Below, in pieces: positions 1 to 64,000 of a stretch of DNA of 64,000 nt. The notes beneath the pieces are model-generated. The model was not told the DNA's origin. It searched no databases and saw only the letters and a list, made by a program, of their open reading frames with translations. Position 1 is the stretch's first letter; each line of letters starts with the position of its first letter. The translations under genes were made by a program, and so were the position numbers. The stretch is taken from assembly GCA_013239625.1 (NCBI GenBank), contig MU053754.1:124001-188000 (forward strand), read 5' to 3'. This DNA is from Lama guanicoe (lineage: Eukaryota).

Positions 1-465
1 GCGGACTTAAATATTCACCCCTGCTGGCCGGGGCCTTTCATCGAGCTCATTGTGAGGATTCTCGCCTCTTACTTCTTTCCAGCTCTTTGTGTGTGATGTT
101 TCCTGTGGGTGAGGTGGTGATGTTTGCCGCCGCCCCCCGCTTGGGTGTCGCTGTTCATTATTTCCCCACGTTTGGCAGTTTATCCTGCGACCCTGCGATC
201 CTTCTGGGGAGTGCGGTATGAAATAAATAGCCACAATGACGATGTTTGCAGCACTCATCCCCAGCAATTTCGGGAGCATCGGGAGAAAGGACACAGAGAA
301 ACCAGTGACAAAGGAGTCTCTTTGCGTCTTTGCGTTCCGTCTATAAATAAGCACAGACCAGCTTTCCTCCGTGGTGAAGCATTCGTAGATTATCTTTTCG
401 GCATAAGTACGCATTTAGTGCGTGCATGTATTTCACCCTTGGATACATTCAATTTGTCTTCGTTT
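1..465. promoter_or_regulatory. CpG-rich segment, probably the edge/shore of a CpG island lying upstream of the window
   Basis: About 24 CpGs in ~465 bp by eye, repeat-free, with a GC-box-like gccgccgccccccgc near 126-140. CpG density falls sharply after ~470. Confidence 0.45.
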
Positions 466-1105
466 TATAGTTTATTCTGTTAATTAGAAAAGGTTATAAG
501 ATTAATAACTAGTCATTGCTAATGCATTCAGTAGACTGCACCACCAGCTTGATGAGGGGTTACTCCCCCCAAAAGGGACATAAATGATCAGTTCACAGGC
601 ATCATATCAACCGTCTGATGAAGTGCACTGCAGAGAAACTGCTCAGGACCGCAGTGGTCTTTTAATGATTTTCAGAATCATCCGAACATCACAAATGCAA
701 TTATATTCCATGTGCATAATAAATGGACTGTTGTAGGAGGGGTGAGCTGTTATCAATTGAGATGATGCAAATCATGAGAATAGATTCTAGTTGCAGATGG
801 ATAATAATAATAGGATTCATGTGCATAACAACAAAACTTTATACTTGCACAGGGTTTTACCATTGCCAAGGGATTTTTGTGTGGATACACATACACACAT
901 GGATTTTCACAGTCAGGTCATGTATGTTTTTTTTTTCCCCCATAGCCATTAAAAAATTGATTTAAGGTTATGTATTAGGTGGAAAATGAGAGCTAAACCA
1001 GTTTCTACTGAGTTCAAGTCCGTTCCTCTTTATATTATTAGATCATACTAGTTTCTGGGAGAAGGAAAGAGTATTTGCAAAATTACAGAGTTTGGGCATA
1101 GCATA

Positions 1106-1197
1106 GTATTTATTTTTTTAATGGGGGTACTGGGGATTGAACCCAGAACCTTATGCATGCTAAGCATGTGCTCTACCACTGAGCCATACCCTCCCCA
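1106..1197 (-). mobile_element. vic-1-type tRNA-Ala-derived SINE, short form
   Basis: Reverse complement GGGGAGGGTATGGCTCAGTGGTAGAGCACATGCTTAGCATGCATAAGGTTCTGGGTTCAATCCCCAGTACC plus A-rich tail. Perfect TSD ggcatagcata at 1095-1105 and 1198-1208. Confidence 0.92.
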
Positions 1198-1409
1198 GGC
1201 ATAGCATATTAAATCAGTGAGTAAAGAAGAAAAGGAATAGTGTATTCAGAGGTTTGACAAAAAGAGCTCGATGAAATGATGATGGCCCCTTACCCATTCA
1301 GCTGAGTTCTTGCACTGCCAGCAAATGCTCGAGAGGAACTGAAGCACAGAGGACACGAGTCATCGATAATTGATAACTGGCAGTTTGCTGTAGCTAAGAA
1401 GAGGGTGAG

Positions 1410-1647
1410 GACCGCCTTCCTGCTGTGTCCTCCCCTGGTGGAGAGAGAAGGAGAGAGAGAAGGGGAGAGGGAGCAAGCTGTCCGGTGCCTGTTCTTCTAA
1501 GGGCACTCATCCCATCATGAGAGCCCCACTCTCAGGACTTCCTCTAGCCCAGTCACCTCCCAAAGCCTCCCATCTTTAAGTACCAGCACAGTGAGGGGTG
1601 CAGCTTCCCCATGTGAGTTTGGGCGGGATACAATTGAGTCTACAGCA
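1410..1647 (-). mobile_element. MaLR LTR fragment (MLT1A/A0-like)
   Basis: Reverse complement starts tgctgtagactcaattgtatcccgcccaaactcacat and contains gggaggtgactgggct and ctcatgatgggatgagtgccctta, typical of the MLT1A 5' half. Confidence 0.75.
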
Positions 1648-2597
1648 GTGCCTGTTTATCGATTCGGAGGTAACCATTACTTGGCATGTAATTTCAGAAA
1701 ACAGATCTAACAAGACTTCCTCTGAATTAACAGTGCAATTTCGGGATGACTTCCTGTTGTATTTAGAGGGGTCTGACTTGATTTTCAGGGCATCTGCATT
1801 CATGGAATCTCCCAAGTCATTTTTTGTTTTATGCCACAATAACCTTCTACCTACTGAGTAATTAAAATTTTTTCAAGCACCACACATTTCAATTGAAGTG
1901 GTACAACACTTTGAAAGGTGGAAAAGTGGCTTCCAGTAATTTTTTGCTCATTAGTTAAATACGAGAACTGTTTTTACAGAAGAAATAGCGCCGTGATGTT
2001 GGAAATAGTATTTAACATTCTGGCATTTTTTTAAAAAAAAGGTTTAAAAGTTTCCACTGAATACATAATGGTACTACCTTAATTGAATGTTACTTTTTTT
2101 CTGATTATTTCAGAAAGGTAAGATTCAGAAAACAGGACTTGCTGTATCTTTCCTGTCTCATAATTGATAAACAGTTGGTTTAGCAAAACCAAAGGGAAAA
2201 GGGTAAATTTCCCATGGTCTGTAAGTCATGGGAAGGATTTCAGCTTGAGTTAGTGGTGATGTCTCCTTGAAGGATCCGAAAACACTGCTTAGCTGTTGGC
2301 ACTAACATTGGTGATGACAGATTTTAGTTGGAAAAAAAAAAGGTGGAATAATATAAAGCGCAGGAATCTGTCATGAAAACATGCCGTGCAGAGGAGTGAT
2401 GTCTAGTATTTCCAGATTTGAGATAGGGACATTTGAATAGAGCCCATACATTTAGGACCATTCCCCCCAGTCATGTGACTTTAGGAAATTCTCACAATAA
2501 CTTTCATCACTGTTTATACGTTAGTGGTAATACCCGTCCCAGCACTGTGTGTTGGTTAAGTGTTGGTTAAGCATCAAGTTTAAAAAAACAGTCTTTT

Positions 2598-3280
2598 ATG
2601 GTATGACCCAGGAATCCCGCTCCTGGACATATATCCAGACATATATCCTGGACATATATCCTGGACATATATCCATATATCCAGAACCCTACTTCAAAAA
2701 GACACCTGCACCCCAATGTGCATAGCAGCACTATTTACAATAGCCAAGACATGGAGACAGCCTAAATGTCCATCAATGGATGACTGGATAAAGAAGAGGT
2801 GGTATATTAATACAGTGGAATACTAGTCAGCCATAAAAAGGAATAAAATAATGTCATTTGCAGCAACATGGATGGACCTAGAGATTGTCATTCTAAGTGA
2901 CGTAAACCAGAAAGAGAAAGAAAAATACCATACGACATCGCTCATATGTGGAATCTAAAAAAAAAAAACAAAAACGCACAGACAAAGCATAAATACAAAA
3001 CGGAAATAGATTCATAGACATTGGATACAAACTTGTGGTTGCCAAGGGGGCAGAGGGTAGAAAGTGATAGACTGGGATTTCAAAACTGTAGAATAGATAA
3101 ACAAAATTATAATGTATAGCACAGGGAATATACACAAGATCTTATGGTAGCTCAGGAAAAAAAAAAGTGACAATGAATATATATACATGTTCATGTATAA
3201 CTGAGAAATTGTGCTCTACACTGAAATTTGACATAACATTGTAAAATGATTATAAATCAATAAAAAATGTTAAAAAAAAA
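2598..3280 (+). mobile_element. 5'-truncated camelid L1 (ORF2 C-terminus, 3'UTR, polyA)
   Basis: Contains gacacctgcaccccaatg, tttgcagcaacatggatggacctagag, tgtggaatctaa (ORF2 end) and aataaaaaatgttaaaaaaaaa. Approximate TSD aaaa(c)agtcttt at ~2585-2596 and ~3275-3286. Confidence 0.92.
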
Positions 3281-3871
3281 GTCTTTGAGAAGTTAAAAAC
3301 TACACAAACAGAAAATGAGCAGTACATAATTATAAAGTAACAGTCAAGCATATTTTCATAAAGCTTTTTCTCATCTGGGAGGAAAAATGATTGCAAATTA
3401 CTTTGTTAGGTGTTCCCTGAATATGTGATAATGACTTGGCATGATATGAAATTAGCCTCGTGAATGATCACTGTTGGGTGATCTAGCAGGCTCTCCTGCA
3501 TTTACAGATCTTGCAACTTGAAGACAATTTCATTATTTCCTATAAAGGAAAAGGGAAAACTAATTTATTCTGCATACTTAAGGCATGTCTGTATGTTTTG
3601 AAGGGGAGGGAGCTACATCAAAATTATGTCGTAGTTCCAGTCTGTCTCTTACCCATCATAAATCCTGAAAAATGTGGCACGTTATCCAGGATGTTGGTAC
3701 AATAGGTCATTTGCTCTTGAATTTGATATATAAATCCTTTTCCGAGACCATGATGTTATTTCTGCTTTTGTTTCCAAGAGTCTAAAAACCTGTTGGAATT
3801 GGGGCATATGGAAGAAGACATAGAAGGCTGCTATAAATACACTGGGTTTGGCAGTCTAGATTTTCAGGGTT

Positions 3872-4395
3872 AAAACTCAGTGGCTTAAAACAACACACAT
3901 TCATTATCTCATCATGTCGGTGGGTCAGGCATCCTGGCGTGGCTTAGCTGGGCCCTGAAGCTCACCATCTCTTACAAGGATGCAGCCAAGCTGTTGGCTG
4001 GGCTGCAGTTTCAGTGGAGGGTTTGAGTGGGGAAGGATCTGCTTTCAAGCTTGGCTGTGGTTATTGGCGAGATTCAGTTTCTCAAGAGCTGTTGGGCAGG
4101 GAGGGTTTTCGTTCCTTGCCCCCTCTTAGCAGGAGGTCCCTCTGCATTCCTTGCCATGGAACAGCCAGCACGGGGGAGAGTGTCTCTAACACAGATCTTG
4201 TGCCATCGAAGGCTGAAACCGCGTCTGCCAGCAAATCTTTGGTACGCTAATCATGGAAGCAACCCCCGTTATTTTGCAATATTGCCGTCAGCAGAACTAA
4301 GTTACTGGGTCCTTGCCCACACCCGAGGAGTGGGAACCAGACAAGGACTGGAGAACCTGGAGGTGGGAAACACTGGGGGACCAGCTCAGAAATCT
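3872..4395 (-). mobile_element. MaLR LTR (MLT1F-like)
   Basis: Contains cagtggcttaaaacaacacacattcattatctca, tggcttagctggg, ggggaaggatctgctttcaagc and gttactgggtccttgcccacac, motifs of reverse-strand MLT1F. Confidence 0.75.
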
Positions 4396-5749
4396 AACTT
4401 CAACAGACGTCTGCGCTCACTCACAAAATCCCAAAGTGAAGGTAACGAAGACCAGTGAGATAAGTGAATTGGCCAAGTTTCACCCCAGGTTAGCAAGACT
4501 GCACAGACTGGAACTTTTCTTCTTAGTAATATGTCCAAGAAATAGGACAGTCTCCTGCCTTTTTGGTCTGTGGGGTCTGATGTAACGTGTCAAGCAGAGA
4601 TTCAGCCTTGGACTCGCCTCCTTCTGGCTTCCAACTTCATGGTCCCACCACGTAGAAGAAATCAAGCAGTTGGTCACACTCTCATCCTGTTGTCTCTTGG
4701 TGGATAGACCCTACCTGCATTCATGACCTTCAAAGCACCGTGGCAGCCAAGAGATGAGAATTTCTTCTAAAATGTGCTTCCGCGTCAGGTTTACAGACTG
4801 TCACTGCCCGGAGCGATAACCTTGAAATCTGAGCCGCAGATCTGCAAACCTGTTCAGCTGCGTGGTTTCTGGGCAGTCTGAGATGACGGTGCTTTTAGCT
4901 TTTTGATTTTTTTTTTCCTTCTAACCCTAGAAAGGTCTTTTGTGATTGCTTTCAGGTCAAATAATTACACTGCCCAGTATTCTAAGGATGTCTCTTCCTT
5001 GTTTGCTTTCAGAGTACGGTAATCCCTCTGCTTTCAAGATGATTGTTTTCCGGAGAATGAGCTCTGGAGTGGACATGTCCACGGTCCTGCCCGAAGGTTG
5101 ATTGTAAATTTCTATTTCCTTAGGTGAGAATTCCATGACAAGGAGGATTTAGCTCCATTTTGGGAAAACTAGCCAGTGAAGCATGGTGTCAGCTGGTTAT
5201 TGGCGCTCCACTCTGAGCACGATGGTGGAAAATGCCAAGTAGGAAAACAGAGCTGGTTCGCTGTTGAATTTCCCAGTTTCGCTTTCTACCTCATTTCTCT
5301 TGAAGGGGGTTGTGAAAAATGATAGCCATAAGGAATTTCTTAAATTAACAGTATTTTCTGTTTTTCTTCCCAACCTGACTCCCCACTTGTCCCCCTACTG
5401 TCCCCTTTATATCATTCTGCTGAAGAGACACATTATTATGTCTACGATTGATGCATACTAAGTACCATGGACCAAAGGCTGGGGACACGAAGCCAAATTA
5501 AATCTGCCCTTTCCCTCGAAGGAAGTCTGATAAGGAAACTGGCAAAAAATCCAGCGCGAGAAGTTGTAGGAAATATGAGCTTGCTCCTGGGTAGGGGGCA
5601 GAGGGTATAAGTTGCTGTTAACTAGACAAAGAATGGTGAAAATTTCTTCCTGGTGAAGCAATCATTGTTGTGAACTGTTAGGAAGTGTTTAAAGAATAAA
5701 TGTCATTTCTATATAATTGGCAAAAACGATGAATGACTAATTAAAAACA

Positions 5750-6300
5750 TAGGAGGGAGCCAGCTCATGCCAGAGCCGGTGTGCTAAGCTAGTAAGGTTG
5801 AATTTTACCCTGAAGATGATGGGAGCCATTGAGGGACAGGGACTGTCAGGAATAACTCCCTAGAAAATGAACATTTAAGGGACCCCTGACACAGGGAGCA
5901 TCCATTAGGAAGATGGAGAATGATGACAGAGAAGCTTAGAGGTGACCTCTAAGGCGTGACGACACCGAGACCGTGAGATGGAAGTCTTAAGAAGGAAGAA
6001 GAGGTAATATGGCAGGCCGTTGTGTCTGACACAACCGTCTCGGTGAACGCAGGTGAGATATTCACAAAGAAGTGTCCTCAGTGGGACTAAAGAGGTAACA
6101 GAATAGAAAGAGGTCATCTGGTCAAATGTAAGTGGTCTGGGAAATACGGATAGGCAAGCAGAACGCGGAAGACACGATTGCTTGGGGGACATTCATGGAG
6201 CCATGGAGCTTTGATGAGGATCAGGACTGCAGGGGCAGAGGTGAAAGTCTGGGGTCAGGAGGGTCTGATAGAACAGCTAACTCCATGGCGTTGAGGTGTT
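5750..6300 (-). mobile_element. Degraded L2 fragment
   Basis: Purine-rich, with gaattttaccctgaagatgatgggagccattgaggg and acatttaagg, as seen in antisense L2. Confidence 0.45.
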
Positions 6301-6704
6301 GGGATCTGCAAGAGTGAACGGGGACTAAGGGGAACAAACCTCACTGCAGCTCAGCCCCTAGAAGCCTGTGTTGGTGCTGTCTAGAGAGAGATTGGACTGC
6401 CGTCCCCGTTTCCCCCAGATCTGAGATGCACTGTTTGTCAGCTCAGTAGAGTTAATACCAGTAGACAAATGATAAGTACGCCCCATGCAGAAGGTTATCC
6501 GAGAAGGACATTTACCTTAACGGTGTGTTTTACTGGAAAAAGTAACATGGAAACTGTACATCCGCATATTTTTTCTTTTAAAAATCTTGTTTATGGATAA
6601 CATGAAACGTGATGCAACAATTAGCCAGATTTAATTAACCCATGTACCTTCAGCCTCATTTTCCAAGCAGTCAGATCCTTCCTAACAAACTACAAGTTAT
6701 TTCA

Positions 6705-6865
6705 TGTGGGTTTTTTTTCCTTTTGGGGGGGGGTAGTAATTAGGTTTACTACTTATTATCATGATGATTATTAACATTTATTTATTTAATGGAGGTACTG
6801 GGGATTGAACCCAGGACCTCGTGCATGCTAAGCATGTGCTTTACCACTGAGCTATACACTCCCCC
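6705..6865 (-). mobile_element. vic-1-type SINE
   Basis: ggaggtactggggattgaacccaggacctcgtgcatgctaagcatg...ccactgagctatacactccccc. TSD tatttca at 6698-6704 and 6866-6872. Confidence 0.93.
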
Positions 6866-7129
6866 TATTTCACTTCTTTTTGATTCAAGGAAAGCAATCA
6901 AGTTATTAATTTCATATTTAAATGCAAATAAATGCAATAAAGATGTAGTCAATAAGGAAGGGTTTTCAGAATGACACTAATAAGTTAAACTGGCGCTTTG
7001 CAGCCCCGGGATGAAGCCACTTGCTTATGATAAATTATCATTTTTTTTATATACTGCTGGAAGTATTTGCTTAAAATTTTCTTTAGAGTTTTTTTTTTTA
7101 TTCTTTTTTGCGTCTGTTGAGAGAGCTTG

Positions 7130-8420
7130 GCCCATAAGTATTCTTTCTCATGCCACCTCGTCAGATATTGGAATGAAGATTATGTTAGCATCATAAAATG
7201 ATTTATTGAGTGTTTCTCTATTCACCATAAGAGTTTGAATAAAATTAGAATTACCTATTCCTTGAATGCCTTATACCATGCATCGATGAACTCGTGTGAG
7301 CCTAATGTTTTCTTTCTGGAAATATTTGACTGGAAATTCAATTTTCTTAATGCATATAGAACTTGGACTGTTCTATTTATTCTCTCAGCTTTTAAGTTAC
7401 TTCTTTCTACAGGTTTATTGCCATAATGTTTTTCCTGTCGTCTCTTGCATGCTGCAAGATCTTAGGGTATTCCCTTTTTCATTTCTAATATTGGCTATTT
7501 CTGCTTTCTCTCTCTCCCCGGACTGTTGACTCCCTGATGATCAGATTTTCTCCTCTGTTTATTTTTTAGACCTTTAGAAGAACCAGCGTTTGGTTTCGTC
7601 AGCTGGACCTGTAACGTATGTGTTTTCTGTTTAAGCAAATAATGCTCCTGTCTCTCTGTTTCCTTCCTTCTGCCTCCTTCCTGGTTACTTACTAATTTTT
7701 TGCTTTGTAAGAGGGTGATGAGCTTATGAGTTTTCAGTCTTTCTTCTTTGCTAATGCACACGCAACAGTGCTCTTAGCTGTATGCAAATTAATTGCTGTG
7801 TATTCTTCAGAGCATTCGTTTAAAAATATTTTCGAAATTCCATTGTGCCTTCCCCAGTTACTTGTGGCTAATGCAGACTTTAAAAACCTCTCCAAGGGGA
7901 TGAAAATTTCAATGTTGATTGCGTAGTGATCAGAGCTCTGTACTGTATGCTTTCAGTCTTTTGAAATATATGAAGACTTGCTTCTGGGTGCATCAGCTTA
8001 TGGGAGAGTTTTCTGTGTGCGTGCAGAGAGAGTGTACTTTTAATTTTTTAGTGCAATGATGTCTCTATGTATGTTAAGTCAGATGTGTTTATTGAATCAT
8101 TCTCATCTCATCTATTCTTGCTAAAATTTTTATCTAGTGGCTCTTATCAATTACTGCCAAAGATATATTTAATTCCTCTACGATAATTACAGACTTGTCT
8201 ATAACTCTTTTTATTTCTTTCAATTTTTACTTTATATATTTTAAAGCTTTGCTGTGCTTTTCTCACCATATATTTTATTTATCTAGCAGAGTCATTCTTA
8301 AAATACATTTTGTCTAAAAAGACAACTGCACTAGTTTTTGTTCATTTTGGGTGGACAAGGTTTATTTTTTCCATCAGTTTATTTCAGTATCTTTATATGT
8401 TTTCACTTTAGATATGAAAA
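7130..8420 (-). mobile_element. Old degraded L1M (ORF2 region) fragments
   Basis: T-rich antisense-L1 texture (ttcaattttcttaat, tttagaagaaccagcgtttggtttc, atttaattcctctacgataattacagacttgtctat). Confidence 0.6.
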
Positions 8421-8429
8421 TACCCTAAT

Positions 8430-8745
8430 ATATTTACTCGTTCACCTGTTGATGGACTTTCGGGCTGTTTCCTATTTTTGGCTCTTCTGACTCAAGTGGC
8501 TGTGAACATTCGTGTACACGTCTTTGTGTGAACATACGCTTTTATTTCCCGTGGATAAATATTTTGGAGCAGGTATACTGTTTTCCATGGTGGCTGCACC
8601 AACTTACATTCCCACCAACAGTGTAGGCGGGCTCCCTTTTCTCCACAGCCTCGCCAACACTTGTTTCTTCTGTTCTTTTTGATGATGGCCATGCTGGCAG
8701 GTGTGAGATGATAGCTCACTGTGATTTTGATTTGCATTTCTTTGC
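8430..8745 (-). mobile_element. L1 ORF2 C-terminal (cysteine-rich) fragment with internal deletion
   Basis: ORF 8492-8737 reads [54 protein letters not shown], the L1 ORF2 C-terminal motif, then jumps to [19 protein letters not shown]. Confidence 0.88.
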
Positions 8746-9559
8746 AGTGCTTCTGCCCATATTTTAAATTGGTTCGTCGGTTCTTTGTTTGCTTTTTAAT
8801 TGAAGTACAGTTGATTTAAAATGTTCTGTTAGTTTCTGGTGTACAGCATGGATGGACCCGTTGCAGAATACCGGAATTTTTAAATGTCCGTTAACTAAGG
8901 AGACTTGACAGAAGCTAACTATAGACTGAGGCAAGTCCAGAAATTACACTGTACAGGAAGAAAATATCTGGATAGAGGAGTCCCATTGTCAAAAAATGCT
9001 ATTTTTGTTTTTGGTGCCGAAGTAACAATGTCAGATTCAAAGAGAAACAGGTCCTTTTCTTTTTTTTTTAACACACAGCCACATTTTAGGTAGAAAATAT
9101 GCTTATCTTTAAGAAAGTTACAGGAGGTAGAAGGATTTATGATCTAGGGACAAGGCTTACAATGTTTGCGAAACTGATTTCATGGTAGAACAGAATTAGA
9201 TTTCGCATGCCTTTAATTTTAGGGGGAGTAAGCTCCATTAACTTTGAAGGTTACCCACTCCTGAATGATAGCTTGATCGCTGAGACTTGGAGGAAACTCG
9301 AAGCGGTTTTATTTCTACGCTGGAGAAAGAAGCAAGAGTGCTTTGTGTTTCGTCTGCATTTCCTTTTCCGTATCATTTTAGGAGAGTCTCTTACCACTAT
9401 TTCCATCACTTGTTCTATGTATCTGTGTCCTGGTATCTTTTTAAGTGTTTAATAGTTTCTGAAATTGTTAATATAGTCTGAGTTTTTATATTTTAATATT
9501 TAATGATCTTACACAAATCAAGTACTCTATTATGTCCAAAAGTTGCTTTCATGGTCCCT

Positions 9560-9769
9560 GAATTGGTTCTCAGTCACCTCTGTCCCCCAGCAGAGGAACA
9601 TCTGGCAGTTCCTGGGGGCATTTTGGGTCACAACTGGGAGGGAGTTGTTACTGGCGTCCAGTGGGTACAGACCAGGGCTACGGCTCGATATCCTGTGAAG
9701 TCAGGACAGCCCCACCACGAAGAGTCATGCAGCCCCACCTGTCAGCAGTGCTGATGCTAGGTAACCCTG
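9560..9769 (+). mobile_element. MER20 (hAT-Charlie MITE)
   Basis: ggttctcag...gggcattttgggtcacaactggg...actggcgtccagtgggtacagaccaggg...caggacagccccacc...aaccctg follows the MER20 consensus end to end. Confidence 0.85.
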
Positions 9770-10821
9770 CTTTAGGAATTCCCCTTTCTAATGCTTCTGT
9801 TGGCCCATCTGACTGGTCAGGAAGTGAGCAAGAACTTGTCAGGTCGGGAAGTCTATACTGATAGTTCTTCCATCCAGTATTCTGTGGAGGCGGGGTTAGG
9901 TACTGAAGAGAAAGCCTCAGATTTAGTCTTTAAAATCCGAAGTACACGCCAAGACAATGTGGACCAACCAACATAAAAGGAGAAACCAGTCGACAGGAAA
10001 TTAACCAAAACATGTCATTGGGTAAAGAACACGTGTTCTAGAAAAGTAGAGAAAAGAAGGATTATGATTTGAAAAAATGAACTAGGTCATGTGACAGTTG
10101 TCTCTAAAAACCCTTGTAAAAGGCTCCACTTTCAATAACTTATCATTTCCTAGAGTCCTTCTTTCACGCTCAAATCTCCATGAGCTCCCTCTTATCTTTT
10201 TCATAGATTGCTCTGATTTTTCTTTGCGGTGCTCACAATTTGAAATTCTAGTTGTATTTTTAAATCTTGGCTACATCCCTAGGACACAGGTGTTTTTGTG
10301 TGAGGGTGTTTGTTTGTTTGTTTGCTAACGAGTGCCGTGACCCTGGTGCACAGCAGATGCATCCTCACTGTTGTCCAAGGACCGTGACTGTCCCTTGTTG
10401 TGGTCCTTAGAGGGTGGGGAGAATTTTGTGTTCTCAAGGAGGAGGCAGTGATGGCAGATGGATGCAAGTGTGACTGAAGAGTGTGCCTACCTTAGATGCT
10501 GGGCAGAAATAAGATGAACTTCCCAGTAGAGAATGCTTTAATGGGATCCGATGATTATGATGTCTTGACCTTGGAGGAATTTAGACCTCATGGCGTAGCT
10601 GATAGGGACAGAAACTGTTAAGCAGGAGCAAGACGCACGAGAAGCTGTGTTTGTGAAACGTAAAATAATCTTCCATGGAGATTTTATTCTTGAGACCTAA
10701 ACTCAGTGTAGGTAATCGTCCCTTGCCTAGTTCATTGTCATACATACTAGGTCCCTCCTCCAAAAATGTCTTCCCTTGTATGCCTGCCAGAAGAGGCATG
10801 ATGTGTATCAAGAATGTTAAC

Positions 10822-10961
10822 GGGGAGAGGGTAGAGCTCAGTGGTAGAGCACGTGCTGAGCATGCACGAGGTCCGGGGTTCAATCCCCAGTACCTCCATC
10901 AAAAAAAAGAAAAAAAGTAAATAAATGAATGTAATTACCTTACCTGGAGGAAAAAAAAAAA
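10822..10961 (+). mobile_element. vic-1-type SINE
   Basis: GGGGAGAGGGTAGAGCTCAGTGGTAGAGCACGTGCTGAGCATGCACGAGGTCCGGGGTTCAATCCCCAG plus A tail. Perfect TSD aagaatgttaa at 10810-10820 and 10962-10972. Confidence 0.94.
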
Positions 10962-11796
10962 AAGAATGTTAAGAATGAAGTTCAACCCCAAGGAGCTTCC
11001 TCTTGACTTACTTTGCATTTGTTTTCTTTGAATTGCAGTGTGTTTTGGTTTTGAAGAGCTTCTCTCTAAAACCCAACATCATAATTATTAGCAGGTAGTT
11101 GGCTACTTTTGCTGGGCCATGACTGCATTATGTGACTCTATCAGTTTCCAGTATCTTAGCCACATGTTATTTGGGGAAATTTTGCCTCTCTCCTTGTTTT
11201 TTTAAGTTTTGAATGAAGTTCCTGTGTTTCTCACTTTTTCTGGAAGACAGAATGTTGGAAAGGTCATGACAAATTGGAAGTAGTACATGGGAACACAAAT
11301 TTTGTCATAGATTTTTGTTGCCCGCCCCCAACTTCTGTCGCCTCTAGGTGAATTCCCTACGATGTGCAGAACCTAATGTGGAAGGTGCATTTCCCACTCA
11401 AGATCCACCAACTCTGCACTCTTCTTAATTCTTTGAGTTTGCTTTTGATTCCCGAGTTCTGCTCCTTTGTATTTTATGCGAGACTCTGCCTACCAGGCCT
11501 TCTTTCGTGCCAAGTGAATTTCTAAGTCCCTCTTACCTTATGATATCATTCTAATCTTAAACAGATATGATCATTTTCTCTTTTTTTTTTCCCCAGTGTA
11601 GACATTCTTCAGAGACAGGTCCACCAGCCTCCATTTTCCACGTCACCCTCTGCTCTTGCCTGCAAGAGGGCTGTCCGTGAGGACTGCTTGTTTGTGTCTC
11701 TGTGATTCTGTCGTAGTCCCCGTCTCATCGAGGGGGTCCAAGGATGGACTGCAGCCCGGGGGGGAGATGCTTCAAGTTCATTTCCCTTAGAGGGCC

Positions 11797-11950
11797 CAAG
11801 ACTGGGTTCATGGGTGTGTGGCGTCTGCTTAGAAAGACCCATATGTCAGGACCCTGTGCTTGAGTTTAATGTTCTTCTGCCACTGTCTTGAAATTCTTGG
11901 TAACTGTGAACAAGGGGTCCTCACATTTTCATTTTTCATGGGGCCCCTTC
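11797..11950 (+). mobile_element. MER91A-like hAT MITE
   Basis: gtttaatgttcttctgccactgtcttgaaattcttggtaactgtgaacaaggggtcctcacattttcatttttcatggggcccc resembles the MER91A core. Confidence 0.7.
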
Positions 11951-12389
11951 ATTCAGTCTACTGACTGCCTACTCATTTGGCCAACAGTCCAAACAAACTG
12001 TGTAAACCACACTGAGTTGCGTATTTGCATGCAACTTTGACACTGTTTTTTTCCCTTATAATACATATCTTCAAACCTTTCTCTAAATTTCCTTTTTACC
12101 TTACTATTAAATACAGATTCTGCCCCCAATTATTGTTAATCATTTGAATTGTACAGTTTATAGATGGTTAAGTAAGCTGCAGCTAATTCATAATATAAAT
12201 AAGAAAGAGTATTTTTAAAATAGCTTATGATATGATGTCCTTATCAACAATTAATGACTTATGACACATATATTTTTAATATCCTGAACATTTTATCTGA
12301 TATTGCAATGTGGCTTTAATAAGCTAACCTGCTGTTTCCTTAGAACTTCTTCCATGGACTCATTACTAGATCCTTTTGTATATAAAATT

Positions 12390-12800
12390 AACTCTCCCCA
12401 CCTTTCACTCTTCATTTCCTATTTGGTTAAGAACATCGCCTCCCCCAAACCCACCCCGACCAGGTCGCCCGAGTCGAGACCCCAGAATCGTCATCTCAGT
12501 CCCATCAGCCACCACAGTTGATGGAATCCATGGTCAACATCTCTTGAGCGTCCCCTTTGCTCTCGTCATTGCCACAGTCTTAGCTGAGGTATGTCCATTA
12601 CCACAAGAGTTTTCTCTCTGCTCTTCGGCTGCCGTCTGTCTGTGCAGGAGCCAGGAGGGTCTTTGTAACACATCAGCCTTGTCATCCCTCTGTTTAGAAC
12701 CCAGGAGGAGGCATTCCTCATTTCCTGTGAGATGCAGCTCCCAACCCTGCAACGAGGCATCCGAGTCCTGGGGGAACCTTCCTTCATGAGTGGGTCGCTA
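12390..12800 (+). mobile_element. Degraded L2 fragment
   Basis: Pyrimidine-rich L2 texture: tcatttcctatttggttaagaacatc, gccacagtcttagct, gagccaggagggtctttgtaacac. Confidence 0.5.
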
Positions 12801-13409
12801 CACAGTTGTCCACGTCTGACCTCTTTCACTTTGCTGCCCTTCCTGGAAAGGACACCCCCCTGGCCTTCTTTTCTCGGCTAACGCCTCCTCGTCCTCACAG
12901 CCTCACCCTCGCCTTCGGGGAGACTTTGCTCTTCCTGTCTCCTGGGCTGTTACCTGACTGCTCACAGGTCCCCACGCCATCCTGGGCTTGCCGCTGCCCC
13001 CACACCCTTTATGTTGCAGCTCTCTTCATGAGGGTGTTGTGTCTGTGAGGCCCCACGTGTGATTCAGTCAGACAGAAAGGATCTCTGTGGAACCCCGGAC
13101 TACCTGCGACTCAGCGTAGTAACCGAGAGGAGGGAGCGACTGAATACGTGTTTATGAGGATGCTCTCTTAGACTCTCTCGAACGTCTTTGTCGCCTGCTG
13201 CTGTAATCACCCTGAAGTCGTTTCATTCAGACCTCAATGCTTTCTACTTGAAAACCAATGAAAAAAATATCCCCTTTGTCTAGATAAGCATTGACAGAAA
13301 TTGTAACAATTGAGAACCTACTTCCCACCAAATAATGCAAGATAGCCTGCTCAGCTTCTTAAGTGTCCGTAAAGCTCCCACTACCCTGGAAGGTCCTTTG
13401 GAAAACACT

Positions 13410-13549
13410 GTTGTTTTTTGGAGTGGTTGGCGGGCAGGTAATTAGCTTTATTTATTTACATATTTATTTAAACGGAGGCCCTGGGGATTGAACCCACGAC
13501 CTTGTGGATGCTAAGCATACACTCTGCCACTGAGCTACGCCCTCCCCCC
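13410..13549 (-). mobile_element. vic-1-type SINE
   Basis: ggtaattagc...ctggggattgaacccacgaccttgtggatgctaagc...ccactgagctacgccctccc. TSD gaaaaYact at 13401-13409 and 13551-13559. Confidence 0.92.
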
Positions 13550-14626
13550 AGAAAATACTATTCTTTCCCCAGTAACATACTTCCCCAGACTGGAGATAAT
13601 CTATAAGCTGTCACATTAATGATAAGTAATACGTTTTCATTATTTACATCCAAATCCTTGAGTTTCAAATTAACAACACTTGAAGGAGACCTGCTCACGC
13701 AAGTGAAATTTGAATTGTAGATTAAGTGACACTTTGGAAGGGCTAGGTCACGTTGTAGCTTCTCAGCACCACCAAGATTTAATTTATGTAGTGTCATCGC
13801 GAAGAGAGGACTCTAATGGCTTTTTAATTATTCTCAACTTCAAAGAATAAATGGGAGAGAGACCAGTTCCCAGACAAAGGAAGGAAATATTGGAAGCTGA
13901 ATGGAGATAATTATGCAGCAATGCCCTAGCAAAAGTATCTGAGAACTTGAGAGCGTGCGGCTCTTTCCTGCCCATCCAGCGCAGACGGTAGAACACAGCT
14001 GTAATCTTCCTCCTCTTCCTTATCACCACGCTCCGTTCTCAAAGGCTGGTGATCGTAGTAAGTCACGGAAAACTCAGAAAGCTGAGGTGACATTTTCAGG
14101 GGAGACTGCTGGGCTGTGGATGAAGCAGTTTGCCGTGTCTGTGTCTAGGAGTCAGAGAGAGAGTGACTTGGACACAACGCCTTCAGAAACATCCACAGTA
14201 AATATTGTCCAAAATAAAATGCTGTAAACGTTGTGGTGATAGCAGGAAAATGTTATAAGCTTAGGTCTCTTGAGCACGTTTGGGGGGAAGAATTCTGGCC
14301 ATACTTTGCTCTGTAACCACTGATCCATTGCCCTTCAACGCTGAAGGTGGATGTTGAGTAAAATGTGAGTTTCAAAGGTAGCTGTCCTTCATACATGATT
14401 CTTTTTTAGTTATAGACTATAAAGCTTGTTTGATAGCTCATTCTCTCTGAGGACATGAAACCGGTATGTTCAGCAAGCAAATGCATTTCTTAATAATGAT
14501 AGTGACCGTTTATTGAATCTTGGTAGTAAGTCTAGAAATTTGCTTCCAAAAGGGCAATTCTGAGGGGCCTTAGAGATACAGAGAGATCCAGTTTTGTTCC
14601 AGTGAAAGTAAAGATAAAGAACAGGC

Positions 14627-14816
14627 GGGGGGAGGGTATAGCTCGGTGGTAGAGGGTGTGCTTAGCATGCACAAGGGCCTGGGTTCAATCCCCAGGACCT
14701 CTGCTAAGGAATAAATAAATAAATAATCCTAATTACCTCCACCTCGCCCCCCAAAAAACCAAAAAACAAAGCCGAAAAAAGCTTTTAAAAAAAGACCTAA
14801 ATAAATAACAAAATCT

Positions 14817-14847
<31 letters not shown>

Positions 14848-14869
14848 CAGAAAAAAAAAAAAAAAAAAA
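14627..14869 (+). mobile_element. vic-1-type SINE with long compound A tail
   Basis: GGGGGGAGGGTATAGCTCGGTGGTAGAG...GGGTTCAATCCCCAG, then cctaattacctcc and a ~50-nt polyA. TSD aaagaaca at 14616-14623 and 14867-14874. Confidence 0.93.
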
Positions 14870-15790
14870 GAACAAATGGAGGGCCAAAGAGGTGCATTAC
14901 AGAAGCAGTGAAGAACTGTGTAAAGCCAAAATATGGATGTCATTCTTATGAATACAGCACGTGGACAAAAGACCTCTCCTCCAGCCATCCTTACTGCCCA
15001 GCAAAAACTCCATGAAGAGCATGTTGGGGGAAATCGGATGTGTGCATGTTTTTGTTAAATAAAACGCTGTATAAGCCAAGACATAAAGTGTTAGTCTCAG
15101 GGCAGAAACGCCCAGCCAGGCACAGTGTGGTGACATTACTTTTTGCAGGCAGTTTCTCTTACTTACATCGTGTGTAGTTGGGTAGAGTCTTCAGCACCAG
15201 CTGAAATGAAGCTGCATGCACATTTGCAGAACCTTCCTATGACATGTCTGCAAGTGCTGGTTTTCTGACTTAAAGTGTTAAGACTTTTATTCCCTGTAAA
15301 TGTCAACGTGGTATCAGTGATGCAGGGAAAGGTTTACAGTTGTGAAGTTTTCAAAACCTTCAGTTACAAGGCTCAAGGAAACAGTTACAAGTGAAGATAT
15401 TTCTTCCTAGGGAAAGGGAAAAAAAAAATAAAAAAGAAAGAACACATTTAGTTAGGAGGTTCTCCTGATACCCAAGAATTATTTTATTGAACCCACTTCT
15501 AATACATAAGAGGTGCATGTGCATTTTTGTGTTTGTACTTTCTGTCCCAGATTGTGAGCAAAAATGTCTTCTAATTCAGTCTCTTGCTAAAAGGTTAATG
15601 TCCCATTTTTTTAAAGTCATCGGGCAGGACTCATTGGCTTCCGATACGGTAAATAAACTGCTGGTCCTGGAAAATGTTCCCATGAATGTGGTCTCAGGAA
15701 CGGTCGTGAAAACGGGAGTCCTTAGGTGCTGTGGACAGAAAGGTCTTTTAGTTCCATGTTAGTTCCTTCCTAACACACTCTCTCTCTCTC

Positions 15791-15924
15791 TTTTTTTTTT
15801 TTCGGTGGGGCCCATATTTAGGTTTATTTGTTTATTCTTAGAGGAGGGGCTGGGGATTGACCCCAGGACCTCATGCATGCTAAGCACGCGCCCTACCACT
15901 TGAGCTGTACTCTCCCCACCCCCC
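15791..15924 (-). mobile_element. vic-1-type SINE (GCTCAAGTGG variant)
   Basis: ttagaggaggggctggggattgaccccaggacctcatgcatgctaagcacgcgccctaccacttgagctgtactctcccc, preceded by a T run. Confidence 0.9.
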
Positions 15925-18179
15925 AGCACATTCTTTTATTGAGAATATGGACGCGATGTATATAGAATGGAGCTGGAGGTATTTATTTGTTCTACAGTGT
16001 GTCTTTCTTCCATTGCTGTTTCTACTGGACACCTTTGACTTCCCTCTTCTCCGGGCAGAGGTATCATTTTCAGTCGCAGTCCCTCTCCCCTCCTTTCCAG
16101 GAATACATACCCAAGGAAGAAGCCGGGTTAGGGCAGCGGGTGATGCAAACTTGCGGGAGATCTCAGGAAGGTGACCCTCTACTGCAAGATGGCAGAGACG
16201 TGCACAGATGGGCAACCCAACCCTCGTTAGGCAGACGTCAAGAAAGAGACCAAAAGGCAGGAAGCATTAGCATCTCTGAGCATAGAAATCTCTCAAAAGG
16301 CCATGAAATAAATCACCTCTAAGGCCAATGGGATGAAACACGAGTGTTCCGTGTGTCAGGCCACCACAGCCAAACCCCTTCCTGCGTTTCTCCAAATTGC
16401 AGGGCATCCTAGCCACTGCAGGATTCAGACATGGACATGTGGCATCCGTCTATGCAGGGATGTAAAATGCTACAAACAGAATGGGATACGTTTACCTGCT
16501 GGTGTGAACTGTGGGTTAATTTCTCAAGGATGCAAGAGAACCTTTCCCTTTTGTGGCGGCTCTTGAAAACAAAGAGGTCATGTTCTCTGCTTGCTACCCG
16601 ACTTCTGCTATTATTAAAAATTCAGAACATGAATTTTCCAGGAATTTTTTTTTTCAGAATTCCAAGACATGAAATAATGCGGCAAAGGGTAAAACATTCT
16701 ATGGGAATTAATGAATGTCTTTTTATTAAACTTTATAGTGAAATGTTCCAGTTTTATGTCAGCAGATTCTGTGTTATGCACGGTTTATTTGTCAGTGATT
16801 TATAAGCATTGCATAGCTTAACGGCAAAACTAAATGGCTGTTATTAAGTAAACGGATTGGAGGCAGGACTTTCTCTTACCTCCCTTTGCATGATTTTGGT
16901 TCTCAAGTTTAAACCGGATCTTTGGGTGCAACTGACATAATGAGAACTTCGGAGTGTTTGGGTTTCCTGTGTAAAGACACATGTGTTCCCATTACTCAGA
17001 TTGTCCCTCTGTCCTTCTTTATCTATTCAAATTCCAGCTGTACTTGAAGGCATTCATTTCTTGGCTGTTCCTGTCTGCTGGTATTTCTCTCGCGTGTGCT
17101 AACAGAATTCTCGCTCCTTGGAACCTGCTCTGCTTTTTGACTTTTTGCAAATCTGTTTTGCATTTATACTGTAAGATCTTAAGCTTTTAAGGTGGGCCCC
17201 CTGTCTTATTTATTGATTTTTTTTAATCCTCCTAGGACCCAAAGAATGCATAACGTTGACTGAATTGTAACAGTACCCAACCATGTGGTGCCTAGCTGCT
17301 TGGGACCTTAGGATAAAAATGAAATCTGCATAAATAAATATATTTATTTATTCATTCTTTTTCTCTTTTTTTTGCCCTTTTATAGTTGCTTTCTAGATTT
17401 GAAAATGATAACATGATTATACATTTTAACAACAGGATTACGGTACGTGTTTCTTACATTGAAAAATGACATTTAATTAACAGTTATAAGAATGTGTATC
17501 ATTCATGGAATTTAAGATTTCAACTCATGCTAATAATTCTAATTGCTGAAACTAGAAAAAATATTAATATTAAAATTCAATATTAATCAGTAAAGGGCAT
17601 TGATAGAAAACTACCTGTATTGTAATTCCAGGCATTTGCAATTAAATCCCATTTTTTAAGTACGCCAAGAAAACGGAATACAGAGGGTAGTGAGTGTTGA
17701 CTGATGTGCTATTCATCATGATAAGCTACTTAAGTCTAAGATTCATGTTCCCATACAGATGTAACTCACTGGAAGATGTATTACTGAGATTAAAATTCAA
17801 TCTTTGCCTTGCCTTCCCCAAAAATGAAGAAGAAATCAAACCCAATTGCACCTTGGACGTTTAATAACAAATAGCAATAACAAATATTTATTTTAACTAG
17901 GCAGTGATCCATCTGGGAAAATGAGTATGAACACTGATAAAGAAGAATATGAATTACAGAAACAAAAGAAGACCAAGACACCCCCCCACACTTTGAGATG
18001 TATCATTTGCCATGATTTATGCACACTTGCTGTTCATGTAAGGTAGACAGCTCTTCAGACCCCACAAGGCATAAGTAGGGAGTGAACATGTGTGAGAAAC
18101 TCACCAGACATCTGTGATTATCCAGCAAGAATATGCTCGCTAACAATGCCGTTCAGAGACCCTTCCAGGAAGGATCAAT

Positions 18180-19056
18180 TTTATTTTTTTAATTCAAGTG
18201 CAGTCAGTTACAATGTGTCAATTTCTAGTGTACAGCATAGTGTCCCAGTTATGCATATACATACAGATATTAGTTTTCATATTCTTTTTCATTAAAGGGG
18301 TTTTTGTTTGTCTTTTAAATTTTTATTTATTTACTTTTATTATTTTAGGGGGGTAGTTAATTAGTTTTTTTTATTTATTTATCTTTGGAGAGGGTGCTGC
18401 GGATTGAACCCAGAATCTTGTGCGTGCTAAGCATGTGCTCTACCACTTGAGCTACACCCTTTCACCAAAGGTCATTATGAAATATTGAATACAGTTCCCT
18501 GTGCTATACAGAAGAAATTTGTTCATTTTTGAAAATCTGTTTTTATATATAATGTCTAACATTTGCAAATCTGAAACTCCCAAATTTATCCCTTCCCACC
18601 CCTTTTCCCCTGTAACCATAAGATTGTTTACTGTGTCTGGGAGTCTGTTTCTATTTTGTACATGAGTTCATAGTGTCCTTTTTTTTCTTTTTTCTTTTTT
18701 TTTAGATTCTACATATGAGTAATATCATACGGTATTTTTCTTTTTCTTTCTGGCTTATGTCACTTAGAATGATAATCTTTAGGTCCATCCATGTTGCTGC
18801 ATATGGCATTATTTTATTCTTTTTTATGTCTGAGTAGTATTCCATTGTATAAATATACAGCAGCTTCTTTATCCAGTCATCTGTCAATGGACATTTATGT
18901 TGTTTCCATGTCTTGGCTATTGTAAATAGTGCTGCTATGAACATTGGGGTGCAGGTGTCTTTTTGAAGTAGGATTCCTTCTGAATATATGCCCAGGAGCG
19001 TGATTCTTGGGTCGTACGGTAGCTCTACTTTTAGTATTTGCCCCACTGAAGAAACT
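18180..19056 (-). mobile_element. Camelid L1 3' end, interrupted by a SINE
   Basis: ORF 18702-19076 (ELPYDPRITLLGIY...TCTPMFIAALFTIAKTWKQHKCPLTDDWIKK...YYS...AATWMDL) is the L1 ORF2 C-terminus. The 3'UTR runs to the T-run at ~18180. Confidence 0.93.
18299..18466 (-). mobile_element. vic-1-type SINE nested in the L1 3'UTR
   Basis: gattgaacccagaatcttgtgcgtgctaagcatgtgctctaccacttgagctacaccc. The L1 sequence cattaaagg|tcattatg is split, with aaagg duplicated at 18294-18298 and 18467-18471. Confidence 0.9.
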
Positions 19057-19064
19057 TTCAATTT

Positions 19065-19658
19065 CCTGCACCCCAATGTTCATAGCAGCCCTATTTACAA
19101 TAGCCAAGACATGGAAACAGCCTAAATGTCCATCAACAGATGACTGGATAAAGAAGAGGTGGTATATTTATACAATGGAATACTATTCAGCCATAAAAAC
19201 CGACAACATAACGCCATTTGCAGCAACATGGATGCTCCTGGAGAATGTCATTCTAAGTGAAGCAAGCCAGAAAGAGAAAGAAAAATACCATATGAGATCA
19301 CTCATATGTGGAATCTAAAAAAAAAAAAAAGAAAAAGGAACATAAATACAAAACAGAAACAAACTCATAGACATAGAATACAAACTTGTGGTCACCAAGG
19401 GGGCAGGGGTGGGAAGGGACAGAGTGGGAGTCTGAAATTTGTAGATACTGACAGACATATGCAGAATAGATAAACAAGATTATACTGTATAGCACAGGGA
19501 AATATATACAAGATCTTGTGGTAGTTCACAGTGAAAAAAAATGCGTCAATGAATATATGTATGTTCATGTATAACTGAAAAATTGTGCTCTACACTGGAA
19601 TTTGACACAACATTGTAAAATGACTATAACTCAATAAAAAAAAATACTGAAAAAAAAA
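19065..19658 (+). mobile_element. Young camelid L1 3' end
   Basis: ORF 19007-19318 contains CTPMFIAALFTIAKTWKQPKCPSTDDWIKKRWYIYTMEYYSAIK...PFAATWM...SLICGI, followed by a 3'UTR, aataaa and polyA. Confidence 0.95.
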
Positions 19659-20701
19659 GTTCCCCAGTCTTTGAAACAATATTTTCTCAGAAAGGCTACA
19701 GTAAAAAGTGTTTGTTCTAAGTATTTCTCTCCTTGCCTGAGTATATGCATGGCTTCGGCTTTTGGAAAACAAGAGATGACAGGAACCATAAGACAGGAAT
19801 GCACGTGATTTTAGAAATGTCCACTGGACTGAGTCATTAGGGGACATTGGTCTGTTCATGTAAACGTGATGGAGACCCAGTCACTACCGAGCGATTCATT
19901 ACCTAAAAGGTGTTGGAAAACATGCCAAGTTTATGAGTGGCATACCATTAACCCTTTTGAGTTAGCTGTGTCCTTTATGTTTGCGACTAGGAACGACATC
20001 CAAGGAGTTTTGACTCCTCTTATTACTTCGTAAGTAAAATGATGCTCTGTATTAATAAATTAAAAATCAACATTTAAATCCACCCGTGTGCCAAGTATGG
20101 ACATTAGTCTACAGGCTCAGGAAGGCAGAGGCGGGAAGATGGAAGTAGGTAACTGTCCACATTCCCTTCTGTCATTCCTGACAACTAAAGTGAATATAGT
20201 GGCTTCCTTTTTCCATCCGCTTATTATATTTTTGGTTCTCTTTAATTATCTCCAAAAGCATCTACTTGGTAACCCTAGCCATATGCCCTTACCTATGTGA
20301 AAAACCTATGTAACAAGCCTGTGAATTTATGCGTCTTTGGGGGTTTGTGCTACAAACTGTGAAATTGTAATATATCAACCCTGAACACCACCTTGGACCC
20401 TCAGCATCAAAAACCACACCAGAAGATGTTGGCCTTTTAGACTAAAGATTTATGAATACCTGGAGGATGAACTGGACGATCTGATTTACATTGTCTGGTC
20501 ACAATGTCACGATCTCTGCAAAAATGACTGTTTTGAATGTGAACGTCTTCATCTCAAAATACTGACATCGACAGTAGAGTAAAACTGAACCTTGCCTAAC
20601 ATCTTTTGCTACTTTTTTCTTTTGGTTTTGTTTGTTTGTTTATTTGTTTTTTGGTTTCTGTAACAATGCTAGGATTAGACGGTGTTAAAAATAAACAACG
20701 T

Positions 20702-20869
20702 GGGGGAGGGTGTAGCTCAGTGGCAGAGTGCACGCTTAGCTTGCATGAGGTTCTGGGTTCAATCCCCAGTACCTCCATTAAAAAGTAAGTAAATAAATAA
20801 ACCTAATTACCTCCCCCCTTCAAAAAATAAGTGAAATAAAGATAAAGTAAATAAATCTATTTTTAAAAC
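20702..20869 (+). mobile_element. vic-1-type SINE
   Basis: GGGGGAGGGTGTAGCTCAGTGGCAGAG...GGGTTCAATCCCCAGTACCTCC...aaacctaattacctccc. TSD aaaYaaacaacg at 20689-20700 and 20870-20881. Confidence 0.93.
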
Positions 20870-21719
20870 AAACAAACAACGCAATTGTTATTATAATTTG
20901 GAAAACTTTGGAAATGTTTAGTGCTGTACTTTTGAAAGAGAATTACGTGACGGTCAAGACACATTTTATTCTTTGGAAACAGGTCCTGTAATCTGTGTCC
21001 AGTCGCGCTTCGTTTTTCCCTGGAGGGATCTTACCCGCGTCTGTATCCCAGAAGCGTAGTTGGTTCAGCCACCGTGACAGCCAGTGTCCTCATAACTGGG
21101 CAGGAAAAAACATCCCATTAAGATAGAGGTTTCTGCTCGAAACAAAGCAGATGGTATGCGCTCTCCAAGAGGTGAAGTGGGGTGGGGGAGGGATAGGAGA
21201 GGAGAGCAGAAATAAAGACCAGAGATTACAGGAGCATCAGATAGCAACGTGCTTCTGGATTTTGCTTCTCTCTCTCCTCTCACTTTCCTGGGGTCATACA
21301 ATGTGCTTTTCTTAAAACAAATATAATAAAGAAACGCACTGTGCCCCAAGAAGGAGATGGAGAACGGAGATGATCGTTCTCAACTTTCTCCTGGCGGCTC
21401 CCTTGTAAAGTTGCTGTTGGCGCACTGCGGCCGTCCCAGCACGCAGTACAGATCAGAGTCATTTAATCAGTGAAGTCTGGTTTAGACTCATCTCCATCAT
21501 CCCCTAAATATTATTTGGGGAGGGAACTGTAGAACATGGTCAGCATTCAGCCATGGCCATTTTGTACAGCTCATCGTGTCTCTCTATAAGTAAGCTGAGT
21601 TAATACCAAGAAATACATGAATGGTCTTTTTAAAAAAGCGGACTGGGGGCTTCAGGGCAGTTGCGTTTTGCTCGCCGTCGTGGTCCAGGCGTGCTCGCTG
21701 TTGCTTGCCCTGGCTGGTG

Positions 21720-22118
21720 TGCGTCATAAATACCCCTACCTCTGCTTCTCCTCTTCTTCTGGGAACATGGAAGGAAAAGTCCATGCCTCTGAAGGCACAC
21801 TTGCTCAGGTGACTCCCTCGGACTTTTCGTGATGAAACACACGGAAAGTGACGGGCATTGCTTCTGGGCTGAAGTACTCACCGTTCCTTGCCTTTCTGCT
21901 CGTCTGCCACTGCAACGCCTGATGCTTCATGTTGAGATGCGGCATCGTAAGATGGTAACACCTCCTCAGTCAGGCCTGTGAGTACTAAGGATGAGCAGAC
22001 TCTTTCTGCCAACCACACTGGGGACGGAGTGTCAGCAAGAAGAAACCTTTGTTTTACACCAGTGAGATTGCAGAGTGGTTAGACACTGTCGTGTGACCTG
22101 GCTTATTGTGGCTAAGAG
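21720..22118 (+). mobile_element. Old MaLR LTR (MLT1I/J-like)
   Basis: cttctcctcttcttctgggaacatgg...aagtgacgggcattgcttctgggctgaag...catgttgagatg...caagaagaaacctttgttttacaccagtgagatt follows the MLT1I/J layout. Confidence 0.6.
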
Positions 22119-24620
22119 AATCTTTGCAGAAAATTATGAAAGAAGGCGATACTCGATAATGCTTTCTGCTGATGATAAGTTTAAGGTAGGGATTTCTCTA
22201 CATAAAATTTGTGGGGTATAAATTGGCATTCCAAAATCTCTGGCTGGTCCTGGAGATTACTACCCACTAGGAATCCTATTTGGAAATACCTTTTCCTGGG
22301 AGGTTATCAAAACTCCTGACATGAACTCTGAAGTTGTTGGACCCTTCCTGGCTGAACACATGGCTGTGGTGCTTTTCATGGAGTCAGAAAACATGAGAGG
22401 GTAGGGTCTAGGTCTTTGCAGTGGTACACAGTTCCTGGCTACATCTGAGCCATCAGATGCCGCAGTAAAAACATCTTGAGCATTTATAAGCACTCCCAGG
22501 ACTGCTAGCAATTAATAATAAATGACACCCAGAATTGACTGTCCAAAGTCAATACACAGAAATGTCATCTCTTTGGAGTGAAGCTATTTTGACATGTTAA
22601 GTCTCAGTATTAAACACAGCTGTCATTTCAGTATGCGTGGCTGAGGACGCAGGTAAAATCAGGATGTCGACCAAAAGGGGGAAGTTAAGACAGGCTTGAT
22701 GCAAAGAGTTGATCTCAGTAGGAAAATAGGAGAAAGGGCGAATTTATGCAGAGAATACCCTCCACGTCATGCCTTTTATCCGCCAGGGGAGAAAACAGCT
22801 TTCAACGACTATGTTTATAGGTACAATTATAAATGTAGTTTAATCCTCTTGAATTTTAAGAAATCCGGGAGACGAAATCTGTCGCAAACACAGCGACAAT
22901 AAGCCGAAGCTGCATCATTTAGGGCAGATAAAAGGCTTTTGCACAAAACATCCAGAAAGAAACAACATAAGCTCTGCTGCTTTTTTTAAGCCAAGCTGTA
23001 GATCTCACAGGCAATTTTGCTAAAGTTCCCGTTTTGTGATGATAACGTTTATTGACGACATTTATTTTGATGTTGCACTAATCTCGTTTTAAATTAAATA
23101 ACCGTAATTCTAAAAGAAGAAAAGGGCATACAGTGAGTTAGAACTGTTTCATCCGAACCTGGCTTTCTTTTTCAAGAAATCTGATTTTGTATGAAGAGAA
23201 TTATTTGCCGCTTTGAACAGAAGTAGTGGTTGGAAATGCTTGAGTCATTTGCGTCAAATTTAAAGAAATAGTTGAGCGGATTCAAAACTTCAGTTCGTGA
23301 AAATTAAGTGACCGCGTGACCTTGGAGAGAGAGACAGTTTGGTGATCTGTAAAGAATGTCAAGGTCGTGACACAGGCGAAATTTCTCTTTTCTTTCATTC
23401 CCCTTCATTTCTCCACCCAGCGTCTGTGCCTTAAGGCCTGTCCCTAAACACCCCAAAGCTGTGTTTCCCTGCCCTGGACTCTGACTTTTCCTCTGGTCTC
23501 CAGCCCCTTCCTGCCTCCCCTCAGGGTCCTGTTTGAACGAGGGTGGCGACAGGGTGAGGTGAGACGTAAGCACTGCGATGAGTGCTCTGCTGACCTCGGG
23601 GCAGTGAGGCTTCTCCCTGATGGAATTTGCCAGTCTTTGGGGCTCTGAGGTTTTAACAGCATTTCTGGCTTCTGACAAGGAACTGGGACCCACCTTGCCC
23701 CCTGGAGAGCAATGCTCTACCTGTCTCCCCATTGCTGCGAAGAAGATCTTAGGGGTGCTGGCTGGAGGGGCAGTGGAATTGCACTTAAAGGCACTTGTCT
23801 TGTGCCTCAGGCTCTGGTCTGTGTAACCCCGGAGGGAGAGAAATGAGCAAGATGATGAGGAAACAGAGGAAGACAAGAGATAGAACGTGTAGACAAGGGC
23901 CACGACCAAGAATGGAGGGCGTGTTCATTAGAGCGGTGCTTTGCCATTCCCAGGGAACAGGGTGGGTGCCACGTGGGAAGAGGCAAGGAGGAAGAGCATG
24001 CCACCTTGCAAACGGGTGGGCGGAACCCCTGGAAACATGCACCTTCAGTGCCCTGAAGCTGTCTGGCGTCTCATCCTCGCAGCCTTGCCTGGGCTTACAA
24101 GCTATGATGAAGGGCTTGATGTAAGCAGTATGGGTATCAGTCTAACTCATTTCAGTGCCAAGTGGATTCCAATCAGCTGCCTCCTCCATCTTTCTTAGTT
24201 TACTCAAAATGCCACTGCCTTTCACTGGAACTTTTTTCTCTGTCTGCAAATGAGACAGTCTCTCTTTTCAAACTCCTAACCGTTGGCCCTCCAAGCATCC
24301 CATTTTCCCCTCCTCCTCGGTTTTCTATCAAGGTGGACGCTGCTACTTTATCCAAATCGACTGCACTGGGCACCTGATAAAGGTCTCACATTGTCCTGCA
24401 CAACAACACAGCGACAAAGATCTTAAGACCTGGTTAGGTGTTTTTTTTTTTTTCTTCCTTCTTTCAGATTTACGTTAATCATTACTTTACACAGCCTTTA
24501 TTTACTCTTAATAAGGATTCAGGCATGAAATCAATATGCTATGATAGACTTGAAAGTCAAGTGGGTTTTGAATATGTTCCAAATTGTGAATGTGGTGGCT
24601 GTCTGAAGTGACAACTGGTT

Positions 24621-24767
24621 GGTTTGTTTTTGTTTTTGTTTTTGTGTTTTTTATAGGGGGGAGGTAATGAGGGTTATTTATTTATTTTTGATGGAGGCCC
24701 TGGGGATTGAACCCAGGACCTCGTGTATGCTAGGCATGTGCGCTACCACTGAGCTCTACCCTGCCCC
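24621..24767 (-). mobile_element. vic-1-type SINE
   Basis: ggaggccctggggattgaacccaggacctcgtgtatgctaggcatgtgcgctaccactgagctctaccc. Degenerate TSD aagtgacaactggtt / aagtggccgctggtt. Confidence 0.9.
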
Positions 24768-24893
24768 AAGTGGCCGCTGGTTTGGACAGCTGGTTAGGAC
24801 GGCTGGTTAGTGCCCCCTTCTAAAATAACAAGGTTGAGGGTCAAACACAGTGCGTGCTGGTGGGTGTCTCTACCCACAATCCAAACCCTAACC

Positions 24894-25573
24894 CTGGAAT
24901 CTGTCTTTTTTTTTTTTTTTGTAATTTTTGTTGGGGGGGAGGTAATTAGGTTTGTTTATTTATTTATGTATTTATTTATTTTGGATGGAGGTGCTGGGGA
25001 TCGAACCCAGGACCTCGTGCATGCTAGGCAGACACTCTACCACAGAACTATACCCTCCCCGCTGGAATCTGTCTTTATTTTTTGTAATTTTTGTTGGGGG
25101 AGAGGTAATTAGGTTTGTTTATTTATTTATGTATTTATTTATTTTGGATGGAGGTGCTGGGGATCGAACCCAGGACCTCGTGCATGCTAGGCAGACACTC
25201 TACCACAGAACTATACCCTCCCCGCTGGAATCTGTCTTTATTTTTTGTAATTTTTGTTGGGGGAGAGGTAATTAGGTTTGTTTATTTATTTATGTATTTA
25301 TTTATTTTGGATGGAGGTGCTGGGGATCGAACCCAGGACCTCGTGCATGCTAGGCAGACACTCTACCACAGAGCTATTCCCTCCCCGCTGGAATCGCTCT
25401 TTTTTTTTGTTTGTTTGGTAATTTTTGTTGGGGGAGAGGTAATTAGGTTTGTTTATTTATTTATGTATTTATTTATTTTGGATGGAGGTGCTGGGGATCG
25501 AACCCAGGACCTCGTGCATGCTAGGCAGACACTCTACCACAGAGCTGTACCCTCCCCACTGGAATCTGTCTTT
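24894..25573 (-). repeat. Tandem array of four vic-1 SINE copies, unit = TSD + SINE (168/163/163/171 bp), closed by a fifth TSD
   Basis: ctggaatc(tgtcttt) starts at 24894, 25062, 25225, 25388 and 25559. Each interval holds a near-identical SINE sharing private variants (ggatcgaaccc, ctaggcagacactctaccacag). Confidence 0.96.
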
Positions 25574-26250
25574 AAACACACAGCAGGTCTCACTCAAGGG
25601 CCCAAACTCTCATGCCAACTTGATTCCACTCTGGGGGAAAGGGCTCAGAGCCCTGGCCTCATGCCTGGTGGGTGTGCAGCCTCCTTCAGAGGAAGGACAG
25701 AACCAATCCCGGCGGCTGACACAGAACCTAAGATCCATGTCTGCGATTATGCAAATCCATCCGATGTTGACACAAACAGAAGCTACCGACTGTTGCTGTA
25801 GGACTTTGCATTTGAATACTTGAGAGTCCTCTTCTCTGTTTATGGCTACCTTTGTTCCTCTGCTTCCTCCGAAGCCCTTTCCAGCTAATTGGCTTTCCTT
25901 GTACTGTAATCTGACATCAGAGAATAACTCGAGTACAAATTGCCCCACTTCTCAAGAAACGTGCGCTACCATATAATTGAAACTGTTTCAAGTCTTTTGC
26001 AAAGCTATTATGAAGCACTCGGTCTGAGTCTATTTTTATTTATTGCTGGGACTGGCTCGTCTCTTTAAGAGCCTCCCTGTGTCCCCAACAGGGGGAGGGG
26101 GTCCTTTTGCAGGAGAAAAGAGCAGAGATACCTGCAGTGTGACTGAGGGTGGAAAAGCCTTCCTTCCTTGATACAAATGGGAGTGCAGCTTTAAAGACAG
26201 TTTCGTTGGTGCCTAGAATTGGTCACAAGCAGTCTATAATGAGTGATGGG

Positions 26251-26376
26251 AGGGGGAAGTTAGAGCTCAAGTGGTAGAGCTCATGCTCAGCATACACAAG
26301 GTCCTGGGTTCAATCCCCAGCACCTCCTCTAAAAATAAATAAATTAATTATCTCCCCTCACCAAAAAAAAAAAAAA
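26251..26376 (+). mobile_element. vic-1-type SINE (GCTCAAGTGG variant)
   Basis: agagctcaagtggtagagctcatgctcagcatacacaaggtcctgggttcaatccccag plus A tail. TSD gagtgatggg at 26241-26250 and 26377-26386. Confidence 0.93.
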
Positions 26377-26419
26377 GAGTGATGGGGACAAGGTCACTGA
26401 CAAGGCCCTTCCTCTATGG

Positions 26420-26668
26420 TACCAGCTGAGTTACATCTCCCTAAAATTCATCAGGACCGCAAAATAATAAGATTGTATTTGGAGATGGGGTCCCTAAAAA
26501 GGTAATGAAGTCCTAGCCCTAATGCTGGGTGTCCTTATGAGAAGAGGACACTGGGACACAGACATGCACAGAAGTGATGAAAAAAATATCCATAAGGAAA
26601 TAAATGTCTGTTTGTTAAATCCTTCAGTCTGTGACATCTGGTTGTGGCAGCCGAAGCAAAGTGATGCC
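26420..26668 (+). mobile_element. MaLR LTR, internally deleted (MLT1B-like)
   Basis: ctaaaattcat...tgtatttggagatggggtc...gtgtccttatgagaagagga...gacacagacatgcacag...aataaatgtctg...gttgtggcagcc. Confidence 0.7.
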
Positions 26669-26831
26669 CTGTGAAAGGGCACTTGTCATGTGTGCGGGCA
26701 CCCGTGTGCGCGTGCGTGCATGCTGCGTCTGCATGTCCTTCGGGTAAACCCAGAGGACTGATGCACACCTGCCCGCTGATGAAGTGAGGAGAAGGACCTC
26801 GAGGTCGTCATGGCTTGGCACCGTGAGGCAC

Positions 26832-27456
26832 GGTGGAAGGCAGAAGGACGGCTGCCTGCCCAATGAGTCCCACGCCCTTATTCCCAGCACCTGGGAAGAC
26901 GTTGCATCCCACGGCAAAAGGGACTTTGCAGATGTGATTAAAGCCACTGGCCTTCAAGTAGGGAGATTATCCTGGATTATCTGAATGGGCTCTTTTGAAT
27001 CTCTTGATCTCTTTAAAGTCCGGACCCGAAGGCAGAAATGTCAGTCAGAGACATACAGCAGCAGCAGAAGAGGAAGAAATACAGAGGCGTGAGAAGGAAG
27101 CCAGGCGTCCTCGGTGCTTCTGAGATGCAGGCGACTTCATTCCAGGACCCAAGAGGTGCCTCTAGGTGGGAAGTGTGGCCAGAAAGACAACAGGGATCTC
27201 CGTCCTGCAACTGCAGGGGCCTGGATTCTGCCAACCAGCGGAATGAGCTCGGATAGGGACCCTCCCCAGAGGCTCCAGATAAGAACCCAGCCCGGTGTGC
27301 ACCTTAATGTCACCCTTGGGAGACCCTGAGCAGAGAACTTCATGGAGCCTCCTGGACTTGTGACCCTCAAAGCCATCAACTAGTACACGGGCACTGTTTC
27401 AGTGAAGCTGCTCAATCTTCAGTGATCTGTTACAGCCGTGGTGGGGAACTAATACA
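26832..27456 (+). mobile_element. MaLR LTR (MLT1D/E-like)
   Basis: ggcaaaagggactttgcagatgtgattaa...gggagattatcctggattatc...ctggattctgccaac...gagaccctgagcagagaac...aactaataca. Confidence 0.85.
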
Positions 27457-29163
27457 GCTACATGGCACCGTGAATTCGGATCTCTGCCTGCTGACCCCCG
27501 GTGACTCTGAGCCTTATCCCACCAGATGGGGTCTTCGGAGCAGCAGCATGGGCATCCCTTGGGGCTTGTGAGGAGCACAGAACTTGGACCTGGGGGATCA
27601 CAACCTGCATTTGGACAAGACGCCCTGGGCGTCTGTGGGCCACGCAGCTCCGACCTCTGCCCGTTCAGAGATCCGACCACAATGACAGGACTTATTTCTT
27701 AGGGTGCGTTCTTTTGTATTTAACCACATTGTGAGAGGTTTCCAACATTCTGTTGAGAAAATAAATCTTTCAGCTTCACCCCGGTTGTAGACTGTCTCTG
27801 AAACCTGACCTATTTGAAGCGCTGTTTGAATAGATGTAATTCACGTGGTCTGTTTCACGGACGGCAGATCTGTTCCTGCGGGAGTGACGGGAACCTTCCT
27901 GTGATCCAAACCGACTTCAGCCCGACTCTTGGCATTTTCCCTTTCAGGCTCTCTTCTCGGTGAGCGTTAATCCAGGCAGAGCCGGCCAGCAGCTGTTCCA
28001 CAGGAGTGATGCCAAGATGAGAAGTTGGAGAGTATCAGACATTTATAAAACTGCGTCAGTATCCTCCATTTCATCATGGAAACCTGTCCTCTTCCTGAAG
28101 TCTCTCTCTCTGTCTCTGCCTCTTGTCAGCTGGTGGAGTTTATTATCCTCTGAATCCAGCCAGCCTCTCCTCCCTTTGCCAACTTCTTAAACCCGGAGTG
28201 ATGGCCATTCATTGACAGCTGCTCTGGGGAACTGGTGGGCATGTTAATCACTGCAGCTTCTTTCCTCTCTGCCTTCTGTCGCCTTTAGAAGACTCTGTGC
28301 CGTGCTTTCCCGCCCAGATCCTTGATGTCACCATCAGCAGTAGTCACCGTAATAGTAGTGTGGTCAGTCCCTGTTCTTATCCTGTGCGAGATGTTACGAG
28401 CTCAGATTTCCCCCCCACCCTTCAGTTTCGTCTTCTCCATTCACTACTGCACCGACTGGGCAGTTTAGCTTCTAACTATGCTCTCAAGCATCCTGATTGT
28501 GAAAGGTTCAGCGAAAATGCTGCCTTTACCTAGCATTTCAAGAGCTAGCATATTCCTAATGGTAGTTTCCTAGGGGCAAACCCAGATAGATGTCTTGAAT
28601 AAAAGCAAACTGACTGCAGCTCAATGAGTAAATGTGATGAGTAATTCGGGTAAATTTGGGATTAATCTATTGAACAAAAATGGCTGCTAGTGCATCGAGA
28701 GGAAACTCATTTGATATGAAATTATCCTATGATTTCAAATATTGTAAACTTCCTGCTGAATTTTTTTTGCACTAAACAACTGGTGTTGCTTAAATCATCA
28801 CGTTTATTAAAAATAGAAACCAAGAGTTACTAACATTTACTTAAAGTAGAAACCAGAGAGTTACTATGATGAAGAGGACTGGTCCTTTCGAGGTGGAGGT
28901 CCTGTTCTATGTATGATGATTGAAATAGACAAATATACAAGGTGCAACTTGTTGGAAACGCATCTTGGATGCGTTCAATGAAGACCGTGGCTGAAATGAG
29001 TGCTTCTGAGTACCCGTGGATGGAAAGTGGAGTCACCAGGCAGATTCAGATTATAGCACAATCAGAGATAAAAATATTTACGACTTGTCTACATCAAAAC
29101 ACAACAGTAAAGGAATGAGAAGGCCAGTTAGAGAGTTGGAGAAAGTTGTTGCAACGCATATCT

Positions 29164-29166
<3 letters not shown>

Positions 29167-29199
<33 letters not shown>
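29167..29199. repeat. (AT)n microsatellite
   Basis: About 16 perfect AT units. Confidence 0.95.
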
Positions 29200-29200
<1 letters not shown>

Positions 29201-29274
29201 CTAATTGAAAACCTAATTACATATATATATAAACCTAATTGAAAGATGGATGGAATAGGCACTTTAAAAAGAGA

Positions 29275-29346
29275 CTTCAGTGGTAAAGTGTGTGCTTGGC
29301 GTACGCAAGGTCCTGGGTTCAATCCTCTGTTAAGGTGGGAAAAAAA
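29275..29346 (+). mobile_element. Truncated vic-1-type SINE head
   Basis: cttcagtggtaaagtgtgtgcttggcgtacgcaaggtcctgggttcaatcc. The normal 3' part is absent. Confidence 0.7.
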
Positions 29347-29349
29347 GGA

Positions 29350-29725
29350 GATTGTCTAAATAACCAGTAAACATACTAAAAGCTTCCCAGGTTTATCAGT
29401 CATCAGGGAAAGACAAACTGAAACCACAGTGTGATACCACTATGCAACCACCAGCATCTGCTAAAATGAAAAAAGACAACTTCAAGTGTTGGTGGAGACA
29501 TGGAGCAACGGGAACTCCATCAGGGGGTATGAACTGGTAGCTGGGGAAATTGCTTGTCGGTCCTCACTTAAGTGGAATGTTTACCCTAAAAACTCAGCAG
29601 TTCCACACTTGGAAGTCCACACATTTTCTCACTGTCAACATGGAAAAGAAGAAAAATTTTTTTAACAGTACTGTTTATAAGCCCCTCAAACAAGGAGCAG
29701 CCCAAATGTTCATCCGTAATAAAGA
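29350..29725 (+). mobile_element. Old L1M ORF2 3' fragment
   Basis: agtcatcagggaaagacaaactgaaaccacagtgtgataccac...caagtgttggtggagacatggagcaacgggaactc...cccaaatgttcatc. Confidence 0.75.
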
Positions 29726-32139
29726 AGAGAAGGGAGCGTTCAGGAAGCCTTGATGAAGGCAGAGTCTTGTGGACCAGGTGGCGATGAGCTGAGTTTCATC
29801 CGTGGAGCGGTCTGAGTTGGCTCCTGCTCACGTCGGCACCATGCAGACTCCTTTAGTGCCACGTGCCTCTTGGCGCTCTGAGCTTGCCCGGCCGTGTCTC
29901 TGGTTAATCACTGGTCGGCTTCCCCCTGCCAAACCCAGTGCCCCACACAGACTGGATGCCTGTGAATCTGCGCACATGCGTGTCTACTGGCAGGAAAGTA
30001 AAACCGCTTCTCGGACAGTGGAAACACGGCCCGCTGTTTCTCCCCCTGAGGCTTATTCAAAGGGTCCTTTCACGTCTTGAAAAAAGGAGATTTAATTACA
30101 AGAGAGCATATCTTCCCTGTGAAATCTCTAACACTTTTGTGGGCTAATTGGATTTGGCCGCTGAGAAAGATGAATGGGCTTTGGAGAATGAGAATTGAAG
30201 GTCCCACCCCCATATTAAAAGGCTGGTGGTGAGAGGCACCTTGGACAGCGAAGTCCTTGGCCATGATCCTTGACCTCTGTTTACTTCTTCTAAGAGAGAG
30301 ACTCTTCAACATAGGACCCTCATTTCTGAAAACTTCTATTATTCTTCACAGTCTGTACGAAAGCCAGCTTTCTTTTAGAGGAAGAGGTGATAATGATCAC
30401 TGTTAAATAATGAAAGGGTAATAATGAAGAGCCTTGAGCTGTCTACTCTGGAGGTACGGAATTCACAGCCCTGGCATGAAAAACACACACACACACATAC
30501 ATTTATAAAGAAATCCTTTCAGAGAATACTTGTGCTTAATTTGAGGCATAAAAAAGCCTTTTTAAAAAAAGAAATCCTTACATAGAATCCTTGTGTTTAA
30601 TCTGCAGCTACAACCACGAGAACAGGGAATGAGGACATACATCTTGTCATGGGGTGAGCCCTTGTTCTCACATTTCCAGTCTCTGCACCCACCCTCTTCT
30701 CCGATGTGGTCGGCAGGGGTTTTACGACTTCTCCTCAATGTTCTACCCTTGAAAATACATTTCAAGACCTCACGTGCAGGGGGGGACCCTTTGTGGTTCT
30801 CCTGATCTGCTCTCAGTGGAAAGCAGGTGCAAGCTTAGCCCTGATTCTGGCTTGTTTCTGGAGTTGTTGGTTTGACGTGTGAGCCCAGGCAAGCGGGTGA
30901 ATCCTTGTGACCACTCGTGTAAGGAAGGTCCTCAACTAAAGGGTGTGACTCCATTCTCTTGACGTTGGGCTGCGGACTACTACCAAGGCCACCTGTCCCC
31001 TTTCGCCTTCTGTCCACACCCGGGCAAGCTGGTGGGGCGCCCAGGTGTCCCCGCCTTGCTCATGGTGGAAGGTTTAAACGGTGCAAGCTCCAGCCCCTGT
31101 GGAGGAACCCTCACCCCGGGCTCATGCCCTAACCTCATAAAGGCTCTAGTCTCCTTTCCCTGCTCTCTCGAGCCTTTTTATACCATACCAGAAAGCCTCA
31201 TCATGCAAGTGATAAACCTTTCCAAGCATTCTTGACGTTTGTGGCATCAACCATCTTGCTCTCTAAACCAAACTGTGGGTGGAAGGAGGGGGTCCAGCCA
31301 CCCTTGTGGAATGATTCTAGCAGACGCTCAGCCCCAGCCCCGAGCGATGCCATGGATGAGTCCAGGATCATTTTGCAAAGCAAGCAGAACTTTACTCCTT
31401 TGAGCCAAATAATGCGTTCACCCATCGATATTTGAATAACTTGCTTTTTATGGACTTTCCAATACTGATGTGTTTCATTTACTGCGCTCTCCTGAGATGC
31501 TGCCTCCGTGGGACTTTCAGCCTCAAGTGATTCTCTTGGCCTGTGAACTGACGAAGTGCCTTGGCCATCACTCTCTTAACAGATTACGGTCTTCCCTCTG
31601 TTACAGTTATGGGACACACCGCAGTGCTTGGGGCACGGCGGTTACCTGCTCTCTGTGGGACAGTACCTCACGCTGCGTGGAAGAGTGATTCTGCTTTGAG
31701 CCCCGAAAGCAAAGATGTGATAGGAGCTCAGTGCTGTTCATTTTATACCAAGAGTTTTTGAGGACACGTTTAAGAAGGCCCCTTGCTCCGTCCGTCCGCC
31801 ACATCCTCATACGCCCCCATGTACAAGAATGCACGTTCTCTTGTCCGCGAACACTGGACAGGCAAGAGAATGGGCCCTGAATATGGCATAACCAAATGTC
31901 TTCTAGAAATAACGGCCGTGCTAACTTCCTATTTATGGGAAGATGATGTGCAGTGGCCATTTGGCCAAGCTCACTGCAAGTAGTGGTTCAGATGTCCGTC
32001 ACAGGAACTTTATAAAGCGTATACCATTTTTAACCCCGTTGGGCAGATCTGTAGGTTGAGGATCCGTAGAGCTCAGGAGAGGTCGGGGTTATTATGTTGG
32101 TGAGCTGGGATGAGCCCTGGTGTTGACTGTAGACTCCCC

Positions 32140-32560
32140 TTGGTGGCAGTTCATTAGAGTCCAAGCTGGTTCCCAAAGTCCCACTCCCTCTTGCTCACAG
32201 CCTCCCTCCTTTGCTGGCTCTGAAGAAGTCAGCTGCCACGTCTCAGGGGCCCACATGGCGAGGAACTGAGGGCCATCTTCAGCCAACAGCCATTAACAAG
32301 CTGAGGCCTTCAGTCCTCTGGTTCACAAGGAGCTGGATTCCGCCGGCCACCATGTGAGCTTAGAAGAGAATGCTCCCCCATGTGACCCTCGGAGGAGAAC
32401 ACAGCTGTGGCCGACACCTTGATTTCAGGCTTAGAGCAGAACACCCAGCCAAGCCACGCCCAGATTCCGGATCCACAGGAACCCTGAGATGATGGACGTG
32501 AGCTGCTTGACGCCACTAAGCTTATGGTAATTTGTTGCACAAATATAGATAATTAATGCA
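32140..32560 (+). mobile_element. MaLR LTR (MLT1F-like), duplication copy 1
   Basis: ctggctctgaagaagtcagctgccac...cagccaacagcc...gacaccttgatttcag...cccagccaagccacgcccagattcc...taatttgttgcac. Confidence 0.8.
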
Positions 32561-32674
32561 AGAGGGTTAGTGTATTTAGAGAACAGCTTGACTCTCAGAG
32601 AGTCTTTTATCGCTGGCAGCTTCATGGCTGATCACTTTTTTTTCTTCTTCTTCTTCCCTCTCCATTCGTCTTAA

Positions 32675-32995
32675 AGTAGTGCTTCCTACATGCTTCTCAT
32701 CCTAAGGATAACCTTGGGGTGCTTGTGAAATGTGCAGAATTCTAACCTTTTAGGACTCAGTTAACTCGGTGCAGAGCCTTGAATTTCAGTCAGAGGCTTG
32801 TGGTTTCCTGTTGCGCAGGCAAGGCTGCAAAAAGCACTGTCAGAGATTGATGCGGTTGGACTTGACCTTGGTTGTAGTTTGGGCGCCTGTAGCATTCGGA
32901 GTGCCTCATCTGGGGTGAGGTCTGCCGCCTGGTAATTTTTTTTCAGAGCTTACTCGGGTGATTTTAATATGTAAACTCTGTATCAAGAACCGCCA
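32675..32995. mobile_element. MER5-type hAT fragments (also duplicated at +2324)
   Basis: accttggggtgcttgtgaaatgtgcagaattc and tctggggtgaggtctg...ctcgggtgattttaatatg...aagaaccgcc resemble MER5A/B. Confidence 0.5.
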
Positions 32996-33269
32996 AGAGC
33001 TCTATCGAACATACATGCTGCTTGTCTAATGGAGAAGAGGGATGGAGGCAGGTAATATTGTAGCAAATGTCTATTTTCCTACAAGACTGACTTCCTCAAA
33101 ACAAGATGGCCTGCTTCTCTTTCAAGTCCATTTTGTTAGTGACTCCTTCTGAAATTTCCCGACAGGTCAGCGTCATCGCACAGTGTTTGCTTGCGTGATT
33201 TTCCAAGTGACGAAATAAAAGCCACCAATGACAAGAACTGAAGGATTTCTTTTTATGTATATATATATA

Positions 33270-33556
33270 TATTTTTTTAAATTGAAGTACAGTCAGTTTA
33301 CAATGTTGTGTCACTTTCTAGTGTACAGCATAATGCTTCAGTCATACATGAACATACATATGTTCGTTTTCACATTCTTTTTCACCATAAGTTACTGCAA
33401 GATATTGAATATGTGCTGTACAGTAGGACCTTGTTGTTTATCTGTTTTATATGCAGTAGTTGGTATCTGCAAATCACAAACTGCCAATTTATCCCTCCCC
33501 CCCACCCTGGTAACCATAAGTTTATTTTGTATGTCTGAGTCTGTTTCTGTTTTGTA
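33270..33556 (-). mobile_element. L1 3'UTR cut by the duplication junction
   Basis: ttttttaaattgaagtacagtcagtttacaatgttgtg...gagtctgtttctgttttgta, then an abrupt switch to the start of copy 2. Confidence 0.9.
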
Positions 33557-34463
33557 TGACGTTTGTGGCATCAACCATCTTGCTCTCTAAACCAAACTGT
33601 GGGTGGAAGGAGGGGGTCCAGCCACCCTTGTGGAATGATTCTAGCAGACGCTCAGCCCCAGCCCCGAGCGATGCCATGGATGAGTCCAGGATCATTTTGC
33701 AAAGCAAGCAGAACTTTACTCCTTTGAGCCAAATAATGCGTTCACCCATCGATATTTGAATAACTTGCTTTTTATGGACTTTCCAATACTGATGTGTTTC
33801 ATTTACTGCGCTCTCCTGAGATGCTGCCTCCGTGGGACTTTCAGCCTCAAGTGATTCTCTTGGCCTGTGAACTGACGAAGTGCCTTGGCCATCACTCTCT
33901 TAACAGATTACGGTCTTCCCTCTGTTACAGTTATGGGACACACCGCAGTGCTTGGGGCACGGCGGTTACCTGCTCTCTGTGGGACAGTACCTCACGCTGC
34001 GTGGAAGAGTGATTCTGCTTTGAGCCCCGAAAGCAAAGATGTGATAGGAGCTCAGTGCTGTTCATTTTATACCAAGAGTTTTTGAGGACACGTTTAAGAA
34101 GGCCCCTTGCTCCGTCCGTCCGCCACATCCTCATACGCCCCCATGTACAAGAATGCACGTTCTCTTGTCCGCGAACACTGGACAGGCAAGAGAATGGGCC
34201 CTGAATATGGCATAACCAAATGTCTTCTAGAAATAACGGCCGTGCTAACTTCCTATTTATGGGAAGATGATGTGCAGTGGCCATTTGGCCAAGCTCACTG
34301 CAAGTAGTGGTTCAGATGTCCGTCACAGGAACTTTATAAAGCGTATACCATTTTTAACCCCGTTGGGCAGATCTGTAGGTTGAGGATCCGTAGAGCTCAG
34401 GAGAGGTCGGGGTTATTATGTTGGTGAGCTGGGATGAGCCCTGGTGTTGACTGTAGACTCCCC

Positions 34464-34884
34464 TTGGTGGCAGTTCATTAGAGTCCAAGCTGGTTCCCAA
34501 AGTCCCACTTCCTCTTGCTCACAGCCTCCCTCCTTTGCTGGCTCTGAAGAAGTCAGCTGCCACGTCTCAGGGGCCCACATGGCGAGGAACTGAGGGTCGT
34601 CTTCAGCCAACAGCCATTAACAAGCTGAGGCCTTCAGTCCTCTGGTTCACAAGGAGCTGGATTCCGCCGGCCACCATGTGACCTTAGAAGAGAATGCTCC
34701 CCCATGTGACCCTCGGAGGAGAACACAGCTGTGGCCGACACCTTGATTTCAGGCTTAGAGCAGAACACCCAGCCAAGCCACGCCCAGATTCCGGATCCAC
34801 AGGAACCCTGAGATGATGGACGTGAGCTGCTTGACGCCACTAAGCTTATGGTAATTTGTTGCACAAATATAGATAATTAATGCA
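34464..34884 (+). mobile_element. MaLR LTR (MLT1F-like), duplication copy 2
   Basis: Same sequence as 32140-32560, offset by 2324. Confidence 0.8.
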
Positions 34885-35593
34885 AGAGGGTTAGTGTATT
34901 TAGAGAACAGCTTGACTCTCAGAGAGTCTTTTATCGCTGGCAGCTTCATGGCTGATCACTTTTTTTTCTTCTTCTTCTTCCCTCTCCATTCGTCTTAAAG
35001 TAGTGCTTCCTACATGCTTCTCATCCTAAGGATAACCTTGGGGTGCTTGTGAAATGTGCAGAATTCTAACCTTTTAGGACTCAGTTAACTCGGTGCAGAG
35101 CCTTGAATTTCAATCAGAGGCTTGTGGTTTCCTGTTGCGCAGTCAAGGCTGCAAAAAGCACTGTCAGAGATTGATACGGTTGGACTTGACCTTGGTTGTA
35201 GTTTGGGCGCCTGTAGCATTCGGAGTGCCTCGTCTGGGGTGAGGTCTGCCGCCTGGTAATTTTTTTTCAGAGCTTACTCGGGTGATTTTAATATGTAAAC
35301 TCTGTATCAAGAACCGCCAAGAGCTCTATCGAACATACATGCTGCTTGTCTAATGGAGAAGAGGGATGGAGGCAGGTAATATTGTAGCAAATGTCTATTT
35401 TCCTACAAGACTGACTTCCTCAAAACAAGATGGCCTGCTTCTCTTTCAAGTCCATTTTGTTAGTGACTCCTTCTGAAATTTCCCGACAGGTCAGCGTCAT
35501 CGCACAGTGTTTGCTTGCGTGATTTTCCAAGTGACGAAATAAAAGCCACCAATGACAAGAACTGAAGGATTTCTTTTTATGTATATATATATA

Positions 35594-36272
35594 TATTTTT
35601 TTAAATTGAAGTACAGTCAGTTTACAATGTTGTGTCACTTTCTAGTGTACAGCATAATGCTTCAGTCATACATGAACATACATATGTTTGTTTTCACATT
35701 CTTTTTCACCATAAGTTACTGCAAGATATTGAATATGTGCTGTACAGTAGGACCTTGTTGTTTATCTGTTTTATATGCAGTAGTTGGTATCTGCAAATCA
35801 CAAACTGCCAATTTATCCCTCCCCCCCACCCTGGTAACCATAAGTTTATTTTGTATGTCTGAGTCTGTTTCTGTTTTGTAAGTAAATTTGTTTGCCTTTT
35901 TTTTTTTTTTNNNNNNNNNNNNNNNNNNAGATTCTGCATATAAGTGATCTCATATGGTATTTTTCTTTCTCTTTCTGGTTTACGTCACTTAGAATGACAT
36001 TCTCCAGGAGCATCCATGTTGCTGCAAATGGTGTTATGCTGTCGGTTTTTATGGCTGACTAATATTCCATTGTGTATACATACCACATCTTTATCCAGTC
36101 ATCTGTTGATGGACACTAAGGCAGTTTCCATGTCTTGGCTATAGTGCTGCTATGAACACTGGGGTGCAGGTGTCTTTTTGAAGTAGGGCTCCTTCTGGGT
36201 ACATGCCCAGGAGTGGGATTGCTGGATCCTAGGGTAAGTCTATGTTTAGTCTTTTGAGGACTCTCCATACGG
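35594..36272 (-). mobile_element. Camelid L1 3' end spanning an assembly gap
   Basis: 3'UTR at 35594-35910, N gap, then the ORF2 end (agattctgcatataagtg...catccatgttgctgcaaatgg...cccaggagtgggattgctggatc...tttgaggactctccatac). Confidence 0.88.
35911..35928. other. Assembly gap (18 N)
   Basis: Run of n following a poly-T tract. Confidence 1.
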
Positions 36273-37674
36273 TCGAGCTGAGATCTTACTATTATAATGA
36301 GGTGGTAATGTGCTGCAGGGCAACCTTTGTCCACTTTTGGAGCTGAACCGACTTGCACAGGTTATCTTTGGTTAGACTCTCCTTGTCCTGCGGTGTAAAC
36401 GCAGCTGGAAGACATGGTTGGTTTCCGTTTCTGCAAGTTTTCCTGGAGGCAGGGGCAGAAGTCTGGTTCCGGGGCAGGAGCCTCGGTAACAATACCTGGG
36501 AGGCTTGCCCGTGTCTGGCACTGGATAAAGAAACAGTCCGTTACCTTCCTTTTCCTTCTAACCTTCAGAGCCCTGCCAATCCTGGGACTATCTTCAGTTT
36601 TTTTTTTTGAAACGTGCTCTCCCCTCGAGCAGCACACCCATCCAGGGATCCTGCCTGATCTTGGCCCATACGTCCAGCTTAACAGACCGCGGACCATTTG
36701 TCCTGCGAGGCTCTGCTCTGCAGGTGCATTTGTGGTCAGCCACGGACGTGCTTCCCGCAGGAAGCCTTGAGGCAACCGCAGTGGGGAACACAGCACAGCG
36801 ATGACAGGTTCTCCCCCTATCCAAAAGTGGAGCGTTCCTGAGACACCATTTGTAAGCCAAAACGGTGCAAAGTGGGGAAGCAGTTCCTTAGGACACGTCT
36901 TGCCAACGGAGGCACTAAGTAAGCACAAAGCACAGGTGCTCACAGACTCAGCCCACAGCCCTGGCGGCAGGATGCTCAGATGCTGCGTGTGGTTAAACGG
37001 GAAGGAGCTCGGGGGGCCGCGCTCTCTCCACTGGGTGTGCGAGCTGCCTCTGTGACGGCTGCAGCCAAGCACATGCTGGACACACCTTAGCTTTTCACCT
37101 TTTTTTCGTAAAATCGAGAATCCTGTTAGGATTTCTTTTGATTGGCAAAAACAGGTACCAGTCTCAGGTCTCTCTCAAAAGCAAAGTGGCGTAAAGCGAA
37201 GTTTGGAAAGGCGAGGGGTGCGGAGTATACCGTTATCTAATTAACACGTCCTTCTAGTCAAATACTTTCAACCCATTAAATACTGACTCTAAGCTCTTAA
37301 GACTGTATTGTCTCTCTAATATACTGATGCTTATGATGAGTAAATTTGCTTAAGAGTAAACTCAGCTTGAGGCTTTTTTTTTTTTGAAGGAACAGTTGGC
37401 AGTCCTGTGAGCTCCATTTACAGATGTAACCCTGTCTTATTGCCTTGTCTTGAAAAACTCAGGCCACTGTATGCCATTAGCAATTATCTTGCACTCCTAA
37501 TAATTAGATTTAGTTCATTAACCTGGATGTCTTAGGTTTTTGGTTTTTTTTTTTTAATCACAAATTTTGCATTTACTGATGTCTAGAAACCTCAAAAAAC
37601 AAACAAACAAAACAAAACCCCTCAAACTGCTCTCATGCAGGGCCCTCGGTTTAATTTTCTTTCCCGTTTTCAAT

Positions 37675-38295
37675 TTTGGGGAAGAAACACTTTTCCTCTC
37701 TCGTTTTAGGTTCGTAATCTGGGAGGGTGTGCATTAAACAGAACAGAAGAAAGAGGGACAGGAGAAAAGACACACCATTTTTATTGGTATTTATGTGCAC
37801 AGAAAAGTAGTGAGACACAAAGAAATGGTTAGACTCCAGGCCTTATACACTGGTTTTTTTTGTTGTTGTTTGTTTCTTTTTTGTTTTAATGGGAGATGGT
37901 TTGGGCTCCAAGGGATGGTGAATTGTGGGAACCAGGAAATGGGTGATGAGCTAATGCAAGATGCAGGCTGTTTTAGGGGGAGGGTATAGCTCAAGTGGTA
38001 GAGTGCGTGCCTCACATGCACAAGGTGCTGGGTTCAATCTCCAGTATCTCCTCTAAAAGTAAATAAATAACCCTAATTAACCTCCTCCCTCAAAAAAGTT
38101 ACAGGCTGTTTTAGTAAGTTCTCTTTATACAAACTCATCTTGTTTTTCTTGATACGAGACACTGTCTCCCTGACGTGCGCCTGCTTCTAGGCAGGTAACT
38201 CTCCCTGCATCTCACGGTTCTCAAGTGCCTGTAGCTCAAACGAGGTCTTTCGGTGAACAGGGCATATTTGGGAGAGCTGTATTCTGACCCTCCTC
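37675..38295 (-). mobile_element. ERV1 LTR (MER34-like) interrupted by a SINE
   Basis: Reverse complement begins gagggtcagaatacagctctcccaaatatgcc...tttgagctacaggcacttgagaac...gatgcaggg...ctgcctagaagcagg. The left part has caaagaaatggttagac and ggtgaattgtggga. Confidence 0.7.
37977..38096 (+). mobile_element. vic-1-type SINE (GCTCAAGTGG variant) nested in the LTR
   Basis: GGGGAGGGTATAGCTCAAGTGGTAGAG...GGGTTCAATCTCCAG. Perfect TSD caggctgttttag at 37964-37976 and 38102-38114. Confidence 0.94.
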
Positions 38296-38329
38296 CCGTT
38301 TTTCCCTCTGTACACAGTTGGTAGCTGCA

Positions 38330-39370
38330 CACTCTGTTTTTAATCTTTCAATCAACATGCTAGGTATAAAAATCTACTGTGAATTAAAATCTTTCCTAAC
38401 ATTGGACTCTCTTAACTGTTCAGCTCCATGCATTAAACAGAACATCTTCTCCCCACTCCCCAAACAGCAGTGACACCTTTGCCCTAGATCAAGCAGGGGT
38501 CTCTTTCTGGACTCCCCAGTCTTTTGTGTCTGTCTGTTCTTGACCCACAACCACACCCTCCTAATTCCTGAGGCTTTACACCGAGAGTTTGAATATCACA
38601 TGGACAATGCCCAGCTCACATACAAAAATAGAGCTTGGACCAACCCAGAAGCCAAGCCAGAGTTTCTGCAGAAATTGACCCAGAATGTTCAGGACCTGGT
38701 CAGTGTCTGCCAGTTTCCCTAACGTCTCCCTTCTTCCAACTCAGAACCAGCTGGAGAAAGTCAAACAGGCCCTGTCTCCAAGTTCCTCATACAACAGCCT
38801 CCAATCAGAGCTCACCTGAAGCCTTCCCTGCGTTCCCTGGAAAGCTTTCCCACTTCCCTGCCTGCTTTGGCTGGGGGGGTGGGATCAGCTAAATGCAGAT
38901 ACTGGTGGCTGATTCCCTTTTGCCGTAGCAACCCGTCAATAAACAGCCTCTGCTCGTTCTCATTTAGAATTAGAGAATGTTTATTTCCACAGTTTTAATC
39001 CCAAAATGGAATAGTAAGTCTCCCATCTTTATTCTTCAAGAATGTCTTGGTTCTGCGAGGTCCTTTGAATTTCCACATACATTTTAAAACCAGCTTCTCC
39101 ATCTCCAGAAACCTCTGCTTGTTCTTTGGATTGGGATTTAATTCAACTGGGGTGGGGGGTGGGGGGGACAGCAGAAGTCTTAGTAATACTGAGTCTTCCA
39201 ATCCATGAAAATGGTATCTATTTCCATCCGTGTGTATCTTCTTAAATTTCTCTCAGCGGTATTTTGGAAGTTTTGGTGTAGAAATTTTATATATCTTCTC
39301 TTAAATTTATTCGAAGATACTTGATGGGTTTTTTTTGATGCTCTTATGAAGTGCACTTGAAAATTTAGAA
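38330..39370 (-). mobile_element. Old L1M ORF2 fragment split by an LTR
   Basis: ORF 38995-39201 contains FLEMEKLVLKCMWKFKGPRRTKTFLKNK..RLTIP, matching L1 ORF2 (ELEK.ILKF.W..K.PRIAK.IL). L1-like sequence resumes left of ~38600. Confidence 0.75.
38600..38991 (+). mobile_element. Probable ERV-class solo LTR inserted in L1M (family uncertain)
   Basis: Non-L1 block with CCAAT (ctccaatcag), a polyA signal aataaacagcc and a terminal ...tttatttccaca. Confidence 0.55.
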
Positions 39371-40751
39371 AGTTCTCTGATTCTCTAGATTTCTTGTGTA
39401 TTTCATAATTATGTGTGTTGAATGAGAGAGAATTCATATGCATTGGAACTGGAATATGATTTGCAGAAAGTCTGCATATTTAAATGATTTCTTCAGTGAT
39501 GGTCTGTGTTTGCGTCCACCAGGCACCTCCTGACACTTACAGATTTGTGGACGTTGTAAAGAAATTGTGACTTGGCCACACGGGTGGTGTAATTCCCGAT
39601 GACGAACTTACCGCGGAGGCTGTGATGGTTAGGGAGAGTTGGCTTTTTGCAAGAATTTCAAACGGCTCTTTCATTTTTCACACTGAATCCTTGGACTTCT
39701 GTCCTCAGCACAGAGACCCCCTGGCATGACAGATTTGCGGCAGCTGGAGACTGGAAGACATCTTTGGGGCAAGCAGACTTCCTCGTGTTAGTGAAGTCAT
39801 TTGTGGGCTTCCATAGTATTTGATTCTTAGTCACCAGCTCAGATTTGCCTTAAGGAAAAAAAATTTAAAAAGGATGCTTACATTTCATCTGTCATTTTAT
39901 AGTTTCTATACTGGGAGAGGTTGTTGCAACGGACAGTTGGAGCTAATGCTGGAAATGGAGGCTCTAGACTGTTAAAAATGTTCTTTAATTAATGGTGCTA
40001 AGTTTTGCAGTCAGTTAAGTAACCCTGTACCATGTCATTACTGGATTTCCCCCCTCCAATTTCTTCTTCCTTCTTTAATACTGGGGCTCTAAGTGAAAAG
40101 AAATGGTTGTACCCAGAACTAAAAAAAGATATTTATAAAACTGAAGAAAAATTATTGCCAGAATTTTCTTCTATAAAGAAGTTTGTTTGGATTTACATTT
40201 AGTAGTGTATATTACCAAAAAATATATATATATGTATATTTTTCTTACCTATGTGAGTAAAGGTAATTAGAAAAAGTTTTCACAAAATAATTTTTGTAGA
40301 AAGAGCTACACACCTGTAACAAATTAAAATGTGTAGAGTCTTTTGGACTTTAAAATTACATTGGAAATACGGAGAGATAGGCACATGTTGTTTATTTGAT
40401 GTTTTATAAAAATTTAGCAGCATTCTTCTTTATAGACAAAGATATCTTTATAGCCCACTGAGTTTTCTCTCTCTGGGTTCCAATAACAGTGGTGATTAAT
40501 CCGACAGCTCAGAACATTACCTCTTCAATGAATAATACCAGTGTTATAAATCATATTTTCATATTTTTATTTTCCGTTCACTGACTTTTCAAATATTTCT
40601 GGCCTAGAATACGTTCTTTGCCTGTATTTCTTTCAGCGTTTCTGTGAAATGTTCGCCAAGCCTTGTAAAGCCTGACAAATGGTGGAGAAGTTGGCTTTGC
40701 CTCTGGTGTCGTGAGGGGCAATGTGTGCATACTAGCATTTATATTATTCTG

Positions 40752-40812
40752 TTTCCTCCCCTCCCTCCCTCCCTCCCTCCTTCCCTTCCTCCTTCCAGCC
40801 TCTCTCCCTTTT
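40752..40812. repeat. (CCCT/CCTT)n pyrimidine tract
   Basis: cctccccctccctccctccctccctccttcccttcctccttcc-type run. Confidence 0.85.
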
Positions 40813-43117
40813 CCATCATCAGAACAAGAGGGGCGTTCACTGAGTAGCTCTAGGTCCATTGTGGTCTGGGTGCCATATTCAGGAGGCTGAGCCTCGCAGC
40901 CAGCTCATTCTGCTCTGTCGCGTGGTTAAAGCCTCCATCTACATCGTGGTTAGTGACCGTGGTCTCTGTTTCATTGGCTATAAAGTGCTTTTGTTGTATC
41001 AGTACACCACGGGCACAAATCACTCTTTTCTCCATCACGTGCCAAGGTGACGCACCTCCTCCAATGGGTAAGCACACAGGAGTGCACACTGTCTGCAGTT
41101 ACGCATACGGCACCTGCTAGGTGCTCAGACATCTGTGTCGTGGGTATATGTGACGTTGACTAGCCAAGGGTTTCCGGTCCTCACATAAACTTTTCTTTTC
41201 TTCCTAACTGGGGAAAAGAGGGGGCACTTCTCCGTGCCTGCTGTGTCCTGCCAATGGCTGACGTAGCACTGACAACTTCTCTTGCCTCTCACCTACTGCC
41301 TCCCTCCCACGCCCGTGAGAAGTGGAGTGACTTGCCTGAGTCCTCAGGGCCAGCATCGCCTTTTCTTCTTTCTCCTGGGAGCCAGCAGCCAAGAGGAAGC
41401 AGTCATGCTTCTCTGTTCTTACATGTTGTGGGTCGTGGAAGGGAAACCTAGCTCAGACCAGTGTTGCCTGGAGCTGAATGGGTGGGTCGGTATGGAGGGG
41501 TCAGTCCTAAACTGCCCCCAACCCTGACAAGACCCGCATGGTCTGTCATATCCATGTTAATAAAGGTGACATTTTGGGTCTCCATATACCTCATTTTTTT
41601 TCTTAATTGCTTCAGTATGGTATGTGGGTGGAAAAGTGGGGAGCTGTTAACTGGTCCCCTTTGACACCCAAAGAGGGAGCCTGGTTTCATGTGATTTTTT
41701 TCTTGAGAATCTTCTGGTAGGTGCCCAATAAGCATAACAAAGTGTAATTTTCATCCACAAATGTATCACACTATGAAGTTATGTGTTAGTATGTGTGTGA
41801 GCACACGGAAGACTGGGTACCTGTGTATTTCATTGCTACGATTCAAATGCTCACGTTATAAAGCGTATCCAACAAAACGATGCATTGATACTGCTGCCGA
41901 GACAGGAAACGCTCACTTGTGCCTTATGTAGAGTGGCAGATCTCTGATTCTTCTTCCTTCCATGGAATATAGTCAGCTAAGCCATAACCTGGCAGTGGCT
42001 TGCTTTCTTTTCATTTTGTTTCATTTATTATGTGTAAGTCACATCTTTAAGATTCAGTAAGCCTTAGAGTAAATTATATACAGTTTCATCAGTGACAAAA
42101 AGCATTGTGTATCTTGGTCAAAATGTCAGTTATCTAAATAAAACATGACGCTCAAATTATGTTTACGCAGAGGGCCGTGGGCCAGTAGGTTAGGGTGGAA
42201 ACGCAATTGGTTTAATAGAATCAACTGTGATTATGAATAAACTTTATAATCTGCAGCTCCTTGCTGTTTTGTTTGAAGTAACTTTTTGGAAACGTTGAAA
42301 ATCAGGCAAGTATGGGTTCAAAAATACCGAAATGTTGTAACTCTGGAATATTTGCTACCAGGTTAATAACTCCATGACTGTTGATGAGATGGGTAGGATC
42401 TGATTTCTCTTAAAACCTGAAAGTTAACTGACCTTCTCATTAAGATCCCTGAAAATAATTTGCAAACACTTTCTTACAGAGCAGAAAGTTAATTGCTTCC
42501 TCTCTTTTGAAAATCGCTCAGTACATTTTGTCCACTACAAATATCCTTCAAGTTTGTACCTCCTTTAATGGCAATGCTGTAGGACTTCAGTTGTTTGAAA
42601 TGACCTTGTGAAACAAAAGAGAAAACCAAATAGTGACCTAGCTTGCAGTGCTTGCCTTCACATCCCAGATCACATGTCTGAAAATCAATTCCTGGAAGCT
42701 GAATTCTAAGTGAATCCCTCAACTCTCTTAAATCTATGCTAATGAAGAGGGGAAATGCTAATGAGGATTCAGAGGGAAATGGTGGCCTTGGTTTCATGGG
42801 GATTTTACGTTTAACTTGGGTTTTACAACCAACTTCCCAGGGATGTTCAGCTTCAAGTGACATGAAATGAATTTTTCACCACCAAGAACATATTTAATTG
42901 GGCAGAAGTGGAGCGAAATCCAGGAGTTAGTGGACATTGCATTGGAGCAAATCCAGGGTCATCTTCTGTACGTGTCGTTTGCTTTTGAGAAAATGAAGTG
43001 GCTTAATTATTTTTGCTAGATAAGTGTTTTTCTGGCATACAGTTATTCATTGTGACTGTCCAATCCATACTGACTAGCTCTTCTCAGAAAATTAGAAGTG
43101 AACTAGTATCAATTCTT

Positions 43118-43172
43118 TATCTATCAACCTATCCATCTGTCCATCTATCCATCCATCATCCATCCATCCATC
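43118..43172. repeat. Imperfect (TCCA/TCTA)n
   Basis: ccatctgtccatctatccatccatcatccatccatcca. Confidence 0.85.
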
Positions 43173-43279
43173 TCTGAGTATCTGTCATCTTTGACAGCAG
43201 GAAGTTCCAGACACAACTGCCATGTTTTTTTCTATCTTTTCTCCACTCATTCCCATCTTGCCTTCCCCCCCCTAGAAAA

Positions 43280-44215
43280 ATCTGAATCCCACGTTTGGTA
43301 TTTATTTGTCACCTGTTTGTCTTTCAAATGTCGCTATGGGTCAAGCATCCACAAACAATACGCAGACTTGTTTTGCATGATGTAAAACTTTACGTAAATG
43401 GTACTGTATTCTGCACATCCTCTGGTACTTACCATTCCCTGCCTCCCTTCCTCCAGTTTTGTTCCAGATTTTTGTACGTTAATGTATGTTTAGTTGATTT
43501 CCTTTGATCTGCTACCCAAGTCTTTGAATGTCCAATACATGGTTGTATTTTTCTACTGATGGAAAATTAAGTTGGCTTCAGTTTTCTGCTGTTATAGGAG
43601 ATGCTTCAGGGAGCCTTCCTGTACAGGTCATTTTTTTCTTTCTTTTCTTTTCTTTTTTTTATTAAAGTATAGTTGATTTATAATGTGCTAGTTTCAGATG
43701 TACGGCAAAGTGATTCAGTTACATATATATATATATGTATATATATATAATATTCTTTTCATGTTCCCTTCCATTACAGGGGCTTTTCTGGTGCATGTCA
43801 TTTTGAACACAGATGTGAGTGCTTTATTTTGAACACAGATACGTATTATTGATACAAAATATTTTATATACTATATATTTATACAATAGGTGTCCTATAA
43901 TGTATCTTTCTATGTGCCTTAATTATATATTACTGCTACAAAACTTTCATCAGTTTTATAGACAGAAATTTAGAATCAACCATGCTTTATAGTTACATGT
44001 TTTGTTTCTTATTGGTTGTTCAAGTTATGACCAAAGAATTTATTTTGTAAGTTTGAGGTTATTAATGTATCAGTCATTTCCTTCTTGATTTGCGTTCTTT
44101 GTCCTGGTAAGGAAAACTTCTGCTACTCAACGCCATGACAGCATTTTAACATATTTTCTTCTAGACGTTTTAAAGTGTTGTTTTTCACATATGGGTACAA
44201 TGGGTTTTATTTTCC
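43280..44215 (-). mobile_element. Old L1M fragments with a younger L1 3' tip inserted at ~43630-43780
   Basis: Old part: ctactgatggaaaattaagttggcttcagttttctgctgttat and attttcttctagacgttttaaagtg. Young tip: attaaagtatagttgatttataatgtg...tgattcagttacatat. Confidence 0.65.
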
Positions 44216-44588
44216 TTCAGAACCATCTGGCTTCTGAACTCTTTAATTGTCCTCCAGTCAGATAATGAGTATGCAAGAAGCCTTATCAGAGTTGGAGAGC
44301 AGAAAATAAAATGTAGATAACAGCCTCAGGCTTCATCGCTGATACAAGGAAAGACAGTCACTGTTAACTCTGAAGTGTCCTTAACAACCTGAAAAGAAGC
44401 AGGCAGAGCCGTGAGACTAAGTTGAGGACAAGGAAAGCATTTTGATATGAGTTACCTGCCGTGTGCGAGCAGTCAGCACTCCAAAGCAGTGAGCTTGGAG
44501 GCGGCACATTTCCTGCTAATTCCACGTGCAAATCCCTCCTGTTGAAGCGTCTCGGACGTTTATGCTGAAGCCTCCTAGGAACTGTCCA

Positions 44589-44925
44589 TTTTTTTTTAAT
44601 GTTATTATTATTTTTTTAAATTGAAGTAGTCAGTTTACAATGTGTTGATTTCTGGTGTACAGCACAATGTCACAGTCATGCACATACATGCAAATACTCA
44701 TTTTCATATTCTTTTTCATTAAAGGTTATTGCAAGATATTGAATATGGTTCCCTGTGCCATACAGAAGAAATTTGTTTTTTAATCTGTTTTTGTATATAG
44801 TGGCTAACATTTGCAAATCTCAAACTCCCCGATTTATCCCTTCCTACCCTCTTTTTCCCCAGTAACCATGAGATTGTTGAGCATGTCTGTGAGTGTGTTA
44901 ATGTTTTGTAGATGAGTTCATCAGT
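44589..44925 (-). mobile_element. Camelid L1 3'UTR fragment
   Basis: aattgaagtagtcagtttacaatgtg...cattaaaggttattgcaagatattgaatatggttccctgtgccatacagaagaaatttg...gatgagttcat. Confidence 0.9.
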
Positions 44926-45472
44926 GCTCCTAGGGCCTTTCTTAAGCCTCTCAAGCCAACAGAAGGGACCAATGATGCCTCGGTATATCCTAATACCAAG
45001 ATAATGCATCTCCCTTCCCCAGCCCATCATAACCGGCGGAGGGGGGCTGAGCTGAACACACGCCACAGTAACTAAGCTTGGTTTCTTTCTCTTCGATGTT
45101 ACGTACACCGACATTTTGTTTCACAGATTATTCTGTGTCATTGCTCTGAATCAGTTTACCAGGGTCTGATCAATGCTGGTGAATAGATACAAATTGTATT
45201 TTTGAGCCTGTCCACACTGTACTGACCCAAGAGCAGAGGTGACTGTATTAGCCAATGGAGATGCTACCCTTTCTTGCCACCTCGGCCACTGATCAGAACC
45301 AGATGGAAGTATCGAGAGGTGGGCACGCAGAACGGGCCAGAGGGGTCTGCTGGGAACACGTAAGCAGCGATAGCATTGTCTGGAATGGTCACTCAGTGTT
45401 CCTTGGACTGAAGATGCGTTTGTGTAGGGACCTTTCAATGATGTGATCTGTGGCAAATCGAAGACTTCAAAC

Positions 45473-45532
45473 AGAAGGAAGGGAGGAGGGGAGGAAGAGA
45501 GGAAGGAAGGAAGGAGGAAAGAGAGAGGAAGG
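45473..45532. repeat. Purine-rich (GGAA/GGAG)n tract
   Basis: agaaggaagggaggaggggaggaagagaggaaggaaggaaggaggaaagagagaggaagg. Confidence 0.85.
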
Positions 45533-46117
45533 CAGACCAGAAATCCATCTCCATCCCAAATATACCTTGCAAAGAAAATAATTGCTCAGCAATCATCCTT
45601 GAAGAAAATTTCCTAATCACAGAAGGTCCTTTTAAAAGCAGATTCCATCAGCCATGTGTGGTTGATCAAAGCTGGCGTTTGTAGGAAGGAAGGAGGCTGA
45701 TCAGAAAAGACAGAGGGGACTTGATTTGGGGGAAGTTATTGAAGAGATTTATGTGGTGGCAGAAATGGTTATAACTTGGGAAGCAGCCAGAAAACGCTGA
45801 ATCGGAGAGATTATAATATAATCAATACTCCAGGGAACAGGTTGCCCCAGAAGAAAACTACATTTTGTGAAGCGTGGTGCAAAAGCAGTGACAGCGTTTC
45901 AGTTGGAGAAGAATTCAGAAGCTCAATATTTTTCCCCAATAAAGAGTTTTCACAATTGATTGTTCAGTCACATACTTGGATGGATTTTTACCTTGATGAC
46001 CTTTAATATTATCATTATTACAGAATAGACACTGTTCTAGCAATTAGATACAAGGGCTGTTTCATTTCTGCAGTGTTCTTAACTAGTCAGTCCTTGTCAG
46101 CGTTTGGCATGGCAGGG

Positions 46118-46344
46118 CAGGAAGTGGAAAATTACAGCTCGTGGGCCAAATCCTGTCCACCACCTGCTTCTGTAAATAAAGTTTTATTGAACACGAGGGT
46201 GCCCGTTTCCTTTATGTATTGTCCATGCGTGTGTGCTTTTGTGCACCAGAGCAGAGACATGTACTTGCCACAGAGACCTTACCAACCACTAAGAATAAAT
46301 TATTTACTATCTGGCCTTTTGTGGAGAAAGTTTGCTAACCCCTA
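46118..46344 (+). mobile_element. MER58A (hAT-Charlie)
   Basis: gtgggccaaatcc...tgtaaataaagttttattgaacac...atgtattgtccatg...cagagacc...atttactatctggccttttgtggagaaagtttgctaacccct. Confidence 0.88.
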
Positions 46345-46661
46345 TATTAGGGTGTAGGGGAGTTCCACGATCTTCAGCACCCCTTCCTTCCTCAACTGCT
46401 CTTTCCAGACTTCTGCGAAAGTATAAAAGGTCAGAATTGATTTCAAGAAAGACAGCATGTTCTATTGTCTAATCTTTTCTTTAAAAGTCTCCAAACTGCG
46501 TAGTGAAAAAAGAAAGAATAAAAACCACATGCAGCTCTAAATAGTGATTTATCTCTGGGTGATAAAGTGATAGATGAATTTTATTTTATTCTTGCTACAT
46601 GTATACAGTTTCCAAGCATTTTAGCAATAAACTTGGGAGAATACCGTCTGTAATAAAAAAG

Positions 46662-47120
46662 TTTTTTATTTTTATTTTATCTATTTTTTTATTGAAGTGT
46701 AGTTGGTTTACAATGTTGTGTTAACTTCTGGTGTGCAGCATAGTGATTCTGATATATATATATATATTTCTTTTCATATTCTTCTTCATTATAGATTATT
46801 ACTAGATATTGAATGTAGTTCCCAGTGCTGTACAGTAGGACCTTGTTGTTTATCTATTTTGTATAAAGTAGTTTGTATCAGCCAATCCCACACTCCTAAT
46901 TTGTCCCTCCCCCACACCGCTTTCCCCGTTGGTAGCCCTAAATTTGTTTGCTATGTCTGTGAGTCTGTTTCTGTTTGGTAGATAAATTCATTTGTGCCTT
47001 TTTTTTTTTTTTGAGATTCCACTTCTAAGTGATATCATATATGGTATTTGTCTTTGTCTGACTTACGTCACTTAATATGACAGTCTTTTGGTCCAGCCGT
47101 GTTGCTGCAAATGGCATAAT
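46662..47120 (-). mobile_element. L1 3' end (older artiodactyl-type 3'UTR)
   Basis: attgaagtgtagttggtttacaatgttgtg...gtacagtaggaccttgttgtttatc...gagattccac...gttgctgcaaatggcat. Confidence 0.9.
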
Positions 47121-47271
47121 ACTATATATTTTTAAAACCTACAAACTCACGGAAATGTCAGACAATTCATTTTCCCCAATCAGTAGGTGCTGGGGTTGGG
47201 TTTTGGACAGAAACCGACGTTTAATGAGCATCTTCAGTGTTAAGAAAAAGTTACATATCATCCCGCAAGCA

Positions 47272-47427
47272 TTCTTTTTTTAACTTAATTTATTTTTTTA
47301 AGTTTTTTGGGGGGGTGAGTAATTTGGTTCATTTATTTTTTAATGGAGGTACTGGGGATTGAACCCAGGACCTCTTGAGTGCTAGGCATGCAGTCTACCA
47401 CTGAACTATACCTTTCCTCCCCGCCAG
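47272..47427 (-). mobile_element. vic-1-type SINE
   Basis: ggaggtactggggattgaacccaggacc...ctaccactgaactatacc. TSD cccRcaagca at 47262-47271 and 47428-47437. Confidence 0.92.
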
Positions 47428-47442
47428 CCCACAAGCAAGTTT

Positions 47443-48216
47443 TGATACTGCGATTTGCAGTGAGAAATATATTTCTGGTCTTTGCTGTGACTGAGCTCCG
47501 GAAACTTTTGGAATTTCCTAAGTGATGAGAGCAATCAAGGTGTTTTCATGTAAATGATGTGACTTTGGAAATGCACCTAGGGATGGGGGCTGGTAGCCAA
47601 CCCTCAATAATAATAATAATAGAGAGAACTTTCAGTCCCACCCCTGGACCTGTGGGAGGGGAGAGGGGCTGGAGGCTGAATTAGTGGCCAGTGATTTCGT
47701 CAGTCAGGCCTATATAATGAATCCTCCTTAAAAAACCGGAAAGGAGGGGGTTTGGAGAATTTCCGGGTTGGTGAACACGTGGCGAACTGGGGAGAATGGC
47801 GACCTGGAGAGAGCCTGGAAGGTCCCGGCCCTCTGCGTCCCTTCCATTTGCTGGTTTCCGAGATAATCTCCTTTCACCATGAGCCTGTGATCTCGTAAGT
47901 AAATGTTCCTCTGACTTCTGTGGGCTGCTCTGGCCAATTAATCAAACCCAGGGGAGGGGATTGTTGGAACCTCTGGTCTGTAGCCAGTTTGTCAGAACCA
48001 CAGGTGACACCCTGGACTTGCAGTTTGTCCTCTGAAGTTTCGAGTGGGTAGGATGGGGGACAGTGTAGCAGAATTGAGCCCTGAACCTCCTATCCGACCG
48101 TATCTCCTGTGGATAGTATCAGAACTCAGCTGAATTGTAGGACACCCAGCTGGGGGTCTGAGAATTGCTTGGTAGCTTGGAGAAACCCCCACACGGCTTA
48201 GAATTGGTGAGCAGAA
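47443..48216 (+). mobile_element. MER21-family LTR
   Basis: ggaatttcctaagtgat...gggatgggggctggt...aactttcagtcccaccc...gggaggggagaggggctggag...gggttggtgaacac...aattaatcaaaccc...tgaattgtaggacacccagctgg. Confidence 0.85.
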
Positions 48217-48415
48217 TATTCCGATAGTTTCCTGGGTTAAGTGCTCTTACTTCAGAAGGCTCGCATAAGGTTTCCAGCACAGCTCTGTTTGTGAGGGAAG
48301 GAGTGTGGTTTGGATACAAAACTAGCTTTAAAGCTCATGGTCTTTTCAATATTTCACCTGTAAAACTTACCAAGTTCTAAGTGCATGGGAAACTTCAGGA
48401 AGCGCATACAGATAA

Positions 48416-48556
48416 GGGGGAGCGTACAGCTCAGGCAATAAAAGCGCATGCTTCGCGTGCACAAGGTCCTGGGGTCAATCCCCAGGTCCTCCATCGAAAA
48501 ACTAAATAAATAAATATAACTACATCCCTCTTGCAAAAAAAAAGAAAAAGGAAAAA
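48416..48556 (+). mobile_element. Diverged vic-1-type SINE
   Basis: GGGGGAGCGTACAGCTCAGG...GCACAAGGTCCTGGGGTCAATCCCCAGG plus A-rich tail. Degenerate TSD agcgcatacagataa / agtgtatacaaataa. Confidence 0.85.
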
Positions 48557-49024
48557 GCAGTGTATACAAATAATATGTCGCCAACACAAGAGCACAGCAG
48601 TGTGCTGTTGGGGCGCTATATATTGTAAGAAAAAATATATTTCCAAATAAATATGCTGCCACATAATAGGTCACAGAGTAACTGAAGTCATTTTAGGGTG
48701 GTAATCTCCATTACAAATGTGTCTCGTAGGTGGCCATCCATATTCATAACTAAATAATTGAAGGTTTTTTTAATACACATTTGATGATGGGCTCTGTTTT
48801 CACAAGTGCCTGAATTAGGTCAGGTGCTGGCCTCATGTACTTAAAATAACATGAATAGGATGATTTCCTGGAATAGCTGTTACCTCATTTTCTTCTGTTC
48901 GATTCTAGCTCTGTGAGATTGTGTCCTCTGGCCGACGGCTAAGTGCATTGGAACTTGCAGGCGATCTGACTGATTTTCATGCCCCAGACCCTTTGCCAGA
49001 TGGTGGTTCTCTGAATGTTGAGAA

Positions 49025-49244
49025 GAGGTGTTACTGCATGGCTTTTCTGGGGACGCTGTTTGGCAAGGGGTGATGAACTCATTTTTGGTTGTTACCATTG
49101 GAGGGAGGTGGTGGTACTGTCACCTGGTGGGTCAAGGGCAGAGGTATTGCCCAGAGTGCCCAGGACACCCCCCCACCCCACACCAAAGAATTATCCAGCC
49201 CCAGAGTGCGAGCGGCTGGAAAGTGCCAAGGCTGGGAAAGCCTG
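49025..49244 (+). mobile_element. MER20 (second copy)
   Basis: tttggcaagg...catttttggttgttac...caggacacccccc...caaagaattatccagccc...agtgccaaggctgggaaagcctg. Confidence 0.8.
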
Positions 49245-50474
49245 GACTGGGAAGGGAGGGGTTTGAAGAAGCCGTAGCTTTGTCTCGTTTAAGTCAAGTC
49301 TGTGACGTGGCCTTGAGGCGTGTTGGTGCCGTCTAAGGCTCTAAGCAGTGCTCCCTGAGGAAATGAGCCGATGGGGTGGGGCTCAGAGTCCTGGAGGTTC
49401 AGGCGTGCCGCTGTCTGTGTGATGAGTCTGTGATGTGGTGACGCAGGTGTGCATGAGCATTGACGATACCTCTGTGAAGTGACATCTGATCACTGCCTGG
49501 AGGCAGGCGTTTCTGGGGCTATCTGGCCAACCAGGAAGGCTTCGGGCTAACCCCCCTGCCCTCAGCAGAGAAGGTGCCTGGAAAAAGCACTCACCCCATT
49601 AACGCTGATGGTAGGACAGAAGCCACTGTTCTGTGATTCGTATCCAGACAGGAGCGTCAGACTTAAAAGGAGACGGTATCTGGGTGATATGTGCTCCAAG
49701 GGAAGATCGTAAGGGTTGTGAAGGTTCCATAAAGGGATGTTCAGGTTTCTTGCGTGTTTCTCCTCGTGGTCAGTGACTGTGAAATGTGAAAGGAGCACTT
49801 CACCAAAACAGGAAATGCATTTGGGAACAAACAAGGCAGTGTCGGGATCCCGTGACCATACTTCACTCCAAGATAGCAGGTCCCTTCTCCCACCCACCTT
49901 CCAGCTCCTTGGACTGCAGTCCCCTGCACGAGGGAGGTTTCAGGTGTGGTCTGGACGCCTCCGGTGGTTCCTGGCAGTCAGTTGGAGGCATCAGGGTGAG
50001 TCGGGCACGAGAAGTGCCACTTCCGCGTCTGGCAGAGATAGGGCGGACTGCAGCACTGTGCTGGCTGCAGTGTGCTTCCGTCACTTTTCCCGACAGGTGA
50101 TCTCCTGGCACCCCTAGCAAAGCAGGCTGAGTGACTCAGGTGCAGGAGGCAGACCAGGAGAGCCTAGGTCATTGCTGCTGGAGTGGAATCTCAGTCTGAC
50201 TCTTAGGAGCATGAGACCAAGGGAATTCAGCTGAGGTTTGGATTAAATCCAATATGGACAAATAAAAGAATAAACTGGAGAGAAGGGAAAAAACCTGAAA
50301 AGTTATAGAGCTTCAGAAAATGTCTGAATGACCCAGAGGGAGTAACTTCTTATCTGGCAGGATGTGCGCAGATAAAGTAAACGTAGTTACAGAAATATCA
50401 CATGGGTTTTCGTAAAAGAATATGCTTGTATCTCCTTTCTCTTTGCCACTTCCATTCTGTCCCTCCCAGCTCTC

Positions 50475-50935
50475 TTCATCCATGTGTGTTAATTGAGCAC
50501 CTACTGTGTTCTGCATACTGTGCTCCGACTTGGGAGCATAAAAATGCTTCTGTACCCTCTGAAGGTCACAATACTTAGTGGAGGACAGACGTGTGCAGTG
50601 ACAGGCAACATCATGGTGGCTACTTTGTCCGGGTGGACACTGTGCTTTAACAGACAGCAATGTGATGATTTCTGATTATATTGAGGGAGTGAATTGTGGC
50701 TCAAATGGGTTTTATCGGACAGTGGAGATTGATAAGAGTATTCTATTCAAAGAGAGTAGAGAAAGCCAATCACAAAGTTATAAAGGTGCACTGCAGATTT
50801 CAGCTACCTGCCAGAAGTTTTGTGGGGCCCGCGTGGTTGAACAGGAATAGGCAGAAGTGGTAGGTGGGGCTGGAAGTGTAAGTTGGGGCTGTATTATCAA
50901 AGGCCTCCAACGCCATGCACGGGAGGGTGGATCTT
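50475..50935 (-). mobile_element. L2 3' fragment
   Basis: aattgagcacctactgtgttctgcatactgtgct...gtaccctctgaaggtcaca...tagtggaggacagac, an antisense L2 3' end. Confidence 0.65.
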
Positions 50936-52299
50936 CAAGATACACGAGTGACACTTTGTCTTTTGCATCACGTTTTAATTTCATCTTGACCAACATGGAT
51001 TATATTTACATATATATTTGCAGAATTTTTTTTAATATATGAAAGTATAATTTGGGGGCAACAGATTTTATTTATATTTATAAAATATTTTTAAAATACA
51101 TAAATATGATTTTTTCTTCAATTTAGGTCGAAAAACATTTCTTCTTTCATTGCCAATTTCTTCTTTACATTTCCTGTTGACAAAGAAATGAACCCATTTC
51201 CAGGCGAAATACAGCTGAAGACGAGCAAGTACCTAAAAGCTCAACCTCTGTGCTCTGATTTCCACTGAGGAGCAAGGCAGTGTTTCAGAAGGCCCTCAGT
51301 TGCTCGCAGCCCCCATTGCCTTGGATCTGGATTCCCCCCTACTCAGAATGTAAATATACTTCTCTTCCAAGGGATCCCACAAAGAAAGTGGTAGGTTTCC
51401 TGACCCCTTGGCGGTCACACAACACTCCAGCGTTCACGTTGCTTTGGTTCCTTATTTCCACCTGTGAGCAGGGTACACTCACCCTTTCATCACCCCCCAC
51501 CCCCTAACTCAGAGGGGACAAGCTGACGGGGCTTTTCAAAGTCAGAACAGTCCTTGCCCTCGACAGGTAGAGAGCTTAACCAAGTCTCAGGATTTCAGGC
51601 TCCTTTGTCTGCAATTCCTGAGGTGTGTTATCTGGCCTCGCCACACACAGCCCTGGAATTTGCTAATTACTGATTTCGCACTGAATAGGAAAAGGGGAAG
51701 CTGTATTGAATATAAGCACAGCATTTTCAGAAAACCCATCATCTTTTGACTTGCATCTTTGGAAAGCGGTTAAATTTCTCTATCCAGTGGCTCAGGGGAA
51801 TGGGATTTACTGAGAGGTGTAAGGTGAGGTCCATGTGGACAAGGGGTGAAAAGGAACGTGCTCCTGTCACCTTTCTGTACCCTCGAAGGCCCTAGGCCAA
51901 GGAGGTACTGGGAATATTGTTCTGGATAGGAGAATGGGGTGGTGCCTATAATCTGGAAAAGGGAGTTTGTGTTCGTCAAACAAAGTATGCATATTTTAAT
52001 TAATTATAAAGTCATTGTATATAATACATGAAACACTGTATAAGTATCATAGGACAATATAAATATGTTTGTATATGTGTATGTCTGTGAAGATACATGT
52101 ATATATATTTACATTCATATTTATTTTTTCATAGCCTAGAGTCTGGCCTCTTTGCCCCCACGAGACTTCAGCGTGATAGCAAATTATCCAGAATATTTTC
52201 CAGAAGGAATGGTCTCTGTTGATGGGTCGGATAACACGATTAAATTGAACGCATTTTAGAGAAGTTTTACTGTGATTATAGAACTATTAATTTCTTTTA

Positions 52300-52456
52300 A
52301 AACTGTTTTATTGTTGTATTATTTTGTTGTTTTATCTTGGCAGTGGGGAGGTAATTAGGTTTGTTTATTCCTGGAGGAGGTACTGGGGCTTGAACCCAGG
52401 ATCGCATGCATGCTAAGTGTGTGCTCTGACACGGAGCTGTACCCTTCCCCCCTCCC
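52300..52456 (-). mobile_element. vic-1-type SINE
   Basis: ggggaggtaattaggtttg...ggaggtactggggcttgaacccagg...catgctaag...gagctgtacccttcccc. Confidence 0.88.
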
Positions 52457-53288
52457 AGGGCAGTTAGTACCGAAGTCATAGTAAGTTGGTCGTAGGTCTG
52501 AGTTGCAGAATGAGAGATGCCCACTTTTATCTTGTTGTCATGTATCTGGTTTTACTCCAAGAGTGTCTGATCAGGTTTCCCCGGCAGCAAGTTTCGCAAC
52601 TGTTGAACAAACGCAATTTGACATTATAGGGGAAAACTCATGTTTCTAATCCATCTGTTCACTGAGAGAAGAGAGAGAAAAAAGCATCACTGTAAAGAGA
52701 GCATTGAGTGAGTAAGATATTTGCAGCACACAGCACAGGCCAGTGACCCACACTGGTAACTTCCCTGTTTTGTGTACCATCCCGTAAGACCCAGTGCTGA
52801 TGAAACGCAGATGCAGACCTGCACATGCAAACAGTTGTGACAAGAGAGGAGAGTGGGTTCCTTGGCCTTGTTCTCCTGAGGCTTGTTGCTTGGGTTAGGT
52901 GGAACACAAATTTGCTGAGCTGGCTCCAAGCCAGGCATGGGAGAGAGCCAAGGGGATGATGCCACCACCTTCTGCTTCATGAAGCTCAGATCTACTTGTT
53001 AATTATGTGGAGAACCCATCATCGAGAGAGGATGAATCAGATGAGTCCAAGGACCAGTAGGAATCTTGCTCCACCTGACTTTCTCCGGAATGGTAGACAC
53101 TTTGCAGCTCCAAATCCCGATGACAGTTACTAGTTGAGAAATCAGGTGATCCTCACGTTAAAAATGTAACTCATGGTTTTTGCCATGCTCACAGGCTGCT
53201 CTAATGAGTATAAAACTTGAGTTTTTGTTTCTTTTCCTATGAGAATACATCAAGGATGATTCAATCAATGGCAGTTTTTCTCTATGCA

Positions 53289-53386
53289 TATCCATCCATC
53301 CATCTAATCTATCTATCTATCTATCTATCCATCTATCCATCTAATCAACCAGTCTGTCTATCCATCCATCCATCCATCCATCCATC
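53289..53386. repeat. Compound (TCCA)n/(TCTA)n microsatellite
   Basis: tccatccatccatctaatctatctatctatctatctatccatctatccat...atccatccatccatccatccatcc. Confidence 0.9.
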
Positions 53387-53760
53387 TTGTCTTTCTTATC
53401 ATTTTAAGTAGCTCCTTGGTATCTTGTTGATAAACGGTACGATGATTTCTTCAGCCAGCCCTATTGATGGATATTTGGAGTGTTTGTAAGCTTCTTTCTA
53501 TTTCACACAGAAATAGGAGGAAGATGTTTGCATGTCTCTTTGAATGTTTGTCTGACTGTCCCCTGGGACCCGTTTCTAAGGTGGATTTGTTGAGTGGATG
53601 GGCAAGCACACTGAAGATTGCTGGTACTGTTTCCAGCTGTTCTTTGATGCATTTACTGACAGTGCATAGTGATACTCGGTGGTGCCAGGCTTTTTCATCT
53701 TTGTCAGTCTAGTTGTGGAAACAGACATTTTTTGGATTCATATTCATGAGGAAGATGTTT

Positions 53761-53902
53761 GTTTGTTTTTTTGGGGGGGGTAGGTAATTAAGTTTATTTA
53801 TGTATTTTTAATAAAATTTTTCTTAAGTGGAGGTACTGGGGATTGAACCCAGGACCTTGTGCATGCTAAGCATGTGCTCTACCCCTTAGCTATACCCTCC
53901 CC
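53761..53902 (-). mobile_element. vic-1-type SINE
   Basis: ggaggtactggggattgaacccaggaccttgtgcatgctaagcatgtgctctacc...gctataccctcccc. TSD aggaagatgttt / aggaaactgttt. Confidence 0.93.
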
Positions 53903-53945
53903 TAGGAAACTGTTTTTTAGAACTCAACTCTTATAAGGAAAACAA

Positions 53946-54124
53946 TTTTTTAATGTATTTTTATTGAAGTGCAGTCAGTTTACGATGTGTGTCAATTTCT
54001 GGTGTACAGCACAGTGCTTCAGTCACATAGGAACACACGTACATTCGTTCTCGTATTCTTCACCGTAGGTTACTATGAGATATCGAATATGGTTCCCTGT
54101 GCTACACAGTATAAACTTCTTGTT
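53946..54124 (-). mobile_element. Short camelid L1 3' end
   Basis: tttattgaagtgcagtcagtttacgatgtg...caccgtaggttactatgagatatcgaatatggttccctgtgctacacag. Confidence 0.88.
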
Positions 54125-56795
54125 CTTGTAAGAAAAAGTTTTCTAAGATTTTCCCTCTTTGCCATATATGGACTTTTTTCTTTTCCTTAATATTACAGTG
54201 ATTCCTGGTGAGTCTCTCTGGATCATACTGAAACTAAGTTTTTTGTTAAATTTTACTTGCAAAAAAGGGCTCATAACTAAGGAAAAGTAAAAGTTTCGAA
54301 GGACGTGCAGTTATTTATTTGTTGGGAAACTCCCGGCTCTGAGTCTAGGAAACCGAACAGCAGTGTTAACACTGCTCAGACGTGGAAACCTTTTGTTCAA
54401 CATTCTCTATTGAGCTCTGTGTTATGGAGAAGATATAAAAATCAGGGTCACTTAAGCACTTACAATTCTCTTAACAAAAACCCATTTCATCTGCTTTAGT
54501 GTCGTTAATTTTCATCTAGCGTGTGTATGAGAAAAGAATAAAGGTAGCTAAATCATTCTTTGAAAGCAAATGAATTATTAGTAAGAAATGAGAAACCAAG
54601 AGCACTGTGAAGCAAAATGAAATTAACAGATGTTTAAAATCTGAAATCCGTGGTAAAAAGGAAGTGTTCTCCAGGCAGTAAGGTGAGAAATGACATTTTA
54701 TCTGGAGCTTGGGTAGAAATCTCTTTCCATGGTTTGGAGAAAATGGATTTAATTTTTTTTTCCATACAACGGCAGTGACTTTGATGGACAGATTGAGTCT
54801 GAATGACAGTTTGTGTACTATAATCTCATGGGAGTTTGTTGGGTCCCATACATCCACAAGACAAGGTCATCTCTCAGGGATCCTAGTGACTGTGACAAAG
54901 TTCCCACGTAGGGCCCAGAGTCATTCCAGGTGAAATAAAGACAGAAGAATATCGATTTTAGCTGGAAAAGGAGTAGCAGACATTCTGGGCCAGGCTGGGC
55001 TCCTAGGAGGTAAGCTGGAAGGGAGTGAGGGTCTACCTGCAGGCCAGACCCTGGGGCTGGGGGTAGAGGCTGGGTTGGACACTGATGCCTTTGGGGGGCA
55101 GGTAGACAGCCCTCCAGGATGGAACTGGCAGGGTGGGAATGCCAGGTCGGGCGGGGCAGATGCTCCCTGCACGTACATCCATGGTTGCTGAGTAGAAATG
55201 CTGGCTGTGCGTTACCAGACCCTCTGCTTTTCAAGATGAGAGTCCCTTGTCATGATGAGGATGATACAACCCCAACCGCTTGTTCCAAGGACAGTCATCC
55301 AAGATGACTGCCTTCTTTCCACTATTTATTTTATTATGTGTTTTTTCTGGACCACATGCCAGCATCAGGGTATTCGAGAAGTGTGTGGACGTATGTGGCT
55401 GTCTCTATCCAGGGGACCCTAGGTCTTGCTTTGACCAAAACAGTCTTGAAAAAGGAAACAAATGAAGGGTTCAGAGTTTCAGCAGCAAATTTTAGCTTCC
55501 CCTCCTCCCACCGAGGGCATGAATGTTATCAAAGACACTTCTGTTTGCAAACAATAGAATTCCTCTTACACAGGCTCAACAAAATGAGCAATTTATTACA
55601 AGAATGCCACAGAATCGTTCAGAAACTGGGAAGGGGATGTGGAGCAGGGCCTCTGGAGGAATGAAAAGATGGAGTGCACGCCAAAAATACTAGAAAACAG
55701 ACATTAGGTTTTCCTCCCTCTGCCTGCGTGGTCTTGTAGGGGAAAAAAAAAAGTGCGCTTTAATGAGAAACTGCATTATAGCTGCCCAGCTCCCCTCCAG
55801 GCCGCTGTTCATTGTCTTTGAGCTGTTTTCCACCTCTTTGTAAACTGAAGGTAACTGATTGATTTGCAAAATGCCTCGTTTTAACCGACCACCTCCTCTC
55901 CAAAAAGGAGTTTCCTTCATTTGCAATTCAATGCCTTTGCTCTGTAAGAATTTTTGCTTTGTCCTTGCCAAAGGGCAAGGCTGGTTTCCAAACAGATGCC
56001 ATACAGGGGAACAACTTGTTGCAAAGTTGTCCTTGGTTTTGTGGATGCAGCGGTCCCCTTCCTTCTGGGTGTGATGTCCACCTCTGGCTTTGGAACTCTT
56101 CTGATATTCCTGTGCCTAGAACAAAGGTGCTTAGGAAAGGGGTCTGTGGAAAAGGGCTCTACAGAAAAACGGGTGCAGTTTAAAGTCAGGTTGATAAGTG
56201 CTTCTGGCATTTTAAGCAGGCTGAGACCTTCCTGAGACCTCTTGCTTCGGTGGTTGCACAGGCTGGGACAACAGAATGCGAAGAAATCACAAGGGGCTAA
56301 AACTTACTGCAGACATGCACAGTTGGCGAGTGGTGAACAAGATGCACAAAACATCTGACTGTTGTCTATGAGGTGTTGGGGGCCAAGTGGGGGGGGGATG
56401 TGCAGGTCTCCCGAATTTCCCCTCCTCTCCAGCCCAATCCCGGTCAGCAAAAGCATGAGAAAAGCCATTTAAACTATTACACAGTTAAGAAGTTACTAAT
56501 ACCGTATGGTCACCGATGACAATACGGTCCTGCTCGGTTACAGTGTCCATTATGTGAACCCGTTGCTAGAGACTTGGTGTAGACCGAAAGGATACAAAAG
56601 TAGACTTCACGAGTCATGTGATTCAAATTATTCCGTGATAAGTACGGCAGAGAATTTCAGATACACGTCTGTGGGGCTGTGGAAGGGGTCAGAATGCCTT
56701 CCTGGCTGAGGGGATTAAATAAGGCTGCGTGAATCAGTAGCATTCAGTGTGGATCCCACATAAGAGGTCAGATTGAAACGTGTAGGATTCAGGGC

Positions 56796-57358
56796 TGTCA
56801 GGGAGGAAGACATATTTCGTCTGCCCTTCTAAGGCCTTTGGGCTGGTCTAAGAGTTAAATGGACATGAGGCAGATGAACAGGAGGAAAGCACACAAAACT
56901 AGTCACCTGTGTATGTGGGTGAGATTCAGGAAAACTTGAGTCACTCACCAAACTGACGGGACCCTCATCTTCAGCTATAAAGACAAAAGAGCATGTTGGC
57001 GGTAGCGGTTTGAGACTTCAAAGGAGAGGAAGGCCGTTGATATGCAGATAGGAAGCAAATGTTTGTAAACACACGTTGCAGGGCCAGTGCAGAGAGTGGG
57101 ACACACGGTGGACTCTGATCCCCAGACCCTGCTGCGTTTCCCGCACCACACCTGGTCCGTATTCTTTGCAGACATCTCTGCGGATGCTCCATTTGAGGAA
57201 CAAGCCCTCTGTGTAAATTCTTTAGGCGGCTAAGGGGACGTAAAAAGGAAAGACTTCCTGAATCTCCTGTTTCTTAAAAATAATCAGCCTAAATTAATCC
57301 TCATGCCAAAGAGACACTTTTTTTTTTTGGCGGATGGGGACACATTGTGCTCCCTCCA
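56796..57358 (-). mobile_element. ERV1 solo LTR (MER34-family-like)
   Basis: TG...CA ends. Reverse complement starts tggagggagcacaatgtgtcccc...ctttggcatgaggattaatttaggctgattatttttaagaaacag...caggaag, a MER34-type start. Confidence 0.7.
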
Positions 57359-57980
57359 GGAGGAGGGTGGTGGTGTGTTAAAATGTAGAAGGATACCAGA
57401 TGTACTTCCATAAAAATCCCTGCATTTCCTGTAGCCCTCAGCATAGGCTGATGTCTAGCACCCCTGTTTATTGTCCTCTAGGTGTTTTGTGTCTGTTTTT
57501 AAATTGCAGCTCACTGATGGATATGCGGACTCTGTAGACTGGGGTAGACTTCCCTCCTCCCAGTGAAAGAAAGGTTTGCTTCGTTTGAAATTCAGTTGTT
57601 TTTAGTTCATATGCATTGTTGATTTTCCCTTTCCACAGATGGTAACATCTGCCTGTATCTCTCATGTCGAAGGAATAAAATGAAATCTAACATGTATTCA
57701 TTTTGCATCTGCAAGAGTCACAATTTTACCTTGTCTTGAAAACTTTACCTTTTCCCAGGGCTACATTCTTACTTTGCTGCAGTTTGTCTTGCTCCATTTA
57801 GCTGCCAGGTTAATGTCACCTGTGTCAAGAAACCATTTCAGATTCCACGGGATACTTTCATTTTTAAAATTTTTGAAGCTTACTTTTTTTTTTACTGACA
57901 TATAGTTGATTTGCAATGTTGTGTTAGTTTCCGATGTACAGTATAGTGATTCAGTCATACGCATATTCTTTTTCATATTC

Positions 57981-58133
57981 ATTCATTCATTCATTCATTC
58001 ATTTGTATTGAAGTACAATCAATTACAATGTGACAGTTTCTGGTGCACAGCACAATGTCCCGGGCATGCCTATACGTACATACCTTCAGTTTCATATTCT
58101 TTTTCATTAAAGGTTATTACAAGATACTGAATA
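57981..58133 (-). mobile_element. Younger L1 3' tip with (TTCA)n tail nested in the older L1
   Basis: attcattcatt...tattgaagtacaatcaattacaatgtg...cattaaaggttattacaagatactgaata. atattc occurs on both sides. Confidence 0.8.
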
Positions 58134-58142
58134 TTCTTTTTA

Positions 58143-58632
58143 TTGTCGAAAGCAAGTTCGTGCCAGTGTGTGATGATGCACTGTGAGGCCAAACAAACTG
58201 AAACGTCAGAGTTTGGAGCACAGATGTGTTTATTGCCGGGCTGAGCAAGGAGAAAGGCGTGGCTGAGGCTCAAGGAAGCCCTGAACTCCCCTGTGGGTTT
58301 CAGCAAAGCATAATTAAAAGCCAGGTGAGGGGCTGCGGGTGGGGGGTGTCTCAGGATATGTGATCAGTTCGCGCACAATTTTCTGATTGGTTGATGGTTG
58401 ACGTGGAGGGAAGAGGGTGGTCAAAACCGTCAGCCTCTAGGCACCAGAAGGTCTCGGGGCCACGTGCTCTCCATTGTTCAAGTACTTAATTCCTTCCCTT
58501 TGGTGGTAATTTTTAGCATCTGGAAAACTCAGGAGATATAAACTCAGGAGATAATAAACTCAGGAGTTACAGCAGAGGATATGAGGAAGGAGTCTGTCCC
58601 TGGAAGGCCCCCCAGGGTCCTGCTCAGTTATA
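58143..58632 (-). mobile_element. Cetartiodactyl ERV1 solo LTR (MER41-like, name tentative)
   Basis: gtgaggccaaacaaactgaaacgtcagagtttggagca...gtttattg (polyA signal on minus)...ctgattgg (CCAAT on minus)...agggtcctgctcagttata terminus. Confidence 0.78.
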
Positions 58633-59018
58633 ATTTCATTATAGGTTATTGCAAGATATTGAATGTAGTTCCCTGTGCTATACAGTAGGACCTTGTTGTT
58701 TATTTTGTATCTAGTAGTGTATATCTGCTAATCCCAAACTCCTAGTTTATCCCTTCCCTACTCCTCCCCCTTGGTAAACCTAAGTTTGCTTTCTACGTCT
58801 GTGAGTCTGTTTCTGTTTTGTAAATAAGTTCATTCATGTCATTTTTTTTAGATCCATGTGTGAGTGATATCATATGATCTTTGTCTTCCTCTGACTTATT
58901 TCACTTAGTATGATGATCTCTAGGTCCATCCATCTTGCTGCAAATGGCAAAAATTTCATCCTTTTTAATGGCTGAGTAGTATTCCACCATATATTGGTAT
59001 ATAATTCCACTGTATGTT

Positions 59019-59019
<1 letters not shown>

Positions 59020-59066
<47 letters not shown>

Positions 59067-59072
59067 ACACAC
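59020..59072. repeat. (TA)n(CA)n compound microsatellite inside L1
   Basis: tatatatatatatatacacacacacacacacacacacacacatacacacacac. Confidence 0.95.
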
Positions 59073-59638
59073 TGCAAGACATCTTTATCCATCATCTGTC
59101 AGTGGACACCTAGATTGTTTCCATGTCTTGGCTATTGTAAATAGTTCTGCTGTGAACATTGGAGTACATGTGTCTTTTACAATTAGAGTTTTCTCCGGAT
59201 ATATGCCCAGGAGTGGGATTGCTGGCTCATAAGGTAACTATTGTTTTTTTAAGGAACCTCCATACTGTTTTCATAGTGTCTGCACCAACTTACATGGATG
59301 GGGTACTTTCAGATCAGACTCCTGTCCTCAGAAAGAGGAATCGAATTGGCCCAATTTTAGTTGCAGTGTTCACCCTGGTCTAATTTATTGGCAGGGCAAG
59401 GGCCCATTTCATTGTGTGAGGGAAGAAGTTTTAAGACAAAAGGTGATCATCTGTATGTGTTCTCTCTTACGCTGAGGAATTGTGCTCTTAGACTCACTTC
59501 AACTTAAAGCTTTTTTTTTCCCTTTTTGCCAAGGGACGTATCACTTGATATTCTTTTTCATTAAAGGTTATTACAAGATATTGAATAACCTAGTAAGCTC
59601 TTGATTAAGCATTATGCATTTGGAAGGTCTGATTTTTT

Positions 59639-59871
59639 TTTTTAATTGAAGTACTGTCATTTGCAATGTGTTCATTTCTGGTGTACAGCACAATGTCCCA
59701 GTCATGCACATACATACATATATTCATCTTCATAGTTTTTTCATTAAAGGTTATTACAAGATACTGAACATAGTTCCCTGTGCTATACAGAAGAAATTGT
59801 TCTTTTCAAATCTATTTTTATATACAGTAGCTAACATTTGTAAATCTCAAACTCCCAAATTTATCCCTTCC
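59639..59871 (-). mobile_element. Short camelid L1 3' end with perfect long TSD
   Basis: L1 3'UTR flanked by ttggaaggtctgatttttt at 59620-59638 and 59872-59890. Confidence 0.94.
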
Positions 59872-61144
59872 TTGGAAGGTCTGATTTTTTCCAGTGGTCT
59901 GATGTACTGCGTTAATGTTGATGGAATCCTATATAATAAAAATGCAAGATAAAAGCATGAATGTTTAGACTCAATTTACAAAATGTTAGCAGTCCTTTTA
60001 ATTTATGACATTATATTTTTCCCCCAAGGAAGCCTCAAATTGAATCTTCTTTGTAAGATATTGTGAAGTAGAATGAGGTAAATTTTAGGAGAAACATATT
60101 TAGGACCTGTTATATCTCCAAAGCCACATTCTTTAAACTATAGGAGTTCTTCGGTGTCAAGTTTGGTATGATGAAAATTATTTCCCATTTCTACTGGCTG
60201 TCTCACCCTCTTGGCACTACAAAACCATTTATTGTGTATTTATTCCTTTGCAATTCTTGAACTGAGGCAGCAGTATAAGAGCATTTTCTATCCAACCCGG
60301 GAGAGAACTTGATTGCCCTGTTCCTACAGAGGCATCTTCACATTCAATCTGGATCCCTAGGGCATGGAAGATTGAAAGGCGCCCTAGCAGAGGAAAATCT
60401 CACAGCCGCGTTTCAGTTATGTGCTGGGAAGTCAGGACACAACAAATACAACACTGAGGTACGTGCTGCATCATGACTAAACTTTCACAAGACAGACTCG
60501 CAAAAGCAAAAAAAGACAGTGGATTTGACTTAAAATAATCCTTAAATCCACAGCACCGTGGTGTTGGTGATGAAAAAGGGGCCGAGGAGGAAGAATGAGA
60601 AAGGATAAGTCAGAGATAATCTCCTAAACATGACATGTGGCTGGTGAGTCCCTGTGCAGAGAGCTTAAGTTAAAAGAAAAACTTTGGCGGCGTTGTTTTT
60701 TTTTCTAACCTCGGAATATTTTTGTTTCAAGTGAGTATCAGTGCTTGTGCAACACAGATGGTCTGCAAATCTCTATTCACTGGACCACTTGAGTACAGAA
60801 ACTGGAAGAAATGGTCAAAACTGGGAAGCCAGAATTCAGATATTTAGATTTCACAAAATCAATACTATATCACATCCTTTTGGTCTCTTTTTATGTGAGC
60901 ACGTGTCCACTGCAAATATATATATATATATTTTTAAAGTGAAAGTGAAAATTAGGTGTTGGGGATTAAGAGACACGCATTACTATAAATAAAATAAACC
61001 GAATTACCCCCTTTACCTCCGTTTATTGAACCCAGGACCTCGTGCATGCTAAGCATACACTCTGCTCCTGTGCACATTTTATATACATTCACCAGCTGTG
61101 TACAGTTGGCTCAGTTTTTATTTTCCCCTCTCTCTCTTTCCTCC

Positions 61145-61415
61145 ACTTTTCTTCCCTGATCATTTGAGAGTAAGTTACACGATCTTTGACCCCTAAATAT
61201 TTCAGTGTGTATTTTTTTCGAAGAACAGAGACATCTTCCTGCGTAACTAGGATACAGTGGTCAAAATCAAGAAACTTGACTGCGAGACAACACTATGATC
61301 TTGTCCACATTCTGCATTCAAGTTTTGTCAATTTCCCTAACGTTATGTATGTTTCTCAGTCACGGCTGTCGTGCGTTATCACATGTTATACTTAGGTTTC
61401 CTTTCATCTGGAAAT
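61145..61415 (-). mobile_element. L1MC-type 3' fragment
   Basis: catttgagagtaagttacac...cccctaaatatttcagtgtgtattt...aagaacagagacatc...tcaaaatcaagaaacttgac. Confidence 0.75.
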
Positions 61416-62269
61416 CCGTTAGCCAGTTACTCGTAGACTGGCCCCCAGTGTCATTTGCTGTGTTGCTCAACACTTAATTGAGATACTCAGTTGATTCCTC
61501 GCTGAGCTAGTGACGTAGGTGTTGTAGCAAGTCTGCCTGTAGGGCCATTTGAAGATAAACCAAAATTCGGCAGTCTGGGTCCTCAGAGTGGGTCTTGGGA
61601 TTGGTCATATGTTGATAGTTATCCTGTCCCACAAGGGTCTTGGACCAGGAGGTCGGAAACTCGATTTTGTTCCTGCATCCAGAGTTTAACGGAGAGAGCA
61701 AACATTAGCCCCTGGGGAACCAGGTAGGTGGAGGCTAGTTAACAGGCTTTTGTAGTTTGTTCACACCTTACCTTGCTCTCACTATTTGCAGATTACCAGT
61801 GAACGTTAGGGATGTTACCCGATGTGATGAGATTGGCTGTGAGACTCATGGGTGCTCGGATACATAGTGCCCAAGTACTGAATATTATGAACCTGCAACA
61901 AAAGGAGCATGTTTTAGAGGTGGAAACAGTTCTTGTTCAGGTTTCATGAGATACTAAACTGTAACGCCAGGGCACTTGGACACTTTGTCTTTCGACAGTA
62001 ATTTGCATCGCCATCTGTATACCATCTCACCTTAGCCCCCAAACAGAAAACTCACGTGACCAAGGTCTCTGGACCAAGTCCCAGGAGCACCCGTGTGGAG
62101 ACACGCAACCCTGGTTGCGAGGGACTGATAAGTTCCTAGAGATGTGGCTGTGTATTTGCTATTAAAGTTTCAGTGTGAGACTAGTGCCTACTGTGTATTT
62201 TATGGGTTCACTGCTTCCGCAGGTATCCTGTCTTTTTTTTTCCCCCCAAAGTTCCTTTGTTAAGATCCT

Positions 62270-62503
62270 TTTTTTTTGTTTATTAAATCCATTAATTTCA
62301 CTCTTTTTTTAATTGAAGTATAAAATATTTGATTTACAGTGTGTGTTAATTTCCGGTGCACAGCCAAGTGATTCAGTTGTACATATATATTATTTTTCAT
62401 ATGCTTTTCCACTATGGTTTATTACAGGATATTGAATATAGGTCCCTATGCTGTACAGTAGGACCCTGTGGTTTATCTGTTTTATAGGTAGTGGTGTGTA
62501 TCT
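62270..62503 (-). mobile_element. L1 3' end
   Basis: aattgaagtata...tgattcagttgtacat...ttacaggatattgaatatag...gtacagtaggacc. TSD ttaagatYct at 62260-62269 and 62504-62513. Confidence 0.88.
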
Positions 62504-62689
62504 TTAAGATTCTGTTAGTAAGCTGAGATAACCCAAAAGCCTTACAAAAACTCTCCTGGTTCTCAAATATTATATGCCAGGTGACCGGGGTTCATAGAAT
62601 TGGTGGCCCAAAGAGTAGCCATATCCTCCTTGACCAAGTTATGAAAATGAAAGAATCTCTTAAGACCGACAGAGCCCCTGGGAGGGGTG

Positions 62690-63420
62690 ACAATCCCAGT
62701 GTCGCCCCTCCTAGGTAAGCAAGGCGATTCAACAGACGGGTATTGGATGCTGCTGTAGTTTGGTTAGCAGTGGATGAAGGCGAACGTGGCAAGCATGAGG
62801 GAGTGGGTCATCATCCGTGAGGTCATGGGTACTAGTTTATGAGGGTCTGTGGAGGTCATGGTAAGGAGCTTGAATTTTATTCTAAGTCAGCTGACAATCT
62901 GCTATAGAAATAAGACGCATACGTTTAATCCATATCTCTCCGGCTCATATATATTTATCTCAGATACTTCTGTTGCATTCACAGAAGTGTAGAAGAAATG
63001 AAGGCAGAAGGAATAAAGCGAGAGATGCCCAGACAAGGAGATTGCTGGGTTATGATTCACTTGGAAGACCAGCATAAAAATTCATGGCAGAATCTATCAA
63101 TTTTGGGAAATATCAAGGACAGAGAGGCTAAGGAGGCAAGATGATGGAGTGTGAGGTTTTAATCTTAACCTTGATGGAAGGAAGCAAGATAGCAAGTGAA
63201 GTTAGAAATTTCCATGTTTTTTTCCCCCCTGTCTGCAAACATTTAACCAAAGGGGTTGGGCTTAGGCAGTGGAGAATGTGGGAGAAGGGACATGCTTGGG
63301 GATGAGGAGATGAATACAGGGGGTACTGGATGTTTTGGCAAAGATGAAGAGGTGAGAGCTGAGTACGAGGAGCCCTCAAGTTGTCTGTCTCAGTGTCCAG
63401 GTGTGGGTCGTAGAAGCACC
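62690..63420 (-). mobile_element. Degraded L2 fragments
   Basis: gagggtctgtggaggtcatggtaaggagcttgaattttattctaag is a typical antisense L2 motif. The flanks are purine-rich. Confidence 0.55.
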
Positions 63421-63450
63421 CCAAACTTCTGCTTTGATTTGCTTACATTT

Positions 63451-64000
63451 TGTGTCTGGTTTCTGCTGCCACCGTCATATAACAGATGACCACAAATCCA
63501 GCAGCCTCAGCTGATTATCCCATAGCTCTGAAGGTCAGAAGTCCCGCTGGGCTCGGCTGGTCTCACACATCTGAAGTCAAGGTGTTAGGCGGGCTTCCCT
63601 GTGGGCCCTGGGCGAGCTTCTGCTGCTCATCTCATGCAGGTTTTATTGGTAGAATTCATGTCCATGGGAGAGCAGGGCTGAGGTCCCTGGTACCTTATGG
63701 GCTTCCTATCAGGGGTCAGTGTCTTGTGCAGGGTACCTACACTCCTCGGCTCAAGCTCCGTCATCGTCAAAGCTAGCAGTGCCATACCAAATCCTTCCTG
63801 TACTTCGAATGTCTCTGACTTCCTCTTCTATCTCTGCTTGTAAGGACTTGCGTGACTGCATTGAACCTACCTGGATACTACCTTGATCAGCTCCCTATTT
63901 TAGTTAGGGTCGACTCATTAGTAATCTTAATTATTTCTTCAGAGTCCCTGTTGCCATATTCACAGGTTCAGGGGTGAAGGCACAGAAACTTCTTGGGATT
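63451..64000 (-). mobile_element. MaLR LTR (MLT1E-like), runs off the window end
   Basis: gctctgaaggtcagaagtcc...tgaagtcaaggtgtt...ggtagaattca...gggctgaggtccc...tctctgacttcctcttct...taatcttaatt...atattcacaggttc. Confidence 0.8.

Follow-up and report, generated by a model that had tools for sequence, protein, structure and literature searches.

A tandem array of four whole SINE units joined by copies of one target-site duplication in Lama guanicoe DNA

Four head-to-tail copies of one SINE, each opening with the same target-site duplication (TSD) and followed by a closing TSD copy, form a tandem array in the window, that is, in the whole 64-kb stretch of Lama guanicoe DNA that was analysed. The locus probably started as a SINE insertion, after which the whole TSD-to-TSD segment was duplicated at the DNA level, a three-unit array was formed, and a recent crossover added unit 2. 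The array is a new instance of known processes, the ingredients of which (direct-repeat seeding, TSD-joined dimers and SINE multimers) have each been described.

Structure of the array

The array occupies positions 24894-25573, and its four units measure 168, 163, 163 and 171 bp (Table 1). TRF applied to the array returned a period of 163, 4.0 copies, a 94% match and a score of 1186, and the repeat is far beyond chance. The exact TSD 15-mer occurs four times in the 64-kb window, every time within the array; the fifth TSD copy, which opens unit 4, departs from it by two adjacent changed bases. Five TSD copies therefore bound four units (n + 1 TSDs for n units), all of them equal in length, and the two outer copies (24894-24908 and 25559-25573) match at 15 of 15 positions. 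Coordinates, lengths and the TRF result are in agreement with the earlier note, which had described four head-to-tail units with a TSD at each start and a closing TSD. Its statement that the copies have one common TSD, and not a distinct TSD each, is borne out by the four exact 15-mers and the two-base variant, and the three patterns of sequence sharing that it listed (units 1 and 2; the tail of units 2 and 3; units 2-4) were each found again in the units. The word minisatellite, also used there, is loose for a 163-bp period present in four copies.

Unit 1 carries the family-like state after the start of the C-run and has a derived head base in common with unit 2, while unit 4 combines its two-base TSD change with a longer, interrupted tail and two private head changes. 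In a scan of the window for periods of 90-419 bp with a threshold of at least 85% identity over 80 nt, no other tandem array was detected; the only other row of the scan was the adjacent SINE, at an offset of 294.

Table 1 Features of the array and its terminator candidate; the four units start at 24894, 25062, 25225 and 25388
Feature	Coordinates	Strand	Basis
Outer TSD, SINE 3' side, 15 bp, same as closing TSD	24894..24908	-	Sequence match
Unit 1 SINE: tRNA-Ala-like head, AT-rich body, unbroken A tail	24909..25061	-	
Unit 2 (TSD + SINE), zero private bases	25062..25224	-	Unit comparison
Unit 3 (TSD + SINE), one private head substitution	25225..25387	-	Unit comparison
Unit 4 (variant TSD + SINE), 5'-most in SINE sense	25388..25558	-	Unit comparison
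Closing TSD, SINE 5' side; L1-endonuclease-like target	25559..25573	-	
Perfect period-163 stretch	24939..25372	n/a	24939-25209 = 25102-25372, 271 bp
First TTTT downstream of array on SINE strand, candidate Pol III terminator	24822..24825	-	

Identity of the element

Read on the minus strand, each unit consists of a tRNA-like head, an AT-rich body, a C-run and an A-rich tail. ARAGORN called tRNA-Ala(AGC) in three of the four units, the Rfam tRNA model matched all four, and the Pol III A and B boxes could both be located, the A box with one change. The L1 endonuclease cuts at TT/AAAA-like targets. On the minus strand, the TSD with its flank gives a TTT/AAAG target, and this target, the A-rich tail and the 15-bp TSD, which lies within the 10-20 bp range of L1-type TSDs (PMC12350158), are the hallmarks of an L1-mobilised element. 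The same element occurs elsewhere in the 64 kb (18 BLAST hits, corresponding to 17 loci), and it is simple in structure (head plus A-rich tail), interspersed and abundant in the window. It is presumably vic-1, the name used in the earlier note. The element fits the SINEBase entry of vic-1 as a simple SINE of camels (PMC3531059), and it is best termed vic-1-like.

The 12 ARAGORN and 13 Rfam tRNA calls in the window all coincide with SINE heads, the top-scoring one (59.8 bits) being the head at 1122-1193, and the Rfam search of the window gave nothing but these 13 tRNA-like heads. TTTT is absent inside the array on the SINE strand, and Pol III starting from unit 4 would read all four units, ~735 nt, to 24822-24825. 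However, Pol III activity of the units is doubtful because the A box is changed in all of them. Another SINE of the window, at 14629-14875, has a long compound tail, in which a run of ~50 A interrupted once is followed by a candidate TSD; this tail may reflect a second insertion or tail expansion.

Common descent of the units

The heads of the units are 97-100% alike (97.4% over 76 nt for units 1, 3 and 4), whereas the 91 pairs among 14 other window copies have a mean identity of 81% and a maximum of 92%, and none of the 91 reaches 95%. This comparison set comprises those 14 of the 17 other loci that have near-complete heads, with the partial hits at 29276, 48449 and 61063 left out. Such a difference argues that the units share an ancestor at the DNA level. 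At 9 of 70 head positions, all four units differ from the consensus of the 14 other copies, and each unit has one further head difference from this window consensus. Three of the nine shared differences are absent from all 14 other copies and the other six are present in 2-7 of the 14, so the earlier claim of private variants absent from the other SINEs of the window stands for the former and falls for the latter. Among the shared changes are one base in the A box and one in the B box, both seen in 0 of the 14 others, and two CpG-type sites in a decayed state. A 12-mer following the C-run is present in the four units and nowhere else in the window. Head identity, shared differences and this unique 12-mer together support the common descent and DNA-level amplification proposed in that note. 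We infer that the shared head changes are post-insertional, as their appearance suggests, and the common ancestor of the units would then be much younger than the insertion; the shared bases were judged against window copies, and a young subfamily elsewhere in the genome may carry such bases.

Two other views of the insertion were rejected. A young insertion, as could be read from the perfect outer TSDs, is at odds with the distance of the units from the window consensus (14%, against 3-16% for the other copies), and 4 of the 14 other copies also have perfect candidate TSDs (10-13 bp, obtained by a crude search). Transposition of a ready-made multimer from elsewhere does not agree with inner TSDs that are the same as the outer ones.

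Mosaic structure and age of the units

The 141-bp bodies of the units contain five variable sites. Unit 2 is equal to unit 3 up to body position c, followed by unit 1 from c onwards, for every c from 18 to 126, and its TSD and tail are identical to those of unit 3. Unit 2 is thus an exact unit-3/unit-1 recombinant, and a single exchange accounts for the mosaic: one unequal crossover, in which two three-unit alleles paired one unit out of register, would have generated unit 2. The further rounds of unequal exchange or conversion invoked in the earlier note can therefore be reduced, for the mosaic, to one crossover. A similar derivation of unit 3 from units 4 and 2 was rejected, since no crossover point fits a simple recombinant of these two. 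Given the 271-bp perfect repeat (Table 1), unit 2 is either of recent origin as an allele or, with lower probability, was added in assembly.

The opening 15 nt of the SINE hold four of the five variable body sites (p = 0.013 in a post hoc scan), and 3 of these 15 bases distinguish units 1 and 4. Between the junctions of units 3 and 4 there are 4 differences in 30 sites, and units 1, 3 and 4 have three different tails. The clustering of variable sites at the SINE start, together with the 4/30 junction differences, suggests that the unit centres are being homogenised while the junctions drift.

At an alternative substitution rate of 2.2e-9 per site per year, units 1, 3 and 4 would have diverged ~6-7 Myr ago. 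The 6 or 7 substitutions among these three units correspond to ~2.6-3.0 Myr (95% range 0.9-6.2) when dated with the rate obtained from PMC8605555, which is 5e-9 per site per year. The age of unit 2 would be < ~1.8 Myr or < ~4.2 Myr, depending on which of the two rates is applied. Because the unit centres seem homogenised, these ages are minima for the trimer.

Formation of the array

The history favoured here would begin with one tRNA-Ala-derived SINE inserted by L1-type target-primed reverse transcription, which left the 15-bp TSD and the anatomy still observed at the locus. The SINE would then have aged, either in single copy or in an array kept uniform by homogenisation. Duplication of the TSD-to-TSD segment at the DNA level would most likely have occurred when the two TSDs, with the adjoining A/T run, mispaired, and a second exchange would have produced the three-unit array now represented by units 1, 3 and 4. 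The recent crossover between three-unit alleles that added unit 2 would have fallen within the central 108 bp, and the likeness of the unit centres, in contrast to the drifting junctions, is probably maintained by conversion.

Mispairing of the TSDs is the simplest route to the first duplication and most likely the one taken. Since homologous crossover usually needs more than 15 bp, slippage or microhomology repair would account for the first step. Of 7,276 human tandem repeats of TE origin, 300 have been attributed to seeding by direct repeats of 5-20 bp (PMC3389668, section 3.4), and TSD homology is named as a substrate in a review (PMC9659126). One detail counts against the proposed history: in front of units 2 and 3 the match to the closing TSD runs on into the flank by one base, to 16 bp, an extension not expected from a clean crossover within the TSD, and the junction of unit 4 is without that base. 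The extra base fits neither TSD mispairing nor a double insertion cleanly; it may be a tail substitution, the mark of a template-switch breakpoint just outside the TSD, or a footprint of reverse transcriptase.

The first dimer or trimer could instead have arisen by insertion of a second SINE into the same TSD, where the endonuclease site had been restored, with conversion and unequal exchange later overwriting the centres, although we judge this unlikely. Same-site double insertion is known to leave a TSD at the junction (PMC5932611), an anatomy equal to that expected of TSD mispairing, and later conversion would hide any difference between the two. On the SINE 5' side the target site is still present. 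The tails differ, and the divergence of units 1 and 4 at the SINE start is near that of unrelated copies; the three tails and the 4/30 junction differences are also what would be expected of independent insertions followed by conversion. Besides, SINE multimers are common in rodents and bats, and the accessible text of PMC8466645 leaves their origin open. However, the nine common head differences and the junction-adjacent unique 12-mer would need near-complete conversion across ~81% identity, and the TSDs are all equal in length. Moreover, any in-situ model derives the unit-3 and unit-4 junctions from a single one, and these two have diverged to the same extent as the heads, so that the differences at the ends need no cause other than time. 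We consider it very improbable that the array arose in a single event in which the L1 reverse transcriptase copied the SINE, jumped to the target overhang, copied the TSD, by which its T-ended primer would be restored, and re-primed on the SINE poly(A), giving a TSD-spaced concatemer that was later homogenised, and enlarged by unit 2, through DNA exchange. The plus strand of the window would then be the first-strand cDNA, each junction would recreate the priming end, and copying of one base past the nick would account for the additional flank base at the unit-2/3 junction (the chance of this is ~3% by a rough estimate based on one independent junction). Three different tails are consistent with such iterative priming, and L1 ORF2p makes template-jumping concatemers in vitro (PMC10830420). 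On the other hand, the shared changes that look post-insertional stand to the unit-specific ones at ~9 to 1, which requires long-lasting homogenisation to be added; the unit 4 junction is without the extra base, and a genomic precedent was not found in the accessible text of the literature searched. If this route were real, [TSD-SINE]n-TSD arrays could arise without recombination; if it were also general, mammalian SINE multimers would have a third mode of origin, and satellites could be seeded in this way.

The possibility that the biological array has three units and that unit 2 was added by assembly expansion has little probability in our estimation. Unit 2 has zero private bases, its 271-bp perfect repeat is not spannable by shorter reads, and an 18-N gap at 35911-35928 suggests a scaffolded assembly; yet a recent unequal crossover predicts exactly the same pattern, and assemblers usually collapse such repeats instead of expanding them. 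The private bases in units 1, 3 and 4 and the two junction types show in any case that the whole array is not one copy expanded. An artefact comprising the whole array, for instance concatenation by the assembler of alleles of a single SINE, is scarcely credible, as two types of head-TSD-tail junction and three distinct units are impossible to obtain from two single-copy alleles. Under the favoured history of DNA-level duplication followed by a recent crossover, the locus may vary in copy number, and such polymorphism, as implied by the VNTR status proposed in the earlier note, is plausible because unit 2 carries zero changes. The array is most likely neutral.

Comparison with known tandem repeats

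El-Sawy and Deininger are said to have reported tandem Alu insertions in 2005. In the accessible text of PMC4448676, PMC13103737, PMC12840619 and PMC3415434, no precedent was found beyond the citing of tandem Alu insertions. In its workings the array resembles the direct-repeat-seeded tandem repeats of the Haber and Louis model, treated among TE-derived tandem repeats by Ahmed and Liang 2012 (PMC3389668). In these, n units are likewise enclosed by n + 1 short direct repeats, the segment between the repeats gains copies by slippage, conversion or unequal crossover, and a TE-derived unit expands in situ. Their flanking repeats are mostly 7 bp in the accessible text, whereas here the direct repeat is the 15-bp TSD of the insertion itself and the unit is an entire element; the words TSD and target site are absent from the main text of that paper. 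The tandem dimers of McGurk and Barbash 2018 (PMC5932611) likewise consist of complete head-to-tail elements with the target site at the junctions and expand by unequal exchange. These dimers, from Drosophila, are described in the accessible text as independent insertions, and the 97.4% identical heads of the array units argue against independence, unless later homogenisation made them alike. Old locus-specific changes common to all units point to duplication or thorough homogenisation.

Mammalian SINE multimers likewise contain full-length tRNA-derived SINEs arranged head to tail and amount to 40% for B2, 49% for Dip (up to eight units) and 11.5% for Ves (PMC8466645). The accessible text of the same source leaves the origin of B2 multimers between insertion into the tail and dimeric templates, and identical units with a host TSD at each junction, as in the array, are not described in it. 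The sSat repeats of squamates (Vassetzky et al. 2023, PMC10702118) are similar in that SINEs form tandem arrays in place, with copy number varying between orthologues. However, an sSat unit never reaches the full length of its SINE, and a TSD is unmentioned in the accessible text, in contrast to the four copies only of a TSD plus whole SINE found here; classification of the array as sSat was rejected on this ground. The literature search, with most subscription journals outside its coverage, returned no TSD-spaced whole-SINE array in camelids, and El-Sawy and Deininger 2005 and the supplements of PMC3389668 and PMC8466645 may contain such cases, in PMC3389668 perhaps of whole Alu elements.

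The array captures, in readable form, the change of an interspersed repeat of a mammal into a tandem one, and a few bases suffice to reconstruct the order of events. It suggests a screen for SINE multimers that have a host TSD at every junction and shared locus-specific changes, which could measure the contribution of DNA-level duplication versus reinsertion among mammalian SINE multimers, a point left open for B2 in the accessible text of PMC8466645. If polymorphic, the array could serve as a length marker, and no function is evident. It also calls for caution in the scoring of SINE presence/absence and in the use of tRNA callers, which count such units as tRNA-Ala genes.

Genomic surroundings

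The 6 kb surrounding the array were found in 20 of the 24 listed runs (contigs; 4 organism codes, 7 studies) with word shares of 0.77-0.89, a measure that says nothing about the array itself, and a metagenome scan with the left flank plus TSD gave 0 matches. In the window, no protein family scored above the Pfam cut-off among 298 of the 341 stop-to-stop frames of at least 62 aa; SINEs, simple repeats, the array and the N gap accounted for most of the frames left out, which also included the last three of the window. The one Pfam match obtained (17.4 of 25 bits) was below the cut-off and was rejected.

Two telomere-type hexamers at 24884-24895 adjoin and overlap the left TSD, and this doubled hexamer is the only one on either strand of the window. 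With the G-runs nearby, these hexamers form a G-quadruplex-like sequence on the minus strand, which may be due to chance. A SINE on the same strand lies at 24633-24766, 127 bp to the left of the array, and a SINE on the opposite strand at 26253-26344, ~700 bp to the right, is 82% complementary to each unit over 74 nt; inverted SINE pairs around the array could form hairpins or double-stranded RNA and might thereby play a part in any instability. Short tandem duplications with a period of 13-33 bp occur at 2621-2674, 28803-28866, 58525-58566 and 24776-24810, the last of them located between the neighbouring SINE and the array.
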